This document shows positions 1-64,000 of a stretch of 64,000 nucleotides of DNA, piece by piece. This stretch comes from Candidatus Latescibacterota bacterium (GTDB lineage Bacteria > Latescibacterota > UBA2968 > GCA-2709665): contig OZ242180.1 of NCBI GenBank assembly GCA_965205485.1, positions 3,936,001-4,000,000 of the forward strand, given 5' to 3'. A program made the position numbers and the translations under genes. How positions within the stretch are numbered: position 1 is the first letter of the stretch; every line of letters begins with the position of its first letter. The notes under the pieces are model-generated. The model saw only the letters and a list, made by a program, of their open reading frames with translations. It was not told the DNA's origin and made no database searches.

Positions 1-53
1 CTGCGCCTTGCCGCGCCCGTGTCGTAGGAACAGGAAACACTGGAGGGTTTGAA

Positions 54-1019
54 ATGGAAGAGGGCACTGTCAGGATGGTGGTCCCGGGAGACGATCCCGT
101 GATGATCGCCGGTTCCGGGCATCTGGACCGCCTCGCGCCATACGGACAGGTGATTCTGTACGACTCGAGGCCGGAGTCGACCGCCGAGAAAGTCCAGCGC
201 GCGCAGGGTGCGGGCGTCATCATAAACACGCGAGGGGTCGTTTCCTGGGGGCGGGAGGAATTCGAACGGCTGCCCGGTCTGCGGATGATAACGAGTTGCT
301 CGATCGGCACCGACATGTTCGACCTGGAAGCCGCCCGCGAGCACGGGATTGTGATCTGCAACCAGCCGGGACGGACGGCGCCGGTGGTGGCCGAGCACAT
401 GTTCGGACTGATGTTCGCCGCGGCGAAACGCGCGGCGTTCTTCACGAAGCGCATGCAGGCGGGCGAGTGGCCCAGGATTGATGGCATCTACCTGCAGGGC
501 AAGGTACTGGGCATTGTGGGCGCAGGGAATAGCGGGGCCGAGATGGCCAGGCTCGGTCGCGCCATCGGGATGGAAGTCATTGCGTGGACGTTCCACCCGT
601 CTCCGGAACGGGCCGAAAGGCTGGGCGTGCGTTTCGTAGCGCTGGATGAGTTGCTTTCGCAGGCCGACGTCGTCAGCATGCACGTCGCGCTGACTGAAGA
701 CAGTCGCGGTATGATCGGCTCGCGGGAATTCGGTCTGATGAAAGACGGCGCCATTCTGGTGAACGGCGCGCGGGGACCGGTGGTCGATACGGACGCGCTC
801 GTTGCCGCGCTCCGCTCCGGGCGTCTGGCTGGAGCAGCCATCGACGTGTACGACGAAGAGCCGGTGCCGCCGTCTCATCCGCTGCTGTCCTGCGAGCAAG
901 TGGTGTTGACGCCTCACTGCGCCGATATGACCCCGGAAGGGGTCGACCTGCTGAACGGCGGCGCCGTGGAAAATGTCATTGCATTTCTGGAGGGTCGCCC
1001 GCGCAACCGGGTGACATAG
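54..1019 (+). CDS. D-isomer-specific 2-hydroxyacid dehydrogenase (glycerate/phosphoglycerate dehydrogenase-like)
   Basis: Rossmann motif GIVGAGNSG, LVNGARG (catalytic Arg), DVYDEEP and TPHCA (catalytic His); RBS ggaggg upstream. Confidence 0.9.
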   Translation: MEEGTVRMVVPGDDPVMIAGSGHLDRLAPYGQVILYDSRPESTAEKVQRAQGAGVIINTRGVVSWGREEFERLPGLRMITSCSIGTDMFDLEAAREHGIVICNQPGRTAPVVAEHMFGLMFAAAKRAAFFTKRMQAGEWPRIDGIYLQGKVLGIVGAGNSGAEMARLGRAIGMEVIAWTFHPSPERAERLGVRFVALDELLSQADVVSMHVALTEDSRGMIGSREFGLMKDGAILVNGARGPVVDTDALVAALRSGRLAGAAIDVYDEEPVPPSHPLLSCEQVVLTPHCADMTPEGVDLLNGGAVENVIAFLEGRPRNRVT

Positions 1020-1039
1020 ACTCGAAGGAAACCAACGGC

Positions 1040-3556
1040 ATGGGGGAATCCGGTATGGATGCGTACGAACCGCTGAATCTGTCCGGCATCTGCAACGCCG
1101 GACCGGAGCATCTCGGCGAGGGATCGGATGTCTCTGCGGGTGTCCGGCACTACCAGGGGCTGCCGTTTCTGATTGGTCGCGCCGACACGGAAGCAGGGCC
1201 GTGTCTGCTGGGTTTCGGCGAGGGATTTGAGGATCACCCGACCTCCATTCCGGTTGAAAAGACGTCGCGGCGCGTCATCGTGGCGCACCGGCTGCTCGAT
1301 TCGCGGATTCCGGACAATGGTCCGATCGGCGAACGCGTCGCTGAATACCGATTCCATCTGAAAGGCGGCGTCGTTGTTCCAGTTCCCATCCGGGACCGGT
1401 TCGAGATCGGCGCCGTTCCGGCGACGGCAGGGCTACCGTTCGTGGCGGTCCAGGACCGGACCGACGGCATGCTCCCACGCCACGAGGGACGGTGGGGAGA
1501 CGCCGGACGCCGGCAGACCGAGGCGTTCCAGGGGAGATCGCGGGACTTTGCGCTCTGGGTCTGGGAGAATCCGCACCCGAATCGAGTCATCGAACGGCTC
1601 GAGGTGATCCCGGCGGGTCCCAGGTTCGTCATCGGCGGCGTCACGCTGGGCCACGCCGACGAGCATCCGTTTTCGCGGGAGGCGCCGAGGGAGGTGCTGA
1701 TTACGCTGCCGGAGCGCGAGGACGCCGAAAAGCCGTTCGACCTGGACGTAAAGGTGGACCGGGGCATTGCCACGTACCCCTTTCCGCTGCCGGCGCAGTC
1801 GTCGGAAGCGTTCCTGAGGGACAGCAGGAAGGGCTGGGGGGAACCACAGAATCCGTCGAGCAGTCCCGCCTACGTGGAGGTGGCCGCGATTCCCTCGGCA
1901 ACGGTGACGGTGACGCAGGGCTCCGAGACCCTCGGCGCCGTCCGTTGGGGAGAGTTGGAAGAGCAGGGAAGCCTCGAGACCCGGGCATTGAAGGTCGAAG
2001 TCGTGAACCGCGGCCGCAACTGGGTGCACACCCGTGTGGTGGACGACGAGACGGGGCAACCCGTACCGTGCCGGGTGCACTTCCGGTCGCCCGAGGGGAT
2101 ACCCTACGCGCCACACGGTCACCATCCGCACGTGAATTCCAACCAGGACACCTGGCATATCGACGTGGGCGGCGACGTCCGGCTGGGTCAGATAACGTAC
2201 GCGTACACGGACGGCACCTGTCAGGGCTGGCTGCCGCGGGGCAAGGTCATCGTCGACGTGGCGCGGGGATTCGAATACGAACCGTTACGCGCCGCGGTGG
2301 AGATCAGACCCGGGCAACGGGAACTGGAACTGCGGCTGAAACGCTGGTGCCGCATGAATGAGGCGAGGTGGTTCAGCGGGGATTCGCACGTGCACTTTCT
2401 CTCCACGCAGGGAAGCCACACCGAGGCCCAGGGAGAGGATCTCAATGTTGTCAATCTGCTGCCTTCGCAGTGGGGCAACCTCTTTACGAGCACCGAGGAG
2501 TTTACCGGCAGGGCGAGCGTGTCGCCGGACGGGAGCAGCATTGTCTACGTCGGTTCCGAAAACAGGCAGCATTTTCTGGGGCACCTGATTCTGCTCGGTC
2601 TGAAAGAGACCGTGATGCCCTGGTGTTCCGACGGACCGGGAGAAGCGGAGATGGGCGGGACCCTCGAAGTGACGATGTCGGATTGGGCGGACCGGTGTCA
2701 CGCACAGGGCGGAACCGTCGTCATTCCCCATCTGCCCAATCCCAACGGCGAACCCGCGGCGCTCATCGCCACGGGGCGGGCCGACGCGGTTGAGATGCTC
2801 AGGCATACCGCGTACAATCATCACGAATACTATCGTTATCTCAACAGCGGGTACAGGCTGCCGCTAGTGGGCGGCACCGACAAGATGAGCAGCGACGTGC
2901 CGGTGGGCATTTACAGGACGTATGTGAGAATTCCCGAAGACGAGCCGTTCAACTACGAAGCCTGGTGCAGGAACATGGCCGCCGGACGGACCTTTCACAG
3001 CGGGGGTCCGATCATCCGGTTCACGGTGGACGGCCACGAAATCGGCGACACGATCGGACTCCCGGGTAACGGGGGTACGGTCGAAGCCGTTGCGGAGGCC
3101 GAAAGCGTACTGCCCATCCATACGCTTCAGATCGTACAGAACGGGCGGGTCGTTGCTTCGACGGAAGAGTCCGGGGGCACGCGAAAGCTGCGTCTGAAAG
3201 CGGATATCGACGTGGGCGCGCACTCGTGGCTGGCAGCGCGCTGCGGGGGACCGGGTTACTACGAGGCGGTACCGCACCTGGACGGCTGGGGTCGCGGGAT
3301 CATGGCGCATACCTCCCCGGTCTACATTGCCTGCGGCGGCGAATGGTGGATGTTCGATTCTGACACGGCGAGGTATATGTTGACGCTGGTGGACGGCTGT
3401 CTATCGTACATGCAGCTCAACAGTCGGCAGCACAGGCCGGGAGAGGTCACCCACCACCACGGGGAGGAGGACCACATGGCATACCTTGAACGGCCGTTTC
3501 GGGAGGCGAGGGAGGCCATCCATCGCAGGATGCACCGGCACGGGGTCCCCCACTGA
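1040..3556 (+). CDS. CehA/McbA-family (PHP-like) metallohydrolase, paralog 1
   Basis: 838 aa; motifs SGDSHVH, ENRQHFLGH, IPH, GGTDKMS, AHTSPVY; VARGFEY carboxypeptidase-regulatory-like segment; alternative start 1055. Confidence 0.75.
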   Translation: MGESGMDAYEPLNLSGICNAGPEHLGEGSDVSAGVRHYQGLPFLIGRADTEAGPCLLGFGEGFEDHPTSIPVEKTSRRVIVAHRLLDSRIPDNGPIGERVAEYRFHLKGGVVVPVPIRDRFEIGAVPATAGLPFVAVQDRTDGMLPRHEGRWGDAGRRQTEAFQGRSRDFALWVWENPHPNRVIERLEVIPAGPRFVIGGVTLGHADEHPFSREAPREVLITLPEREDAEKPFDLDVKVDRGIATYPFPLPAQSSEAFLRDSRKGWGEPQNPSSSPAYVEVAAIPSATVTVTQGSETLGAVRWGELEEQGSLETRALKVEVVNRGRNWVHTRVVDDETGQPVPCRVHFRSPEGIPYAPHGHHPHVNSNQDTWHIDVGGDVRLGQITYAYTDGTCQGWLPRGKVIVDVARGFEYEPLRAAVEIRPGQRELELRLKRWCRMNEARWFSGDSHVHFLSTQGSHTEAQGEDLNVVNLLPSQWGNLFTSTEEFTGRASVSPDGSSIVYVGSENRQHFLGHLILLGLKETVMPWCSDGPGEAEMGGTLEVTMSDWADRCHAQGGTVVIPHLPNPNGEPAALIATGRADAVEMLRHTAYNHHEYYRYLNSGYRLPLVGGTDKMSSDVPVGIYRTYVRIPEDEPFNYEAWCRNMAAGRTFHSGGPIIRFTVDGHEIGDTIGLPGNGGTVEAVAEAESVLPIHTLQIVQNGRVVASTEESGGTRKLRLKADIDVGAHSWLAARCGGPGYYEAVPHLDGWGRGIMAHTSPVYIACGGEWWMFDSDTARYMLTLVDGCLSYMQLNSRQHRPGEVTHHHGEEDHMAYLERPFREAREAIHRRMHRHGVPH

Positions 3557-3597
3557 CAGACGGTCCGGGACCGTCGGCAGGGCGTCGCGAAAAGGCG

Positions 3598-4680
3598 CTA
3601 TTTAGCCTGCAGATATCCTTCTGCCGCAAGCAGTTCAGCCATGAGAATGGCGCCGCCCGCCGCACCCCGAACGGTGTTGTGGCTCAGTGCGATGAATCTG
3701 TAATCGAAAAGGTTGTCGTCCCGCAGCCTGCCGAGCGTAACGCCCATGCCGTTCCCCGCGTCCCGGTCCAACCGGGTCTGGGGCCTGTCTTCTTCATCGA
3801 AATAGGTCAGGAACGGTTTTGGCGAAGAGGGCAGCGCGGCCGCCTTCGGGTCCCCCTGAAAGTTCCGCCAGGAATCGATGACCTGCTCCCGGGAGGGCTT
3901 CCGTTCGAACGACACCGACGTGGCGGCCATGTGTCCGTCGCTGACGGGTACGCGGATGCACTGTGCTGAAATTGCCGGGCCGCTGGCGTTCCGGATTTCA
4001 CCGTCGTGGATCTCACCCCAGATTTTCAGCGGTTCCATCGCGCTCTTTTCCTCTTCTCCTCCGATGAAGGGGATGATATTGTCCTCCATTTCCGGCCACG
4101 ACTGAAAGGTCTTTCCGGCGCCGGAAATGGCCTGGTAGGTGCATACGGATGCGCTATGGGGTCCGAATTCCGCAAGCGCCTCGAAAGCGGGAACGTAGGG
4201 CTGTATCGAGCAGTTGGGCTTGACGGCGACGAAGCCCGAACGCGTGCCCAGGCGTTTCCGCTGCGCCTCGATGACGGCCACGTGTTCCGCGTTGATCTCG
4301 GGCATGAGCATCGGCACGTCGGGCGTCCACCGGTGGGCGGAGTTGTTGGACGCCACGGGCGTTTCCCGTCTGGCATAGGCGTCCTCGAGATTGCGGATGT
4401 CCTCCTTTTCCATATCCAGCGCCGAACAGACGAAATCGGCCTCGCCGGCAATCGCGTCGATTTCGTTGACGTTCCTGACCGTCAGATCGGCGATGCCGGA
4501 CGGGATGTCCGATTCAAGGGTCCAGCGGCCGGCGACCGCTTCGGCGTACGACTTCCCCGCGGACCGCGGGCTGGCCGCCACCGCCGAGACTACGAACCAG
4601 GGATGGTCTTCCAGGAGTGAAACGAAGCGCTGACCGACCATGCCGGTCGCGCCCAGAACGCCTGCTTTGAGCTTTCTCAT
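3598..4680 (-). CDS. asd: Aspartate-semialdehyde dehydrogenase
   Basis: GVLGATGMVGQRF, PNCS catalytic Cys, QAISGAG, RVPVSDGH, HNTVRGAAG; start moved to ATG at 4680 (RBS aaggaa) because the longer ORF runs into the riboswitch. Confidence 0.96.
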   Translation of the reverse strand: MRKLKAGVLGATGMVGQRFVSLLEDHPWFVVSAVAASPRSAGKSYAEAVAGRWTLESDIPSGIADLTVRNVNEIDAIAGEADFVCSALDMEKEDIRNLEDAYARRETPVASNNSAHRWTPDVPMLMPEINAEHVAVIEAQRKRLGTRSGFVAVKPNCSIQPYVPAFEALAEFGPHSASVCTYQAISGAGKTFQSWPEMEDNIIPFIGGEEEKSAMEPLKIWGEIHDGEIRNASGPAISAQCIRVPVSDGHMAATSVSFERKPSREQVIDSWRNFQGDPKAAALPSSPKPFLTYFDEEDRPQTRLDRDAGNGMGVTLGRLRDDNLFDYRFIALSHNTVRGAAGGAILMAELLAAEGYLQAK

Positions 4681-4717
4681 TTCCGTTCCTTCTTGGAGTG
4701 AGGGTTGTCGGTGGCAC

Positions 4718-4758
4718 AAAAACAGCCGGCATGTCCAGAGGTAGAGACATCGCCGGCT
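4718..4758 (-). terminator. Intrinsic terminator (expression platform of the lysine riboswitch)
   Basis: Minus strand AGCCGGC-G-ATGTC / GACAT-GCCGGCT stem followed by GTTTTT, between the aptamer and the asd start. Confidence 0.8.
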
Positions 4759-4779
4759 ACGACCGATCCGGGCCACGTC

Positions 4780-4962
4780 GCAAGAGAGCGCTCCACGGGA
4801 CGCTGTTTCCCGTGACAGTCCACTGGATCTTATCCAGCGGCCCAGCCCGTTCATCCCGGCGGCGGGAGTTTCGGGCTTCGGCAGGTTTGCCCTTTCGACC
4901 GGCAGTTGTGGGTCCGCCGTCCACTGCCGGCTACTGATGCAAACCCGCGCCTCTACCCTTGC
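4780..4962 (-). ncRNA. Lysine riboswitch (L-box) aptamer
   Basis: Minus strand shows the conserved blocks in order: GUAGAGGCGCG...AUCAGUAG...GAAAGGG...GCCGAAG...CUGGGCC...GGACUGUCAC...GGAGCGCU. P1 GCAAGGG(U)AG pairs with CUCUCUUGC. Directly upstream of asd. Confidence 0.92.
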
Positions 4963-4971
4963 AGCGGTAGG

Positions 4972-4999
4972 AAAATATACAAACGCGGATTTTTGTCAA
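4972..4999 (-). promoter_or_regulatory. Sigma-70-type promoter for the asd leader
   Basis: TTGACA-N16-TATTTT on the minus strand; the predicted start site falls a few nt before riboswitch P1. Confidence 0.65.
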
Positions 5000-5175
5000 G
5001 AAAAAGTGTCGTGAAGTCCCCGGCAATCGGGTTCGGTCATGCGGAAGCGGCTGTTGAAGTCGCGATGCCGGAACTTCGGCGCCGCCCCCGCTCGCGTCTG
5101 GTCCGCAGCGCGGATTTTCTCAATAAGTCTTAATTTAATAACGATTTATTGTGTTCTATGTACGTGGGCAATGTG

Positions 5176-5922
5176 TCAGAGCGCCAGCAGCCGTGCGATG
5201 TTTCCGCCGAGAATGGCGGTTAGATCGGGTCCCGGGAGTCCGGAGGCCCGGACCTTTGCGAGATCGGTCGTAATGTAGGTTGCCAGGTCGGGCGTGGGAT
5301 AGGGCCCGTCGGTACCCCAGATGATGCGTTCCGGCCCCAGCCGTTCAAGGGCCTCGCGGATTTTCCATATCAGTACGACGCCGCTGATGTCCATGTAAAC
5401 GTTCCCGTATGTTTCGGCGAGCCCCAGAAACCGATCGATGAGTCCACGGTCCGTACACAGGTACCGGCCCATGTGGGCGACGATGATCGGGGTGTCGGTA
5501 AAGGCGCGGGCCATGCGCTCGAGGTCGGCGTGCCGTCCGATGAAGTCGATGAGACATGGAACGCCGTGTCTGCCGGCCAGTTCGAGTACGGGGTCTGTCA
5601 CGTATTCCGCGAGGGTGCATTCCCCGGCGTGTATCTTGATGCCCTTGAAGTCCATGACGGTGATGGCTTTTTCGATGCATCCGATGATGGACCGTTCCGC
5701 GTTGGGCAGCGCGTAGGCGTACGGGATCAGGCGGTCCGGATACAACTCGTGCGCGGTCCGGGCCCGCGAGATGGCGTCGAACGCGGTGGTGCAGATGGCG
5801 AAGACCACGGACTTGTCCACGCCGGCGCGGTCCATGGATTCAACGATCTGGCGGGCGGTGTATTCCGTACGCTCTGCGTTGCCGTGCCTGAGGTGCACAT
5901 GGCTGTCGATAATCATTGACAT
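5176..5922 (-). CDS. Amidohydrolase-2 family protein
   Basis: IIDSHVH, GIKIH, VAHMG, WGTDGP, GGNIARLL. Confidence 0.88.
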   Translation of the reverse strand: MSMIIDSHVHLRHGNAERTEYTARQIVESMDRAGVDKSVVFAICTTAFDAISRARTAHELYPDRLIPYAYALPNAERSIIGCIEKAITVMDFKGIKIHAGECTLAEYVTDPVLELAGRHGVPCLIDFIGRHADLERMARAFTDTPIIVAHMGRYLCTDRGLIDRFLGLAETYGNVYMDISGVVLIWKIREALERLGPERIIWGTDGPYPTPDLATYITTDLAKVRASGLPGPDLTAILGGNIARLLAL

Positions 5923-6052
5923 TGCTCCTGTTCAACGCGGGGTCGGTTGGTTTCCGCCCGCCTATGACCTGATAACCGCCTGAGAGTACGGAGAAAGCGC
6001 CCGGCCGTCAATCGATTTCAGACAGATGTCACAAGATTGGAGCGTAAAGCGT

Positions 6053-8545
6053 ATGTCGGACCTGTTTCAAACGCTGGACCTGGACCCATGGTATAATTGC
6101 GGGACGGAGAATGTGGAGACCACGGACGGGTACCTGTGGCCGGCCGCGCACGGATCGCCGGGTTTGAGCGGGCTGCACCGGCTCCCGGGGGGAAGCTGCC
6201 GGTTTTGGGGGGTTCCGTTCGCCCTTGCCGACCGCGTGGAGAATTCCCGCCAGCCGGCATTCATCGTGGTTTCGGGTCGGGCAGGCGTGAATGGCGCCGG
6301 ATCAGTAACTATAGATGTCGGCCGGAAGGCGCGCCGGGTGTTGTTCGCCCACGTCTGTACGCCGGTCCGCGGCGCGGATGCGAGCCTTGAAGGGACCGGA
6401 GAAGTCGTGGGTAGGTACCGGATCGGCTACGATTCCGGAACTGAGGTGGACCAGGAATTGAGACGGCGCTTCGAGATTCACGACCTGTTCGTGCCGTGGG
6501 GGCACCATCCCTTTCTCTGCCGGAATTGCCGCGAGTTTCTCCCGGTGGGTCTGGACGACCGGAGCGTGCCGTATGGCGCGGCACAGGTTGGCGTAAGATC
6601 GGAAAGCAGCGATCTGTCGGGCTGGTGGCTTTTCGACTGGGTCAATCCGCATCCGGGAAAGACCATCGGGAAAATCGAGGTGTCGGCGTCCGGAGGGGCT
6701 GCAGTCGCTCTGGGCGGCATCACGCTCTGCCGCGAGGAGCGGGACCCGCTTGCCTGGCATCCGCGCAGCGAGGTGGCGGTTTCGACAGAAGGCGGAGAGG
6801 AGGTCGCGGTCGATATGGATCGCGGCGTGATCGTGCGGCAGGACCGGCTCTACGTGCCCGGCGCGGATTTCCTTGAAACGGATGAGGCTGGGTGGGGGTC
6901 AGGCGGACAGGCTGTTCAGGAGGGGCGGTATCTGGAGGTCCACGGCTCGCGGGAGGGGCGGCTGAACGTCCGGTGCGGAGAATCGAACGAGGCGTTCCGC
7001 TGGGGAGACGTTCTGGACGAAAAGACCGTGACGAGCGGCGCGACGCGGGTGTCGCTGGTTGCGCCCGCGGGACGGCAGTGGATGCATGTCAGGGTGAACG
7101 ACGCCGCCATCGGCAGGCCGGTCGGATGCCGGATACACTTCCGGTCGCCTCACGGCGCCTATTTCGCGCCGCACGGCCACCAGGCTGATGTCAATACAGC
7201 GTGGTTCGAGGATATGGGCGGCGACTGCAAGGTGCGCGGCACGCCTTACGCCTACATTGACGGTACCTGCCAGGTGGAACTTCCGGTAGGGCCGGTCTAC
7301 GTGGAGGTGGCGCGCGGATTCGAGTATGTGCCCGTGCGGAGGCTGTTGGAGATCAAGCCGGGTCAGCGCGATCTCTCTGTGGACATTGAACGCGCATTCA
7401 ACATGAAAGACCGGGGATTCTATTCCGGCGACACCCACGTGCATTTCCTGTCGTCGCAGTCCTCCCATCTTGAAGCCGCCGGGGAAGACCTCAACGTCGT
7501 GAACCTTCTGGCCAGTCAGTGGGGCCGTCTGTTCACGAGCTGGGAGGAGTTTACGGGCGGCCTGTCGCCAACGAGCAGCGAGTTCCACAAGATCTGGGTG
7601 AGTCAGGAAAACCGTCAGCACGTGCTGGGGCACATCAGTCTGCTGGGTCTGAAAGAAATGGTTGCGCCGATGTGTACCGGCGGCCCGCAGGAGGACTGGA
7701 TCGGCGGCGAGATTCAGGTCCTCATGGCGGATTGGGCCGAAGCCTGCCGGAAGCAGGGGGGACTGGTGATCATGCCGCATATGCCCACGCCCGATTTCGA
7801 GAATGCCGCCAATATCCTGCTGGGCCAGGCCGACGCCGCGGAAATGTGCTGGATCTGGCACGGCGAACGGATCGGCGCCGGAGAGCGCGGGTACTACCGG
7901 TGGCTGAATGCGGGGCAGAAACTACCGATCGTCGGCGGAACGGATAAGATGTCGAACGAGCGCATTCTGGGGGGTTCGCGCACCTATGCTAAACTCGAAC
8001 GCGGAGAAGAGTTTACATATGAAAATTGGTGTAACGCTGTAAAACGCGGCACGACGTTCGCCAGCACCGGGGCGATGATCGATCTGTGCGTCGACGGAAC
8101 GCCGATGGGCGGGGAGATCTCACTATCGGGAAACGGCGGGACGGTGGAGGTTGTCGCTGAAGCCGAAAGCGTGTGGCCGTTGACCGCCGTGGAACTGATC
8201 GTGAACGGGAAACGTGCTGCCAGACAGACGGCGGCCGGGGACCGAAGGGCGGTTACACTGAAGCAGGCGTTGAAATTGGAAAAGTCATGCTGGGTGGCTG
8301 CCCGCTGCTGGGGTGAGTACGCCACGGACGCCGGTCCGGTTATGGCACATTCGTCGCCTGTCTACATCGACGTGGGCAATCGATGCGCGTTCGAGTCCGC
8401 CGACTGCGAATATCTGTTGACCCATATGGAGGGAGGCATCGCATGGGCGGAGAAGATCGGCGTGTTCCGCGACGAGAATACGCGCGCGCGGCTGATCGCG
8501 CTGTTTCGCCGGGCACAGGACGAGTTGAGCCGGCGGGCGCGCTAG
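6053..8545 (+). CDS. CehA/McbA-family (PHP-like) metallohydrolase, paralog 2
   Basis: SGDTHVH, ENRQHVLGH, GGTDKMS, AHSSPVY; collinear with 1040..3556; alternative start 6026. Confidence 0.75.
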   Translation: MSDLFQTLDLDPWYNCGTENVETTDGYLWPAAHGSPGLSGLHRLPGGSCRFWGVPFALADRVENSRQPAFIVVSGRAGVNGAGSVTIDVGRKARRVLFAHVCTPVRGADASLEGTGEVVGRYRIGYDSGTEVDQELRRRFEIHDLFVPWGHHPFLCRNCREFLPVGLDDRSVPYGAAQVGVRSESSDLSGWWLFDWVNPHPGKTIGKIEVSASGGAAVALGGITLCREERDPLAWHPRSEVAVSTEGGEEVAVDMDRGVIVRQDRLYVPGADFLETDEAGWGSGGQAVQEGRYLEVHGSREGRLNVRCGESNEAFRWGDVLDEKTVTSGATRVSLVAPAGRQWMHVRVNDAAIGRPVGCRIHFRSPHGAYFAPHGHQADVNTAWFEDMGGDCKVRGTPYAYIDGTCQVELPVGPVYVEVARGFEYVPVRRLLEIKPGQRDLSVDIERAFNMKDRGFYSGDTHVHFLSSQSSHLEAAGEDLNVVNLLASQWGRLFTSWEEFTGGLSPTSSEFHKIWVSQENRQHVLGHISLLGLKEMVAPMCTGGPQEDWIGGEIQVLMADWAEACRKQGGLVIMPHMPTPDFENAANILLGQADAAEMCWIWHGERIGAGERGYYRWLNAGQKLPIVGGTDKMSNERILGGSRTYAKLERGEEFTYENWCNAVKRGTTFASTGAMIDLCVDGTPMGGEISLSGNGGTVEVVAEAESVWPLTAVELIVNGKRAARQTAAGDRRAVTLKQALKLEKSCWVAARCWGEYATDAGPVMAHSSPVYIDVGNRCAFESADCEYLLTHMEGGIAWAEKIGVFRDENTRARLIALFRRAQDELSRRAR

Positions 8546-8585
8546 TCTCCCTTCGCCGTAACGTCACGCAGAGTCAGGGGGAGCC

Positions 8586-9392
8586 ATGAGATTCAAGCTG
8601 GGATACTGCACGCTCAGATGGCAGGAGCCGGACCTGGAACCGGCGCTGGAGGAGTTGAACGAGGCCGGATGGGACGGCTGGGAGGGAAGGATGTCCGCGG
8701 ACTGGCTGGGGCCGCCCTCCCGGTTGCGGAGGGTGTGCGGGAACGCCGGATTGCCGATGGCCGTCTACACCGCCAGTGGATCGCCGGATGTTCGGGATTG
8801 GGCGCACGTGGAGCGCAACCGGCGCCGCATGGATTACGCCGCCGAGGTGGGGGCCGACTGCTTTATGTTCATGAGCGGCGGCAAACCGGCGGGCCGGCAG
8901 GTGAACGAGGATGACCTGACCGCTGCCGCCGAGGGCGCTGAAGCGTGGGCGGAATACGCGGAAACGCTCGGGCTGGAGATCAGCTACCACATTCACACCA
9001 ATACGCTGGTGGACTCAGCGGCCGACTGGAAGTTCTACACCGCGCGGCTGCGCAAGGCGAAGCTCTGTATCGACGTGTCGCATGCCAGGCTCTGGGGCTA
9101 TAATCCGGCGGACTCGATTCGTGATTTCAGAAGCCGGTTGAACTACATGCACCTCCAGGATTACACGTCCTGCTCACGGGATGAAAGCGGGCGATACGAT
9201 CCCGTCTGGTGCGACGTCGGGGAAGGGACGGACCTGGATTTCGGCTCGATTCGAAGCGCGCTGGTGGAGATTGGCTTTTCACGCTGGGTAACCAGCTGTC
9301 CGGGAAACCCGGTACCGGGGGCCGAAGACCCCGTCAGCGAAGCCAGGCGAAGCCGGAAGACATACGCGTTCCTGCGGCGAATCGGATATTGA
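8586..9392 (+). CDS. Sugar phosphate isomerase/epimerase (IolE-like TIM barrel)
   Basis: GWDGWE, SYHIH, LCIDVSH, YMHLQD, DVGEG.LDF; RBS ggggag. Confidence 0.82.
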   Translation: MRFKLGYCTLRWQEPDLEPALEELNEAGWDGWEGRMSADWLGPPSRLRRVCGNAGLPMAVYTASGSPDVRDWAHVERNRRRMDYAAEVGADCFMFMSGGKPAGRQVNEDDLTAAAEGAEAWAEYAETLGLEISYHIHTNTLVDSAADWKFYTARLRKAKLCIDVSHARLWGYNPADSIRDFRSRLNYMHLQDYTSCSRDESGRYDPVWCDVGEGTDLDFGSIRSALVEIGFSRWVTSCPGNPVPGAEDPVSEARRSRKTYAFLRRIGY

Positions 9393-9439
9393 TTCCGGAA
9401 CGCCGGCCTGAGCCGGCATCCGCGCACTAAAGCACAGGT

Positions 9440-9493
9440 TGCCATTTTGGCATACTGTGTCGATTTGGCGGTACAAGATATGCCAAAATGGCA
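9440..9493. promoter_or_regulatory. Cluster of palindromic 13-bp sites (TGCCA-N3-TGGCA x2 plus one degenerate copy); putative transcription-factor binding sites
   Basis: TGCCATTTTGGCA 9440-9452, TGTCGATTTGGCG 9458-9470, TGCCAAAATGGCA 9481-9493; the outer sites form a perfect 15-bp inverted repeat. Confidence 0.5.
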
Positions 9494-9534
9494 TATCTAT
9501 TCTTTCCTTGAATTCAAACAAACAAATCGCAGAG

Positions 9535-9585
9535 ACGGAAAGAGCAGGGCGCCCGGGAAACCCCAGGGCGCCCTGCTCTTTCCGT
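9535..9585. terminator. Hairpin between convergent genes, likely bidirectional terminator
   Basis: Perfect 20-bp stem ACGGAAAGAGCAGGGCGCCC / GGGCGCCCTGCTCTTTCCGT. Confidence 0.75.
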
Positions 9586-9591
9586 ATTCCA

Positions 9592-10425
9592 CTACGACTC
9601 GGGGTCCATCCACGGCGTCCAGTTGCCCAGGGACAGGGCGCCGTCGGCGACAATCGTCGAACCCGTGATGTAAGCCGCGGCGGGAGAACAAAGGAACAGC
9701 GTGATCGCCGCAATCTCGTCGGGATCCGCGAACCGGCCTGCAGGAACGTCGCGGAGCGCCATTGACTCGAAGTCTTCACTCTGAAGTGGTTTGAATTCGT
9801 GCTCCCGGAGGCCCGAGGTGTCCACAAAGCCCGGAGCGAGGGCGTTTATCCGCACGTGTTTTCCGGCGTAGTGGAAGCCCAGGGTTTTGGTCAGGTTGAC
9901 CACGCCCGCCCGAGCGGCCCCGGAATGGGCGAAGGGCGGCGCGCCCCGTTCGAGCGCATAGATGTGTACGATGTTGACGATGGATCCGTAACCGCTTGCG
10001 GCCATTATGGGTCCGAGGCGGCTGCACATGTTCCAGGTGCCGTTCAGGTTGAGATCGACAACCGCCCGCCATCCCCCGTCGGTGATCTCCTGCGGACGCG
10101 CCGGGAACTGGCCGCCCGCGTTGTTGACCAGGAATTCGATGGCATCGAATTCTGACAGGGCCTTCGAGACGAGATCCTCAACCTGTTCCACCTCCCGGAT
10201 ATTGACGGGCAGGGCCAGGCAGCGGGCGCCGATGTCCGCAATTTCCCGGGCCGCTGACGCGAGCGTTTCGGAATGGCGGCCGGCGATCACAACCTGTGCG
10301 CCCAGCCGCGCGAAAGCCAGGGCGATCCGTTTGCCGATGCCCCGTCCGCCGCCGGTTACGAGAGCGGTTTTCCCGGTGAAGAGGCCGGGTGCGAATACCG
10401 TAAGGGCTTCAGAGTCGGGTTTCAT
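9592..10425 (-). CDS. Short-chain dehydrogenase/reductase (2,4-dienoyl-CoA / trans-2-enoyl-CoA reductase-like)
   Basis: TGGGRGIG, NNAGGQF, HSGAARAG (His/Arg variant of YxxxK typical of the PECR subfamily), INALAPG. Confidence 0.88.
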   Translation of the reverse strand: MKPDSEALTVFAPGLFTGKTALVTGGGRGIGKRIALAFARLGAQVVIAGRHSETLASAAREIADIGARCLALPVNIREVEQVEDLVSKALSEFDAIEFLVNNAGGQFPARPQEITDGGWRAVVDLNLNGTWNMCSRLGPIMAASGYGSIVNIVHIYALERGAPPFAHSGAARAGVVNLTKTLGFHYAGKHVRINALAPGFVDTSGLREHEFKPLQSEDFESMALRDVPAGRFADPDEIAAITLFLCSPAAAYITGSTIVADGALSLGNWTPWMDPES

Positions 10426-10579
10426 CCGGCGTTCCTCCGGACGGAATGAAAGATGGGATGTGGGCGATCCGCAAGATACGCGATGATTGAGACAAATCCA
10501 ACGTCAAGTGCAATCTCCCGGCAAGTTGTCGCCATTCTTCCGCCGATTCATCCCGTCTCGCTGCGCTGTTTGCGCTGAG

Positions 10580-10785
10580 CATTTCGATACGTGGTCATTG
10601 AGCATGCTTGCATTGAGCTTGTCGAAATGACCGTGTTTCGTAACCTGTCTGGCGTTCTTCTACGTCATTCGCCGACCCTTCGACCCTTCGACAGGCTCAG
10701 GGACCACAAGCTCAGGGAGCGGCGCAGTTCGCGGGCACAGGTTCCTGAGCGTTGCCCTGAGACTGTCGACCGGCCTGACGAAGGA
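10580..10785. repeat. Two degenerate REP/MITE-like palindromic elements of the CCCTTCGACAGGCTCAGG...CCTGAGCTTGTCGAAGG type
   Basis: CATTTCGA...CATTGAGCTTGTCGAAATG (10580-10629), and nested CCCTTCGACCCTTCGACAGGCTCAGGG...CAAGCTCAGGG / CCTGAGC...CCCTGAGACTGTCGA...CGAAGG (10676-10785). Confidence 0.6.
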
Positions 10786-10911
10786 TGCGGCGCAGGGCCG
10801 CCTCGCCGTTAGACGGTTCCGGGTGCGTGAACCCGTCTGGTGCCCACGCTGTCGAACGTTTTGACGTGCTGATCAATCGCATTTATTCTACATCAACAAT
10901 TCGTTGTCATT

Positions 10912-10928
10912 CTGGCACGAACATTGCA
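10912..10928 (+). promoter_or_regulatory. Sigma-54 (-24/-12) promoter upstream of clpB
   Basis: CTGGCACG-AACA-TTGCA matches the TGGCACG-N4-TTGCW consensus exactly; preceded by an AT-rich tract; about 150 bp before the clpB ATG. Confidence 0.75.
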
Positions 10929-11077
10929 AGGGGTTTTTGTTGGCGACGTGCCTGCGATGCGCCGCAACAGGACGAATTGAGGAAATCAGTCGCCAGGCGG
11001 CGATCGGGGACGGGTACCTGACATATTTCGGAGGGTGTGGCGTTGGGATCCGCATCAAAGAGAATAGGAGGCCCATA

Positions 11078-13708
11078 ATGGACGTGAACAGACTGACACA
11101 GAAATCGCAGGAGGCGCTTCGGGACGCGCAGGCGCGGGCTTCGGGGTACGGGCACCCGGAGTTGGACGGGGAACACCTGCTCCTGGCGCTGCTGGAGCTA
11201 CCCGACGGCCTGTTCCCGCGTATTCTGGCGCGGATGGAAATCGATGTCGATAACCTGAAAACGGCCGTGGAGAGCGAACTTGCCCGACGACCCCGGCAGA
11301 CCGGCGGTAGCCACGATCCCGGCCGGATGTTCGTGACGCCGCGCCTCCGGAAGATGCTTCAGAGGGCCGAAGCAGAGGCGGGGCGGATGCAGGACGAATA
11401 CGTATCCGTGGAACACCTGGGGCTGGCGCTGCTGGGCGAAGGGCCGGATACCGCGGCCGGTCGGATCCTGCAGGAGTTCGACGTCGCGAAGGAGGCGTTC
11501 CTTGCCGCGTTGACCCGCGTAAGGGGCAATCAGCGCGTGACGAGCCCCGAACCGGAGACCGCCTACGAAGTGCTGGAAAAGTACGGTGTGGACCTGGTCG
11601 CGCAGGCCCGGGACGGAAAGCTGGATCCGGTGATCGGCCGTGACGCGGAAATCGGAAGGGTCGTGCGCATCCTGTCCCGAAAGACGAAGAACAACCCGGT
11701 CCTGATCGGGGAGCCCGGCGTCGGAAAGACCGCCGTCGTGGAAGGACTCGCCCAGCGGATCGTGAAACGTGACGTGCCCGAGTGGATGGTGGAGCGTACT
11801 GTGTTTTCGCTCGACATGGGCGCCTTGTTGGCAGGCGCGAAATTCCGCGGCGAGTTCGAGGAGCGTCTGAAGGCGGTCCTTAACGAGATTGCGCAGAGCG
11901 AGGGCCGCATTCTGCTGTTTATCGACGAGGTCCACAATATCGTCGGCGCCGGACGTACGGAAGGGTCCGCGGACGCGGGAAACATGCTCAAACCGATGCT
12001 GGCACGGGGGGAACTGCACTGCATCGGTGCGACGACGCTGGATGAATACCGGAAATACATCGAGAAAGACGCCGCCCTGGAGCGGCGGTTTCAACCCGTG
12101 ACGGTGGATGCGCCATCGGTGGAGGATACCGTTTCGATTCTCAGGGGGCTTCGCGAAAGGTACGAGTTGCACCACGGGGTGCGAATTCAGGACAACGCCC
12201 TGGTCAATGCCGCGGTGCTCTCCAACCGGTACGTATCGGACCGGTTTCTGCCCGACAAGGCGATCGACGTCGTCGACGAAGCCTGCGCAATGATCCGCAC
12301 CGAGATCGACTCCATGCCGGCGGGGCTGGACGAGGTCACCCGCAGGGTGATGAGACTTGAAATCGAGGAAGCGGCGCTGAGACAGGAGTCGGATCGAGGC
12401 AGCGCGCAGCGGCTCGAAGGCCTTCGCAAGGAGCTGGCCGACCTGAAGTCGCAAGCCGGCGCGATGCGGGCCCAGTGGGAATCCGAGAAGAAGGTGATCG
12501 ACACGGTTCGTAACCTTCGGGAACAGATCGAGGCTGTGCGTCGAGAAATCGACGACGCGGAACGGAAGTACGACCTGAACCGGTTGGCGGAGTTGAGTCA
12601 CGGCCGCCTGCCCGGTCTTGAGCAGTTGCTGGAAGCGGAAGAGGCGAGGTCGCACGGGAACGGACGGCTGCTCCGGGAAGAGGTGACCGCGGACGAGATC
12701 GCGGAAATCGTCTCACGCTGGACCGGGATCCCGGTCACGCGTCTGGTTGAAGGCGAACGGGAAAAGCTCCTCCGCCTGGACGAAATCCTGCATGAACGCG
12801 TCGTGGGTCAGGACGAGGCCGTGTCGCTGGTGGCCGATGCCGTGATCCGGGCCCGGGCGGGGGTCAAGGACCCTCGGCGGCCGATCGGTTCATTCATCTT
12901 TCTGGGTCCCACGGGTGTCGGCAAGACCGAGTTGGCCAGGGCGCTGGCGGAGGTGTTGTTCGACTCCGAAGACAATATGGTCCGCATCGACATGAGCGAA
13001 TATATGGAGAGGCACTCGGTTTCCCGCCTGGTCGGTGCGCCTCCTGGGTACGTGGGGTACGAGGACGGAGGACAGTTGACCGAGGCAGTGCGCCGCAAGC
13101 CCTATTCGGTGATTCTCTTCGACGAGATCGAGAAGGCCCACCACGATGCGTTCAACGTGCTGCTGCAAATCCTCGACGACGGGCGGTTGACCGACGCTCG
13201 GGGGCGAACGGTCGACTTCAAGAACGCCGTGATCATCATGACGTCCAATATCGGCGCTTCCCACATCGTCGATCGCGTTGCGGAAAGCGGGGAGGTCCAC
13301 GACGAGGCCCGCAGGGCCGTCATGGCGGAAATGAGGCGGCATTTCCGGCCGGAGTTTCTCAATCGCGTCGACGACATTGTCCTTTTCAAGGGTTTGACGC
13401 AGGCTGAGATTGCGAAGATCGTGGATCTGTTGACCGCCGATCTCCGCGAGCGCCTTCGGGATCGGCGGATCGAGCTGGAAATCACCGATGCCGCACGGAA
13501 GTTTGCCGCTCGCGAAGGATTCGATCCGGTCTACGGCGCGCGCCCCCTGAAACGGTATTTGCAGCGTGAGCTGGAAACGCGAATCGGACGGGGCCTCATC
13601 GGCGGAGAAATCCCCGACGGGGCGCGGGTTCGTGTGGATCTGGAAGATGGCGAACTTGCGCTACGCCAGGAGAATTCCACACAGGAACCGGCGGCGGCGG
13701 GCGGATAG
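11078..13708 (+). CDS. clpB: ATP-dependent chaperone ClpB
   Basis: Clp N-repeats, Walker A GEPGVGKT and [12 protein letters not shown] and LFDE Walker B, coiled-coil M-domain, GYVGY pore loop, no ClpP-binding IGF loop; RBS aggagg before ATG 11078. Confidence 0.97.
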
Positions 13709-13730
13709 GCATTCTGCGCGGGCGGTTTCA

Positions 13731-13761
13731 GGCCCCTGTTTCCAATCTGGAAACAGGGGCC
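13731..13761 (+). terminator. Hairpin after clpB, probable terminator
   Basis: GGCCCCTGTTTCCA-ATC-TGGAAACAGGGGCC, perfect 14-bp stem followed by TTT. Confidence 0.65.
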
Positions 13762-13958
13762 TTTCCATTCTCTGTCCATTCGTTTGCGGGATACAGGCCG
13801 GCATGAATGGATGGCGAGAGAGAATTTCCTTGTGCCCAAAGTACGGAGATATATCTTCCGCTGCGGGGCGCGGGGCTGAAACCGACAGGAGAGGCGGGCG
13901 TCAAAGGAAGTGCCGGCAACCGGCCGTTTTTTTTCGGCCGTGACGCAGTTCAGTTTCA

Positions 13959-15740
13959 ATGGCTGACCGAACAGGATGGAGAGTATTGATTCTCCTCAGA
14001 ACCGTCTTCGTCGTGGTCTTTTTCGTGTTTCCCGGCGCCCTGTCCGCGCAGGATCCGGATTCCGTCATTGTAGATGCGGTTGCAATCGAAGGCAATCGTA
14101 CGATTTCCGACAAAGATCTCAAGCTCCTGATGTTTACGCGGGCGAACCCCTGGTACGAGATTTTTCCGGGCGTAGACGTCCGGCAGTTCGATCCCGCGGT
14201 GTTTCGATCCGATGTCGAACGCATCCTGGCGCGTTACGAAGACCAGGGCTATTTTGAGGCTGTCGTGGACACGGTCGTCGACCGGTACCGCCCCGGTTTC
14301 GTACGCATCCGGCTACGCATAAGCGAAGGAGAGCCTGTCGTCGTCTCCAGCGTCCGGCTGAAGGTCCTGCCGGGAGATGCCTGGCAGGACAGCACGCGAC
14401 TGCAGGCAGCGTTGATCACAAGAACGGACCGTCCACTGACCCGGATGAGCCGGGAGTCGGATCTAAAGAAGATCGCGGAGATACTTCAGAACGATGGGCA
14501 CCCCTTTGCCAGGGCTGCCGCTGACGTGGCCGTGCTTGACAAACGCGCCGACGTGACGTATCGGGTGACCCCCGGTCCGAAATGCCGGTTTGGAAAGATA
14601 GAGATTTCGGGAAACAGAACGGTTTCGGACGATCTGATCCTGAGGGGCCTGACCTTCAGGACAGGAGAAGCCTACCGCAGGAAGGACCTCTCGAACAGCC
14701 GGCTTCAGCTTTACCGGTCGGAGGCGTTCCGTTCGGTATCGCTCGGCATACCGGACACGGTCGCCCGTGCGAGTCCCGTGGATGTGTCCGTTCTGGTGCG
14801 GGAACGACCGGCCAGGAGTCTGAAACTGGGCGCCGGTTTCGATACCGAAGAGCAGTTGAGGGGATTGTTGGCATGGCGGCACCGGAGTTTTCTGGGCGGT
14901 GGCGCGCGCCAGCTGACTGCCGAATCTTCTGCGTCGGCACTGGAGGCGCGAGCGAGGATTGCCGTCAGGCAGCCATATATACTCGGAAGCAGGACGTGGC
15001 TGGAGATGACCGGATTCGTGGAGCAGGAACGACCCGAGGAGATCCGTGTGAAGCGGGCAGGAGCAAGCGCGGCGCTGGAACGTACCTTCCGGGCGACTGG
15101 ACGCGTCGTCTTTCAGGTGAGGACCGAGGTTGTTGATTTTGATCCGGACAGCACGCGCACGACGCTTTCGTTAGAGTACCTGGAAGACCGGCGGGACGAT
15201 TATTTCGATCCGACGCGGGGCCTGTTGGCTGAACTCGCGGTGAAGGCGTCGGGTTATAGAGACTATTTCAAAGTGTCGGGCGAGTGTCGCTGGTACAGAA
15301 AGATCCTCTGGAAGAGCGTGCTGGCCTTCAGGGTATCGGGGGGGACGATTCTAAGTCGGAGGCACGCGGATTCGATCCCAAATTTCGAGCGCTTTTTCGC
15401 GGGCGGCGCCAGCAGTGTAAGAGGATGGAGACTCAACAGGCTTGGGCCGCGCGGTGCTTCCGACCTGCCGGTGGGCGGCCTGAGCCATCTGGAAGGAAGC
15501 GTCGAAGTTCGTACCCGTCTGTTTTCCGGCCTGGGAATGGCCGTATTCACGGATGCCGGCAACGTGATGAGCGACAGGCTTGGAGCCTTCGATCCAGGCC
15601 GTTTGCGTGTGGCCGTCGGCGTCGGATTGCGTTATCTGAACCCAATCTGCCCTGCGCGTCTCGACGTCGCGTTCCGACTCTCCGACGATCCCTCACAGCC
15701 AGACCGTCAGATCCATTTCAGCCTGGGTCAGGCATTTTGA
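13959..15740 (+). CDS. tamA: Omp85-family outer membrane protein, TamA-like
   Basis: Signal peptide, three POTRA-like repeats (IEGN, ISGN), FFAGGASSVRGW, C-terminal HFSLGQAF; adjacent to tamB; alternative TTG start 13986. Confidence 0.85.
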   Translation: MADRTGWRVLILLRTVFVVVFFVFPGALSAQDPDSVIVDAVAIEGNRTISDKDLKLLMFTRANPWYEIFPGVDVRQFDPAVFRSDVERILARYEDQGYFEAVVDTVVDRYRPGFVRIRLRISEGEPVVVSSVRLKVLPGDAWQDSTRLQAALITRTDRPLTRMSRESDLKKIAEILQNDGHPFARAAADVAVLDKRADVTYRVTPGPKCRFGKIEISGNRTVSDDLILRGLTFRTGEAYRRKDLSNSRLQLYRSEAFRSVSLGIPDTVARASPVDVSVLVRERPARSLKLGAGFDTEEQLRGLLAWRHRSFLGGGARQLTAESSASALEARARIAVRQPYILGSRTWLEMTGFVEQERPEEIRVKRAGASAALERTFRATGRVVFQVRTEVVDFDPDSTRTTLSLEYLEDRRDDYFDPTRGLLAELAVKASGYRDYFKVSGECRWYRKILWKSVLAFRVSGGTILSRRHADSIPNFERFFAGGASSVRGWRLNRLGPRGASDLPVGGLSHLEGSVEVRTRLFSGLGMAVFTDAGNVMSDRLGAFDPGRLRVAVGVGLRYLNPICPARLDVAFRLSDDPSQPDRQIHFSLGQAF

Positions 15741-15809
15741 GTTGTCGCGAGAGGCGGGAATGAGGCCATACGCGCGCTTGAAGCAACTGTCGTCACACGC
15801 CGATACAGC

Positions 15810-18800
15810 ATGCCGGACAGGAGCCCCTTGGGACGCATAGTCAAAATAGCCGTTCTGCTCTCGGCCGTTGCGGTCGTGATCGTCGGAGTGGGTTTGCTCG
15901 CGCTGACAACGGGTCACGCGAACCCGTATCTGCGCGCTTACGTGCAGCAGCGGCTCGCCCGGGATCTGGGCGTGGCGGTGGATATCGGTCGACTGCACGG
16001 CAACCCGTTGAAAGGATTCCGGCTGGATCACGTGCGACTTGGCGCGGAACAGGATCCATTGGTCGTCGTGGATGCGGTAGAAGCCCGATATCGGCCTTCT
16101 GCGTTGTTGAGGCGAACGATTCTTGTCGACGAATTCCTGTTGACCGCCCCGAAGGTCCGGCTTACGGCAGGCGCGGCCGCCGCGGATTCTGCTTCCGGCC
16201 TGCTGCCTGAATCGGACCCGCAATGGTGGAAAAAGGGGCCAAAATGGGAGATCCACATCCGCCATGTGGAGGTCGTGGACGGCAGGATTGATCTGAATGG
16301 ACCCGGCAGAATCGACAGCCTTGATATGGCAATGGGACTTCGAGCCGGCCCGGCAGGTTACGAATTGGCGTTGCGCCGTTTGCGCTCCCTCGTTTTCGAT
16401 CCTCCGATCGTGATACGGGATCTGGCGGGTGTGACGCTGCTGGCGGATGGCAGGTTGACGCTCGCCGGGCTCCGGCTGCACACAGCGGGGTCCGGTGTCC
16501 GCATCGACGGAACGATGACCGGGTTGTCCCAACCCGCGTTTGACTTCATGCTGCGTGCGGATTCGCTCGCGTTTGACGAGTTGGGCCGTGTTCTTCCCGG
16601 TCCGTACCCGACGGGAAGCCTGGCCGCAGGCGGCAGGGTGTGGGGCGACGTGACCCGGGCGAACATGGACCTGAAACTCGACGACGGGTCAACCGTCTGC
16701 GCCCTATCAGGTCACGTCGACTTCTCGCAGGCCGACGTGGGTTATGACCTCCGCGCAGACGCGGCCGGGATCGACCTGATGCGGATCGCTCCCGGGTTCG
16801 GGATTGACGCGCGATTTGACGCGGCAGTTCGTCTATGGGGTCGCGGTCTGGATCCTTTCACTTCCGAAGCCTCCGTCAGCGCGGGACTTTCACGCGCCAT
16901 GCTCTCGGGCGTGGTCGTCGATACGGCAAGTCTGGCCGCGTCGCTCAGAAACGGCAGGGTTGGCATGGACCTCTCCGTGGAGGGGCCTGCCGGAGGCGTC
17001 ATCACAAAACTGTCGGTCGAACTGACGGAAGCGGAGCCGCTATATGAACTGAGCTTGCGGGTCGATCGTCTGGATCTGTCCGAATTTCCCGGGGCCGGCG
17101 CTCCGAAGACCCATCTGACCGGCGGAATCCGGCTTCAGCGTATGGATGCTGGGGTATGGCGCGGCGGGGCGGCGTTCGACGTCGCAAAAATCGAGGGGTT
17201 GCCCGCGGCAACAGGACTCGTCCTTCGCGGGTCGTTCCGTGAGGGTATGGTCAGATTCGATAGCTTAGGGGTGCGCTTGTCGGACGGATACGGCGTGGTC
17301 AGGGGACACGGCCGGATCGACCTCGGGCAGCTGTGGGTCTCCGGTGGGAAACAGCCAGCCTATATTGCGGGTCTGCGCGTGGACGGTGTTTCGGTGGATC
17401 GGCTACTGGGCCGACCGGGAATCCTGGAAGACGTGTCGCTTCAGATTGGAATTTCCGGCGCGGGATTGCATCCTGATTCAACGCAGGCCAGCGCGGACGT
17501 GATGCTGACCGCGTCGCGGTTTCTCGGCGGAAAACTGGATAGCGCGAGAGCGAGCCTGGTTCAACAGGGTCGCCGTACGATCGTGGATCGGCTGTTTCTG
17601 GCAGGTACCCGAGCGCGCATGGAAGGGAATGGCTGGATCGTCCCGGGTGACAGCCTGGACATCCGCGCGAAGGGTCGGGTCCACGATCTCAGTACACTTG
17701 ACAGTGTAATCGGTCAGGGACTTTCCGGATCGCCGGCTTCATTTTCGGCCGGCATCCGCGGCGCCTGGACGAAGCACCTTGTCACGGCGGACCTGCTGGC
17801 AGACAGCGTTCATTACCTGAGCATCCCGATCCATGGGGTCAAACTGGGAATGACGGGGCCGGAACTGCAACGGGGGGATTTGGAAGTCCGTGCGGATTCT
17901 CTAGTGTGGGGTGGACGTACGGTCTACGACGTGTCTGCGGACATTGGGCTGAATCGAGACGGGATTTCATTTGTCATGGGCAGCCGTCCGGACGAAATCG
18001 ATCAACTCCACCTCAGGGGCGGCGCAGCCTGGGCGGACAGTTTGTACGTCCTCGAGCTGGACTCCCTCGCGGTTGGCGTGGGCGGCGTGTCTCTGTCCAG
18101 CGATGGCGCCTCTCAAATAACGTACCGCCCCCGGGCAGGCGTGTTCGTGGAGCGTTTCCGCCTGGTCGGGGACGGCGGAGCGATACAGGCGCATGGACAC
18201 AGCGGCATTGGGGACGGTGTTGTTGTGAGTCTCATCGACGTGGACCTGGAGATCTGGTCCGGTTTTCTGCGGATGGCAGGCGAATTGAGCGGGATGCTTA
18301 CGGGTGCAATCGCGCTGTCCGGCACATTGGAGAACCCACATGTGAAAACAGAGTTTACGTTTCGCGACGGAGCCGTCGGGGGCGTCCGTCTGAACGAAGC
18401 ATCGGGAACCGCAGGATATCGAAACAATCGCACAACCGTGGACCTGAGACTGGTGCAGTCTCACGGACGGGAGGCTGTGGCGAACGGGCAGTTTCCCCTC
18501 GATCTGTCGTCAGGCGGTCCGGGTGATCTGTTTCCGCCGGGGCCCGTCGACCTGTCGTTGAAATCCGCGGGAGTCGATCTGAACTTCCTGCCCCACGTAT
18601 TCCCGGCCGTCCAGGACGCGCAGGGCACTCTGGCGGTCGACCTCACGGTGAAAGGGACGCCGAAGCGGCTTCTCAAGCGTGGATGGCTGACGCTGCGCGA
18701 CGGTAAAGCCCGGATCGTGCCTTTGAACACGGACTTTGACCAGGCAGAAGCGGATCTGAAGTTTGACGGGAACCGGATCGTACTCGATCGCTTCGAGACC

Positions 18801-19841
18801 GGCGGGAAGAAGACCAGGGTTACGCTGACTGGCGAGGTTGCATTGGACGGATTCGACGTGGAACGCTATGACCTTACGTTGAATGCGAACGAGTTCGAAG
18901 CGGTCGACCTGGCCTCGCTCAAAGCCACCCTCAATGCCCACCTTCAACTGAAGGGGGATCTTGAGGCGGGGCAGCTGGATGGCAGGGTAGCCTTGTCCCG
19001 TGCCGTTCTCAGGCTGTCCGACTTCATCGAATACCCGACCGACGTCGGCTGGATGTCGTCGCCGCTCTTTGAGAATCTGGTCTCCGACGTCCGGGTATCG
19101 GCTTCTCGAAACGTCTGGATCCGCGACCGGGAGTTGAACGTCGAGATCTCCGGGGACGTGGATTTGGTTAAGGACAAGGAGGGGATCAGGCTTTACGGGA
19201 CTCTCGACAGCAGACAGGGGCGGTACGAGTTTCAGAATACGAGCTTCGCGATCGACCGTGGAGAAATCAACTTCCGCGGCAGCGCCGACATCAACCCGGA
19301 TCTCTACATAATAGCAACCCGCAGGATCAGGTTGGTTTCCAATGAGAACGCGGTGATCAGCGTCGTCGTGGGGGGGACGCTCCTGGAACCCAGTATTTCC
19401 CTCGAAAGCGACACCACCCCGGCCATGGACGAATCGGACATCCTTTCGTACCTCTTGATCGGCAGGCCGGCCGACGACGTGTCCGGGTTGATGAGCGGGG
19501 AAGGCGGGGCCGGGAGCCGCCTGGAGGGTCAGGCCGCCGTCCTTGTGCTCGGCGTTGCTGCGAACCAGCTGAAGCGTTCGATCGGCCGGAGATTGAACCT
19601 TGACGTCGTGGAGATCGATCTGGGTCTTGGAACCTCGGCAACCCGGGTCCGGGCGGGTAAGTATTTCGGGTCCCGGTTCTTCGTCAGCTACGCGCAGGAC
19701 GTTTCCGAGGCGAGGGGCAGGGAGGTCGTGGTCGAATACGAACTGTTGCCAAACGTAACGCTGGAAGCGCAGCAGCGGGAGGGAAACGAGCGGGAACGGG
19801 ACCGGAGTTCACTCGGGATCTTCTGGAAGAAGGAGTGGTGA
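15810..19841 (+). CDS. tamB: Translocation/assembly module TamB (AsmA-like, DUF490 C-terminus)
   Basis: N-terminal TM anchor, long beta-rich repeats, C-terminal DUF490 features (GEINF.G..DINP.L.I.A, ESDILSYLLIG, AGKYF, VEYEL). Confidence 0.88.
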   Translation: MPDRSPLGRIVKIAVLLSAVAVVIVGVGLLALTTGHANPYLRAYVQQRLARDLGVAVDIGRLHGNPLKGFRLDHVRLGAEQDPLVVVDAVEARYRPSALLRRTILVDEFLLTAPKVRLTAGAAAADSASGLLPESDPQWWKKGPKWEIHIRHVEVVDGRIDLNGPGRIDSLDMAMGLRAGPAGYELALRRLRSLVFDPPIVIRDLAGVTLLADGRLTLAGLRLHTAGSGVRIDGTMTGLSQPAFDFMLRADSLAFDELGRVLPGPYPTGSLAAGGRVWGDVTRANMDLKLDDGSTVCALSGHVDFSQADVGYDLRADAAGIDLMRIAPGFGIDARFDAAVRLWGRGLDPFTSEASVSAGLSRAMLSGVVVDTASLAASLRNGRVGMDLSVEGPAGGVITKLSVELTEAEPLYELSLRVDRLDLSEFPGAGAPKTHLTGGIRLQRMDAGVWRGGAAFDVAKIEGLPAATGLVLRGSFREGMVRFDSLGVRLSDGYGVVRGHGRIDLGQLWVSGGKQPAYIAGLRVDGVSVDRLLGRPGILEDVSLQIGISGAGLHPDSTQASADVMLTASRFLGGKLDSARASLVQQGRRTIVDRLFLAGTRARMEGNGWIVPGDSLDIRAKGRVHDLSTLDSVIGQGLSGSPASFSAGIRGAWTKHLVTADLLADSVHYLSIPIHGVKLGMTGPELQRGDLEVRADSLVWGGRTVYDVSADIGLNRDGISFVMGSRPDEIDQLHLRGGAAWADSLYVLELDSLAVGVGGVSLSSDGASQITYRPRAGVFVERFRLVGDGGAIQAHGHSGIGDGVVVSLIDVDLEIWSGFLRMAGELSGMLTGAIALSGTLENPHVKTEFTFRDGAVGGVRLNEASGTAGYRNNRTTVDLRLVQSHGREAVANGQFPLDLSSGGPGDLFPPGPVDLSLKSAGVDLNFLPHVFPAVQDAQGTLAVDLTVKGTPKRLLKRGWLTLRDGKARIVPLNTDFDQAEADLKFDGNRIVLDRFETGGKKTRVTLTGEVALDGFDVERYDLTLNANEFEAVDLASLKATLNAHLQLKGDLEAGQLDGRVALSRAVLRLSDFIEYPTDVGWMSSPLFENLVSDVRVSASRNVWIRDRELNVEISGDVDLVKDKEGIRLYGTLDSRQGRYEFQNTSFAIDRGEINFRGSADINPDLYIIATRRIRLVSNENAVISVVVGGTLLEPSISLESDTTPAMDESDILSYLLIGRPADDVSGLMSGEGGAGSRLEGQAAVLVLGVAANQLKRSIGRRLNLDVVEIDLGLGTSATRVRAGKYFGSRFFVSYAQDVSEARGREVVVEYELLPNVTLEAQQREGNERERDRSSLGIFWKKEW

Positions 19842-19912
19842 ATCGCCCGTGGGTTTCGAAACAGGAATTCACCCGGTTGGATCTCGCAGGTCAATCATGG
19901 AGGGTGTACGTC

Positions 19913-20710
19913 ATGGACTTGAAAAATGCGAAGGAGCAGTATCAGGCGCAGGGCTATTTCATTGCGGATGACGCGGTCGATCCGGAGATGCTGGGACCGC
20001 TTCTGGACGCCACGCGACGGGTAAAGGCGAAGACGCGTACCCGGGAGGTGGACATCTACACCCACCGGACTCCGGAAGGAGAGCCATGGGCGATCAGGGG
20101 CTTGTTCGCTCCCGAATTCAACGAACCGGTTTTTGCGGAGTATCTGATGTCTCAACCGGTGATGCAATACGTAGAGCCGCTCCTGGGCGTCGATTTGCGC
20201 CTGGGCGGCGTGCTCATCTTCACATCTCCCCACGAAGTGGATTGGAGCGGCGGGTGGCACCGGGATTTTGGCGGCAACGAGCGGGACGGGTCCTACGAAG
20301 TGGAAATGGAAATACTCAACCGGCCGATGGTGTCGCTGAAGTGGCACCTGGCGCTGGTTGACGATTCCTGCCTGCAGTTGGTACCTGGCAGCCACCGGCG
20401 GTACCGTACGGATGAGGAGCGGGATCGCCTGTTGAAGAATCGGAACGCTGATATCTCAACGCAGGAAGTGATGCACCTGAAGGCGGGACAGACGATTTTC
20501 TGGAACGGCAATGCGGTTCATCGCGGGATCTACAAGACGAGGCCGGAGAGATTGACACTGGCCGGGAGCTGGAATAAACACAGTCCGGACGAGAAACCGC
20601 AGGAAACGGACGGGCGCGTGAAATGGATGCTCGCGGACAATGTGCGTGGGTTTCTGCCGGAGCGGATGCATACGGCGTATGACCGGTGGAGAGCATTGCA
20701 ACTGGGATGA
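19913..20710 (+). CDS. Phytanoyl-CoA dioxygenase (PhyH) family Fe(II)/2-oxoglutarate oxygenase
   Basis: WHRD, LQLVPGSH, VHRG triad; RBS ggagg before ATG 19913. Confidence 0.85.
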   Translation: MDLKNAKEQYQAQGYFIADDAVDPEMLGPLLDATRRVKAKTRTREVDIYTHRTPEGEPWAIRGLFAPEFNEPVFAEYLMSQPVMQYVEPLLGVDLRLGGVLIFTSPHEVDWSGGWHRDFGGNERDGSYEVEMEILNRPMVSLKWHLALVDDSCLQLVPGSHRRYRTDEERDRLLKNRNADISTQEVMHLKAGQTIFWNGNAVHRGIYKTRPERLTLAGSWNKHSPDEKPQETDGRVKWMLADNVRGFLPERMHTAYDRWRALQLG

Positions 20711-20760
20711 ATGCCGTCAATCTGTGTATGAACGCGAAGGAGACAAAAGGAGGGCAAAGC

Positions 20761-21519
20761 ATGGCGATTACGGGCGATTTCGAGGCCTATCTGGCGGAAG
20801 ATTGGTACGGCCGCCCCATGTCCGTCGACGCACTGCTGGAGTGCGAAGCGGAAGCGGACATCGATATGGCGGTGGTCATGCCCGACGCGAAGGAGGACCC
20901 GGATAACGACGGGCTGCTGGAACGGACCGGAGACCATCCGAACCTGCTGCCCTGCGTGATGATGAATCCGCATTGGGGTGATCGTGGAGTTGCGCTGCTG
21001 AGGGACTACGTGTCCCGCGGCGCTCAGGGCATGAAGCTGATGGGCGCGATCCACAAGTTCGAGGTGGACGATCCGATGGTCTTTCCATTCGCGGACGCCG
21101 CACAGGAACTGGGTATCGTGATTTCGATCCATACCGGGGTGGAAAACTGCAGCGCGGATCGGGCAGCGGCGATCGCGGAACGCGCGCCGGAAACGGCGAT
21201 CATCCTCGACCATATGGGTTTTCCGGACCATTTCGACGCGGCATTGTCCGTGTGCGTGCAATATCAGAACGTATTCATGGGCACGACCATTCTGCGTTTT
21301 CACAAACGCTGGTCGGACAACCCGGAGGAGACCGTTCCCGTGGAGGTCAGAACCGCCGTCGAGACGTTGGGGCCGGAACGGGTGGTCTTCGGCTCCAATC
21401 TGCCGGAATATCGGCCCATCCAGGTGAAACGGGCGATTCAGCGGCTGCGCCTCGGAGAGGATGCCGAGCGGCTGATTTTCGGGGAGAACCTGGCGAGAAT
21501 CTACGGGCTTTCGGGATAG
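20761..21519 (+). CDS. Amidohydrolase-2 family protein (N-terminal HxH replaced by DFEAY)
   Basis: GMKL, ISIHTG, ILDHMG, VFGSNLP, GENLARIY; RBS ggaggg. Confidence 0.8.
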   Translation: MAITGDFEAYLAEDWYGRPMSVDALLECEAEADIDMAVVMPDAKEDPDNDGLLERTGDHPNLLPCVMMNPHWGDRGVALLRDYVSRGAQGMKLMGAIHKFEVDDPMVFPFADAAQELGIVISIHTGVENCSADRAAAIAERAPETAIILDHMGFPDHFDAALSVCVQYQNVFMGTTILRFHKRWSDNPEETVPVEVRTAVETLGPERVVFGSNLPEYRPIQVKRAIQRLRLGEDAERLIFGENLARIYGLSG

Positions 21520-21522
21520 CCG

Positions 21523-22284
21523 TCAGTCGGCCTGCAAAAACGCGCGCTGCAGGTCGTCGAAGTGGTGGTCCGATGACGCGAGGGTGGGTTCCGGCGCGGC
21601 TATTGCGCCGAATAGTTCCTCGAAGTCCACCGTCCTGCCCGAGAGGTACCGCAGGCGTATACCCAGCACGTTCAGGATGGCTGCGCCGGCGGCGTAGTCC
21701 CAGATCGACGCGTGGTCGAACGCGCCAACCGCGGAGCCCCTGGCAACGTAACACAGATGGGCGGCTGCGGACCCGAGACTGAGGGTTTTGCCGGGGTAGT
21801 CGATCCTGAGACGTTTGAATGCGCCTTCGCTGACCAGCAGCAGGGCGTTGGCGTCCAGTGCGGGCTTTGGTGGCGCGAGCGCGCGCCCGTTGCAGAAGGC
21901 GGAAGCGCCGTCCGTATGGTAGACGTCTCCAATGACCGGCAGGGTGAACGCACCCATGGTTGGTTCTCCGTCCTCGAAGACGCCGATCGAGACGCCCCAG
22001 ACCGGTAAGCCATGGTTGAACGCACGCGTTCCGTCGATCGGATCGATCGCCCAGACGACGGGCGATAACGGCATCGGATTGGCGCCCTCTTCGCCCAGTA
22101 TTGCATCGTTCGGTCGCCTGGATTCGATCTCTCTTCTGAGAAAGGTTTCAACTTCCACGTCCGCGTGAGTGACCCAGGAATTGTCGGCCTTGAGCGTGCC
22201 TTCCGTCCTGCCGAAGTGGGATAGCGCGATTCCACCGGACTCGCGGGCAATTTCCAGAATCCATTTGATGTCGATTGGCGTCAC
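21523..22284 (-). CDS. Inositol monophosphatase family protein
   Basis: VTHAD, LGEE, WAIDPIDGT, WDYAAG; GTG start with RBS aggagg. Confidence 0.9.
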   Translation of the reverse strand: MTPIDIKWILEIARESGGIALSHFGRTEGTLKADNSWVTHADVEVETFLRREIESRRPNDAILGEEGANPMPLSPVVWAIDPIDGTRAFNHGLPVWGVSIGVFEDGEPTMGAFTLPVIGDVYHTDGASAFCNGRALAPPKPALDANALLLVSEGAFKRLRIDYPGKTLSLGSAAAHLCYVARGSAVGAFDHASIWDYAAGAAILNVLGIRLRYLSGRTVDFEELFGAIAAPEPTLASSDHHFDDLQRAFLQAD

Positions 22285-22566
22285 GCTGCCTCCTAAGCAG
22301 TTGAAGTGGTTCCCTGGTCGGATTGAAGATATACACAAACGAACCTTGAAACAATCGTCGCATCACGGCCGGGACGATGGGTATTGCGCCTGCGGCGGGG
22401 AGGCGCTATCTTCAGGATTCGCGCCCTCTCAGTCAGAGCTGATGCTGCTTCCGCTACCTCGTGATCACATGGTTCAAATCGCGTGAATCATCTCCAGGCA
22501 ATCCAGGGGGCGAACGTCGGGTTTTGTCTGCCAGGCCAATTCCACGCCGGAGGACCTGTCCGCGCA

Positions 22567-23319
22567 ATGGGAAAGAAGAAGATATTCCTGACCGGCGCGG
22601 CCGGGTCGCTTGGGACCTCTATCCGGTCGCGGATGAGAGCGCGATATGATTTCCGGCTCCTGCTGCACTCGACGGTACCGGACGACGTGCATTCCGACGA
22701 CCAGGTGGTCTTCGGCAGCGTGGCGGACCACGCGGCGATGGTCGAAGCCACGTCTGGTGTGGACGCCGTCGTACACCTGGCGATCCGTCGATGGAGCGGC
22801 ATGACCGCTGAAGACGTGGCGAAAGCGACCCTGGAAGTCGACATTCCGGGCGTGTACAATATCCTCGAGGCTGCGCGAATAAACGCAGTGCCTGTCGTCG
22901 TCTTCGCAAGTACCAATCACGTCACGGGTTTATACGAAAAGGAAGGCCTTGTCTCCACACCCGAGAGCCCGGTAAGGCCGGACGGCGTTTACGGCGCCGG
23001 AAAGGCTTTCGGAGAAGCCCTGGGCAGATTTTATGCGGAACGATACGGGATACGGGTGATTTGCCTTCGGGTGGCGAACTTCAATGGGAAGGACGCGCCG
23101 GGAACACGATATGAGGCCGGGTATGCCCGCTGGCTGAGTCCGAGGGATCTGGCGCAACTGGTCTGGAGGTCCATCGAAGCGGAGCACGTCGGGTTCGGGA
23201 TCTTCTACGGTGTGTCGGGCGGCAGCGAGAAGAAGTGGGATCTCTCGAACGCGCGGGAGTTGCTGGGCTACGTGCCGAAAGACGACGGAACCCTGCCGGA
23301 GTATGGAGGCAATGAATAA
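22567..23319 (+). CDS. NAD-dependent epimerase/dehydratase, uronate dehydrogenase-like
   Basis: TGAAGSLG, FASTNHVTG, RPDGVYGAGK, WLSPRD, LGYVPKD pattern as in Udh-like SDRs; RBS ggagga. Confidence 0.8.
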   Translation: MGKKKIFLTGAAGSLGTSIRSRMRARYDFRLLLHSTVPDDVHSDDQVVFGSVADHAAMVEATSGVDAVVHLAIRRWSGMTAEDVAKATLEVDIPGVYNILEAARINAVPVVVFASTNHVTGLYEKEGLVSTPESPVRPDGVYGAGKAFGEALGRFYAERYGIRVICLRVANFNGKDAPGTRYEAGYARWLSPRDLAQLVWRSIEAEHVGFGIFYGVSGGSEKKWDLSNARELLGYVPKDDGTLPEYGGNE

Positions 23320-23408
23320 TGGCGGTGGATCCTGAAGCCGCATGCACGACAGCACAGGGCCTCGAGCCGGGATCGCCCGCCCGCTTCAGGGCGTGAAACC
23401 GATGTCGA

Positions 23409-24161
23409 ATGAAGCATGACAGCAGGGAGAACGGCATGATCCGGGAGGGTATGCGGGTGCTGGTGTTCAGCGCTCACGCGGCGGACTTCTGTTCGCGCGC
23501 GGGTGGGGCGATCATTCGATTCGTCAACGCGGGCGGCACGGTGCACGTCCATAACCTCACCTACGGAGAGCGGTGCGAGTCACCCGCATTGTGGGCGGAG
23601 GACCCGGACCTGCCCGTTGAGGACGTCAAGGCGAGGCGCAGGCAGGAATTCGAGGCCGCCGCCGGGATCCTGGGAGCGAGCATCGATTGCTTCGATTTCG
23701 GAGACAGCCCGCTGGTGGTGGGACCCGAACGACGTCTGCAACTGCTGGACGCGGTTCGGCGATTCAGGCCGGATCTCGTAATGAGTCACTGGATCAACGA
23801 CGTGATGCATCCGGATCACGTGGAGACCACGCAGGCCGCATTGTGGGCATGTTCCTACTGCAATGCGGGAGGAATCAAGACCGGCCGCGACCCGTGCCAG
23901 CGTCCGCTTGTGATATGCTACGAAACCACGATGGGGACGTCGCCAGTTTCGGGTTTCGTTCCCGACCTGTACGTGGATATTTCGTCGGTTTTCGAACAGA
24001 AGATCGAAGCGCTGAAGAAGCTTGCCGCACAGCCGCCCCTGCCGGAGGTGTATACGGTTCTGAACCGGTACCGCGCCATTGAGGCGCAGCATATGGCAGG
24101 GATGAACGACTGCCGGTATGCCGAGGGATTTGCGAGGATCGGCAAGGAGCCGGTGGTCTGA
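23409..24161 (+). CDS. PIG-L/LmbE family metalloenzyme, GalB (4-oxalomesaconate hydratase)-like
   Basis: FSAHAADFCSRAGG, LTYGERCES, HPDH, YVDIS, YAEGF. Confidence 0.78.
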   Translation: MKHDSRENGMIREGMRVLVFSAHAADFCSRAGGAIIRFVNAGGTVHVHNLTYGERCESPALWAEDPDLPVEDVKARRRQEFEAAAGILGASIDCFDFGDSPLVVGPERRLQLLDAVRRFRPDLVMSHWINDVMHPDHVETTQAALWACSYCNAGGIKTGRDPCQRPLVICYETTMGTSPVSGFVPDLYVDISSVFEQKIEALKKLAAQPPLPEVYTVLNRYRAIEAQHMAGMNDCRYAEGFARIGKEPVV

Positions 24162-24208
24162 CGGGAGCCCCTGTCCACAGTCGCCTTAACAAAGGAGGAG
24201 TGCTGTAG

Positions 24209-24994
24209 ATGAAACTTTCCTGGATGACATATGGCGTTCTGAAGGATCTTTCGCGCCGGGACCTGCTGCAGACGCTGGGTGACCACGGCGTCGAGGGCGT
24301 CGAATTCCGGACGGACCTGGGTCACGGGCACGGCGTGGAGGCGTCGCTGGATGACGCCGAACGCAGGCAGGTCGTGGCCGACTGCGCAGCGGCCGGCATT
24401 GAAATCATCAGCGTTGCAACGGGAAACCGGTATCACGATGAGGACGCGTCCGACCTTCGGGACCAGATCGACCAGACAAAGGTGCGGATGGATCTCGCTG
24501 CGGATCTGGGCGCGCCCAGGGTGAGAGTATTCGGGAACAATTTCCCCAAAGACGTGCCGAGAGAGAAGACGATCGCTCAGGTGGCCGTTGCGCTTCGGGA
24601 GCTCTGTGCGTACGGCGTCGAAAGGTCCGTCAGGCCGTGTCTGGAGCTGCACGGCGAATTCGACTGGCGGTCTTGCCGGGCGGTAGCCGAAAAGGTGGAC
24701 CATCAGAATTTCGGATTGATCTGGAATTCGGTGGCCGAAGACGTGGTTGACGGATCCGTCGAGCAGGCGCTCGACACGGTCTGGCCCTGGCTGGACCACG
24801 TCCATATGCACGATCTGGCTGGCCAGGGGTATCCGTACAGGGAGTTGTTCCGGTTGCTACACCAGAAGGAATACGCGGGGTATATGTCGGCCGAGGCGGA
24901 ACGGAGCCCCGATCGGGGCGTCGGCGACCGGTGGATGTTCGCGGCGTATTACGCGGATCTTTTCAGGGCCTACCGGGACCTGGCGCGGGGTTAG
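24209..24994 (+). CDS. Sugar phosphate isomerase/epimerase (AP endonuclease 2 TIM barrel)
   Basis: GVEFR, RVRVFG, LELHG, HVHMHD, YMSAE; RBS aaggagg. Confidence 0.85.
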   Translation: MKLSWMTYGVLKDLSRRDLLQTLGDHGVEGVEFRTDLGHGHGVEASLDDAERRQVVADCAAAGIEIISVATGNRYHDEDASDLRDQIDQTKVRMDLAADLGAPRVRVFGNNFPKDVPREKTIAQVAVALRELCAYGVERSVRPCLELHGEFDWRSCRAVAEKVDHQNFGLIWNSVAEDVVDGSVEQALDTVWPWLDHVHMHDLAGQGYPYRELFRLLHQKEYAGYMSAEAERSPDRGVGDRWMFAAYYADLFRAYRDLARG

Positions 24995-25054
24995 GGGCGG
25001 GCTGAAAAGGCCGGTCGGCCAGCACCGGAAACTCCTTCAATGATTACATAAATC

Positions 25055-25087
25055 AAGCCTGATATGTCACTGCATATCAGGCTTTTT
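25055..25087. terminator. Intrinsic terminator between convergent genes
   Basis: AAGCCTGATATG-TCACTG-CATATCAGGCTT followed by TTT. Confidence 0.75.
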
Positions 25088-25150
25088 GCATATCGTACGG
25101 GGGACCGGCTGGTCGCCTTGTTCGATCCTCGAGTGTAAGCCTTCGCTGCC

Positions 25151-25855
25151 TCACGTTCGCGGCAAGAATGACTGGTGAGTCTCCATTAAATCGCGGCGTT
25201 TCTCCAAAGCGTCGGTCAACCGGGATGCCAACGCAGATTCCCCTATTGACCTCAGTTGCTTCGGTAGTTCCGGACGTGATGCGGGAAATACGTCGGCCCG
25301 GATCAAACGGGCGCGCGCAAATTGTGTCAACATCGTGATTGTCTGTTCCTGAACCGCATCATCGTCGCCGATCACTCCGAGATCTTCAAGAAGCCTACTT
25401 GCTCGGTCGGCGCGTTCTTCAGCCACTGCGGCAGAAGGTAACGGCAAATGCCTCGCCCACGTCTGTTGTAAGTCCGACCAGTATCGATCCTTCTGATGAA
25501 GTACCGTACCGAATCGGATGGACCAGCAAAGAAGCTCATGACCACGTGCGATGAGTGATTCCACGTCGGTTTTGCGATACGCCTTGACGTCGACATCCAG
25601 AGGCGGCGTCGCGAATGAGGGTTTCTCCGATCCGTACACGAATAGCATGTCGACGTCGGCGCTAAAGCTGACGTCGCGGACAATCGATCCGAAGGCGACA
25701 ATCGCCGGAATATCGGCTCGATCGCACGCCATTTGGATCAACTGCTCGACCCATTCCCTCGCCGCAACGCTTGGCCATTTCTCTGCAGATTCGAGTAAGC
25801 GGGGCAAAAAGGTCTCCATCCCAGGGCGTTTGCGCGTTTCTGTATGTTTTTCCAT
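25151..25855 (-). CDS. Nucleotidyltransferase (MNT) with helical, HEPN-like C-terminal extension; putative antitoxin
   Basis: AFGSIVRDVSFSADVDML (GS...DxD) motif; ATG 25855 lies 4 nt after the HEPN stop; the longer track ORF overlaps the HEPN gene. Confidence 0.78.
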   Translation of the reverse strand: MEKHTETRKRPGMETFLPRLLESAEKWPSVAAREWVEQLIQMACDRADIPAIVAFGSIVRDVSFSADVDMLFVYGSEKPSFATPPLDVDVKAYRKTDVESLIARGHELLCWSIRFGTVLHQKDRYWSDLQQTWARHLPLPSAAVAEERADRASRLLEDLGVIGDDDAVQEQTITMLTQFARARLIRADVFPASRPELPKQLRSIGESALASRLTDALEKRRDLMETHQSFLPRT

Positions 25856-25859
25856 TGAG

Positions 25860-26237
25860 TTATTTTTCCAGCAACGCGGACACCGCTTCCACATATTCTT
25901 CGATTTTTCGAGCAACGTCCTCGGCGTCGAGATCCGGGAGAGGGGCATCGCCATATGCAGCAGCCTTACGTGCTTCATTGAGGTTCCAGAGGAAGTCCGA
26001 GAGATCCGGTAAATCATAGGACACAGCAAGTTCTTCCGCCACTTTTGCCTTTTCGGAATGAGTCCTCCTGAAACTCAAGCCAGTGTGCATGGCAGCCGCT
26101 ACGATTGCAGCTTCAAGACAATAGAAGCCATAAATGGTCAAGTCTGTCCAATCCACGGGTTCGTCCCATGCAGCAAGCACACGATCCAGGTGTTGTTTCG
26201 CAATGGAGAACGAACGCTTCGCGTCGTCACCAGGCAT
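25860..26237 (-). CDS. HEPN domain protein
   Basis: 125 aa helical; A..HL..., FYCLEAAIVA, RRTH, L.EARKAAAYGD (RxxxxY), A..IEEYV pattern; paired with MNT. Confidence 0.78.
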   Translation of the reverse strand: MPGDDAKRSFSIAKQHLDRVLAAWDEPVDWTDLTIYGFYCLEAAIVAAAMHTGLSFRRTHSEKAKVAEELAVSYDLPDLSDFLWNLNEARKAAAYGDAPLPDLDAEDVARKIEEYVEAVSALLEK

Positions 26238-26683
26238 TTCCTGCCTTTTGTTTTATCGTGTGATGCCTTCCCGCTGGCCTCGCCTTAATGAAATATAGGC
26301 TCGGAGGTTCCCTTTATCAAGCCTATCCAACGTGGACGATCCATTCTGACAGGCATTTCAAATGTCGCAGAAACGATGCATTCCAAAATACATTGCGCGC
26401 GCAATGCTTTCCAGTTGCAGCGCCGCTACGGTTTTGAACATTCGTGACCCGATGTGTTTCTGCACCTTTCGTGACGGATGTTTTCGTGCGCAACCGGCCT
26501 CGCGGCACCATACCCACAAGGAGTACAGACGCCACCGAAGGATTGGCAGCCAACCGGTGGGTGAAGAAACGCCTGCAGTCCGTATGGAAATCATCAATAG
26601 TGGTTGGAGCGCAAATAAACAAAGCCGGGTATATCATCGTATACCAGATTTTTGGGTTAATGCACGTGCGACGGTCACTTTGT

Positions 26684-27499
26684 TCAATCCACCGTCCTGG
26701 CGCTGACAACGGTTATTATCGCGATGTCGTCTTCGTCGTGAACCGAACTGCCGACAATGACCGTCTCGCCGTTCTTGATGTTCAGTGAAGTGTTGAGTAC
26801 ATGACCTCCGGCCGAGTTGACGATAAGATCTCGAAGTTGTATAACCCCCTTGCCTTCATCTATGAAATCGAGCCAATAGCTTCCCCGGATGCCCGAGAAG
26901 TTCAAGCGTTTGTCTCCGGATGCATCCACGAGTTTCGGCGTAGAGGGAGGCTTCACGGAAGGCATGCCCCTGCTGCCGGCGTTTGAAATCGATCTACTGC
27001 TTCCAAGGAGATTGTAGTGCCGGAATTTGAATGCCTGTTTCAATTGATTCCGCAGGGTCTCATCGGGTACTGGACGATGAAGCCTGCGATTTACACCATC
27101 CACCGGTACATAAAATGCCACGTTCGAAGCCAATATCTGCCTCAGATGGATTTCGATCCGGCGGGGAGGTATATCGAATTTGGCAAGCAGTTTTCTCGCG
27201 CGCACCGCGGACGACGGATTCTTGAACTTGATGAAGAGCTTTGTCCGTCCATAGTTCTTGGCGCTTTCGTATTCGATTTCAAATGCGCGCAGAAGCTCCA
27301 TGACCCCAGGGACTGGAAGGTATTTTATATGAAACATCTCGACACCCGGAGGGAGGAGCTCCTCCAGTTCAGCACCCTTCGTCGAATCCGCCGTCTCCTT
27401 TGCGTTACAAGGTGAGGAGAATGTAGCCACATATAGAACGGAAGCCAATATTGTCGAAAATTTCACGGCTGCTATCGCTTGAGATCGGAATTGTTTCAT
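26684..27499 (-). CDS. Exported hypothetical protein with secretin-N (NolW-like) repeat and short secretin-like C-terminal strands
   Basis: Signal peptide; F.IKYL...ARKLLAKFDIPPRRIEI; LNTSLNIKNGETVIVGS; ATGA-coupled to the anti-sigma gene. Confidence 0.6.
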   Translation of the reverse strand: MKQFRSQAIAAVKFSTILASVLYVATFSSPCNAKETADSTKGAELEELLPPGVEMFHIKYLPVPGVMELLRAFEIEYESAKNYGRTKLFIKFKNPSSAVRARKLLAKFDIPPRRIEIHLRQILASNVAFYVPVDGVNRRLHRPVPDETLRNQLKQAFKFRHYNLLGSSRSISNAGSRGMPSVKPPSTPKLVDASGDKRLNFSGIRGSYWLDFIDEGKGVIQLRDLIVNSAGGHVLNTSLNIKNGETVIVGSSVHDEDDIAIITVVSARTVD

Positions 27500-28143
27500 T
27501 GGTGATCCGCTCCTTTCCGAGGCAGAACCCACACAATTGTCGTGGTTGGGTCGTTCGTTCGATAGATGACAGACACGCCGTCGGGTTGGTTGACCGAAAC
27601 GAGTACCGGATATTCCGCATCCAGCTCTTCATCTGTCAGGTGGGGTCTGGGATTCAATCGTCTGATCAATGCTTTGACTTCTGCCCTCGACGTCTGCCTG
27701 GATTCCCGAAATTCCGGTTCGTAAGGGTCGATCAGCCTTTCAGCGTTGTTTTCGTGCGACTGCGCCAGTTGGCTGTCACCGTTCTCCCCGCCGCTACGAA
27801 TGTGAAACCCGATTGCTCCAATCAACAGAACCGCAACCGCAGACCAGGTTGCGATCTGCTGCCAGTTGTGTCTTTCGTTTCCTTGCCGGTTCACGGATTC
27901 CGGTTGGGACGATGCCTTGAGAATGTCGTTGTGGATTCGCTCTCCCATACGCTCGGATGGCGTTGGTGCAGAGTCAGTTAGCGCAACTCTCCTGACCTTA
28001 CATTGGGACTCGACGAATGACTGATGAATTGCCAGACAGCCATTACATTGTCCAAGATGGCGCGAGATTCGGGAAGCCATGGATACTGGTAGGTCGTTTT
28101 CAACGTAAAGCGGCAGGAACGTTCGAACGATTCGGCAGATCAT
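27496..28143 (-). CDS. Anti-sigma factor (zf-HC2, single TM helix)
   Basis: MIC...LPLYVENDL...HLGQCNGC (HxxxCxxC), TM WSAVAVLLIGAIGF; ATGA overlap with the sigma stop. Confidence 0.85.
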   Translation of the reverse strand: MICRIVRTFLPLYVENDLPVSMASRISRHLGQCNGCLAIHQSFVESQCKVRRVALTDSAPTPSERMGERIHNDILKASSQPESVNRQGNERHNWQQIATWSAVAVLLIGAIGFHIRSGGENGDSQLAQSHENNAERLIDPYEPEFRESRQTSRAEVKALIRRLNPRPHLTDEELDAEYPVLVSVNQPDGVSVIYRTNDPTTTIVWVLPRKGADHQ

Positions 28144-28655
28144 ATCTCCGTCTCCAGGCTCTTTCTGATGCGAGTCCTTGCTTTGTGAAGGTGGACGCGG
28201 GCGGTGACGCCTCTGCAACCGAGTATCTGTGCGACTTCGCTCAACGGGAAGCCCTGAAGGTCCCGCAGCACGAATGCCATGCGTTGTTTCGGTGAGACCT
28301 TCTTCAGTATCCGGTCGAGTGTGAGTTTGAGATCGCTGTCGCTGGCCTGGCTGCGGTCCGGCAGCCCTGCCTCCAGGGGTAATCGACGAGATTTCTTCTG
28401 TTTTCGAAGGTGGTCGACAGCAGTGTTGGTAACCAGTCTGAACAACCAGGTCGTGAATATATGGTTCGATGAATACGCACGGATGTTCCTGTAAAGTTTG
28501 ATGAAACTCTCCTGGCAGATATCCTCGGCATCATCGCGGTTACCCGCAAACCGGTAAGCAACGGAATACACGATTGCCTTCTTGGCGTTTACGAGATTCT
28601 CGAAGGCCTCAACGTCGCCGTCCTGCGCCTTTCTCACCAGGTCTGATTCGTCCAT
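28140..28655 (-). CDS. ECF RNA polymerase sigma factor
   Basis: GDVEAFENLV, DAEDICQESFIK, FTTWLFRL..N..VDHLRK, region 4 EVAQILG...TARVHLHKAR; possible upstream start 28724. Confidence 0.92.
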   Translation of the reverse strand: MDESDLVRKAQDGDVEAFENLVNAKKAIVYSVAYRFAGNRDDAEDICQESFIKLYRNIRAYSSNHIFTTWLFRLVTNTAVDHLRKQKKSRRLPLEAGLPDRSQASDSDLKLTLDRILKKVSPKQRMAFVLRDLQGFPLSEVAQILGCRGVTARVHLHKARTRIRKSLETEI

Positions 28656-28918
28656 ATACAATGGTCTTATCCTTGGTGCAGGATCCCGCGAGGTTGAGAA
28701 TACTATGTCCAATACCGGTTCCAATCGGATCTCCGTATATTTGGTCGATCTCAGAACCGTAAATGAGAACCGATCAAGAGGTTGCTCGACCGGGAGAGTG
28801 CTTACCCTGCATCTACCATAATATACGACGTGAAGGCCGTGTTTGTTTAGGGCATGTCCGGGATTATCGCACCGCCGACCGGAAATCGGAAGTGCGCGGG
28901 TCGGAAAGGGAAAAGATC

Positions 28919-28944
28919 AGGGGCGACGCGTGCGTCGCCCCTAT
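28919..28944. repeat. Single REP-like palindrome
   Basis: AGGGGCGACGC-GT-GCGTCGCCCCT(AT), resembling the GTAGGGGCGACGCATGCGTCGCCC REP type. Confidence 0.6.
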
Positions 28945-29013
28945 ATTCCGAATATCTGGCGGTTTTTGGTTTTTCCTCTCCCGTCTTGCGTCTCCGGTCT
29001 CACCGCTATTCTG

Positions 29014-29871
29014 CTACAACCCGATTCGCGAATAGAACTCCTCGACGCCGCGGATACCCAGGTTCAGGCGGAACAGCGCGCCGGCGTGTTCGCCGTCTTG
29101 GTGTTTGATGTTTCCCCCGGCGGTCGTGACGTAGATGTCCGTGTAGTCCTCCCCGCCAAAGGTGAGGCTGGACACTTTCCTGACCGGAAACGCGATGCGC
29201 CGTTCTTCCACGCCGTCGGGCGTGTAGCGTACGAGGCAGTGGCCGTCCCATCGGGCGGACCAGATGCAGCCGTGGGCGTCTACCGTCATGCCGTCCGGTA
29301 TCCCTTCGTCTTCCGCCGCCCGGATAAAGACCTCCCGGTTCGCAATGTCGCCGGTTTCCCGATCGTAGTCGAACCGGTAGATATTGAGCGTGGGCGAGTC
29401 CGTGAAGTACATGTGCCGGAGGTCCGCCGTGAACCCCATCCCGTTGGAAATCCCCACTTCATCGATGACCACGCGAAGCGTGCCGTCCGTATCCAGTCGA
29501 TACAGCCTTCCCGGCCGCTCCGGCGTGGGCATGGTACCGCAGAATACCCGGCCCCCGGGATCCGCAATCACGTCATTGAAGCGGGACTCGCGCTCGTCGG
29601 GGATTTCCTCGATCACCGTCGTGAGTTCACCGTCGCGCCAGACCTTGACCGCGCCTCGCTCCATGAAGAACAGCAGAGCCCCGTCGGCCTGCACGGTAAA
29701 CCCGCCCACGACGTCGCCGGTGTAACAGGTCTCGTGCGCTCCCGCGGCCGGGTCGTAACGGAACACGCGGCCGGCAGGGATATCGGTCCAGTAGACCCTC
29801 TTTTCCATCGGGTGCCAGAGGGGTCCTTCCCCGGTCTCACAGGCGTAGTCCGCGATCAGTTCGGGCTGCAT
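29014..29871 (-). CDS. SMP-30/gluconolactonase/LRE family lactonase
   Basis: GEGPLW, RFND, ISNGMGF, PDGMTVD, LTFGG. Confidence 0.93.
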   Translation of the reverse strand: MQPELIADYACETGEGPLWHPMEKRVYWTDIPAGRVFRYDPAAGAHETCYTGDVVGGFTVQADGALLFFMERGAVKVWRDGELTTVIEEIPDERESRFNDVIADPGGRVFCGTMPTPERPGRLYRLDTDGTLRVVIDEVGISNGMGFTADLRHMYFTDSPTLNIYRFDYDRETGDIANREVFIRAAEDEGIPDGMTVDAHGCIWSARWDGHCLVRYTPDGVEERRIAFPVRKVSSLTFGGEDYTDIYVTTAGGNIKHQDGEHAGALFRLNLGIRGVEEFYSRIGL

Positions 29872-30087
29872 TTTTCGCTCCTTTCGCGTAAGCTTCCGTT
29901 CACGCTTCGATTCGTCGAGGACGGACGGTTCAATGGTAACGGACGGCCCATATCTACCTGCCGGACCACGGCATTGTCAAGGGGTTTGTCGATTCGCTGT
30001 CGGAGTCGGTTTCGGCTTGTTCGCGTCGGTCCCGCCCGGTATATTTCGCGTGTCTGAAATCAACGCGGTCGCGCGAAAGGAATCAGC

Positions 30088-30300
30088 ATGTCCGGGAGTC
30101 GGGAAGCCGGAAACGGGCAACGTGAGATCGGAAAGTGGATGGCGGTCGGTTCGGGCGTCGGCGCCGGAGCGGGTTCCGTCTTCGGGGTGGGGAGTGGCGA
30201 CTTCGGTCTGTGGGTGAGCGCCGGAGTGACGATTGGCGCGAGTCTGGGGCTTGCCGTGGGCGCCTGCATCCGACGGCTGAAGTTCAGGCGGAAGGATTGA
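30088..30300 (+). CDS. Small glycine-zipper membrane protein (hypothetical)
   Basis: GxxxG-rich hydrophobic helices followed by a basic tail RRLKFRRKD; RBS aaggaa. Confidence 0.45.
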   Translation: MSGSREAGNGQREIGKWMAVGSGVGAGAGSVFGVGSGDFGLWVSAGVTIGASLGLAVGACIRRLKFRRKD

Positions 30301-30375
30301 CACCGGTGTACCTGCCCTGATGCTCGTGAGTGGCATCGACCGCGATGTACCTGAGTACCTGCGAGACGTCAGGGT

Positions 30376-31239
30376 TCAGCAAATCGGAATGCCGGCGCGC
30401 TTCGAAATCTCCCGGACGTTCGCGGCGGCGAGCGGAATCTGATCCGGACCGAGATGTTCGATCAGCGCGTAACCCACGGGATGATGCGCGTGAAAGAGCC
30501 CGAGCGCGAGGCCCAGATTCAGTTCGCCGAGGCCCGGAACCGCCTCTTCCAGTTGGACTACCAGACGATTGCCGACGCTGATGTCCTTGACGTGACAGAC
30601 GGGCGCGAGCGGACCGATGGTATCGAAGATGTGATTCAGGCGTTCGGTGTCCGAGTAGACGTGATCGATGGATTCGAAGTGATTGACGTAGTCCATCACC
30701 AGCCTCACGTTGGCGCTGTCGACGGACTCGATGAGCCGGCGGCACGCCGCAGGCGTATTGAGTATTGAAACGACGTGAGTTTCCACGACGATAACGACGT
30801 TCTGCCCCGCGGTACGGTTTGCGATCTCCCGCAACGTTCGGTTCAGCAACGCGTGTGCTTCCGGCGTGTGGTTTTCGCGATGCGGCGTCCATGGGCCGGC
30901 GGGGTTGCGGCTGCCCGGCCGGATCAGGTAGCAGTCGGCGCCCAGGCGCGCGGCGATCCCGGCGCCCCTCACGACCTTCGACACGGCTCCGGACCGGACC
31001 TCCGGGTCCGGATCGAACAGGCAGTCGCCATAGGCGATGGCAAACTGCGACAGATCGATCTCATGGTCCGCGAACAGCTGTCGGCATCTGGCCACGTCTT
31101 CTTCCGAAATTGCGTTCAACAGTTCGCCCGGCAGGTGAAATCCCGCACCCGTGAATCCGAGATTCCGGATCGTTTCGAAGTGGACGTCCGTGAAGCTCCG
31201 GAGGTCTCCCGGAAGCATGCCGACAATGCCGAGTCTCAT
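30376..31239 (-). CDS. Sugar phosphate isomerase/epimerase TIM barrel
   Basis: VVETH, LVMDYVN, CHVKD, PGLGELN, LIEH. Confidence 0.85.
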   Translation of the reverse strand: MRLGIVGMLPGDLRSFTDVHFETIRNLGFTGAGFHLPGELLNAISEEDVARCRQLFADHEIDLSQFAIAYGDCLFDPDPEVRSGAVSKVVRGAGIAARLGADCYLIRPGSRNPAGPWTPHRENHTPEAHALLNRTLREIANRTAGQNVVIVVETHVVSILNTPAACRRLIESVDSANVRLVMDYVNHFESIDHVYSDTERLNHIFDTIGPLAPVCHVKDISVGNRLVVQLEEAVPGLGELNLGLALGLFHAHHPVGYALIEHLGPDQIPLAAANVREISKRAGIPIC

Positions 31240-31304
31240 TTGCGAAATCCACTGAATGGTAGAACCGTCAGCGATTCGCTGACGGACCGAAAGGAGGCGG
31301 ATCG

Positions 31305-31589
31305 ATGGCCGAATCCGTGGACGAATTGAGCATTAATTACGAGGAAGACGGCGTTCTGCTCTGCAGGCAACTGGACAAGCACGTGCTTTCGAGGGGAGCG
31401 TGGGCGACCGTAATGTTTCTGTACCAGGACCTGAACCGGCAATCGGGTGAATACGGGCCTGAAAAAGTGACGATTCGCCGATTCCAGAAGCGGGACGGAA
31501 CCTATATACCGCGGAGCAAGTTCAATATTTCAAGCCTGGACCAGGGACGGAAAATCGTATCGGCGCTTCGGGACTGGATTGAACAGTAG
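31305..31589 (+). CDS. Conserved hypothetical protein
   Basis: Strong RBS aaggagg, natural-looking 94-aa composition (VLSRGAWATVMFLYQ...SKFNISS). Confidence 0.7.
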   Translation: MAESVDELSINYEEDGVLLCRQLDKHVLSRGAWATVMFLYQDLNRQSGEYGPEKVTIRRFQKRDGTYIPRSKFNISSLDQGRKIVSALRDWIEQ

Positions 31590-31666
31590 CCGTTATACCT
31601 GCATTCTACAGCGTAAAGCCGGAGAAGGGGCGGTCAATGCGGTACCTGACGCCCGTTTTTGCATGT

Positions 31667-34369
31667 TCACATCGAAACGCCCAGCAGCCCTCGAGTGAAC
31701 TGAAAATCCGTGTTTTTCTGTCTCATCGCGACGGTCGTATAGTTACGAGACGCGGTTTCCAGGAGAAGCTCGGCGATCCGCCGGGCGTTTTTCTCAGGCG
31801 CGCCGGATAGCGAAAGGTCCAGGTCGTCCGCGTAGGCCTCGCACACCCACGGCTCCGTGCTGATCTGAAGCACGGGCAGCATCGGATGCCCCTGCATCGG
31901 ATGTTCGGCCACGTGCGCGATCAGGATCTGCGCGCCCGTGCCGCCAAGGCCGGTAAGCGTCTCGACCCAGTGGTCCGTCTGCGTTTCCATAATGTAGAAA
32001 CCCGGGCGCTTTGCCGTCTGGCCGTACCCGAGGGAGGGTCCCGGTGCTGCATTCGTCAGCAAGGTATCGGAAAACGGAGCCGAGGAGAGCAGCGCCGAGT
32101 TGTCCGGCGCCACGACCCTTGCGCCAGCGCCCACGAGCCGGCGGACGAGGATCGCAAACGACGCCGAGGCTGCGTCATTGACCCTGCCCCCGGTCAGGAT
32201 GCCGACCGACAGCGCCGCCGGATCGGACTCTCCGTAAACCGGCGGACGATCTCGTTTCATGCGTCCGGCGAACCAGGTTTCCACGTTGCGAAGCGCGCGT
32301 TCGAGCCCTCCATCGAGCTGGATGCTGCACCACCCGAAGCGGGCGGGGTCGATGCCTTCGCGTTCAAGTTGGTGCCTGAGATAGTCGTTGTGGGTTTTTT
32401 CACAACCGTGTTCCAGCAGCAGCGCGTGCCTTACCAGGGGGTGGGTGAGATAGCCGAGCATGGTTCGGGAATACATCTTCTCGGTCGCGTCGCCCGCCAC
32501 ACCGCAGCCCTCGGTATGTACGAGTGCGACGAACCGTGAGATACCCCGGCCTTTTCCGACCTCGTTCCGCTCCAGGCGTTCTGCGGCCATCCTTGCGATC
32601 TGGCCCGCGCAGAGGCTGGTCGGCAGGATCAGGCCGACCTGGTCCGTGGCGATGCCCGTCGCGGTCACGATGCCGCGGAATTCGCCTCGCAGCGCATCAT
32701 GTCTTGTGCACGTGTCCATGGGCTTCCCGGAGGGCAACGGGAGCGCCCGGAGACCTTCGACGTTGCCAGGGTCGGTCTGTCGCCAGTTCCGCCAGATGGA
32801 TATCTGGGAGTGTCCCGCCCGTTCGCCTTTGCTCCTTATGCCGGAAGCGACGTCAACCGTGAGATCCGTCATCCGCATCCCAAGCGTGTCCAGCGGAGTT
32901 CCGTCCAGATAGGCGCCCGCATTGACGTCCATTTCGTTCTCGAGGAGTTCGTACCGGCTCGTCGTCGTAATGACCTTCAGGGTGGGAACGAAGGGAAAAT
33001 TGGTGATGGAGCCGTTACCGGTTATGAAGAAAATCAGGTTACATCCCGACGCGACCTGTCCGGCAATGCTCTCAAGATCGTTCCCGGGACTGTCCATGAA
33101 GTAAAATCCGGGTTCGTGCATGGGTTCGCCGTACTCCAGGACCCCGTCGAGGCGAACCTGCGGATGGCGCTTCATGGCTGCGCCGATGGATTTCAGCACG
33201 ATGTTGTAGATGCCCCGGAACTTGTTGCCCCCTGAAGGATTGCCTTCGGCGGTCGCTCCATGACACGCCGCGAAATCCTTGTAGGCTTCCACGCGGTCCA
33301 GAAAGCGGCGGGCCGTATTGAGATCCTTGACGTTCTGCAAAACGTAGGGTTCCGCGCCAATCAGCTCGTCCGTTTCCGCCAGATTTGCCGAGCCGCCGTG
33401 CCGGATGATCTGACGCGCGACCCATGACGCCAGCGGGTTACCCGACACACCGGAAAAGGCGTCCGATCCCCCGCATTGCAGCGCGATCTTGAGACCGGAA
33501 ACGGAAGAATGTCTTCGGGCTGTCCGGTTGACTTCCGGCAGCCACCCCGCGACGACGTCCCGTGCCCGGTCGAGGTTATCTTCAAAACCGCCGCGCAGGG
33601 TTAGAAAGCGGTGGGGGACGTCGAAGAGGGGAGCGTTGTTTTCCGACATGTATGCGTGCAGCATGGCATTTGTCAGCGGCTCCGTACCGTAGTCGACCGC
33701 AAGGGCGGCGCCCACGTTGGGGTGTACCATAAAACCCGCAAGTGTTCTCAGAAGATGGTCAAGGTTGTTTGGCGTGGTCCGCCCGCCTCCTTCGGTGTGC
33801 GCGACGGCAACGATTCCGTCAATGTTTGGATAGGCGTCGGAAGCACCGTCCAATTGTCGTTCCAATCGCTTTACGAAGCTTCCCGTACGGGACGTGGTGC
33901 CCAGGATCAGGACATAGTTCCGGGTACCAACCCCCCTCGCGGCGCACCGGGCGTATCCTTCGAAGGTACGGATTCCCTTGACCGGAGGGACCTGATCGCC
34001 GGGGCGGAACGAATCCTCATTCAAACGGTAGGGCTGGATGTGGTCTCTGAAATTGGGTTCGACCGGCAGTTGAAAGTCCAGGTTGCGGAGGCTGAGCGCT
34101 TCCAGCATGCCGGCATTACAGACATAGTCGCCCGGGGAAATGTCCCTCGATGCGACGCCGAACGGAAGATTCCAGGAAAGGAGGGACTCGCCGGCGTGAA
34201 TGGGCGCCACGGCAAACCGGTGGCCCTCGAGTATGGCCGTATCCAGGCGAAGAACAGGGCCGTGGGTGCGGAAACGGACGCCCGCCTCCAGATTCCGCGT
34301 CGCGATGGCGACGTTGTCACCGGGTTGCGGCAGTCTGGCGACGTCCTCAAAGTCGAATATTTCCGACAT
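31667..34369 (-). CDS. UxaA/GarD-family (altronate/galactarate) dehydratase, long internally duplicated form
   Basis: N-terminal SAF (DNVAIA), GVGTRNY, LQCGGSDAFSG, GNPSGGN, FITGNGS; second HTEGCG...HGCEK block; RBS aaggag before ATG 34369. Confidence 0.85.
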   Translation of the reverse strand: MSEIFDFEDVARLPQPGDNVAIATRNLEAGVRFRTHGPVLRLDTAILEGHRFAVAPIHAGESLLSWNLPFGVASRDISPGDYVCNAGMLEALSLRNLDFQLPVEPNFRDHIQPYRLNEDSFRPGDQVPPVKGIRTFEGYARCAARGVGTRNYVLILGTTSRTGSFVKRLERQLDGASDAYPNIDGIVAVAHTEGGGRTTPNNLDHLLRTLAGFMVHPNVGAALAVDYGTEPLTNAMLHAYMSENNAPLFDVPHRFLTLRGGFEDNLDRARDVVAGWLPEVNRTARRHSSVSGLKIALQCGGSDAFSGVSGNPLASWVARQIIRHGGSANLAETDELIGAEPYVLQNVKDLNTARRFLDRVEAYKDFAACHGATAEGNPSGGNKFRGIYNIVLKSIGAAMKRHPQVRLDGVLEYGEPMHEPGFYFMDSPGNDLESIAGQVASGCNLIFFITGNGSITNFPFVPTLKVITTTSRYELLENEMDVNAGAYLDGTPLDTLGMRMTDLTVDVASGIRSKGERAGHSQISIWRNWRQTDPGNVEGLRALPLPSGKPMDTCTRHDALRGEFRGIVTATGIATDQVGLILPTSLCAGQIARMAAERLERNEVGKGRGISRFVALVHTEGCGVAGDATEKMYSRTMLGYLTHPLVRHALLLEHGCEKTHNDYLRHQLEREGIDPARFGWCSIQLDGGLERALRNVETWFAGRMKRDRPPVYGESDPAALSVGILTGGRVNDAASASFAILVRRLVGAGARVVAPDNSALLSSAPFSDTLLTNAAPGPSLGYGQTAKRPGFYIMETQTDHWVETLTGLGGTGAQILIAHVAEHPMQGHPMLPVLQISTEPWVCEAYADDLDLSLSGAPEKNARRIAELLLETASRNYTTVAMRQKNTDFQFTRGLLGVSM

Positions 34370-34494
34370 TGACAGACTCCTTGAAGTGTATCTCGCCTCG
34401 CTTTCATGGCGGCACGGTTCCGGGAGGTATACGAAATTGGTGACCAAAAGTCAAGCAGCGACGCCGTCGACGCCGGATTGTCGGCAAATTTCGC

Positions 34495-34553
34495 TTGACA
34501 TGGCGCCTGCTTGTTGATTAAATTTATAACGTATGTTTTATTTGTAAAACATA
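34495..34553 (+). promoter_or_regulatory. Promoter plus palindromic operator of Feo operon 1
   Basis: TTGACA 34495-34500, -10-like TTAAAT/TAAATT at 17-18 bp spacing, then perfect inverted repeat TATGTTTTA-TTTG-TAAAACATA (34532-34553). Confidence 0.7.
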
Positions 34554-34567
34554 TGACTGGTTCAGAA

Positions 34568-34786
34568 GCCTGAGAAGTTGTTTTAAATTACCGGTGGGTT
34601 CCCGAGCACGAGCGAAAAAGTGCCGGTTATGAGGCGCGAGGGGCGCGCAGCGCCGACGGGAAAATCCGGCTATGAGAGGCGAGCAAGCGCAGCCTCGATC
34701 TCTTAAGACGGGTGGATTTAACCAACGCCGACCGGCGCTTTTGCAGCCGTGCGAAGACCGCTGGGAATTTTAAGACAGCTTCTGAA
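34568..34786. mobile_element. MITE-like non-autonomous element, full copy
   Basis: ~23-bp terminal inverted repeats (TGAGAAGTTGTTTTAAATTACC / GGGAATTTTAAGACAGCTTCTGA), inner inverted repeat, no ORF; second copy at 51531. Confidence 0.75.
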
Positions 34787-34802
34787 GGTGGAAGGGGGAC
34801 CC

Positions 34803-35333
34803 GTGGCATCTTCCGATGTGTGGAAAACATTCGAAGAAAATGAGATCACGCACAGCGTCGCACATCACCTTCTCGCCATAAGAGAGCTCAAGGACCAGTA
34901 CGGATACGCCCGCGTGTCGGATGTCGCAAGATATCTGGACATTACGAGGGGCAGCGCGTCGCTGACATTAAAGGCGCTCCGACAGAAACAGTTCGTTCTG
35001 GAAGATCAGAACAAGTTCCTGCGGCTTTCCGAACGAGGTGCGCGATTAGTGGATCTGGTACTCGCCAAGCGCGCCATCGTTCGCAAATTCCTTAAGGACG
35101 TGCTGCACGTGGAAGGCCACCAGTCGGAAGTGGACGCGTGCAAGGTGGAACACCTGTTGAGCGAGGAAACCGGCGAGAAGCTGTTGAATTTCGTGAGATT
35201 CCTGCTGGCCGATACGCCGGTGGCAAGGGAGTTTCTGAACGCGTTCTGGCAGACCGGCGACTTCTGTCACGACGAGACCGATTGTCCGATCTGCGAAGAC
35301 GAGTGTCTTCTCAGAATCGGTGCCGGAGGTTAG
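34803..35333 (+). CDS. DtxR/MntR-family metal-dependent repressor with C-terminal Cys4 tail
   Basis: ARVSDVARYLDITRGSAS HTH, DACKVEH metal site, tail CHDETDCPICEDEC; GTG start 34803 (the longer track start lies inside the MITE). Confidence 0.88.
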   Translation: MASSDVWKTFEENEITHSVAHHLLAIRELKDQYGYARVSDVARYLDITRGSASLTLKALRQKQFVLEDQNKFLRLSERGARLVDLVLAKRAIVRKFLKDVLHVEGHQSEVDACKVEHLLSEETGEKLLNFVRFLLADTPVAREFLNAFWQTGDFCHDETDCPICEDECLLRIGAGG

Positions 35334-35360
35334 TCTCGCGGCGAAAAAAAGGATGGCAAA

Positions 35361-35663
35361 ATGGTGGCGCGCCTCATGCAACTGGCCGCTCGTGGCGTTT
35401 GGCTTTCAAATGAACGGAAGAACCGGACCAGGAAGATGTTCCGGGGATCGCTGGCCGGACTCGATGTGGGTGACGAAGGAACGGTGGAATCGGTGCAGGG
35501 GAATTCCCCCCTGGCCTCCCGGCTGCGGGAATTGGGAGTTGGTCCGGGTGTCAGGGTTCGATTGCTGCGCGCAGGTGGACGTTTGGTCGTGCAGGTTGAA
35601 GATGCCCGGTTCTGTTTGAGGATGCACGATGCGGTTGCCGTTAGGCTGAGTCCGATCACCTGA
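35361..35663 (+). CDS. feoA: FeoA protein
   Basis: L..L..G..GTV...RLRELGVGPGVRV...FCLR...A..V; directly before feoB; start could be 35436. Confidence 0.85.
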   Translation: MVARLMQLAARGVWLSNERKNRTRKMFRGSLAGLDVGDEGTVESVQGNSPLASRLRELGVGPGVRVRLLRAGGRLVVQVEDARFCLRMHDAVAVRLSPIT

Positions 35664-35673
35664 GGTTCAACGC

Positions 35674-37908
35674 ATGGCCACGGAGTTGTCCGATGGACCG
35701 CGCACCGGCGTAGATCAGCGCTTTACAATCGCTCTGGTGGGTAATCCAAATACCGGTAAGACCACGCTTTTTAACGGTCTTACCGGTCTTTTTCAGCATG
35801 TCGGGAATTACCCCGGCGTGACCGTTGAGCGAAAAGTGGGGCGGCTGAGTTTGTCCGAAGACACGATCGCGGAGCTCGTCGACCTGCCGGGTACCTACAG
35901 TCTTGCCGCCCATGCCCCGGATGAGATGATCGTCGCCGACGTATTGCTCGGACGGCTGCCCCGCGAACGGGGAATAGACGCGGTACTGGCAATTGTCGAC
36001 GCATCGAATCTATACAGGAACCTTTACCTGGTTTCACAGGTGCTCGAACTCGGCCTGCCGGCAGTGGTTGCGCTGAATATGTCGGACGTGGCGGATGCAC
36101 GGGGCATACGCATCGATATTGAAACGCTCTCACGTTATCTGAGGGTTCCTGTGGTCAGGGTCTGTGCGAATCGACGACAGGGACTGGGAGACCTGCGCCG
36201 GGAATTGAGACGCCTGCCGCATGACGGGCGGCATCAGGGCTTATCGCTGCTGCCGGGATTTCCCGACGGATTTCCCGCTGCAGTCGATGCGGTCGCGTCG
36301 GAGTTGCAGTCGCAAAATGCGAGAAACGCGTCCGTGCGACGCGCAGAGGCGTTGAGGGCGATCGTCGACGAAGGAGGTTACGCGGAACGCCGGCTGATTG
36401 AGGCACGCGGTGACGATCTCCGGATGAAACTCGCGGATGCCAGGGGCAGGTTTTCCGCGGCATCAGGTTTGTCCGCTCTTGAATCGGAGGTGAGGTACAA
36501 CTGGATAAGGCGGGTGCTTGCGCAAAGTGTATCTCAACCTGAGGACCTGCAGAAAACGCATTCGGACCGCATCGACGGAGTAATTACGCACAGGATCTGG
36601 GGTACGCTCCTGTTCGTCGCTATAATGGGCGTGGTCTTCCAGGCCATCTATGCCTGGGCCGGCCCGCTGATGGATTGGGTTGATGATCTGTTCGCCGTGC
36701 TGTCCGGCTGGGTGGGCGGCTGGTTTCCGGAAGGGGCGCTGAAAAGCCTGGTTCAGGACGGCGTTATAGCGGGCGTGGGCGGTGTTGTCATTTTCTTGCC
36801 TCAGATCGCTATTCTCTTTTTCTTCATCGCTGTTCTGGAAGACTGCGGCTATATGGCCCGTGCGGCCCTGCTGATGGACAGGATCCTCACAAAGTGCGGT
36901 CTTTCCGGGCAGTCGTTTATCCCGATGTTGTCAAGCTTCGCGTGCGCGGTGCCTGGAATCATGGCGACACGGACCATTGAAGGCCGGCGGAACCGGCTGG
37001 TCACCATTATGGTGGCGCCGCTGATGAGTTGTTCTGCCCGATTGCCGGTCTACACCATCCTGATCGCCGCGTTTATCCCGGCGAGACCCATACTGGGGGA
37101 GTGGATTGGTCTGCAGGGGCTGACCCTTTTTGCGATGTACTGCGTGGGCGCGGCAGTTGCGGTTCCCGTGGCCTGGGTACTCAGGAAGACCCTGTTGAAG
37201 GGGGAAACAACCCCTTTCATTCTGGAGCTCCCATCGTATAAGGTACCGGACAAACGGACGGTCGGACTGAGGGTATATCAGAGTTCCAGGGCGTTTCTGG
37301 CGCGTGCGGGAAGTATCATCCTGGCTGCAACGATCGCGATGTGGGCGCTTGCTTACTTTCCCAGATCGGAAGAGACCCTTTCGGAATACGAACGCCATCG
37401 GCGAACGGCCGAAGCATCGCAGTCGGGCGTGGCGTTGCAGGAGACGCTGGAGGACCTTAACGCGCGGATGGCGGCGGAACTCCTCAATGAGAGTTTTCTG
37501 GGCCGGGCAGGACACTGGATAGAACCTGCGGTCAGACCGCTGGGCTGGGACTGGCGTATCGGAATGGCCACGCTCGCGTCCTTTCCCGCAAGGGAGGTGA
37601 TCATCGCGACACTTGGCACAATCTACAGCCTGGGCGGCGATACGGACGAGTCGTCGGACGACCTGCGCAGCGCGCTTCGCAACGCGACATGGGATGATGG
37701 ACGCTCCGTTTTCAATATCCCCGTCGCACTCTCGGTAATGGTCTTTTTCGCGCTGTGCGCGCAATGTGCATCGACGCTGGCCGTCATTCGCCGGGAGACG
37801 CAGTCCTGGAGATGGACGATTTTTACGTTTGTCTATATGACGCTATTGGCGTACGTCGCCGCGCTGGCGACCTATCAGGGCACGATGGCTCTGGGATGGG
37901 GGGGTTAG
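35674..37908 (+). CDS. feoB: Ferrous iron transporter FeoB (full length)
   Basis: G1 GNPNTGKT, VGNYPGVTVE, DLPG, NMSD; gate motifs LEDCGYMAR, FACAVP, MSCSARLPVY, CAQCASTL. Confidence 0.96.
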   Translation: MATELSDGPRTGVDQRFTIALVGNPNTGKTTLFNGLTGLFQHVGNYPGVTVERKVGRLSLSEDTIAELVDLPGTYSLAAHAPDEMIVADVLLGRLPRERGIDAVLAIVDASNLYRNLYLVSQVLELGLPAVVALNMSDVADARGIRIDIETLSRYLRVPVVRVCANRRQGLGDLRRELRRLPHDGRHQGLSLLPGFPDGFPAAVDAVASELQSQNARNASVRRAEALRAIVDEGGYAERRLIEARGDDLRMKLADARGRFSAASGLSALESEVRYNWIRRVLAQSVSQPEDLQKTHSDRIDGVITHRIWGTLLFVAIMGVVFQAIYAWAGPLMDWVDDLFAVLSGWVGGWFPEGALKSLVQDGVIAGVGGVVIFLPQIAILFFFIAVLEDCGYMARAALLMDRILTKCGLSGQSFIPMLSSFACAVPGIMATRTIEGRRNRLVTIMVAPLMSCSARLPVYTILIAAFIPARPILGEWIGLQGLTLFAMYCVGAAVAVPVAWVLRKTLLKGETTPFILELPSYKVPDKRTVGLRVYQSSRAFLARAGSIILAATIAMWALAYFPRSEETLSEYERHRRTAEASQSGVALQETLEDLNARMAAELLNESFLGRAGHWIEPAVRPLGWDWRIGMATLASFPAREVIIATLGTIYSLGGDTDESSDDLRSALRNATWDDGRSVFNIPVALSVMVFFALCAQCASTLAVIRRETQSWRWTIFTFVYMTLLAYVAALATYQGTMALGWGG

Positions 37909-37909
37909 C

Positions 37910-38089
37910 GTGGATTGGCAGTCGGTAGTGGCGGTCGGCGTCGCGATCGCCTGTGGCATCTGGGCGGCATGGAAGTTCGTCCGTCCGTTCCTGACGGAAT
38001 CCGTCGGTTGCGCCTCGTGCGGAGGCGGACGCCGCCGTGATGCTTCGCAAAAATCACTCCTCGACATCGAAAAGCCGCCTTCGGCATGA
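37910..38089 (+). CDS. FeoB-associated Cys-rich small membrane protein (59 aa, absent from ORF track)
   Basis: GTG 1 nt after the feoB stop; MDWQSVVAVGVAIACGIWAAWKFVRPFLTESVGCASCGGG...; one TM helix then CxxC. Confidence 0.8.
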   Translation: MDWQSVVAVGVAIACGIWAAWKFVRPFLTESVGCASCGGGRRRDASQKSLLDIEKPPSA

Positions 38090-38305
38090 ACGTGGCTGCA
38101 TTTCGATCGAATTGACAACCCGCTGACCCGGAATCAACAGGGGCGCGGGTTTTTCTGTAGGCGGACGAGAAAATGCTTGCGCTCTCGTTGGAAATACCTT
38201 AATCTCATTTGCCGCTCAGGATCCGGTTCCCGTGTTGCCGGACGGTTTCGTATGCCCTTTTCGGGAAGGAATCGCGCGCTCGTCATAAAAAAGGGGGAGT
38301 ACATA

Positions 38306-38872
38306 GTGCGTTTTGTTCTTACGACTTCGATCGGCATCATCATCGGCATCTCTTTGTCCCATGCGCCTTCGGTCGATGCCAAAACGAAAAAGCTGGATGA
38401 CAAATCCCTCGCGATGGCCAAGCAGCTTGCCAAAGACCGGGAAGCGGCATTCTCCGGCGAAAGAGCCATGCCGCTGAACGAATTCCACCAGGGGTGGAAA
38501 CTGCTTGCGGCGCGCCTTGACGAATTGTATGCCGGCCACAAGGTGCGGGTCAACAAGGTAGGCGCTCACGTCCGGTTCAGGATGGGTTTCAGCCACCTGG
38601 CCTATATGGGCTTGAAGGTACACACCCGCGTCACGCCGCTGAGCCCTTCGCCGGGCGAACTGGTGGCAGGTTATCCCTTTCTTCAGGAATTGGTATTGGA
38701 CGGCAGTTTCTATCCGGACGGACAGAGATTTCCCCTGAAGATGAAGGAACTGCTTCAGGTTGAGCCGCAGATGGTTGCGGCGCTTCGTGAGTCCATCGAC
38801 GGTTGGGAAGAAAAATACCGGGAGCGGTTTGTAAAGGATTATCCCGTTAAATCGGCGAAAAAGATGGAGTGA
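38306..38872 (+). CDS. Exported hypothetical protein
   Basis: GTG start with RBS gggggag, signal peptide ending ...SVDA; own promoter-like TTGCGC-N17-TAATCT upstream and a terminator downstream. Confidence 0.65.
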   Translation: MRFVLTTSIGIIIGISLSHAPSVDAKTKKLDDKSLAMAKQLAKDREAAFSGERAMPLNEFHQGWKLLAARLDELYAGHKVRVNKVGAHVRFRMGFSHLAYMGLKVHTRVTPLSPSPGELVAGYPFLQELVLDGSFYPDGQRFPLKMKELLQVEPQMVAALRESIDGWEEKYRERFVKDYPVKSAKKME

Positions 38873-38903
38873 ATCTGAGACCCCATTTCGGATTAATCTA
38901 TTT

Positions 38904-38938
38904 AAAGAGGCGACACCGTTTTCGGCGTCGCCTCTTTT
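38904..38938 (+). terminator. Intrinsic terminator
   Basis: AAAGAGGCGACACCG-TTTT-CGGCGTCGCCTCTTTT. Confidence 0.75.
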
Positions 38939-39039
38939 GTCGTACTGATCGTACAGTCGGGACGGCATGGCGTTCGTTGCGCGCCTCTATCCGGATGCGG
39001 GCGCCGGCGCAATCCCGGTCTGCGGAACGGGAAGGACGT

Positions 39040-40146
39040 TCAAGGTACCAGCTCCGGCCTCACCTCCCGGTTCAGCGCCGGCATCAATTCTGTCGCGAAG
39101 AGTTCGAGACTGCGCAGCCAACTGTCTTTGTCGTCCCAGTCGTACGACATCATGACGAGCGTGCCGAAGTCTCCGACTTCCGCACGCAGGGACTCGAGAC
39201 GATCGACGACCGCGTCGACGTCGCCGGCGATGATCTGTTCGCCCATCAGATAATCCAGATTACAGTCCGCATCGGGCATATCAGGGTCGCGTTTGAACAT
39301 GCCGATGCCGCGGCCGCCGCGTTTGAGAAGTGAGCCGATGTATTCGAAGTTCGTTGCGACGGTATTTGATCTCGCACGCCGTACCGCTTCTTCCGTGGTA
39401 TCCGCCAGGAAGATCGCGCGTGCAATCTTGTAGTCGGAACGGTCCGGCCGTCGACCTGCCTCCATGGCAGACTGCTCGAATGTCGTCCAGATGTTCGCCA
39501 ATGTGCTCGATGGAATCAGGCTGTGACCGAACGGTTGGAAGCCGCGCCTCCCCGCCTCCCTTGCGGTTTCGGAGTTTATCGAACTGATCGGCATTGAAAT
39601 GGGCGGATGGGGTCGTTGGTATGGCTTGTGAATGACGCCGAGGCCGACCTCCGGATCGATCGTGCGTTCCAGCCTGATCTGCCAGAACCGGCCATCGATT
39701 GCGAAAGGCGCGTCGGATTGCCAGAGCGTCAGGATCATCTCGATCGATTCGGCGACCATTGCGGCGCTGTTCTGCGGGTCGACACCGAGGATCTCAAGGT
39801 CGGTCGGAACGCTGCCGGGTCCGAAACAGAGATTGAGTCGCCCCCTGGACAGGTGGTCGAGAAAGGACAGCCGGCTTGCGACCAGCGCGGGGTGGTGTTG
39901 CTGCAGGCAGACCGGTGCCGGCCCCAGCCGAATATTGCCGGTTTCCCGCAGCGCCGCCCCGATGAATATCTCCGGCATCGCGATGTTTTCGTAGACCATG
40001 GTGTGATGTTCGCCGATCCAGAATTCGTCGATACCCAGTTCGTCGGCACGAATGACGAGTTCCATGTCTTCATCGTGGCATTGACTGAGCGATTTTCCCG
40101 GCGGGTGGAACGGCATGATGAAGATGCCGGACTTGATTCGATTCAT
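39040..40146 (-). CDS. LLM-class (luciferase-like) flavin-dependent monooxygenase
   Basis: FIMPFHPP, WIGEHH, LDHLSRGR, KPYQRPHPPI, SLELFATELMP. Confidence 0.9.
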   Translation of the reverse strand: MNRIKSGIFIMPFHPPGKSLSQCHDEDMELVIRADELGIDEFWIGEHHTMVYENIAMPEIFIGAALRETGNIRLGPAPVCLQQHHPALVASRLSFLDHLSRGRLNLCFGPGSVPTDLEILGVDPQNSAAMVAESIEMILTLWQSDAPFAIDGRFWQIRLERTIDPEVGLGVIHKPYQRPHPPISMPISSINSETAREAGRRGFQPFGHSLIPSSTLANIWTTFEQSAMEAGRRPDRSDYKIARAIFLADTTEEAVRRARSNTVATNFEYIGSLLKRGGRGIGMFKRDPDMPDADCNLDYLMGEQIIAGDVDAVVDRLESLRAEVGDFGTLVMMSYDWDDKDSWLRSLELFATELMPALNREVRPELVP

Positions 40147-40518
40147 GGGCGCAGCCTTTCAGTATTTTAGGATTCATTACCCCTTGGAAGTCTCCGCGCC
40201 GGGCATCGGCGGTACATCGCGTTTGATCCGTTACGTAACAACCGTTGGCATTTTTCAGGCGTAGCCGCCAGGGTCATAAACGGCAGTCCGTGGTTCCTCA
40301 ATCCGGCGAATCTGACGAAATATCGACCTATCTTCCGGGTTGCGCAACGCCTTTCTTGTTACGGTCGGAGGTGGCGCCACAGATCCGGAGGTCAGCGTAA
40401 CGGTCGCAACGCTCCAGAATGGACTCAGGACGCGCAGGAGAGGATTGCGGAATCACCCGTCTAGCGATTGTATGGATTGGCATACCCACCCACCGGGGCT
40501 TCGAGAGCTGTTTTGTAC

Positions 40519-40564
40519 TTGACAATCGGGGCAGACCACTTTAAGTTTAGATACGCCTAAATTT
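40519..40564 (+). promoter_or_regulatory. Promoter plus DtxR/MntR/SirR-type operator of Feo operon 2
   Basis: TTGACA-N17-TAAGTT; palindrome AAGTTTAG-ATACGC-CTAAATTT (40543-40564) overlapping the -10. Confidence 0.78.
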
Positions 40565-40607
40565 TTTTTTATCTTTGGATAATCGGTATTGGCAGAAGGA
40601 AAACCGG

Positions 40608-41633
40608 ATGATCGAACCCGTGAGAGCGCTTCTGGGCGCAGCCGTGATTCTGGGTTGCGCGTGGTTTCTTATCCGGCCGGGCTCGGGATATTTCTGGCGG
40701 TGGCGGCAGGCCCGGAGGCTGACCGAGCGCGTCCTGACGGAAGATTTGCTCAAGCACGTATATAACTGTGAATATCAACAGCAGATCGCAACGGTCGAAA
40801 GCCTGTCCGGCGCACTGGGGATTCCGCTCGGCCGCGCGTCCGATCTGATCGTACGTGCGGGTGTCCGCGGACTGACCGTTTCTGACGGCGGCAGCGTCAG
40901 ACTGACAACGCACGGTCGGGATTACGCGCTTCGAATCCTGAGGGTTCACCGCCTCTGGGAACACTATCTGGCCGAGGAAACAGGGGTGGCGGCTGCCGAT
41001 TGGCACAGCGAGGCGGAACGCCGGGAGCACGATCTGTCTACCGAGGACGTGGAACGGCTGGACCGGAGGATGGGGTATCCGGTCTACGACCCGCACGGGG
41101 ACCCCATACCCACCGGCGCCGGAGACATCGCGCCGAAACGCGGAACGCACCTGACGGAACACACCGTCGGCGTTGCGGCGGAGATTGTACACATCGAAGA
41201 CGAACCGGAGCCCGTGTACGCGCAGCTTGCGGCGGAAGGACTTCACGTCGGGATGCGAATCGAGTTGATCGAGGTTCTGCCCCAGCGCGTGCGCTTCTGG
41301 GCGGATGGAGAAGAGCATGTGCTGGCGCCGTTGCTGGCCGACCATATTTCCGTCACCGCAGTTTCGAATGGATCTGAAGCAGAAGCGTCCGATGAACTGC
41401 TGTCCGGCCTGAGAAAGGGCGAAGTCGGGCACGTTGTCCGACTGTCCGGATCATGCCGCGGTCTGGAACGGCGTCGGCTGATGGATCTGGGAATCCTTCC
41501 CGGTACCCGGATCCAGGTGGAGATGCGCAGCCCTTCCGGGGATCCAACCGCATACCGGATACGTGGGACAACCATTGCGCTTCGAAGGGAGCAGGCAGAT
41601 CAGGTTCAGATTCAGGTGCAACTCGTGGAATGA
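40608..41633 (+). CDS. Membrane-anchored DtxR-family protein with two FeoA domains
   Basis: N-terminal TM helix plus WRWRQARR; EDLLK, HRLWEHYL, HSEAERREH, DPHGDPIP; two C-terminal FeoA/SH3-like domains (second: RRLMDLGILPG...SPSGDP..Y.IRG..IALR). Confidence 0.88.
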   Translation: MIEPVRALLGAAVILGCAWFLIRPGSGYFWRWRQARRLTERVLTEDLLKHVYNCEYQQQIATVESLSGALGIPLGRASDLIVRAGVRGLTVSDGGSVRLTTHGRDYALRILRVHRLWEHYLAEETGVAAADWHSEAERREHDLSTEDVERLDRRMGYPVYDPHGDPIPTGAGDIAPKRGTHLTEHTVGVAAEIVHIEDEPEPVYAQLAAEGLHVGMRIELIEVLPQRVRFWADGEEHVLAPLLADHISVTAVSNGSEAEASDELLSGLRKGEVGHVVRLSGSCRGLERRRLMDLGILPGTRIQVEMRSPSGDPTAYRIRGTTIALRREQADQVQIQVQLVE

Positions 41634-41675
41634 ACGGCCGTCACAATGCATACGGAATCGGATGGAGCGTATAGA

Positions 41676-42485
41676 ATGGAAATGCAGACACCAGCTGGTC
41701 CTTGCGACGCCTGCCCGGCGCATCATTCGGGCAACCTGATCAAGCTCGGCGTGAATATGGCGAATTGGGATTTCGTCGTGGCACTGGCAGGAAATCCGAA
41801 TACAGGGAAGAGTACGGTATTTAACGCCCTGACGGGACTGCGGCAGCATACAGGGAACTGGCCCGGAAAAACGGTGGTGCGGGCCGAAGGCGGTTTCGCG
41901 TTCGGAGGCCACCGGTATAAGCTCGTGGATCTTCCGGGAACCTACTCTCTCCTGTCCACCAGTCTCGACGAAGAGGTCGCCCGGGATTTTATTCTGTTCG
42001 GACGCCCGGACGTAACGGTGGTTGTCGTGGACGCCGCGCGGCTGGAACGGAATCTGAATCTCGTCCTTCAGGTTCTGGAAATTACCGACCGTGCGGTGGT
42101 GTGCCTGAACCTGATAGACGAAGCGAAACGCCAGGGTCTACGGGTGGACGAACGACGACTGTCACGAGATCTGGGGGTCCCGGTGGTGCCTGCGGCGGCG
42201 CGCCGGGGGGAGGGAATGCCTGAGTTGACGCAGGTATTGAGTGATGTGGCGACCGGCAGGACGGTATGCAGGCCGCAACGCATCAAAAACGAGCCGCCTG
42301 AATTGAGAAAGGCGGTAAACAAGCTCATGGCTCAGCTGGATCAGGCGTTTCCCGATGTACCGAACTCGCGGTGGGTGGCGCTCCGGCTGCTCGAAGGTGA
42401 CACGCGAATTATGGAAGCAGTGAGTTCGGGAGAACTCGGGGATCTGAACCGTAATCCGGCGCAGGGAGAGGAGGTCACGGCGTGA
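41676..42485 (+). CDS. feoB: FeoB N-terminal GTPase domain as a separate protein
   Basis: [27 protein letters not shown], plus helical GDI domain; N-terminal CDACPAHH; alternative start 41646. Confidence 0.88.
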
Positions 42486-43918
42486 GTGATTCCGCGGCAA
42501 ATCAACGCCCCGACGAATTGATTCGATTGGCGGCGGAGCTTCGATGGGAAGCGGGGTCCAATTTCCACGATTCATTAATGGAAACGCTCTACGCAAACGC
42601 AGCGCATATTGCTGACCGCGCTGTCACCCGAACCGGTGAAGCCGCACGGTTCGATCTGGACCGGACGATCGACCGGCTCGTAACCAGTCGCTGGCTGGGT
42701 TTCCCCATCATGTTATTCCTGCTGACGCTGGTATTCTGGCTGACGATTGAGGGCGCGAATCTGCCTTCGGCGATGCTGGCGGGCCTGCTGATCGACTCCG
42801 TTCATCCTGTATTGAAATCCGTGGCCGTGGCAGTCGGCATGCCCTGGTGGCTCGACGGCCTGCTCGTTGACGGCATCTACCTGGCAATGGCGTGGGTCGT
42901 CAGTGTCATGTTGCCACCCATGGCGATCTTCTTTCCGCTGTTTACGCTACTGGAGGACTTCGGATATCTGCCCAGGGTCGCGTTCAATCTTGACAAGTGG
43001 TTCAAAAAAGCAGGCGCGCACGGGAAGCAGGCGCTCACGATGAGTATGGGATTTGGTTGCAATGCCGCGGCGATCGTGTCCACCCGGGTCATAGACAGTC
43101 CCAGAGAGCGACTCATTGCCATCATTACCAACAATTTCTCTCTCTGCAACGGACGGTGGCCCACCCAGATACTGGTGGCTACGATATTCATCGGAGGACT
43201 GGCTCCGGCCCATTTCGCCGGACTGGTTTCCGCCGGTGCAGTAGTGGCCGTCGCCGTATTTGGCGTTCTGCTCTCCTTTTTCGTCTCGTGGGGCCTCTCC
43301 AGGTCGGTTCTCCGGGGAGAAGCATCCGCCTTCAGCCTGGAACTTCCGCCGTATCGACCCCCTCGGGTCTTGCAGACCGTCTATACTTCAATTATTGACA
43401 GAACGTTGATTGTGCTGTGGCGGGCGGTGATCTTTGCGGTTCCCGCGGGCGCGGTGATCTGGCTGAGTTCCAATATCATGGTTGGGGGGCTCAGCGTCGC
43501 GGAGCATTTCATCAACTGGAGCCAGCCGTTCGGTCTGCTTATCGGATTGAATGGCGTCATCCTGCTGGCCTACGTAATCGCAATCCCGGCGAACGAAATT
43601 GTGATTCCCACCATACTGATGTTGACGGTATTGAGTGCAAGGATGACCGGGCTGGGTGAAGGCGCCGGGGTCATGTTTGAACTGGACTCCAATGCCGCGG
43701 TAGCGCAGATTTTCGCTTCCGGCGGATGGAGTCTGCTCACTGCCGTCAATTTGATGTTGTTCAGCCTGGTGCACAATCCGTGTTCTACCACGATATATAC
43801 GATCTGGAAGGAAACACGAAGCGCCAAATGGACGTCCATTTCGTCGTTACTTCCCGTGGGAATGGGTTTCCTGCTCTGTTTTCTCGTTGCACAGATCTGG
43901 CGTTTGGTATCAGGGTGA
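42482..43918 (+). CDS. feoB: FeoB membrane (gate) domain as a separate protein
   Basis: [49 protein letters not shown] overlap with own RBS ggagaggagg. Confidence 0.88.
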
Positions 43919-44015
43919 GGCGATTTCCGGTTTCGGCTGGTGTTCGTGGAAGACGGTTCCCGGATGTCAATGCCGGTTCAGGAATCCGCGCAGGATTGCC
44001 AGCGAAAGGAAACAC

Positions 44016-44690
44016 ATGCTCAGTCAGGCCGCACAGGACTATCTGAAGTCCATCTACAAGCTTCAACATGGGCACGAACCCAGGGCCACCGTGAATACAT
44101 CGATGGTTGCGGAGCGGATGGAGGTGGCGGCAGCGTCCGCGACAAATATGATCAAGAAGCTGGCTGAAATGAACCTTGTTCAGCACACACCCTATCAGGG
44201 CGTCGAACTCACGCCGGCGGGAGAAGCCGTCGCCCTGGAGGTCCTGAGACATCACCGCCTGCTCGAGCTGTACCTGGCGGACGCATTGGGGTACGACTGG
44301 GACGAAGTCGACGCTGAGGCCGACAGACTCGAGCACGTGATTTCGGAAGAGTTCGAGGACAAAATCGACAGGGTGCTCGGCCATCCCACAACCGACCCGC
44401 ACGGGGCGCCGATTCCCACAAAAGACGGAAATATCGAAAACACGGATTGCGTCCCTCTCACGCAGGTGGAGCCCGGGGAGGCGGTCGTGATCGCACAGGT
44501 GAACGACCAGAGTCCCGAGATGCTCAGGTATCTGGGGGCGCTTGGACTGCGGCCGGGCGTCACGCTGTTCGTTCAGGAGAAGGCGCCGTTCAATGGCCCG
44601 ATGACCATCGAACTTGATGGAAACACCCAGCATGTGGTGGGTGTCAACGTGTCGGACAGCATCTACGTGACGTGCGCCGACGAAGGTTGA
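44016..44690 (+). CDS. DtxR/SirR/MntR-family soluble metal-dependent repressor
   Basis: QDYLKSIY, ASATNMIKKL, RHHRLLELYL, AEADRLEH, DPHGAPIP, one FeoA domain; RBS aaagga. Confidence 0.93.
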   Translation: MLSQAAQDYLKSIYKLQHGHEPRATVNTSMVAERMEVAAASATNMIKKLAEMNLVQHTPYQGVELTPAGEAVALEVLRHHRLLELYLADALGYDWDEVDAEADRLEHVISEEFEDKIDRVLGHPTTDPHGAPIPTKDGNIENTDCVPLTQVEPGEAVVIAQVNDQSPEMLRYLGALGLRPGVTLFVQEKAPFNGPMTIELDGNTQHVVGVNVSDSIYVTCADEG

Positions 44691-44765
44691 TGGACTCCGC
44701 CGCGGCGGGACGGCCGCCGTTCAGTCCCGCGTCGATGTCAGGCCGTATACAGGTTGAATAAACTT

Positions 44766-47198
44766 ATGAATTCGCCAACTCGTGTCTTCATCGTCTCCTT
44801 TCTCTTGGGCGGGGTTCAGGCAAGCGCCGGGACGCCGCCCGATCTGTCTCCGGTTCCGCGTGAAACGGAGGTCGAGCTCTTCAACCGCGCGGCTGCGGTA
44901 TTCAGGCCCGATCTGCTGCCGGCGGACAGCCCATACTTCCACGAGCATGCGGTTTGCGGAACACCCGTCATTATGGCCCTGGCCACCCGGTGGCCCAGTC
45001 TGAGCAAGAATACGCAACAGGCGTTCGCCCATGTGTTTCAGCGCCCCGCAATGACGGACAGTATGGTATCTGCAGGCGGGCATTTCCGTGTCCACTACGA
45101 TACGAGGGGCCGGCATTCCGTTTCGCCGGACGACGCCGACCGGAACCGGGTGCCCGACTACGTCGAGGAAGTCGCGGCCACGTTCGACGCCGTGTGGACG
45201 CTTCAGGTCCGCAACCTGGGGTACCGGGATCCGCTGGACGACGGCGACGGCTTGTTCGATGTGTACATCCAGCAACTGGGCACGGCCGGCGTGTACGGGC
45301 AAACCTGGCCCACACGTCTCGGTAATCCGGTAACGTCAGCCTATCTGACGGTCGACAACGACTATACAGACCGGATTTACGCGACCCGGGGTCTGGACGG
45401 CCTGCACGTGACCGTCGCGCACGAGTTCTTCCATGCCATACAATTCGCGTACAATGCGCGAGCCTTGACGTGGTGGCACGAGGCCACCGCGACCTGGATG
45501 GAAGATGTGGCGTACGACGATGTGAACGACTATTTCCAGTACACAAGGTTCGTTCTGGATTCACCCACCGTTGCCCTGGACTGGCAGCCCAATCTGCAGG
45601 ACGGACACCAGTACGGAGCATGCATCTACGTCCATTACCTGGACCAGGTCTTCGGACGACGGACCATTCGGGAGACGTGGGAGGGACTGGGCGAGCGCAA
45701 CACGTCGTCGTACGATATCGAAAAACTGAATCCGACGGTGCCCACCGGTGGTTTTTCAGGGACGCTGCCGGGTTACGTCACCTGGAATTATTTCACCGGG
45801 ACCCGCTCTCGTGACGGGTTTTACGAAGAGGGCGTGTTTTATCAGCCCGCTGCCTCGGTCAGAACGGTTTCGACGGTTTCCGGCGGCCAGGCATCCGGTA
45901 CCGGATCGGTGGATCATCTGGCTGCCGACTATATCCAGGTGGTGACGAAGGGGATGCAGGGCGGCCTTCGAGCCGAATTCGGTCTGGCCGGCGGGGGAAG
46001 CTGGCAATTCTGGGCCATGCTGATTGATACCGATGGGGTCGACCTGCTGCGGCCGGTCCGCTCCAGGATGGAGATCCCGAACGCGGGACAATACGACAAT
46101 ATCGTGTTTATGCCCGTATCGGACGCGCTGGAAGGGCGGGATTTCGATTACGAATATACGATTGCCTCGGCCGAATCAGTAGACGGGGAGACCCATCCAC
46201 TCAGGTTGACGGTTGGCGAAAGCAATGTTCCCGTGGTACGACTCGGCGTACATTCAGACCGGGCGACCGTTCGCGCGGACGGCGCCGGAGGGAATCCGGT
46301 CGCGTGGACCGTTTCTCGCGCCAGCGGCAGCAGGGCGATCACCGTGCCCGGACAAGCGGAGCCATCGTCATTCACGACGCTGGCGGATTCGATTGAAATC
46401 GTGGCGGTTGGCACCGGCCCGACCGTCGTTCAGGTTTCCGCCACCGGGGCAGGCACGACGCCGTCCGTCGCCTGGGCGGTCTTCGGTCAGACCCTCACGG
46501 GGAATCTGCCGCCCGTGGTGGCGGCGATTTCCGATACCACCATAGCAGAAGGGCAGCAGTTGTCGATTCTCATCGATGCGGAAGACGAAGATGGCGACGC
46601 ACTCGCCTTTTCGTCCGGCGACCTCCCGGCCGGGGCCACCCTGGTTGAGAATCGCTTAACCTGGACGCCGCGGTTCGATCAGGGCGACCGGACTTACGAG
46701 ATTCAACTGCTGGTCAGCGACGGCATCAACCAGGTACGCATCGGGGTGAACATACACGTGAAGAATGTCGACCGTCCGCCGGAGATTCGGGAGACCGACC
46801 CGACCCGCGGGGTCGTGTATGGCGCCTCGGGGAAGACGGTTCGATTTTCAGTGACGGCGCTGGATCCGGACGGGGATGAATTGAGCTTCGCATGGTCGAT
46901 CAACGGCATTTCAGTGGATGAAGCGGGGCCGTCCCTGCTCGTGACGATTCCCGCCACGGATGTGGATGACGTGGTCGAGGTCGTGGTAACTGCGGGGCAG
47001 AAATCAGTCAAACGGAAATGGACGATCGGGAAGACGTTGATCGGAGATTTCAACGACGACGGCGCCGTCAACTTTGCCGACTTTATTGCCTTCGCCGGTG
47101 CTTTCGGCACGGAGAGTCCGATACACGACCTCGACGGTTCGGGGCTCGTCGATTTTCAGGATTTCCTCGTTTTTGCGATCTATTTCGGCCTGCCGTGA
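44766..47198 (+). CDS. Secreted putative zinc metalloprotease (MXAN_6640-like) with Ig-like repeats and C-terminal dockerin/EF-hand-like tail
   Basis: Signal peptide, HFRVHY, AHEFFHAIQ (HExxH), WWHEATATWME, N.PP...D.DGD.L.F cadherin/Ig repeats, GDFNDDG.VNF.DF...DLDGSG.VDF.DF. Confidence 0.78.
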   Translation: MNSPTRVFIVSFLLGGVQASAGTPPDLSPVPRETEVELFNRAAAVFRPDLLPADSPYFHEHAVCGTPVIMALATRWPSLSKNTQQAFAHVFQRPAMTDSMVSAGGHFRVHYDTRGRHSVSPDDADRNRVPDYVEEVAATFDAVWTLQVRNLGYRDPLDDGDGLFDVYIQQLGTAGVYGQTWPTRLGNPVTSAYLTVDNDYTDRIYATRGLDGLHVTVAHEFFHAIQFAYNARALTWWHEATATWMEDVAYDDVNDYFQYTRFVLDSPTVALDWQPNLQDGHQYGACIYVHYLDQVFGRRTIRETWEGLGERNTSSYDIEKLNPTVPTGGFSGTLPGYVTWNYFTGTRSRDGFYEEGVFYQPAASVRTVSTVSGGQASGTGSVDHLAADYIQVVTKGMQGGLRAEFGLAGGGSWQFWAMLIDTDGVDLLRPVRSRMEIPNAGQYDNIVFMPVSDALEGRDFDYEYTIASAESVDGETHPLRLTVGESNVPVVRLGVHSDRATVRADGAGGNPVAWTVSRASGSRAITVPGQAEPSSFTTLADSIEIVAVGTGPTVVQVSATGAGTTPSVAWAVFGQTLTGNLPPVVAAISDTTIAEGQQLSILIDAEDEDGDALAFSSGDLPAGATLVENRLTWTPRFDQGDRTYEIQLLVSDGINQVRIGVNIHVKNVDRPPEIRETDPTRGVVYGASGKTVRFSVTALDPDGDELSFAWSINGISVDEAGPSLLVTIPATDVDDVVEVVVTAGQKSVKRKWTIGKTLIGDFNDDGAVNFADFIAFAGAFGTESPIHDLDGSGLVDFQDFLVFAIYFGLP

Positions 47199-47304
47199 TG
47201 TCCGGCCAGGTACGTTTCATTTACACGAAACCCCTTTAATTCTTGTTTTTATACACCTTTTTGTTAACTTAAACCTCTCGATTCACGACCAACGTCCACA
47301 TCGG

Positions 47305-48099
47305 ATGGCAGGTGACGGTTTGATTGCACTTCGCTCGGAACGGGAAATGGAGAGAATCAGGGACGCCTGCCGCGTCGTCGGGCTCGCACATCGGGCCCTT
47401 TGCGAGTGGGTCCGGCCTGGCATACCCACCTTCAGACTGGACCGGGTCGCGGAGGAGTTGATCCGCGACCACGGCGCTGTGCCTGCCTTCAAGGGATACC
47501 AGGGATACCCTGCGGCTACCTGTATCTCGATAAACGAACAGGTCGTACACGGGATCCCGGGACACCGGGAGCTGAGGGAAGGCGACCTCGTCAGTATCGA
47601 CATTGGCGCGAAACTGAAAGGGTACTACGGAGACCAGGCGATCTCATACACCATAGGCGACGTGACTCCCGAGATTTGGAAGTTGATAACCGTCACGCGT
47701 GAGTCCCTGCTCAGGGGCATCGATGGGGCACAGGAAGGCCGACGGCTGGAAGACGTATGCGGCTCCATCCAGCAGTGGGTGGAGTCGAACGGTTTTTCCG
47801 TTGTACGCCAATTCGTCGGGCACGGTATCGGACGCAGCCTGCACGAAGATCCCGCCGTGCCGAATTATGTGCCGTTGGAAAAGAACCCACGGCTGCGGCG
47901 CGGAATCGTCATTGCGATTGAACCCATGGTGAATCTGGGACGGCCGGAGGTCGTACTCGCCGACGACGGATGGACCGCGTCCACCAGGGACGGACTGCCG
48001 TCGGCACATTTTGAGCATGTCGTTGCGGTCACCGACGATGAGCCGGCGATTCTGACCATGACTGAAGAGGAGATTTTCGAAGGCGTGTACGCCCGCTGA
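47305..48099 (+). CDS. map: Methionine aminopeptidase type I
   Basis: CISINEQVVHGIP, SIDIG, GHGIG..LHEDP, AIEPMV, SAHFEH; start 47305 or TTG 47320. Confidence 0.96.
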   Translation: MAGDGLIALRSEREMERIRDACRVVGLAHRALCEWVRPGIPTFRLDRVAEELIRDHGAVPAFKGYQGYPAATCISINEQVVHGIPGHRELREGDLVSIDIGAKLKGYYGDQAISYTIGDVTPEIWKLITVTRESLLRGIDGAQEGRRLEDVCGSIQQWVESNGFSVVRQFVGHGIGRSLHEDPAVPNYVPLEKNPRLRRGIVIAIEPMVNLGRPEVVLADDGWTASTRDGLPSAHFEHVVAVTDDEPAILTMTEEEIFEGVYAR

Positions 48100-48124
48100 C
48101 GATGCGGTAGTACCAGGCGTCCAC

Positions 48125-48156
48125 GGTCCGGCTTTTGCAAGTCCGGCCCTTTTTTT
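48125..48156 (+). terminator. Intrinsic terminator after map
   Basis: GGTCCGG-CTT-TTGC-AAG-TCCGGCC imperfect stem plus T7 tract. Confidence 0.6.
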
Positions 48157-48171
48157 GTCCGGCATCGACTC

Positions 48172-48699
48172 ATGACGAATACACCGGTTTTCATTCGAAC
48201 TCTGGCAGGGCTGCTGTTCATCTGCGCCTGCGATCAGCACTACAAGGAGGGTGCGCATCCACCGCCGAAGCCGCGACGGCCTGGCCTGCCGGCGGGGCAC
48301 CCACCCGTCTCGACCGCCCGACAACCATCCGATGCGCAGGGCGGAACAACGGTACGCGGGACCATCCGGGTCAGCCCGGAACTGCGGTCCAGGATACCCG
48401 ACGGCGCCTATCTGTTCATCATTGCGCGAGAAAGGGCCGACGGAGGCCCGCCGTACGCCCTAAAGCGGATGCGCATGCCCTCGCTCCCGTACCACTACAC
48501 CCTTACCCAATCCGACGTCGCGCGCATGTTTGGGGACGGGATCGTCCTGGCCGAGATCCCGGAGATGTATATGGTTGCCAAAATCGACCGGGATGGCTTC
48601 GTAGGCGTTCAACCGGGCGATATGGAAGGCGCATGCCCGAAGAATCCGATCGCTGCCGGCGAACAACGGGCTGACATCCTGATAGAACGGGTCCATTGA
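48172..48699 (+). CDS. Lipoprotein with CcmI/CycH C-terminal-like domain
   Basis: Lipobox-like ICAC, LPAGHPP, VRGTIRVSPEL...LFIIAR...PPYALKR...P..YTL...VAKIDRDG...GDMEG. Confidence 0.7.
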   Translation: MTNTPVFIRTLAGLLFICACDQHYKEGAHPPPKPRRPGLPAGHPPVSTARQPSDAQGGTTVRGTIRVSPELRSRIPDGAYLFIIARERADGGPPYALKRMRMPSLPYHYTLTQSDVARMFGDGIVLAEIPEMYMVAKIDRDGFVGVQPGDMEGACPKNPIAAGEQRADILIERVH

Positions 48700-48989
48700 C
48701 ATTCCTTTCCGGCGAACTGACACCCAATGTCTTCGGTAAAAAAGCGGTGCCGCCTGAAATCGATAGACGACGAGCCGGCCACCGGCGCCTGTCGTTCCGG
48801 ACGTGAGGGCGGTGATGTGAAGACACGGTCGATGGTGTCAATGTCAGAGGCGATCGGTTCGCAACGGCCAAGGGGTTACGGTCTGTTGCCTTTGCAGGCA
48901 TTCGGCCCGGAACGAATCATTGAATCGAGCGTTACAGGATGAAGAGAACCAGATACATGGGGAATGGCCGGGTCACGAGGAACGTAAAC

Positions 48990-50159
48990 ATGTGGCGGCA
49001 TCAACTCTGCGCGGCAGTGCTGATTGCGGCGCTGTTGTCCGGATGCGGCAATCGACAGGAAAATCCGGTCGGTTCCAATATGATTACCCGTGCGCAGGGC
49101 CGGGTGGTCGAACTTCCGCTGATTCCTTCCCGGGCCGGCTCGACCCGGTTCGAGGGTACTTTCGGCCGTGCATTCGGCCAAAGTGACACGCTGATGGTCG
49201 GTCGGATGGGCGGACTCGTGCTCCGCTCGCTGTTCCGGTTCAGGTTGGATGCCGACTCGCTCCTGTCGGCCTCGGGTGGCTCCGGCGAGGCGGAACTTGC
49301 GGTTCTCGGCGTCCAGATCCGGATCTGGAAACGAACGTCATCCAGAGGCACCGAATTACTGGAGATACGACGTCCGGTCCAGGCTTGGAATGAGTTGGAC
49401 GAGTTTGTCGATACGCTCAGACACACCGCATCGGATTTTGCATCAACCGTGATCGAAGGGGCGACTGCGGCGTCCGTGGGCGACAGCCTGATTCTGATCG
49501 ACCTGCCGCCGGCGTACCTGTTGGCCGTTGCACGGGAGAACGCCGATGCCAAAGCGCTCGACGTCCTGCTGCAGCCGGCAGCTGACACGCGGTTCTTTAC
49601 AGGCCTTGTGTCGAGGGACGATAACCTTCCCGAAAACGTCAACAGGCTGCCTGAGATGCGATTGACGTTTTCCATCGACGGCAACACCAATACCCATGTC
49701 GCGGTTGCGTCGGAAGATACATACTGGGCGGCAAGGGACGGACCTGAATCCGGGATGCTGGTTCTGGCTACAATTGTACGGTTGAGTCCGGTATTTCGCT
49801 TCGACCTGCCGGACAGCATTCCCAGGGGAGCGACGGTTACGTCTTCAGAATTGCAACTGAATTACGATCGGTCGCAATCCATGTTCGGTGATTTCGTATT
49901 CTCGATTGAACGGATCAACGTCGACCCGGCATCCGGGGATACAACGTTCTCACTCGTCAACACGTGGCGGTTCGACGAACAGCCGGCGTCATACGCGGTT
50001 GACCAGAGTCTTGTTCAGGGCTGGCTCTCGGGAACGACCCGCAATTCGGGGCTTGCGCTCAGCACGCCGGTCACCGATAGGCGAAACTGGGACGTCAACT
50101 GGGTCGTGTTCCATAATCCAATGTTGAAGTTGATCTATTCAACCCCTCCCGACCCATAG
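48990..50159 (+). CDS. Hypothetical lipoprotein
   Basis: Lipobox LSGC, RBS gagga; two internally similar beta-rich halves (..FRF.L......P.LxLxY/F). Confidence 0.65.
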   Translation: MWRHQLCAAVLIAALLSGCGNRQENPVGSNMITRAQGRVVELPLIPSRAGSTRFEGTFGRAFGQSDTLMVGRMGGLVLRSLFRFRLDADSLLSASGGSGEAELAVLGVQIRIWKRTSSRGTELLEIRRPVQAWNELDEFVDTLRHTASDFASTVIEGATAASVGDSLILIDLPPAYLLAVARENADAKALDVLLQPAADTRFFTGLVSRDDNLPENVNRLPEMRLTFSIDGNTNTHVAVASEDTYWAARDGPESGMLVLATIVRLSPVFRFDLPDSIPRGATVTSSELQLNYDRSQSMFGDFVFSIERINVDPASGDTTFSLVNTWRFDEQPASYAVDQSLVQGWLSGTTRNSGLALSTPVTDRRNWDVNWVVFHNPMLKLIYSTPPDP

Positions 50160-50169
50160 GCACGTTTTC

Positions 50170-51429
50170 GTGAGGAATCCTGTGAACCATTTCGGCAGAG
50201 TTCCGGTTGCATTGCTCGGTTTTCTTGTTTTCGGCGCGTGGGTGGATTCGCCCGCCGCCAAATCAATCTTCTCATTCAACGGCGTCGGAGATGCCGAACG
50301 TCGTGTCGACGTGCGAGCCAGAGGTATGGGAGGCGCGGGCCGCGCGCTTGCCGACAGCCAGAATTTCAGTTCGGCAAACCCTGCGCTTCTGGCCGCATTC
50401 TCGCGCGCCGGCCTGCAGAGTCGCTTTTTCGTGCAACGGCGTTCGCTCGATGACGGACAGCGTCGGCACGTGGTTTCCGACGGTGATATCGGCGCATTCC
50501 AGATTGTGCTGCCCATTCGAAGTGGTACAGTCTTCGGTGCGGGCCTGGAGCCGCTGACGGACCTGGATTTCGATCTCGTCAGGGTCGTCAGCTCCACAGC
50601 GATTCCCTACGAATTGCGGGTGAACGCAACGGGCGGGATACAGGCGTTTACCTTCGGTGCGGCACAAAGGTGGGGAAGTCTGATGCTGGGCGGAAACCTG
50701 AGTATCATTTCAATCGGGACGATCAAGGAGACGTGGACGAAAGACTTCAGTTCCAGCGGACCCAATGGAGAGTCGAAGTCTTTTCTGTTGGATTCCAATA
50801 ACCGACAGATTCCTGAACACCTGAACAGCGAGGATCGGTATGTACGCACACACCGCGGGGCCCAGCCTGCGCTTGGTGCCATATACAACCGGAACGGCGT
50901 ATGGTTTTTCGGTGCTGCGATCCGGGCCGCCACGACGGTGACGCAGACGCGCATTCTGAGGAATTTCTTTGCGGAAATAGGGTTTGAAGAGGAGACGCGC
51001 TCAACGCTGGATCTGAAAATGCCGGCCAGCGTTGGCGTCGGGCTGGCCTACCGGCCGGGATATCGTTGGCTGGCGGCGCTCGATTACGAGCGGGCCTTCT
51101 GGGAAAAAACGGAGTCGGGACGCTACAATACCACCGATCTGGCGGGTGGATTTCTCTATAGGTTCGGCGATCCGGATCGCCGCACTACGCGTCGACCCAT
51201 CGAGTTGACGGCGGGTGCTCATTACCGGTCGCTGTATTTCAAGACCGAAGGGAACGCCCAGATCGATGAGTTGGGCGTGAGTCTGGGTATTTCACTGCCG
51301 TTTGAAACCCGAGGCGCCGGCAGTTTTCGCTACGTAATTGAGTTTGGCAGACGGGGCGACGTGACCGCGCATGGCGCAACCGAGCGATTTGTCATGCAGA
51401 CGTTTTCCTTGTCTGGCTGGTTGAATTAG
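50170..51429 (+). CDS. Outer membrane beta-barrel protein (FadL/PorV-like)
   Basis: Signal peptide, ARGMGGAG.A...NPA.LA plug motif, alternating beta strands, aromatic C-terminus. Confidence 0.72.
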   Translation: MRNPVNHFGRVPVALLGFLVFGAWVDSPAAKSIFSFNGVGDAERRVDVRARGMGGAGRALADSQNFSSANPALLAAFSRAGLQSRFFVQRRSLDDGQRRHVVSDGDIGAFQIVLPIRSGTVFGAGLEPLTDLDFDLVRVVSSTAIPYELRVNATGGIQAFTFGAAQRWGSLMLGGNLSIISIGTIKETWTKDFSSSGPNGESKSFLLDSNNRQIPEHLNSEDRYVRTHRGAQPALGAIYNRNGVWFFGAAIRAATTVTQTRILRNFFAEIGFEEETRSTLDLKMPASVGVGLAYRPGYRWLAALDYERAFWEKTESGRYNTTDLAGGFLYRFGDPDRRTTRRPIELTAGAHYRSLYFKTEGNAQIDELGVSLGISLPFETRGAGSFRYVIEFGRRGDVTAHGATERFVMQTFSLSGWLN

Positions 51430-51530
51430 CGTTACAGGCAGCAGTGACTGGATTCCGTTTATTGGTAACGCCCGGCCATCCCGCCTGTGGATGGCCCCTT
51501 TATTTCCCCGAACCGCTCGAACGGAGCGCG

Positions 51531-51624
51531 GCCTGAGAAGCTGTTTTAAAATTACCGGTGAGTTCCCGACCGGCGCTTTTGTAGCCGTACGAAGACCGCT
51601 GGGAATTCTAAGACAGCTTCTGAA
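51531..51624. mobile_element. MITE-like element, internally deleted copy
   Basis: Near-identical to both ends of 34568..34786 with the middle 126 bp missing. Confidence 0.75.
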
Positions 51625-52792
51625 TACGGCTGCGATCCAACCGTTCGTAGAGGTAGAGAACGGGGGCCGTCAGCACAGGGATGGCGACGCCGCACAGAAG
51701 GACCACACCGGCGGACAGGCCGTTTCGCACTCCCGGCGCTATTGCCGGCGAGAACGCTTCGTGCAGAAGAACAAACACGAAAAACCCCTGAGGCAGCAGT
51801 TGTGCCCAGTCCCGAATGTGTAAGCTGGCCCAACGCATGGCGGACAGTCCGCCGGCGGTCTTGCCAATAATCATCGCGGCCACATAGATGCCCAGAATCG
51901 TCCAGTGAAGCGCGGAAAGTTCCAGGAGGCCGGTAAGGTCAAGGCCGGCTGCATAATACATGAGTACAACATGAGCGAGAGGTACCGACAGGGGCGCCAT
52001 TCCCCGCAGCGCGAATCCGGACCTCCCCGACCTCGCGGACACGCCCACACCTGTCACGAGCGACAGAAAAAGAGGGGATATATGCATGGTTCGAGCGGAG
52101 ACGAAAAGCGTCGCCACAATTGCGCCGAACAGGACCTGTCCGCCTATTCCGGTTCTTACCGTGTGCGTCATCCTCGCGATGAGTTCGACGCCCACCGCCC
52201 ACATTATCGCCGACGGTACCGCCCGATACAGTCCCGGTGTGCGCACGAAGAAGTCGGCGAGGAACCAGAGTGAAAGGCCCAACGTCGTAACAAGGATCGA
52301 AAAGGACAAGCCCTCGCGACGATCATGTTGAGAGATGAGCGTGATCATCGGTCCGGACATCCCGGCAAGAAGACCTAGGCGGATTGCCTGGACGACCGGA
52401 AAACCCAACAACAGAAAAAACGCCAGAAATGCCGGGATCAGCGTTGCGCCGATGGAGATTATCGCGGAGACTCCGAGATTCTTGCTGAGGAACCGGTGAT
52501 AGGAAAAACTCGCGCCAAGGTAAAGGCCGACCCAGACCTGGGCCAACTCGGCAAGTGGCGCGGTTGCAACGAATGCCTCCGTGTGGCGGATTCCGAATCC
52601 GCTCGCCAGAAGACCGAGCACAAGGGGTATAACGTGGAATGGAATGGCTGAGCCCGCCAACGTGCCCGCCAGGGTCAGCGGTACGACCAGCATGAGACCC
52701 ACGTACACCACAGGTCGGATCGAATGCGGAAAGTCGTGTTGGGCTCCCCACACAACCACGCACAAAATGACGCAGATGAGAAACCGTCTCAT
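51608..52792 (-). CDS. Polytopic membrane protein, divergent cation:proton antiporter (CPA)-like
   Basis: About 12 hydrophobic segments; AAGLDL...IGKTAG...LLPQG pattern resembling CPA2 C-terminal motifs. Confidence 0.6.
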   Translation of the reverse strand: MRRFLICVILCVVVWGAQHDFPHSIRPVVYVGLMLVVPLTLAGTLAGSAIPFHVIPLVLGLLASGFGIRHTEAFVATAPLAELAQVWVGLYLGASFSYHRFLSKNLGVSAIISIGATLIPAFLAFFLLLGFPVVQAIRLGLLAGMSGPMITLISQHDRREGLSFSILVTTLGLSLWFLADFFVRTPGLYRAVPSAIMWAVGVELIARMTHTVRTGIGGQVLFGAIVATLFVSARTMHISPLFLSLVTGVGVSARSGRSGFALRGMAPLSVPLAHVVLMYYAAGLDLTGLLELSALHWTILGIYVAAMIIGKTAGGLSAMRWASLHIRDWAQLLPQGFFVFVLLHEAFSPAIAPGVRNGLSAGVVLLCGVAIPVLTAPVLYLYERLDRSRIQKLS

Positions 52793-52816
52793 ACGATGTC
52801 AACCGTACGTTTCGCG

Positions 52817-54025
52817 TCAGGCGGAAACGTCTCGAGGTTTGGGCAGCGGGGTCGCCTGCCCGATAGCGGCCGCAACAAGAATGGCGGCGATAAGGGCGTA
52901 CAGGTTCGGCCCCGAATCCAGCAAGAGCAGCTGAGCGACGAGGGCGACGGACAAGGTCCCGAGCGGCCTGAGCGCGGAGCCGATGATTTCGGTCAGCGAA
53001 AGATGGCAGCGGGTCGCCCGCGCGGCAACCGTCACGCTGATGCCTCTCGCCAGACTTCTGGCGACCAGAAACAGAAAGGCGAATGCGGTCAATCGTAAAA
53101 CAGGCAGGTTCTGTGTCGCAAGCAGGCCGCCGATAACCACGAAAAAGACGGGCTGCAGGATACCGGTGGTCTTCTCCAGGATTTCAAGCGCAACCCGTCG
53201 CCGCGTGGTGGTGTTGATGAACCAGACGCCTGAAATGAACCCAACCACAACCCCCGGAATCGCCTTGCCTGCGCAGAGTCCTCCAAACGTAGCGACGATA
53301 CCGGTCGCGACAATCGCGCATACGACATCCTCCTGAAAGGTGCTGAAGACAAAGGTCAGCAGCAGCCCCAGAAGAATTCCGGCACACGCGTATAGGGCAA
53401 GGAAACTGCTGGTACTCACCAATGTGAACGGTCCCAGTTCGATGACGGCGACGCCCGCACAGTATGGATACAGGACCGTAAGAAGCGTCATCCCCGCCGC
53501 GTTGGTGATGAGCGGTCCCGCCGGCGCATTGTCAACGTCGGGTGTTTCAAGTTCGGACCGGGCGTAAAAGATTCGATCCGGCATACGCAGCGTGGTCGCC
53601 ACCGCGCCCAACAGCAACGCAACGAGGGCGGGTTCGGCGGCGATGCCCATTTGATACCGCAACACAGGCCTCCATAACAGGGCAAGGGAAAAGACCAGGG
53701 CGGCGGTTCCCGCGACCTGAAGGCCTTCGAGCGCGTGGAATCGCGACGCCCGCCTTCCCAGGCGCCTGAAATCGAACCGAAGACCCGCGACAATTCCGAT
53801 CCACACCAGAATGACGCCCAACAGTTCCCTTTGTATGTCTTCAATGACAGCAGCCAGATCGTAGTCCATCGTCAGGGCGATGCCGGTGGCGATACCGATC
53901 GGAACGAAATGCAGGTGGTTGGCTCGCAGACTGTCCAGCGGTGCGGCGAGCCACCGTCGCACGAACAGGTGGCGGCAGATCAGGCAGATAACGTAGATGA
54001 GGTAGATGCTGGCAATGATTCGCAT
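52817..54025 (-). CDS. Polytopic membrane protein, divergent cation:proton antiporter (CPA)-like
   Basis: About 12 TM segments; WIGIVAGLRFDFRRL, PVFFVVIG, ARSLAR; RBS ggagga. Confidence 0.62.
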   Translation of the reverse strand: MRIIASIYLIYVICLICRHLFVRRWLAAPLDSLRANHLHFVPIGIATGIALTMDYDLAAVIEDIQRELLGVILVWIGIVAGLRFDFRRLGRRASRFHALEGLQVAGTAALVFSLALLWRPVLRYQMGIAAEPALVALLLGAVATTLRMPDRIFYARSELETPDVDNAPAGPLITNAAGMTLLTVLYPYCAGVAVIELGPFTLVSTSSFLALYACAGILLGLLLTFVFSTFQEDVVCAIVATGIVATFGGLCAGKAIPGVVVGFISGVWFINTTTRRRVALEILEKTTGILQPVFFVVIGGLLATQNLPVLRLTAFAFLFLVARSLARGISVTVAARATRCHLSLTEIIGSALRPLGTLSVALVAQLLLLDSGPNLYALIAAILVAAAIGQATPLPKPRDVSA

Positions 54026-54141
54026 GTGCTGTACTCGTTTTCCTCCGTCCGGATGTCGCGGCGGTGAATCCGTGTACGGAGTATAGCCCCTGGCCGATAC
54101 CAAGTCAAGTTCGAAGTCCCTGATCGATGGAATCCATCTTC

Positions 54142-54170
54142 TTGACAGGCCTGGTGTTTTGGTATATATT
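54142..54170 (+). promoter_or_regulatory. Sigma-70-type promoter for hprK
   Basis: TTGACA-N17-TATATT in the divergent intergenic region. Confidence 0.7.
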
Positions 54171-54309
54171 CGCATCCTGCAAGAACCTATTAATTTTCAG
54201 GTTATGTGCGTAGGTCCGAGGGTTGACCAACGCAACCCCGGGCATACGGATTGTGTCTTTGCGTGCCGGGTATTCGGGCTCGCAGCCACGCTCAGCCGCG
54301 GAGCGCCGT

Positions 54310-55278
54310 GTGCAGGAAATCACGATCGCCGAAGTCCTGGAACAGTTCGGCGAAAAGCTGGCCCTGAAATTGATCGCCGGCAAAGACTGTAAGGACAAGG
54401 CGCTGACGTCCAGCGATGTACACCGACCCGGTCTCGTGCTTGCCGGATTCGTGGGTCTGTTTACGTTCGATCGGGCACAGGTACTCGGTAACTCGGAAAT
54501 GTTGTACCTCGATGGCCTCTCACCCCGCAGACTCCGGACGGTACTGGAGACGGTGTTTCAGTTCGACATCCCCTGCGTGGTGGTAACCGACGGAAACGAG
54601 GTGCCGCGGACCATGGTGGATCTGGCCGGGCAGCGCGGGATTCCCTTGATGGTCACGCCATTCTCCACGACTAAGTTTTCCCATCTCTTCTCGTACTACC
54701 TGGACGACGTATTCGCGCCCCGGACCGCCATTCATGGATCTCTTGTCGATGTTTACGGAATCGGTCTTCTGTTTACCGGTCGAAGCGGTATCGGCAAGAG
54801 TGAAATCGCGCTGGATCTCGTCGAGCGTGGGCACCGCCTGGTTGCCGACGACATCGTGCTGGTGTCCAGAAAACTCCAGGGCATACTCGTCGGCACCTGC
54901 GGCGATACGCTTCGGGATCACATGGAAGTCCGCGGTCTGGGTATTCTGAACGTCAGGCACATGTTCGGTATCGCCGCCTTTCGAATTCAGAAACGGGTCG
55001 AGGTCGTGGTCCAGCTTGTGGAGTGGGACGAGACCGAATCCTACGAGCGTGTCGGGTTGGAGGAGGACTGGGTGTCGATTCTCGACGTGGAGATTCCGCA
55101 GGTGACCGTACCGATCTATCCGGGCAAGAACATTACGGTCATTGCCGAAGCCATTGCATTGAATTATCAGCTCAAGATTCAGGGTTACCATACGGCGCGG
55201 GAGTTCAATCAGAGATTGATCGACAAAATCAGCCGTAAGGGTGCTTTGGAGATGCCGATTCGAGCAGACATCGAGTAG
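54310..55278 (+). CDS. hprK: HPr kinase/phosphorylase
   Basis: HRPGLVLAG, IHGSLVDVYGIG, Walker A GRSGIGKSE, GHRLVADD, MEVRGLG, PGKNI; GTG start. Confidence 0.96.
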   Translation: MQEITIAEVLEQFGEKLALKLIAGKDCKDKALTSSDVHRPGLVLAGFVGLFTFDRAQVLGNSEMLYLDGLSPRRLRTVLETVFQFDIPCVVVTDGNEVPRTMVDLAGQRGIPLMVTPFSTTKFSHLFSYYLDDVFAPRTAIHGSLVDVYGIGLLFTGRSGIGKSEIALDLVERGHRLVADDIVLVSRKLQGILVGTCGDTLRDHMEVRGLGILNVRHMFGIAAFRIQKRVEVVVQLVEWDETESYERVGLEEDWVSILDVEIPQVTVPIYPGKNITVIAEAIALNYQLKIQGYHTAREFNQRLIDKISRKGALEMPIRADIE

Positions 55279-55397
55279 CCCGGTCGTATTCCGGCCGCTC
55301 GAATACAACGGCTCGCGAGACGTTGCGAACTTACCGCCCGGCATATGTCCGGCTGCGCAAATCGGGCGCCGGAGTTCAAACCAGGGAGCGATGCGTA

Positions 55398-56318
55398 ATG
55401 ACGAGAGCGATTGCTGTCATCCTGTGTCTGGCGGTTTGCGCCGGATGCGACAATGAAGCCGCGCGCAGGGAGAAAAAGGCACAGCGTCTGTATTATGTGG
55501 TATTCAGAGACCTGGAAGAACGGATGGATTCCCTGCCGACGACGATCGAGCAGTACGGCGGGATCGCCAGGGAATTCGGGGATACACCGACCGGGAAAAA
55601 GGCGGCAAATCGTCATGGCCAGCTTTTGAGAGCCCAGGTCTTGCTGGCGGGTGCGGACTCCCTCGGTGAAGGCGAGTGGGCGCCATTGTATTCTCGCGTG
55701 GATTCCGTTGCGCCGGGATACCCGCCGGTTGTCCGCGCGCTGGGTCGGCATTATTACAACAATATCTACCAGAGTGCGCGATCCGGCGCGATGACGGGCC
55801 ATCCGTGGATAATACAGAGCGTACTGAACGTCTGGGGGCTCCAGGACAGTCTCTGGTCGAAGTACGAATTCCGTCCAACCGAGGCCGACAAAGCCTGGCG
55901 TGACCGATTGTGCCGGCAGGCGACCGACGTCGCGCGGATGCTGGAAAGCGCCAGGCGCTATCCCGAAGCGCTTCGGGTCGTGAACCGCGGGCTGGAATAT
56001 GGCGTCGGAGACGACGCGATCGCCCATGCAAGGGTATTCGCGTCCTATTACACGTTCAGGTCCGCACGCTACGAGGAAGGCGTCGACCTTGCCAGGAAAG
56101 CGCTGGACTATGAGTTTCTCGGGAAGGAAGACAGAGCCAGGGCGCACCATGTCATCGGTCTGTGCTTCTGGCGTCTGTCGGAGCGGCGCAATGATTCGGC
56201 GGATCTGCAACACGCAATCGACGCGTTGAATGAGGCGTTGCGGATCGATCCGGGTCTCACGCCCGTGAAGGAGCTGCTGAAGGAGCTTCGCCTGTATCAG
56301 AAGCGGAATCCCGCGTAG
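55398..56318 (+). CDS. TPR-like lipoprotein
   Basis: Lipobox CAGC; helical repeats with C-terminal A..AL.IDP TPR signature. Confidence 0.65.
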   Translation: MTRAIAVILCLAVCAGCDNEAARREKKAQRLYYVVFRDLEERMDSLPTTIEQYGGIAREFGDTPTGKKAANRHGQLLRAQVLLAGADSLGEGEWAPLYSRVDSVAPGYPPVVRALGRHYYNNIYQSARSGAMTGHPWIIQSVLNVWGLQDSLWSKYEFRPTEADKAWRDRLCRQATDVARMLESARRYPEALRVVNRGLEYGVGDDAIAHARVFASYYTFRSARYEEGVDLARKALDYEFLGKEDRARAHHVIGLCFWRLSERRNDSADLQHAIDALNEALRIDPGLTPVKELLKELRLYQKRNPA

Positions 56319-56423
56319 TATGAATGATTCGCATCGGTCATTGCGCGCGCCCGTCCGCCACGGAGGCGGGCAGCGAAGAGTGCCGGTAGGTGACCGGGCG
56401 CCGAATGGAGATTGAATCGGGGT

Positions 56424-57731
56424 ATGGGAACGGTCGTATGCAAATTCGGCGGGAGTTCGCTGGCCGACGACCGGCAGGTGGAACAGGTCAGGCGGATTAT
56501 CGAATCGGATTCACGAAGGTGTCTTGTCGTACCCTCCGCGCCCGGAAAGCGCGACGACTCGGATACGAAAATTACGGACCTGCTCTACCTGTGCCACGAA
56601 CTGGCCAGGCAGAGTCTGGATTTTTCGCAACCCTTCGCGATGGTACGCGCGAGATACGAAGAGCTGGCGGCAAAACTGGGCATCTCTCTCAATATCGGCC
56701 GGCTGCTCGACCAGCTGAAAGTGAATATTGACAACGGAGCATCCCGGGATTATGTCGCTTCGAGGGGAGAGTTTCTTTGCGGTCAGGTGATCTCCGATTA
56801 TCTGGGCGCGAACTTCATCGACGCGGCGGAGGTCATCCGTTTTCGCGCGGACGGCGAACTGGACCCCGCAAGTTACCGCCTTATCCGGGAACGGGTTGAC
56901 GGCAGCGGTATGTTCGTCATTCCCGGATTCTACGGCAGCGATCCGGAAGGCGCGGCGCGGACGTTTTCGCGAGGCGGTTCCGATATCACCGGCGCAGTGG
57001 TGGCGCGGGCCGTCGATGCCGAGGTCTACGAGAACTGGACCGACGTATCGGGCCTGCTGATGGCCGATCCGGGCCTGGTGCCCGATGCGCGGCCGGTTCG
57101 TGAAATCACGTATCGCGAGGTCCGTGAACTGGCTTATATGGGGGCATCGGTTTTCCACGACGAGGCCATGTTTCCCGTACGCGCGGCGGGGATTCCCATC
57201 CATATCCGTAATACGAACCGGCCCCTGGATCCCGGAACCCGCATCCTGGCACGGAGGGAACTGACAGCCGATCTCATTGCCGGTGTGGCCGGGCAGCCGG
57301 CATTTACGATGCTGTTTATCGAAAAGGCGATGATGAACCAGCAGAAGGGGTTCGGCCGGCAGGTGCTCGAGGTGGTGGCTTCGCACGATATCAGTTACGA
57401 ACATACGCCGTCCGGTATCGACACGATGTCAGTAATCATGCGGGACGACCAACTGGGCGGGAAGGGAGAGCGCCTCGTCGACGATATTCAGCGAATTCTG
57501 CAGCCGGATCGCGTGGAACTGCTAACGGGGTTGGCGCTCATAGCAACGGTTGGCGAAGGCATGTCGCATCGTATCGGAATCGCCGCGCGTTTGTTCACCG
57601 CGCTCGCGGATGCACGCGTCAATGTCCGGGTGATCGATCAGGGCGCATCCGAAATCAATATCATCGTAGGTGTGGAAGAGGCGGACTACAAGCGCGCTGT
57701 ACGCGCGATATACAATGCTTTTGTTGACTGA
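56424..57731 (+). CDS. lysC: Aspartate kinase (YclM/AK III-like, two ACT domains)
   Basis: KFGGSSLAD, VPSAPGKR, TFSRGGSDITG, YENWTDVSG, DQGASEINI. Confidence 0.93.
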   Translation: MGTVVCKFGGSSLADDRQVEQVRRIIESDSRRCLVVPSAPGKRDDSDTKITDLLYLCHELARQSLDFSQPFAMVRARYEELAAKLGISLNIGRLLDQLKVNIDNGASRDYVASRGEFLCGQVISDYLGANFIDAAEVIRFRADGELDPASYRLIRERVDGSGMFVIPGFYGSDPEGAARTFSRGGSDITGAVVARAVDAEVYENWTDVSGLLMADPGLVPDARPVREITYREVRELAYMGASVFHDEAMFPVRAAGIPIHIRNTNRPLDPGTRILARRELTADLIAGVAGQPAFTMLFIEKAMMNQQKGFGRQVLEVVASHDISYEHTPSGIDTMSVIMRDDQLGGKGERLVDDIQRILQPDRVELLTGLALIATVGEGMSHRIGIAARLFTALADARVNVRVIDQGASEINIIVGVEEADYKRAVRAIYNAFVD

Positions 57732-57755
57732 TCCGCGACCATGCGTCAATCCTGA

Positions 57756-57786
57756 AAAAGGGGCTTCCTCAAAGGAAGCCCCTTTT
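57756..57786. terminator. Bidirectional intrinsic terminator
   Basis: AAAAGGGGCTTCCT-CAA-AGGAAGCCCCTTTT between convergent genes. Confidence 0.85.
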
Positions 57787-57822
57787 GGGTTTGGCGTGCA
57801 ATCGAGCACTGGATTCGAGTCG

Positions 57823-59076
57823 TCAGACCCGGTCATTTTCCCTGACCGGCGAACGGGATGCCGCCTTGTACCTGCTGTCGAATCCTTCGCTTCCGTCGTC
57901 GGGTTCGATCGTCAGAATCGAGCCGGGTTCCGAAATCGGCTGCGCGTCTTCAACGTAGATCCGGTGAAGGTCCTGGCGGTTGCAGGCGTAGCATGTGGCT
58001 TCTCCATTGGCACGGGCGTACCTGTATAGATGACGCGGCGCGTCGACCCAGGCATGGGAGACTGCATATCGCGTTAACGCGTCAGCGTCGACGTCGATGC
58101 CCAGACCCGGCGCTTCGGGCACTCTGTAGAATCCGCCTCGCACGTCATGGGGCGCGGCGATCAGTGCGTGTTCCCAGATGTTCATACAGGTGATGGCCGG
58201 CCATCTGGCCTGCGGCAGTACCGCTCCGAGGTGCGCCGCCCACGCCGTTGTAATCCCGGTACCGACCAGCTGCAGCCAGAAGGGCTTGTTGGCTTCTTCG
58301 CACACGGCGGCCTGCCTCAACAGCCGCGACGCGCCGGCGCACAGCACGAAGCCGTCCGTCACGTCCTCCTTCAATGCAGTGATTGCCGGCGGGCTTCCGT
58401 AATGCATCGCCAGAGGCCGATTGAATCGCGTACGGATCTGCCGGTTGCCTGCCACGTCGTTCTGGGGTATCGGCGTTTCTACCATCGCGATCTCGGGATA
58501 GGCCTCCAACGCCTTCAGGTGGGGTACGGCGTTTGCCGAATTGCCCAGCGTACCGTTGTAGTCAATGTCGAGATGGAACCCGTCCGGGACCACTTCCCGC
58601 ACGGCTTGCACCGATGCGTGCAGATCGAACCACGGCCTGGCTTTGAGTTTGGCGCTCATATATCCGGTGTTTACGGCCTGACGGCATTCTTCCGCCCAGT
58701 CGCCGGGCGGCATGTCCATGTGCCACCAGGAGATCGGGCACCAGTCCCGGACCTTTGTGCCGAGCAACCGGTAGACCGGCACGCCAAGGCTTTTACCCAC
58801 GGCATCGAACAGCGCCATTTGAACGCCTGCGCCCAGATTATCGTCCCACATCAACTCTGCGGCGGGCCGCTCCAGGATGCGACTTTCGATCCCTTCGGGC
58901 ACCTGCGACCATGTATAGTTGTGGACGGTTTCACCGTAACCCACAATACCGCTATCCATCGTGAGACGGCAAATCTGGATGATACGCCACTGGGGCAGCC
59001 AGTATTGGAGGTGTTCATTGCTGTGCGGCGTGAACGGCACGTCCAGGAACGTGATTTCGACCTCTTTGACCTGCAT
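57823..59076 (-). CDS. Mandelate racemase/muconate lactonizing enzyme (enolase superfamily) protein
   Basis: GYGET, MALFDAVGK.LGVPVY.LLG, KLK, IDYN, VETP, PEAPGLGIDVD; RBS gaggag before ATG 59076. Confidence 0.88.
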   Translation of the reverse strand: MQVKEVEITFLDVPFTPHSNEHLQYWLPQWRIIQICRLTMDSGIVGYGETVHNYTWSQVPEGIESRILERPAAELMWDDNLGAGVQMALFDAVGKSLGVPVYRLLGTKVRDWCPISWWHMDMPPGDWAEECRQAVNTGYMSAKLKARPWFDLHASVQAVREVVPDGFHLDIDYNGTLGNSANAVPHLKALEAYPEIAMVETPIPQNDVAGNRQIRTRFNRPLAMHYGSPPAITALKEDVTDGFVLCAGASRLLRQAAVCEEANKPFWLQLVGTGITTAWAAHLGAVLPQARWPAITCMNIWEHALIAAPHDVRGGFYRVPEAPGLGIDVDADALTRYAVSHAWVDAPRHLYRYARANGEATCYACNRQDLHRIYVEDAQPISEPGSILTIEPDDGSEGFDSRYKAASRSPVRENDRV

Positions 59077-59099
59077 CGGGATTCTCCTCGGGAATTGGA

Positions 59100-60587
59100 T
59101 CAATGCCGGATGCCGAGGCGCGACTCCAGTTTCCTGGTAACGGTTTTCAGCACCCTGATTCTGGCATAATACTTCGAGTTGGATTCGACAATCACCCACG
59201 GTGCGTTCGGTGTGCTGGTCCGATGGATCATCTCTTCCACCGCTTTCTCGTATGCATCCCACTTCTCCCGGTTTCTCCAGTCTTCGTCCGCGAGCTTCCA
59301 CCGCTTGTGGGGGTTCTTCTTCCGGTCCTTGAACCGGCTGAGCTGTTCGTCTTTGTCCACGTGCATCCAGAACTTGAGAATGACGGCGCCAAAGTTCGTC
59401 AGGTGTTCTTCCATTTCGTTGATTTCCCGGTAGGCGCGTTTCCACTCGGATTCCGAACAGAATCCCTCGATGCGTTCAACCAGGACCCTCCCGTACCAGG
59501 AGCGGTCGAAAATCGTGATGTGTCCGGTCTTGGGCATTCGGTTCCAGAATCGCCAGAGATAATGGTGATCCATCTCAATGTCGTTTGGCGCCGCAACGGG
59601 AATGACTTCATACCCTCTGGGGTCCATATTCTCCACAAGGCGTTTGATATTGCCGCCCTTGCCCGCCGCGTCCCAACCTTCGTAGACGAGCACAACCGGG
59701 ATGCGGCGGCGGTGGACCTCGTGTTCCAGGTTCTTGATACGGGCCTGGTACTTCTTGAGGGCCTTGCGATAGTCGGATTTCTTCATGGATTTCGACAGAT
59801 CGACCTTCTTCAGCAAGCCGGAAGGGGTTTTTTCGAGTTTGGGCGGCGATGGCCGGGCTGAGTCGTCGGCGTTCTCCAGTTGACGAATTCTGGCTTCGAC
59901 GGCGTCGATAACAGTCCTGAAGATCGTTATGTTTGCGGACCGCCAGTTATCGGCTCCCAACGGCGTCCACGGCGCAAACTCGGAATGTGTCCCTTCCAGC
60001 ATTTCCGTGGCCACTGCCAGGCACTCCCGGTAGTTCTCGTGCTTCTGCCAGTCGTAGTCGGTTACGCGCCAGGCCGTCGACGGGCTGCTCTGAAGCTTCA
60101 TGAACCGTTTCCTCTGTTCGGCCTGTGAGATGTGCAGAAAGATCTTGACGATAACCGTGCCCGCGTCGACGAGCTGTTTCTCAAAGGATCTGATTTCGCC
60201 GTAAGCCCGATTCCAGTCCTGTTCGGTGATCGTCTGGTCCATTCGTTCCACGAGAAAGCGTCCATACCAGGAACGGTTGAAAATCGCGATTCTCCCGCCC
60301 TCGGGAATCTTCGTCCAGAAACGCCACAGGAACGGCTTTCTGCGCTCTTCCTCGTTGGCCGGATGCGTCGGGTACACGGTAAAGCCACGGGGATCAAGCG
60401 CCAGGAGGAGCTTGTTGGTCTGCGTACCCTTGCCTGACGCCTCGAGACCCTCGAAGACAACGACAATCGGGATCTTCCACTTTCTGGCGTTTCGCTGAAG
60501 TTGCCCGAGTCTCAGTTCGAGGCCCGGTATGACTTCCTTATATTTCGATTTTGCCACTTTTCGCGAAAGATCGACGGTGTCGAGCAT
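59100..60587 (-). CDS. ppk2: Two-domain polyphosphate kinase 2 (polyphosphate:AMP phosphotransferase, class II)
   Basis: Tandem PPK2 domains: FEGLEASGKG...NRSWYG and YEGWDAAGKGG...DRSWYGRVLVER. Confidence 0.93.
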   Translation of the reverse strand: MLDTVDLSRKVAKSKYKEVIPGLELRLGQLQRNARKWKIPIVVVFEGLEASGKGTQTNKLLLALDPRGFTVYPTHPANEEERRKPFLWRFWTKIPEGGRIAIFNRSWYGRFLVERMDQTITEQDWNRAYGEIRSFEKQLVDAGTVIVKIFLHISQAEQRKRFMKLQSSPSTAWRVTDYDWQKHENYRECLAVATEMLEGTHSEFAPWTPLGADNWRSANITIFRTVIDAVEARIRQLENADDSARPSPPKLEKTPSGLLKKVDLSKSMKKSDYRKALKKYQARIKNLEHEVHRRRIPVVLVYEGWDAAGKGGNIKRLVENMDPRGYEVIPVAAPNDIEMDHHYLWRFWNRMPKTGHITIFDRSWYGRVLVERIEGFCSESEWKRAYREINEMEEHLTNFGAVILKFWMHVDKDEQLSRFKDRKKNPHKRWKLADEDWRNREKWDAYEKAVEEMIHRTSTPNAPWVIVESNSKYYARIRVLKTVTRKLESRLGIRH

Positions 60588-60996
60588 CCGGTCTCCTTTC
60601 TCCGACTAACGCAAACCTTGATTCGTAAGTCTTCGGTGACGTTAATTCGAAATTGTGCTTGTAAATAAAGGCGATTAGACGGCGGATAACCAGGAAACAC
60701 CAGGTCACCGGACGTGAAGGAAAAAACATCCTTCTATACGTCGATAACGCCCTGTTTCGGAAGGTTTTATCGCGTCGCCGCGTTGCTGTATTGTCGGATT
60801 GAGGCTCATCCCGGTGACTTTCGGGAACATGATTAGGGCATTGGGACACCGATGTCAACCGGATAAACAACGGTTGCCGCTGCCGACGGGAGAGGCGAAG
60901 GAATATCGTGCGGCAACCTGGCGAGTTCCTTATATTGTGCGAAACCCGGATGTTCACTCGCAAAAGGCCCGCGAAGGGGTTTATTGAGGAGAAAGC

Positions 60997-61995
60997 ATGC
61001 CAATTCGTCTAATTCACCTTGGTGTGGGGGGCAGGGGAAGGTGGCCGGTTCGTCGCGTGCTGGATCGGACGGACTTTGAGAGTGTGGCGCTCGTCGACGT
61101 AAACGAAGACAATCTGAGGTCGGCGCGGGAGGATTCGGGATTGCCTCAAGCCGCGTGTTACCGGTCTTTGGGCGAAGCGATCAAAGGCGTGGAGGCAGAT
61201 GCCGTCATTGTCATTACGCCCCCGCATATGCACGCCGATCAGTGCCTGCAGGCGGTTCGGGCGGGCAAACACGTTCTGGTGGAAAAGCCGTTTACCAAGA
61301 GCCTGGAGGAGGCGTGCCGGGTCGTGCGTGAAGCCGACGCGATGGGCGTCAGGGTGGCCGTCTGCCAGAACGCCAGGTACGCGCCCGCGCACGTCACGAT
61401 CAACCGTCTCGTAAGACAGGGCGTTTACGGACGGCCTGTGTTCGGACTGATGACCAAGTACGGCTGGAGACCCCGCGTCCACCATTCCGGGGAAGACGAA
61501 CACGCCTATCTATGGGAACGGGGCATTCACGATCTGGACACGCTTCGATATCTGTTCAACGCCGATCCCGTACGCGTATGGGGGCACAGCTTCAACCCGC
61601 CCTGGAGTCCTTACAAGGGTGGCGCGGGTGTTCACGCGTGGATCGAATTCGAGGGTGGGGCGACCTGCGGATATCTGTGTACGTTCGCCGCGCATAAGGG
61701 CGGATCGACTCTGAGGCTGGAACTCGAAGGCGGCGCACTGGAAGTGACCGACGCCGGTCTGGTCCTGCGCCCGCAAGGAAGGGACGAAGATGAAGTCATC
61801 GCTCCCGATCGGACCCCGCCGCCGGAAGAGGTCCTGCTGGACGGGTTTCAGCGGTACGTGACGGAAGGCGTACAACCGGGTTTCGGCGGACACCGAAATC
61901 TGCCGACCGTGGGAATGGTGGAGGGAATCGGGGCGGCGTCTGACGATGGGCGTGTCATCGATTTTCACACCTATATGGCGAATGCGGGCGCGTAG
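60997..61995 (+). CDS. Gfo/Idh/MocA family oxidoreductase
   Basis: GVGGRG, HVLVEKP, IHDLD; RBS gaggag. Confidence 0.9.
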   Translation: MPIRLIHLGVGGRGRWPVRRVLDRTDFESVALVDVNEDNLRSAREDSGLPQAACYRSLGEAIKGVEADAVIVITPPHMHADQCLQAVRAGKHVLVEKPFTKSLEEACRVVREADAMGVRVAVCQNARYAPAHVTINRLVRQGVYGRPVFGLMTKYGWRPRVHHSGEDEHAYLWERGIHDLDTLRYLFNADPVRVWGHSFNPPWSPYKGGAGVHAWIEFEGGATCGYLCTFAAHKGGSTLRLELEGGALEVTDAGLVLRPQGRDEDEVIAPDRTPPPEEVLLDGFQRYVTEGVQPGFGGHRNLPTVGMVEGIGAASDDGRVIDFHTYMANAGA

Positions 61996-61996
61996 A

Positions 61997-62665
61997 ATGG
62001 AGGTAGGCGACGTGGCTGAGTTGACATATCCCGACCTGGATACCTATCGGCGGGAGGTGTTCGCCCGGGAGGACGAACTGCTGAAAAGCGTAATGCCCGG
62101 CGCGGCCGCTCAAGGGCTTCCGCGCATATCCATCAGTCCGGAATCGGGCAAGACACTATACCTTCTGGCAAAGGCAGTCGGAGCGAAAAGAATTCTGGAA
62201 TTCGGTTCGCTCGCCGGCTACTCGGGGATATGGCTGGCGCGGGCATTGCCGGACGACGGGCGTTTTACATCCCTCGAGGTGGATCCGAAACACGCCGAAG
62301 TGTCGCGCGCTAATCTGGCTGCGGCAGGCCTCGCGGATCGGACTGATGTGCGGGTGGGAGCAGGCGCCGTGTTGATGCGGGATCTGGTGGACGAAGGGCC
62401 GTTCGACCTCGTCTTTATCGATGCCGACAAGGAAAACTACCCGGTGTATCTGGACTTCGCCCTCGCAAACACCAGGGTCGGCGGGCTGATCGTGGCGGAC
62501 AACGCAAATGGTCACGGTCATGCGCACGAAGCGCTGGACGAGGGAGACGGCCGGCGTGGAATTCAGGAATACAACAGACGCGTGGCGCAGCACCCGCGCC
62601 TGGTTTCGAACATCATACCGGTTGGAGGTTGGCTGGCGGTTTCACTGGTTGTTGAAACGGATTGA
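61997..62665 (+). CDS. SAM-dependent O-methyltransferase (Methyltransf_3 family)
   Basis: ILEFGSLAGYS, FDLVFIDADK.NY, IVADN; start 61997 or GTG 62012. Confidence 0.92.
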   Translation: MEVGDVAELTYPDLDTYRREVFAREDELLKSVMPGAAAQGLPRISISPESGKTLYLLAKAVGAKRILEFGSLAGYSGIWLARALPDDGRFTSLEVDPKHAEVSRANLAAAGLADRTDVRVGAGAVLMRDLVDEGPFDLVFIDADKENYPVYLDFALANTRVGGLIVADNANGHGHAHEALDEGDGRRGIQEYNRRVAQHPRLVSNIIPVGGWLAVSLVVETD

Positions 62666-62710
62666 ACCGCCGAACGGCAAAGCCGGGAAGGCGCCGGACG
62701 GGGAACGCAC

Positions 62711-64000
62711 ATGCGGATGAAGAAAAACCTCCTCGTGATTCTGTGCGATCAACTTCAGAGACAGACTCTGGGTGCTTACGGAGGGCGAATTCCCACGCCC
62801 CGTCTCGACGGGCTGGCCGAACGAAGCGCGGTATTCCAGGAGTTTTACTGTGCATCTCCATTGTGCGTGCCCACCCGCCCTTCCATGATGACCGGACGCT
62901 GGCCGCACGCCCACGGCGCGACGACGTTCGGCCCGGGGTACGAAACGTTGAACGCCGGCGAGCAACTGCTGATCGACGTACTGCTGGATAACGGGTATCA
63001 CGTCGGATACGAGGGTATCTGGCACGTCAACCGGCAGCCTGAGGACGACCGGTCCGGAGAATACGCCCACTTCGTGCCGCGCGGCTTCCCGTACAAGGAC
63101 CATCTCAGAATGCTGATCGCACAGGGCGGTAAAGACGGAGATCAGAGGGCCCCCATCTCCACCCCCACGGACGGTGGGGCAATGTACGATTGGGGAATAA
63201 GCATCCCCGTACCGGCGCGCTGGCTGGAGCCGGCCGATGCCCATCCCGATATGGAGATTGCAAGAAACGTAAGTGAATTCGTCCGCCGCGCACCGGTCGA
63301 TCGGCCGTTCGCGGCATGGTGTTCGCTGGGCGGTCCCCATCCCCCGATTCTGGTTCCTGAACCGTATTTCAGTATGTTCTCGCCCGGTGAGATGGCGCCT
63401 CCACCGAGCTTCGGCGAGGACATGGACGGTCTTCCGGGTCCTGTTCGGAACGCAGCCGGAGCGCAGTGCGTGCGAGGCTGGTCCTGGCAGCGCTGGGCGC
63501 TGGCGACGGCAACTTACTGGGGTTTCGTCGCGTTTCTGGACGTCTGCGTGGGCAGGGTCCTGAATGCACTGGAGGCTTCCGGCAGGGCGGACGACACGGT
63601 TGTTGTCTTCACCTGCGATCACGGTGAAATGCTCGGCGCTCACAACCTCTACCAGAAGGGCGTGCTCTACGCGGAATCCATCCAGTTGCCGGCAATGATC
63701 GCCTCAACAGGTATCGAACCCGGTGTTCGAGGCGGTTTCGGCTCACACGTCGATTTGCCGCCGACCATTCTTGACCTGCTGGATCTTCCGCCGATGGCGG
63801 GGGTACAGGGCAGAAGCCTGATGCCGGATCTGACGGGCGCCCGGAGCGGCGCCGGCGGGGCGGCGTTTGTCGAGTTCAACGGGTATAACCGGGGAGGGAT
63901 TCATACGAGGGGGGTGGTGACCGACACTTACAAATACATCTACCATCACCGCGATGCCGATCAACTCTTCGATCGCAAAGCGGATCCGAATGAGCTGCAA
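62711..64000 (+). CDS. Sulfatase (formylglycine-dependent), truncated by the window end; absent from ORF track
   Basis: MRMKKNLLVILCDQLQR...SPLCVPTRPSMMTG (CxPxR), GPHPP, FTCDHGEMLG, SHVDLPPT; no stop seen before 64000. Confidence 0.9.
   Translation, partial: MRMKKNLLVILCDQLQRQTLGAYGGRIPTPRLDGLAERSAVFQEFYCASPLCVPTRPSMMTGRWPHAHGATTFGPGYETLNAGEQLLIDVLLDNGYHVGYEGIWHVNRQPEDDRSGEYAHFVPRGFPYKDHLRMLIAQGGKDGDQRAPISTPTDGGAMYDWGISIPVPARWLEPADAHPDMEIARNVSEFVRRAPVDRPFAAWCSLGGPHPPILVPEPYFSMFSPGEMAPPPSFGEDMDGLPGPVRNAAGAQCVRGWSWQRWALATATYWGFVAFLDVCVGRVLNALEASGRADDTVVVFTCDHGEMLGAHNLYQKGVLYAESIQLPAMIASTGIEPGVRGGFGSHVDLPPTILDLLDLPPMAGVQGRSLMPDLTGARSGAGGAAFVEFNGYNRGGIHTRGVVTDTYKYIYHHRDADQLFDRKADPNELQ

Follow-up and report, generated by a model that had tools for sequence, protein, structure and literature searches.

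Does a DtxR-like protein that begins with a membrane helix, carries two FeoA domains and is encoded directly before a FeoB transporter still act as a repressor, or has it become part of the transporter? The question is raised by positions 40,519–44,690 of a 64,000-nucleotide stretch of a Candidatus Latescibacterota genome (hereafter the window). The original prediction, made from the letters alone, held that a repressor had been repurposed here into a membrane-bound metal sensor that supplies FeoA function and gates a detached GTPase, leaving transcription to a soluble paralogue.

An anchored protein with a DtxR metal core and two FeoA domains

The 341-residue protein encoded at 40608–41633 (forward strand, as are the FeoB halves and the soluble MntR below) is an anchored DtxR-like pseudo-repressor of the PgMntR clade. 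It combines a predicted signal-anchor helix, a winged-helix fold, a DtxR metal core and two FeoA domains. Its sole hydrophobic stretch, residues 4–22 (40617–40673; Kyte-Doolittle 19-mer 1.96, other windows ≤1.3), is predicted from hydropathy and charge to be an N-out/C-in signal anchor. It is followed by W/F-P-x-x-G and a basic helix, with WRWRQARR C-terminal of the hydrophobic residues. The net charge is −0.9 before the helix and +4.3 after it, and is higher after the helix than before it in all 118 of 118 homologues. The predicted hydrophobic helix and positive-inside stretch were thus confirmed, the helix being present in 118 of the 120 best homologues and in 126 of 147 scorable representatives at 50% identity; 21 of the 147 are without it, and it is missing from most Porphyromonas-like members. 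A cleavable signal peptide or a lipoprotein is not favoured, as our own patterns gave 0 AxA cleavage motifs and 0 lipoboxes. Over the 20 loci compared, ATG 40608 is conserved in genus-level relatives and is the start, so that the helix is part of the protein; TTG 40575, a codon not kept in these relatives, was rejected as a start.

The metal-binding/dimerisation domain (residues 100–169, 40905–41114) matches PF02742 (Fe_dep_repr_C) with 83.8 bits. Its ligands are H114, E118, H133, E137, E140, H141, D161, H163 and D165, joined by D46 from helix 1. All 11 of the 11 primary and ancillary ligands of the manganese regulator DR2539 are present, in keeping with the metal-binding motifs first read from the sequence. 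The core ligands are conserved at 78–100% in 69 homologues and near-invariant across 150 clusters at 50% identity; the further residues H195, E197 and E199 stand at 96–100% in the family and are absent from soluble paralogues.

Pfam recovers two FeoA stretches, as predicted, and they differ in kind. FeoA1 (41145–41363) is the DtxR ancillary SH3-like domain, with a near-invariant H195-x-E-D198-E-P and the lowest dN/dS (0.04); phmmer found no match to it in the PDB at E≤1. FeoA2 (41400–41615) has the RRRLxDLG and ALR motifs of a true FeoA and matches NF007106 at residues 288–336. Its PDB matches are exclusively FeoA proteins, including the FeoA domain of Bacteroides fragilis FeoAB (7r7b, E 5e-11), and the conserved FeoA surface RRxLxxLG...P.GDP...LR occurs in FeoA2 only. 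By these matches FeoA2 is the operon's sole true FeoA domain, and the operon indeed has no standalone feoA. A standalone feoA lies 5 kb upstream (35361–35663), in a separate canonical feo operon.

The winged helix keeps its fold and loses its DNA contacts

Residues 45–99 (40740–40904) form a winged helix with an intact core in the AlphaFold model, and Foldseek aligns the fold to 5zr6 (TMt 0.91). The protein resembles DR2539 (8pvt, 8pw0) and the 5zr4/5zr6 MntRs in fold (TMt about 0.9) and in all primary and ancillary ligands; unlike them it carries an anchor and one more FeoA domain, and it is without equivalents of DR2539 Tyr12, Ala37-Pro38-Ala39, Arg46 and Tyr59. Pfam finds no DtxR DNA-binding domain (PF01325) in it, whereas the soluble paralogue at 44016–44690 does match, and 2 of 37 family members match at E≤0.01. 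On a five-residue DNA-contact score the window protein has 2/5. Scores of at least 3 are reached by 0 of 69 family members against 42 of 42 soluble paralogues; among distant representatives, 1 of 147 does so. Although the dimer domains are equally conserved (identity 0.56 vs 0.56), recognition helix and wing are 0.24 identical in the family and 0.44 in the soluble paralogues, so that the suspected relaxation of the HTH is borne out. Within the genus the winged helix is under purifying selection (dN/dS 0.12 overall, 0.21 for helix and wing).

A conserved operator, a soluble MntR and a FeoB in two halves

A candidate sigma-70 promoter (40519–40547, forward strand) consists of TTGACA at 40519–40524, a 17-nt spacer and a weak −10, TAAGTT, at 40542–40547. 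A consensus promoter scan did not call it, the −10 matching at 3/6 positions; TTGAC(A) and TATATT/TAAATT-like −10 elements recur in relatives. Overlapping the −10 is a putative MntR/DR2539-type operator at 40546–40561, TTTAG-ATACGC-CTAAA, the single exact TTTAG-N6-CTAAA site in the 5.1-Mb genome, where chance would give 0.05. With at most one mismatch allowed, the box precedes 65 of 119 homologous operons, compared with 80 of 2280 random windows, and it is invariant whereas the recognition helix of the anchored protein varies. Rfam gave no match between 33000 and 46000.

The operon closes with the canonical soluble repressor that had been predicted, a three-domain MntR (44016–44690; PF01325, PF02742 and FeoA) whose best PDB relatives are 5zr4 and 8pvt (DR2539). 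Mapped from the 8pvt alignment, its DNA-contact residues Y9, A38–A40, T43, K47, K48 and Y60 are kept. Because the box is identical in pattern to the DR2539 site (bioRxiv 2024.02.12.579695) and the soluble paralogue carries the DR2539 contact residues, sequence comparison supports the box as a site suited to this paralogue. Three of 21 operons have the box without a full-length soluble MntR having been found, and the association between box and soluble repressor is a trend (Fisher p=0.11; 33 of 35 loci scored, several in small MAGs).

FeoB is encoded in two pieces. The N-half (41646–42485; FeoB_N, FeoB_Cyto and alignment) comprises a CxxCPxH extension, the G domain and the first part of the helical GDI region, and its true start is possibly ATG 41676 or 41682. 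The C-half (42482–43918) holds, by domain matches, the remainder of the helical region and the Gate and FeoB_C membrane domains. The halves overlap at GTGA, which contains the N-half stop, behind a GGAGG. An assembly error was rejected, since all 20 of 20 loci, the window and 19 relatives, share this type of junction and an independent contig crosses it with no difference. The break lies within the helical GDI region and not between GTPase and membrane part, which does not support the predicted "detached GTPase".

The family accompanies one FeoB clade

The family is widespread across several phyla, and its partner is one FeoB clade. In 75 of 80 GTDB loci the matched protein is the twin-FeoA protein, and a FeoB G domain lies directly downstream in all 72 of the 72 GTDB loci that have one on the contig. 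A reciprocal search with the FeoB C-half found the twin-FeoA gene upstream in 63 of 80 metagenome loci; the other 17 reach the contig edge first. Both window halves are 61% identical to a 725-residue FB2-like FeoB of a Porphyromonas-like locus (L208); the other FeoB in the window reaches 29.5%. In a quick, unrooted IQ-TREE run without bootstrap or AU test (100 rows, 155 columns, HTH and anchor left out), the soluble rows separate with SH-aLRT 99 from the anchored, Porphyromonas-like and Nramp-fused rows.

No link emerged between the helix and the splitting of feoB, the co-occurrence to which the original prediction had pointed: among 114 scorable loci, anchored members precede 80 split and 34 fused FeoBs, and split FeoBs of the FB2 clade are also found with plain FeoA. 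The split is independent and probably neutral. A CxxC extension marks FeoB-N in 117 of 133 pseudo-repressor-linked copies; it was rejected as specific to the family, as L072, with plain FeoA, has it too. Two apparent natural DtxR-FeoB fusions (P0121, P0122) were rejected because their FeoA2 is garbled and they look like frameshifts. Separately, one protein (P0124, a single cluster) joins a DtxR domain with a canonical HTH to a TonB receptor.

PgMntR belongs to the same clade

PgMntR (PG1044) of Porphyromonas gingivalis, encoded with FB2/FeoB2 (PG1043), was published as a repressor (PMC4805248), and the original prediction named it, with its tandem FeoA domains and its neighbouring Mn-transporting FeoB, next to the soluble repressors known from the DtxR family. 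Contrasting it with the window protein was wrong in kind. A 310-residue protein (L104/L208) that matches 12 of the 12 residue numbers given for PgMntR in PMC4805248 shares 36% identity with the window protein and branches within the anchored members. Like the window protein, PgMntR has a DtxR core and two FeoA domains and directly precedes an FB2-clade FeoB; unlike it, PgMntR has no TM helix and Cys instead of Glu at 137, its FeoB is fused, and its genome is without a soluble MntR and without the box. The L104 protein has a DNA-contact score of 0/5 and a shortened wing, a degeneracy not remarked on in the accessible text of PMC4805248. By sequence, PgMntR is an anchorless member of the degenerate-HTH clade, not a canonical repressor, and its place among the anchored members corrects the earlier contrast.

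The module is also fused to Nramp transporters

Fusions of the anchored module to Nramp/MntH transporters are new here. Atlas matches were automatically named clusters only, none above 0.78 for the fusion. Among the 120 listed of 134 matches, 114 keep the anchor, and the metal ligands stand at 94–100% except E137. The FeoA2 residues R290, D293 and R326, 100% conserved beside FeoB, are replaced in the fusions. No box within 2 mismatches was found at four Nramp-fusion loci. In an AlphaFold model of a fusion the domains fold, without defined packing (pTM 0.48).

Discussion

Metal ligands that are kept, DNA contacts that are lost and the operon's only true FeoA suggest that 40608–41633 is a transporter-attached, membrane-anchored, Mn-binding FeoA subunit of FeoB and likely its feedback gate, a reading to which we give about an even chance. 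It is also favoured by the constant place directly before an FB2-clade feoB, by plain FeoA taking the twin-FeoA protein's place in L072, L235 and L236, and by the Nramp fusions, in which anchor and metal ligands persist. The part of the original prediction that turned a repressor into a FeoA-supplying membrane metal sensor gains from the anchor, the relaxed DNA surface, the invariant ligands and FeoA2; its tie to a split or detached GTPase fell away. FB2 orthology, the DR2539-type box and the acidic ligands make the split FeoB probably a Mn2+ importer, the Mn role of FB2 itself being as reported in PMC4805248 and PMC12094164.

In B. fragilis FeoAB, FeoA touches NFeoB in its GTP-bound form and slows hydrolysis (PMC8980893). 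FeoA2 is a sequence relative of that domain (7r7b), fused to a DtxR core and an anchor where the B. fragilis FeoA is fused to FeoB. On this model FeoA2 would engage GTP-bound NFeoB and keep uptake on, the FeoB halves re-associating through their GDI helices. The anchored protein would be dimeric, as is PgMntR, a metal-independent dimer (PMC4805248), and the soluble MntR, as in known families, would repress the operon at 40546–40561. Mn2+ binding to the DtxR core would plausibly switch FeoB transport down: once the ancillary site (H114, E118, H133, D161, H163, D165, D198) is filled, FeoA1 may dock against the core, a step modelled for DR2539, and pull the attached FeoA2 off NFeoB. A complex prediction with the full protein, FeoB-N, GTP and Mg scored 0.00 with controls that did not fold, and counts neither for nor against this model. 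The proposed logic, cytosolic metal acting post-translationally on a transporter, is shared with CorA, MgtE, MntS-MntP and FeoC-FeoB, none of which has a DtxR-derived module as far as the accessible text of PMC10710835 describes them.

The main counter-evidence is the behaviour of PgMntR in vitro: it shifted its own promoter fragment and not two control fragments, and Mn2+ raised the shift (PMC4805248). Such specificity would suit a protein that supplies FeoA and also binds DNA through a changed surface, whether while tethered to the membrane or once freed by proteolysis; the precedent for release is Chlamydia YtgCR, a permease-repressor fusion from which YtgR is cleaved to repress transcription (PMC5599777). 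The PgMntR-like protein is moreover the only PF02742 protein in its genome (G350) and four congeneric genomes, the winged-helix fold is retained under purifying selection, and the Nramp-fused group keeps several HTH arginines. We nevertheless consider this reading unlikely. Contact scores of at least 3 occur in 0/69, 0/120 and 0/27 proteins, the L104 protein has none of the five contacts and a shortened wing, the mean net charge of the HTH is −0.7 vs +2.3, and G350 has no TTTAG-N6-CTAAA site. The reported DNA binding took 700–950 nM protein, survived 1 mM EDTA and was gone without the basic FeoA2, and an in vivo repression test of PgMntR was not found in the accessible text of PMC4805248. Like YtgCR, the window protein has a DtxR-family domain that is joined to the membrane by way of a metal transporter system, its partner being FeoB, or Nramp in relatives; unlike the C-terminal DtxR domain of a YtgCR-type protein, with its intact DNA-binding HTH, it is without the contact residues.

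Also improbable is a FeoA whose core accepts or buffers Mn2+ as it leaves the transporter, as chaperone or store, with no shut-off. PgMntR binds three Mn2+ per monomer with a Kd of 2e-11 M (PMC4805248), far tighter than DR2539 (2.6 uM; bioRxiv 2024.02.12.579695) and awkward for a feedback sensor. The extra H195, E197 and E199, the fusion to a second importer type and the CxxC on FeoB-N also fit an acceptor. A simple acceptor would not, however, require the whole allosteric architecture that is kept, including the helix-1 ligand D46 (96%) that joins winged helix to core. That FeoA2 alone matters, the DtxR part being a metal-stabilised spacer and anchor from an old mntR-feoA fusion, seems least plausible: plain FeoA suffices beside FB2-clade FeoB in Bacillota and Actinomycetospora, L089 and L090 carry FeoA2 on a canonical repressor instead, and FeoA2 removal destabilised PgMntR (PMC4805248), yet the ligands are near-invariant over the 150 clusters, FeoA1 is the most constrained domain, and the Nramp fusions keep the metal core while their FeoA2 motif decays.

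The subunit and gate reading itself has to accommodate, beyond the PgMntR shift, affinity and genomes, the purifying selection on the winged helix, the box operons without a soluble MntR together with the non-significant association, and an anchor that is dispensable in some representatives and most Porphyromonas-like members. More tentatively still, and with some doubt, we propose that a Mn repressor was converted into a portable anchored Mn2+ gate that serves as an off-switch between cytosolic metal and FeoA-FeoB and was re-used on the unrelated Nramp importer through fusion, PgMntR being in truth a transporter subunit.

PMC8980893, whose survey excluded DtxR-FeoA fusions, expressly leaves open what turns FeoB off and has FeoA displaced by a signal yet to be identified. 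With a metal-binding core and a FeoA on one polypeptide, feedback becomes testable by point substitutions, and in the Nramp fusions transport and structure could be studied on a single chain. If the proposal is true, PgMntR, the sole characterised member, would be reassigned, a multi-phylum clade of FB2-type Feo systems would be marked as probably Mn-specific, and thousands of entries that databases call "metal-dependent transcriptional regulator" would be possible transporter subunits.

Organisation of the gene A operon

The operon begins with a candidate promoter and an operator (40519–40561) and contains, in order, gene A (40608–41633), feoB-N (41646–42485), feoB-C (42482–43918) and a soluble mntR (44016–44690). 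FeoB is split by an overlapping stop-start behind a GGAGG-type site, which is kept among relatives, and the halves join at about positions 216–219 of the NF007105 model, within the helical GDI region. The operator is unique in the genome and identical to the site of DR2539, the MntR of Deinococcus radiodurans (TTTAG-N6-CTAAA). With at most one mismatch, this box occurs upstream of 65 of 119 homologous operons, compared with 80 of 2280 random windows.

A canonical feo operon (34749–38089, + strand) lies 2.4 kb upstream. It encodes a short DtxR-like protein with a Cys-rich tail (34749–35333), a standalone FeoA (35361–35663), a fused FeoB (35674–37908) and a 59-aa hydrophobic peptide with CxxC (37910–38089), all on the + strand. 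It has no TTTAG-N6-CTAAA box and is probably an Fe system. As in the window, canonical feoAB adjoins an operon with a FeoB of the Porphyromonas gingivalis FB2 type in five homologous loci (L167, L177, L182, L194 and L202). An ORF without a Pfam match (38177–38872, +) separates both feo operons; it has a probable start near 38307 and a signal-peptide-like N-terminus. The gene A operon is flanked by a divergent luciferase-like monooxygenase gene (39040–40146, −) and, downstream, by a gene for a secreted Ig-domain protein with an HEFFH motif (44754–47198, +). Sponge metagenomes (runs X5–X9) share 0.2–0.46 of sampled DNA words, and X5 and X6 cover the stretch.

Gene A encodes a predicted anchored protein with a DtxR core

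The gene A product has a single hydrophobic helix (residues 4–22, KD 1.96), then a winged-helix fold and DtxR core (AlphaFold pLDDT 86.5; Foldseek against 5zr6, TMt 0.91) and two FeoA domains. PF01325 matches the soluble gene at 44016–44690; it has no match in gene A and matches 2 of 37 homologues at E ≤ 0.01. The original prediction that the N-terminal helix is conserved was upheld: it is present (KD 19-mer ≥ 1.6) in 118 of the 120 best homologues and in 126 of 147 scorable representatives at 50% identity (150 less three partial sequences), and the start ATG at 40608 is kept among relatives. Negative charge before the helix and positive charge after it were found in 118/118 of the close set, and pattern matching detected no AxA or lipobox in these 118. 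Hydropathy, charge and patterns fit a predicted uncleaved, N-out anchor. The anchor is not universal in the family, being absent from 4 of 70 complete GTDB copies and, among the matches listed, from all but 2 of 27 Porphyromonas-like proteins.

The DNA-binding surface has diverged while the metal sites are retained

The alignment combined 69 members of the gene A family and 42 soluble paralogs encoded at the loci of these members. Dimer-domain identity is 0.56 in both groups, whereas that of the recognition helix and wing is 0.24 in the gene A family and 0.44 in the soluble paralogs. DNA contacts were scored at DR2539 Tyr12, Arg46, Lys47 and Tyr59 and at T/S43; the last was chosen from the soluble set, so that the score is partly circular, and at least three contacts are kept in 0/69 gene A family members, 42/42 soluble paralogs and 1/147 distant representatives. 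Gene A itself scores 2. Conservation at the hydrophobic core positions of the winged helix equals that in repressors. Gene A has every primary ligand of DR2539 (D46, E137, E140, H141) and every ancillary one (H114, E118, H133, D161, H163, D165, D198), at 78–100% conservation in its family; H195, E197 and E199 reach 96–100%. Relaxed HTH conservation alongside retained metal sites, as originally proposed, is thus borne out. Within the genus, 11 sequences with the window among them give a dN/dS of 0.21 across helix and wing; the dimer domain has 0.10 and FeoA1 0.04. Selection on helix and wing is relaxed yet not neutral.

FeoA2 matches solely true FeoA structures and FeoA1 matched none. Where FeoB is the neighbour, FeoA2 residues R288, R290, D293, G295 and R326 show 100% conservation. 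By these comparisons FeoA2 is the operon's FeoA.

Association with FeoB and Nramp transporters

Among the best 80 of 601 GTDB loci, 75 hold a gene A-type protein, in records titled Acidobacteriota, Chloroflexota, Bacteroidota, Ignavibacteria, Gemmatimonadota, Verrucomicrobiota, Calditrichaceae and Actinomycetota; a FeoB G domain follows immediately in all 72 that have one on the contig. In the reverse search with the FeoB C-half, gene A lies upstream in 63 of 80 metagenome loci, and the other 17 end at the contig edge. The anchor had also been tied to the split FeoB, a link that did not hold. Anchored copies with a scorable FeoB comprise 80 split and 34 fused, although the metagenome loci were retrieved with a split-type query and are biased toward split, and split FeoB of the same clade also occurs with plain FeoA (Actinomycetospora, L072; Cytobacillus, L236); anchor and split are therefore independent. 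Fused FeoB with plain FeoA occurs in Clostridium. In FB2-clade FeoB, G1 is preceded by an N-terminal extension with CxxC(PxH) (window 41703–41723; alignment A3), found in 117 of 133 copies linked to the gene A family and absent from loci L210, L211, L235, L236 and L238 and several fused copies. It is possibly a metal or Fe-S site.

A search for longer relatives identified P0123, the gene A module fused in frame to Nramp/MntH. A follow-up search gave 134 matches, with Nramp, DtxR-C and FeoA in 120/120 listed, one of them named (from Anaerolineae). These proteins of ~760 aa (P0123, P0125–P0243; loci L241–L244, L246–L249) are arranged anchor-DtxR-FeoA-FeoA-Nramp. The listed fusions keep the N-terminal helix in 114/120, though Nramp itself gives membrane anchoring, and DPGN in 119/120; metal ligands are 94–100% conserved except E137 (mostly Met), and none reaches a contact score of 3. 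In their FeoA2, R288 falls to 32%, and at R290, D293 and R326 a different residue is now the most frequent. As a natural experiment, these comparisons indicate that the metal core accompanies transporters and that the FeoA2 surface is retained only where FeoB adjoins.

Sampling 301 genomes of one class revealed the fusion in five. No box (≤2 mismatches) precedes the four fusion loci examined. Three of these five possibly incomplete genomes show no further PF02742 gene, and four show no FB2-type FeoB; genome G704 has both a fusion and a FeoB-linked copy. At locus L245 (744–2706), a canonical mntR directly precedes a stand-alone mntH whose product shares 68% identity with the fusions' Nramp part, possibly the type that gave rise to it.

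Relationship to PgMntR and metal specificity

A quick, unrooted, subsampled tree of the dimer and FeoA1 region placed anchored, Porphyromonas-like and Nramp-fused rows on one side and 44 canonical-HTH rows on the other (SH-aLRT 99). In it, the row resembling P. gingivalis MntR (PgMntR) is nested among anchored members; its contact score is 0/5, its wing is shortened, and its genome encodes a single DtxR-family protein and lacks an exact copy of the box. In genome G352, the PgMntR-like gene has a divergent upstream neighbour (locus L209, 3636–5093) that, from its N-terminal sequence, we take to be catalase-like; G350 has no such gene at this position. In two Bacteroidales proteins (L089, L090), FeoA2 is joined to a canonical repressor; because they nest among soluble MntRs, their sequences suggest a separate, independent repressor-FeoA fusion. 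Their genes (L089/L210, 3242–4126; L090/L211, 5379–6266) encode a canonical-HTH DtxR with an FeoA2-like domain before a split FeoB, with a box of TTAAG-N6-CTTAA form.

A 310-aa protein in L104/L208 equals PgMntR in length and in all twelve published residue numbers. The 725-aa FeoB behind it shares 61% identity with both window halves and 29.5% with the window's other FeoB. That FeoB, FB2, is described as the only characterised Mn transporter of P. gingivalis (PMC4805248). From the 61% identity to this FB2-like FeoB and the DR2539-type operator, we infer Mn specificity for the window FeoB.

Candidate role at the transporter

The soluble MntR would likely repress the operon in Mn excess. Among the 33 scored loci that have no repressor close by, 25 belong to genomes encoding one elsewhere; the association of the repressor with the box is not statistically significant. 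Gene A would likely supply FeoA at the membrane. In Bacteroides fragilis, FeoA engages NFeoB in its GTP-loaded state and slows down hydrolysis, and the study proposes that a signal of unknown nature displaces it (PMC8980893). The DR2539 ancillary domain was modelled docking on the core via Asp163 (bioRxiv 2024.02.12.579695), to which gene A D198 is equivalent. The simplest link would be that Mn drives FeoA1 docking and so moves FeoA2. We consider it probable that the product acts mainly on the transporter, and give even chances to its being a gate.

The strongest evidence against this transporter-subunit reading is the published PgMntR EMSA. In it, a promoter fragment was shifted specifically and more strongly with Mn; the shift needed 700–950 nM protein, persisted in EDTA and depended on the basic FeoA2 (PMC4805248). 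That the product is a tethered or released regulator seems unlikely, and so, slightly more, does an acceptor or buffer; a vestigial scaffold is the most doubtful. Open PMC and bioRxiv full text, which mostly excludes subscription journals, yielded no description of an anchored form, of the loss of the DNA surface or of a fusion to Nramp. The gene A family is real and widespread and, as a variant of the PgMntR subfamily, apparently undescribed.
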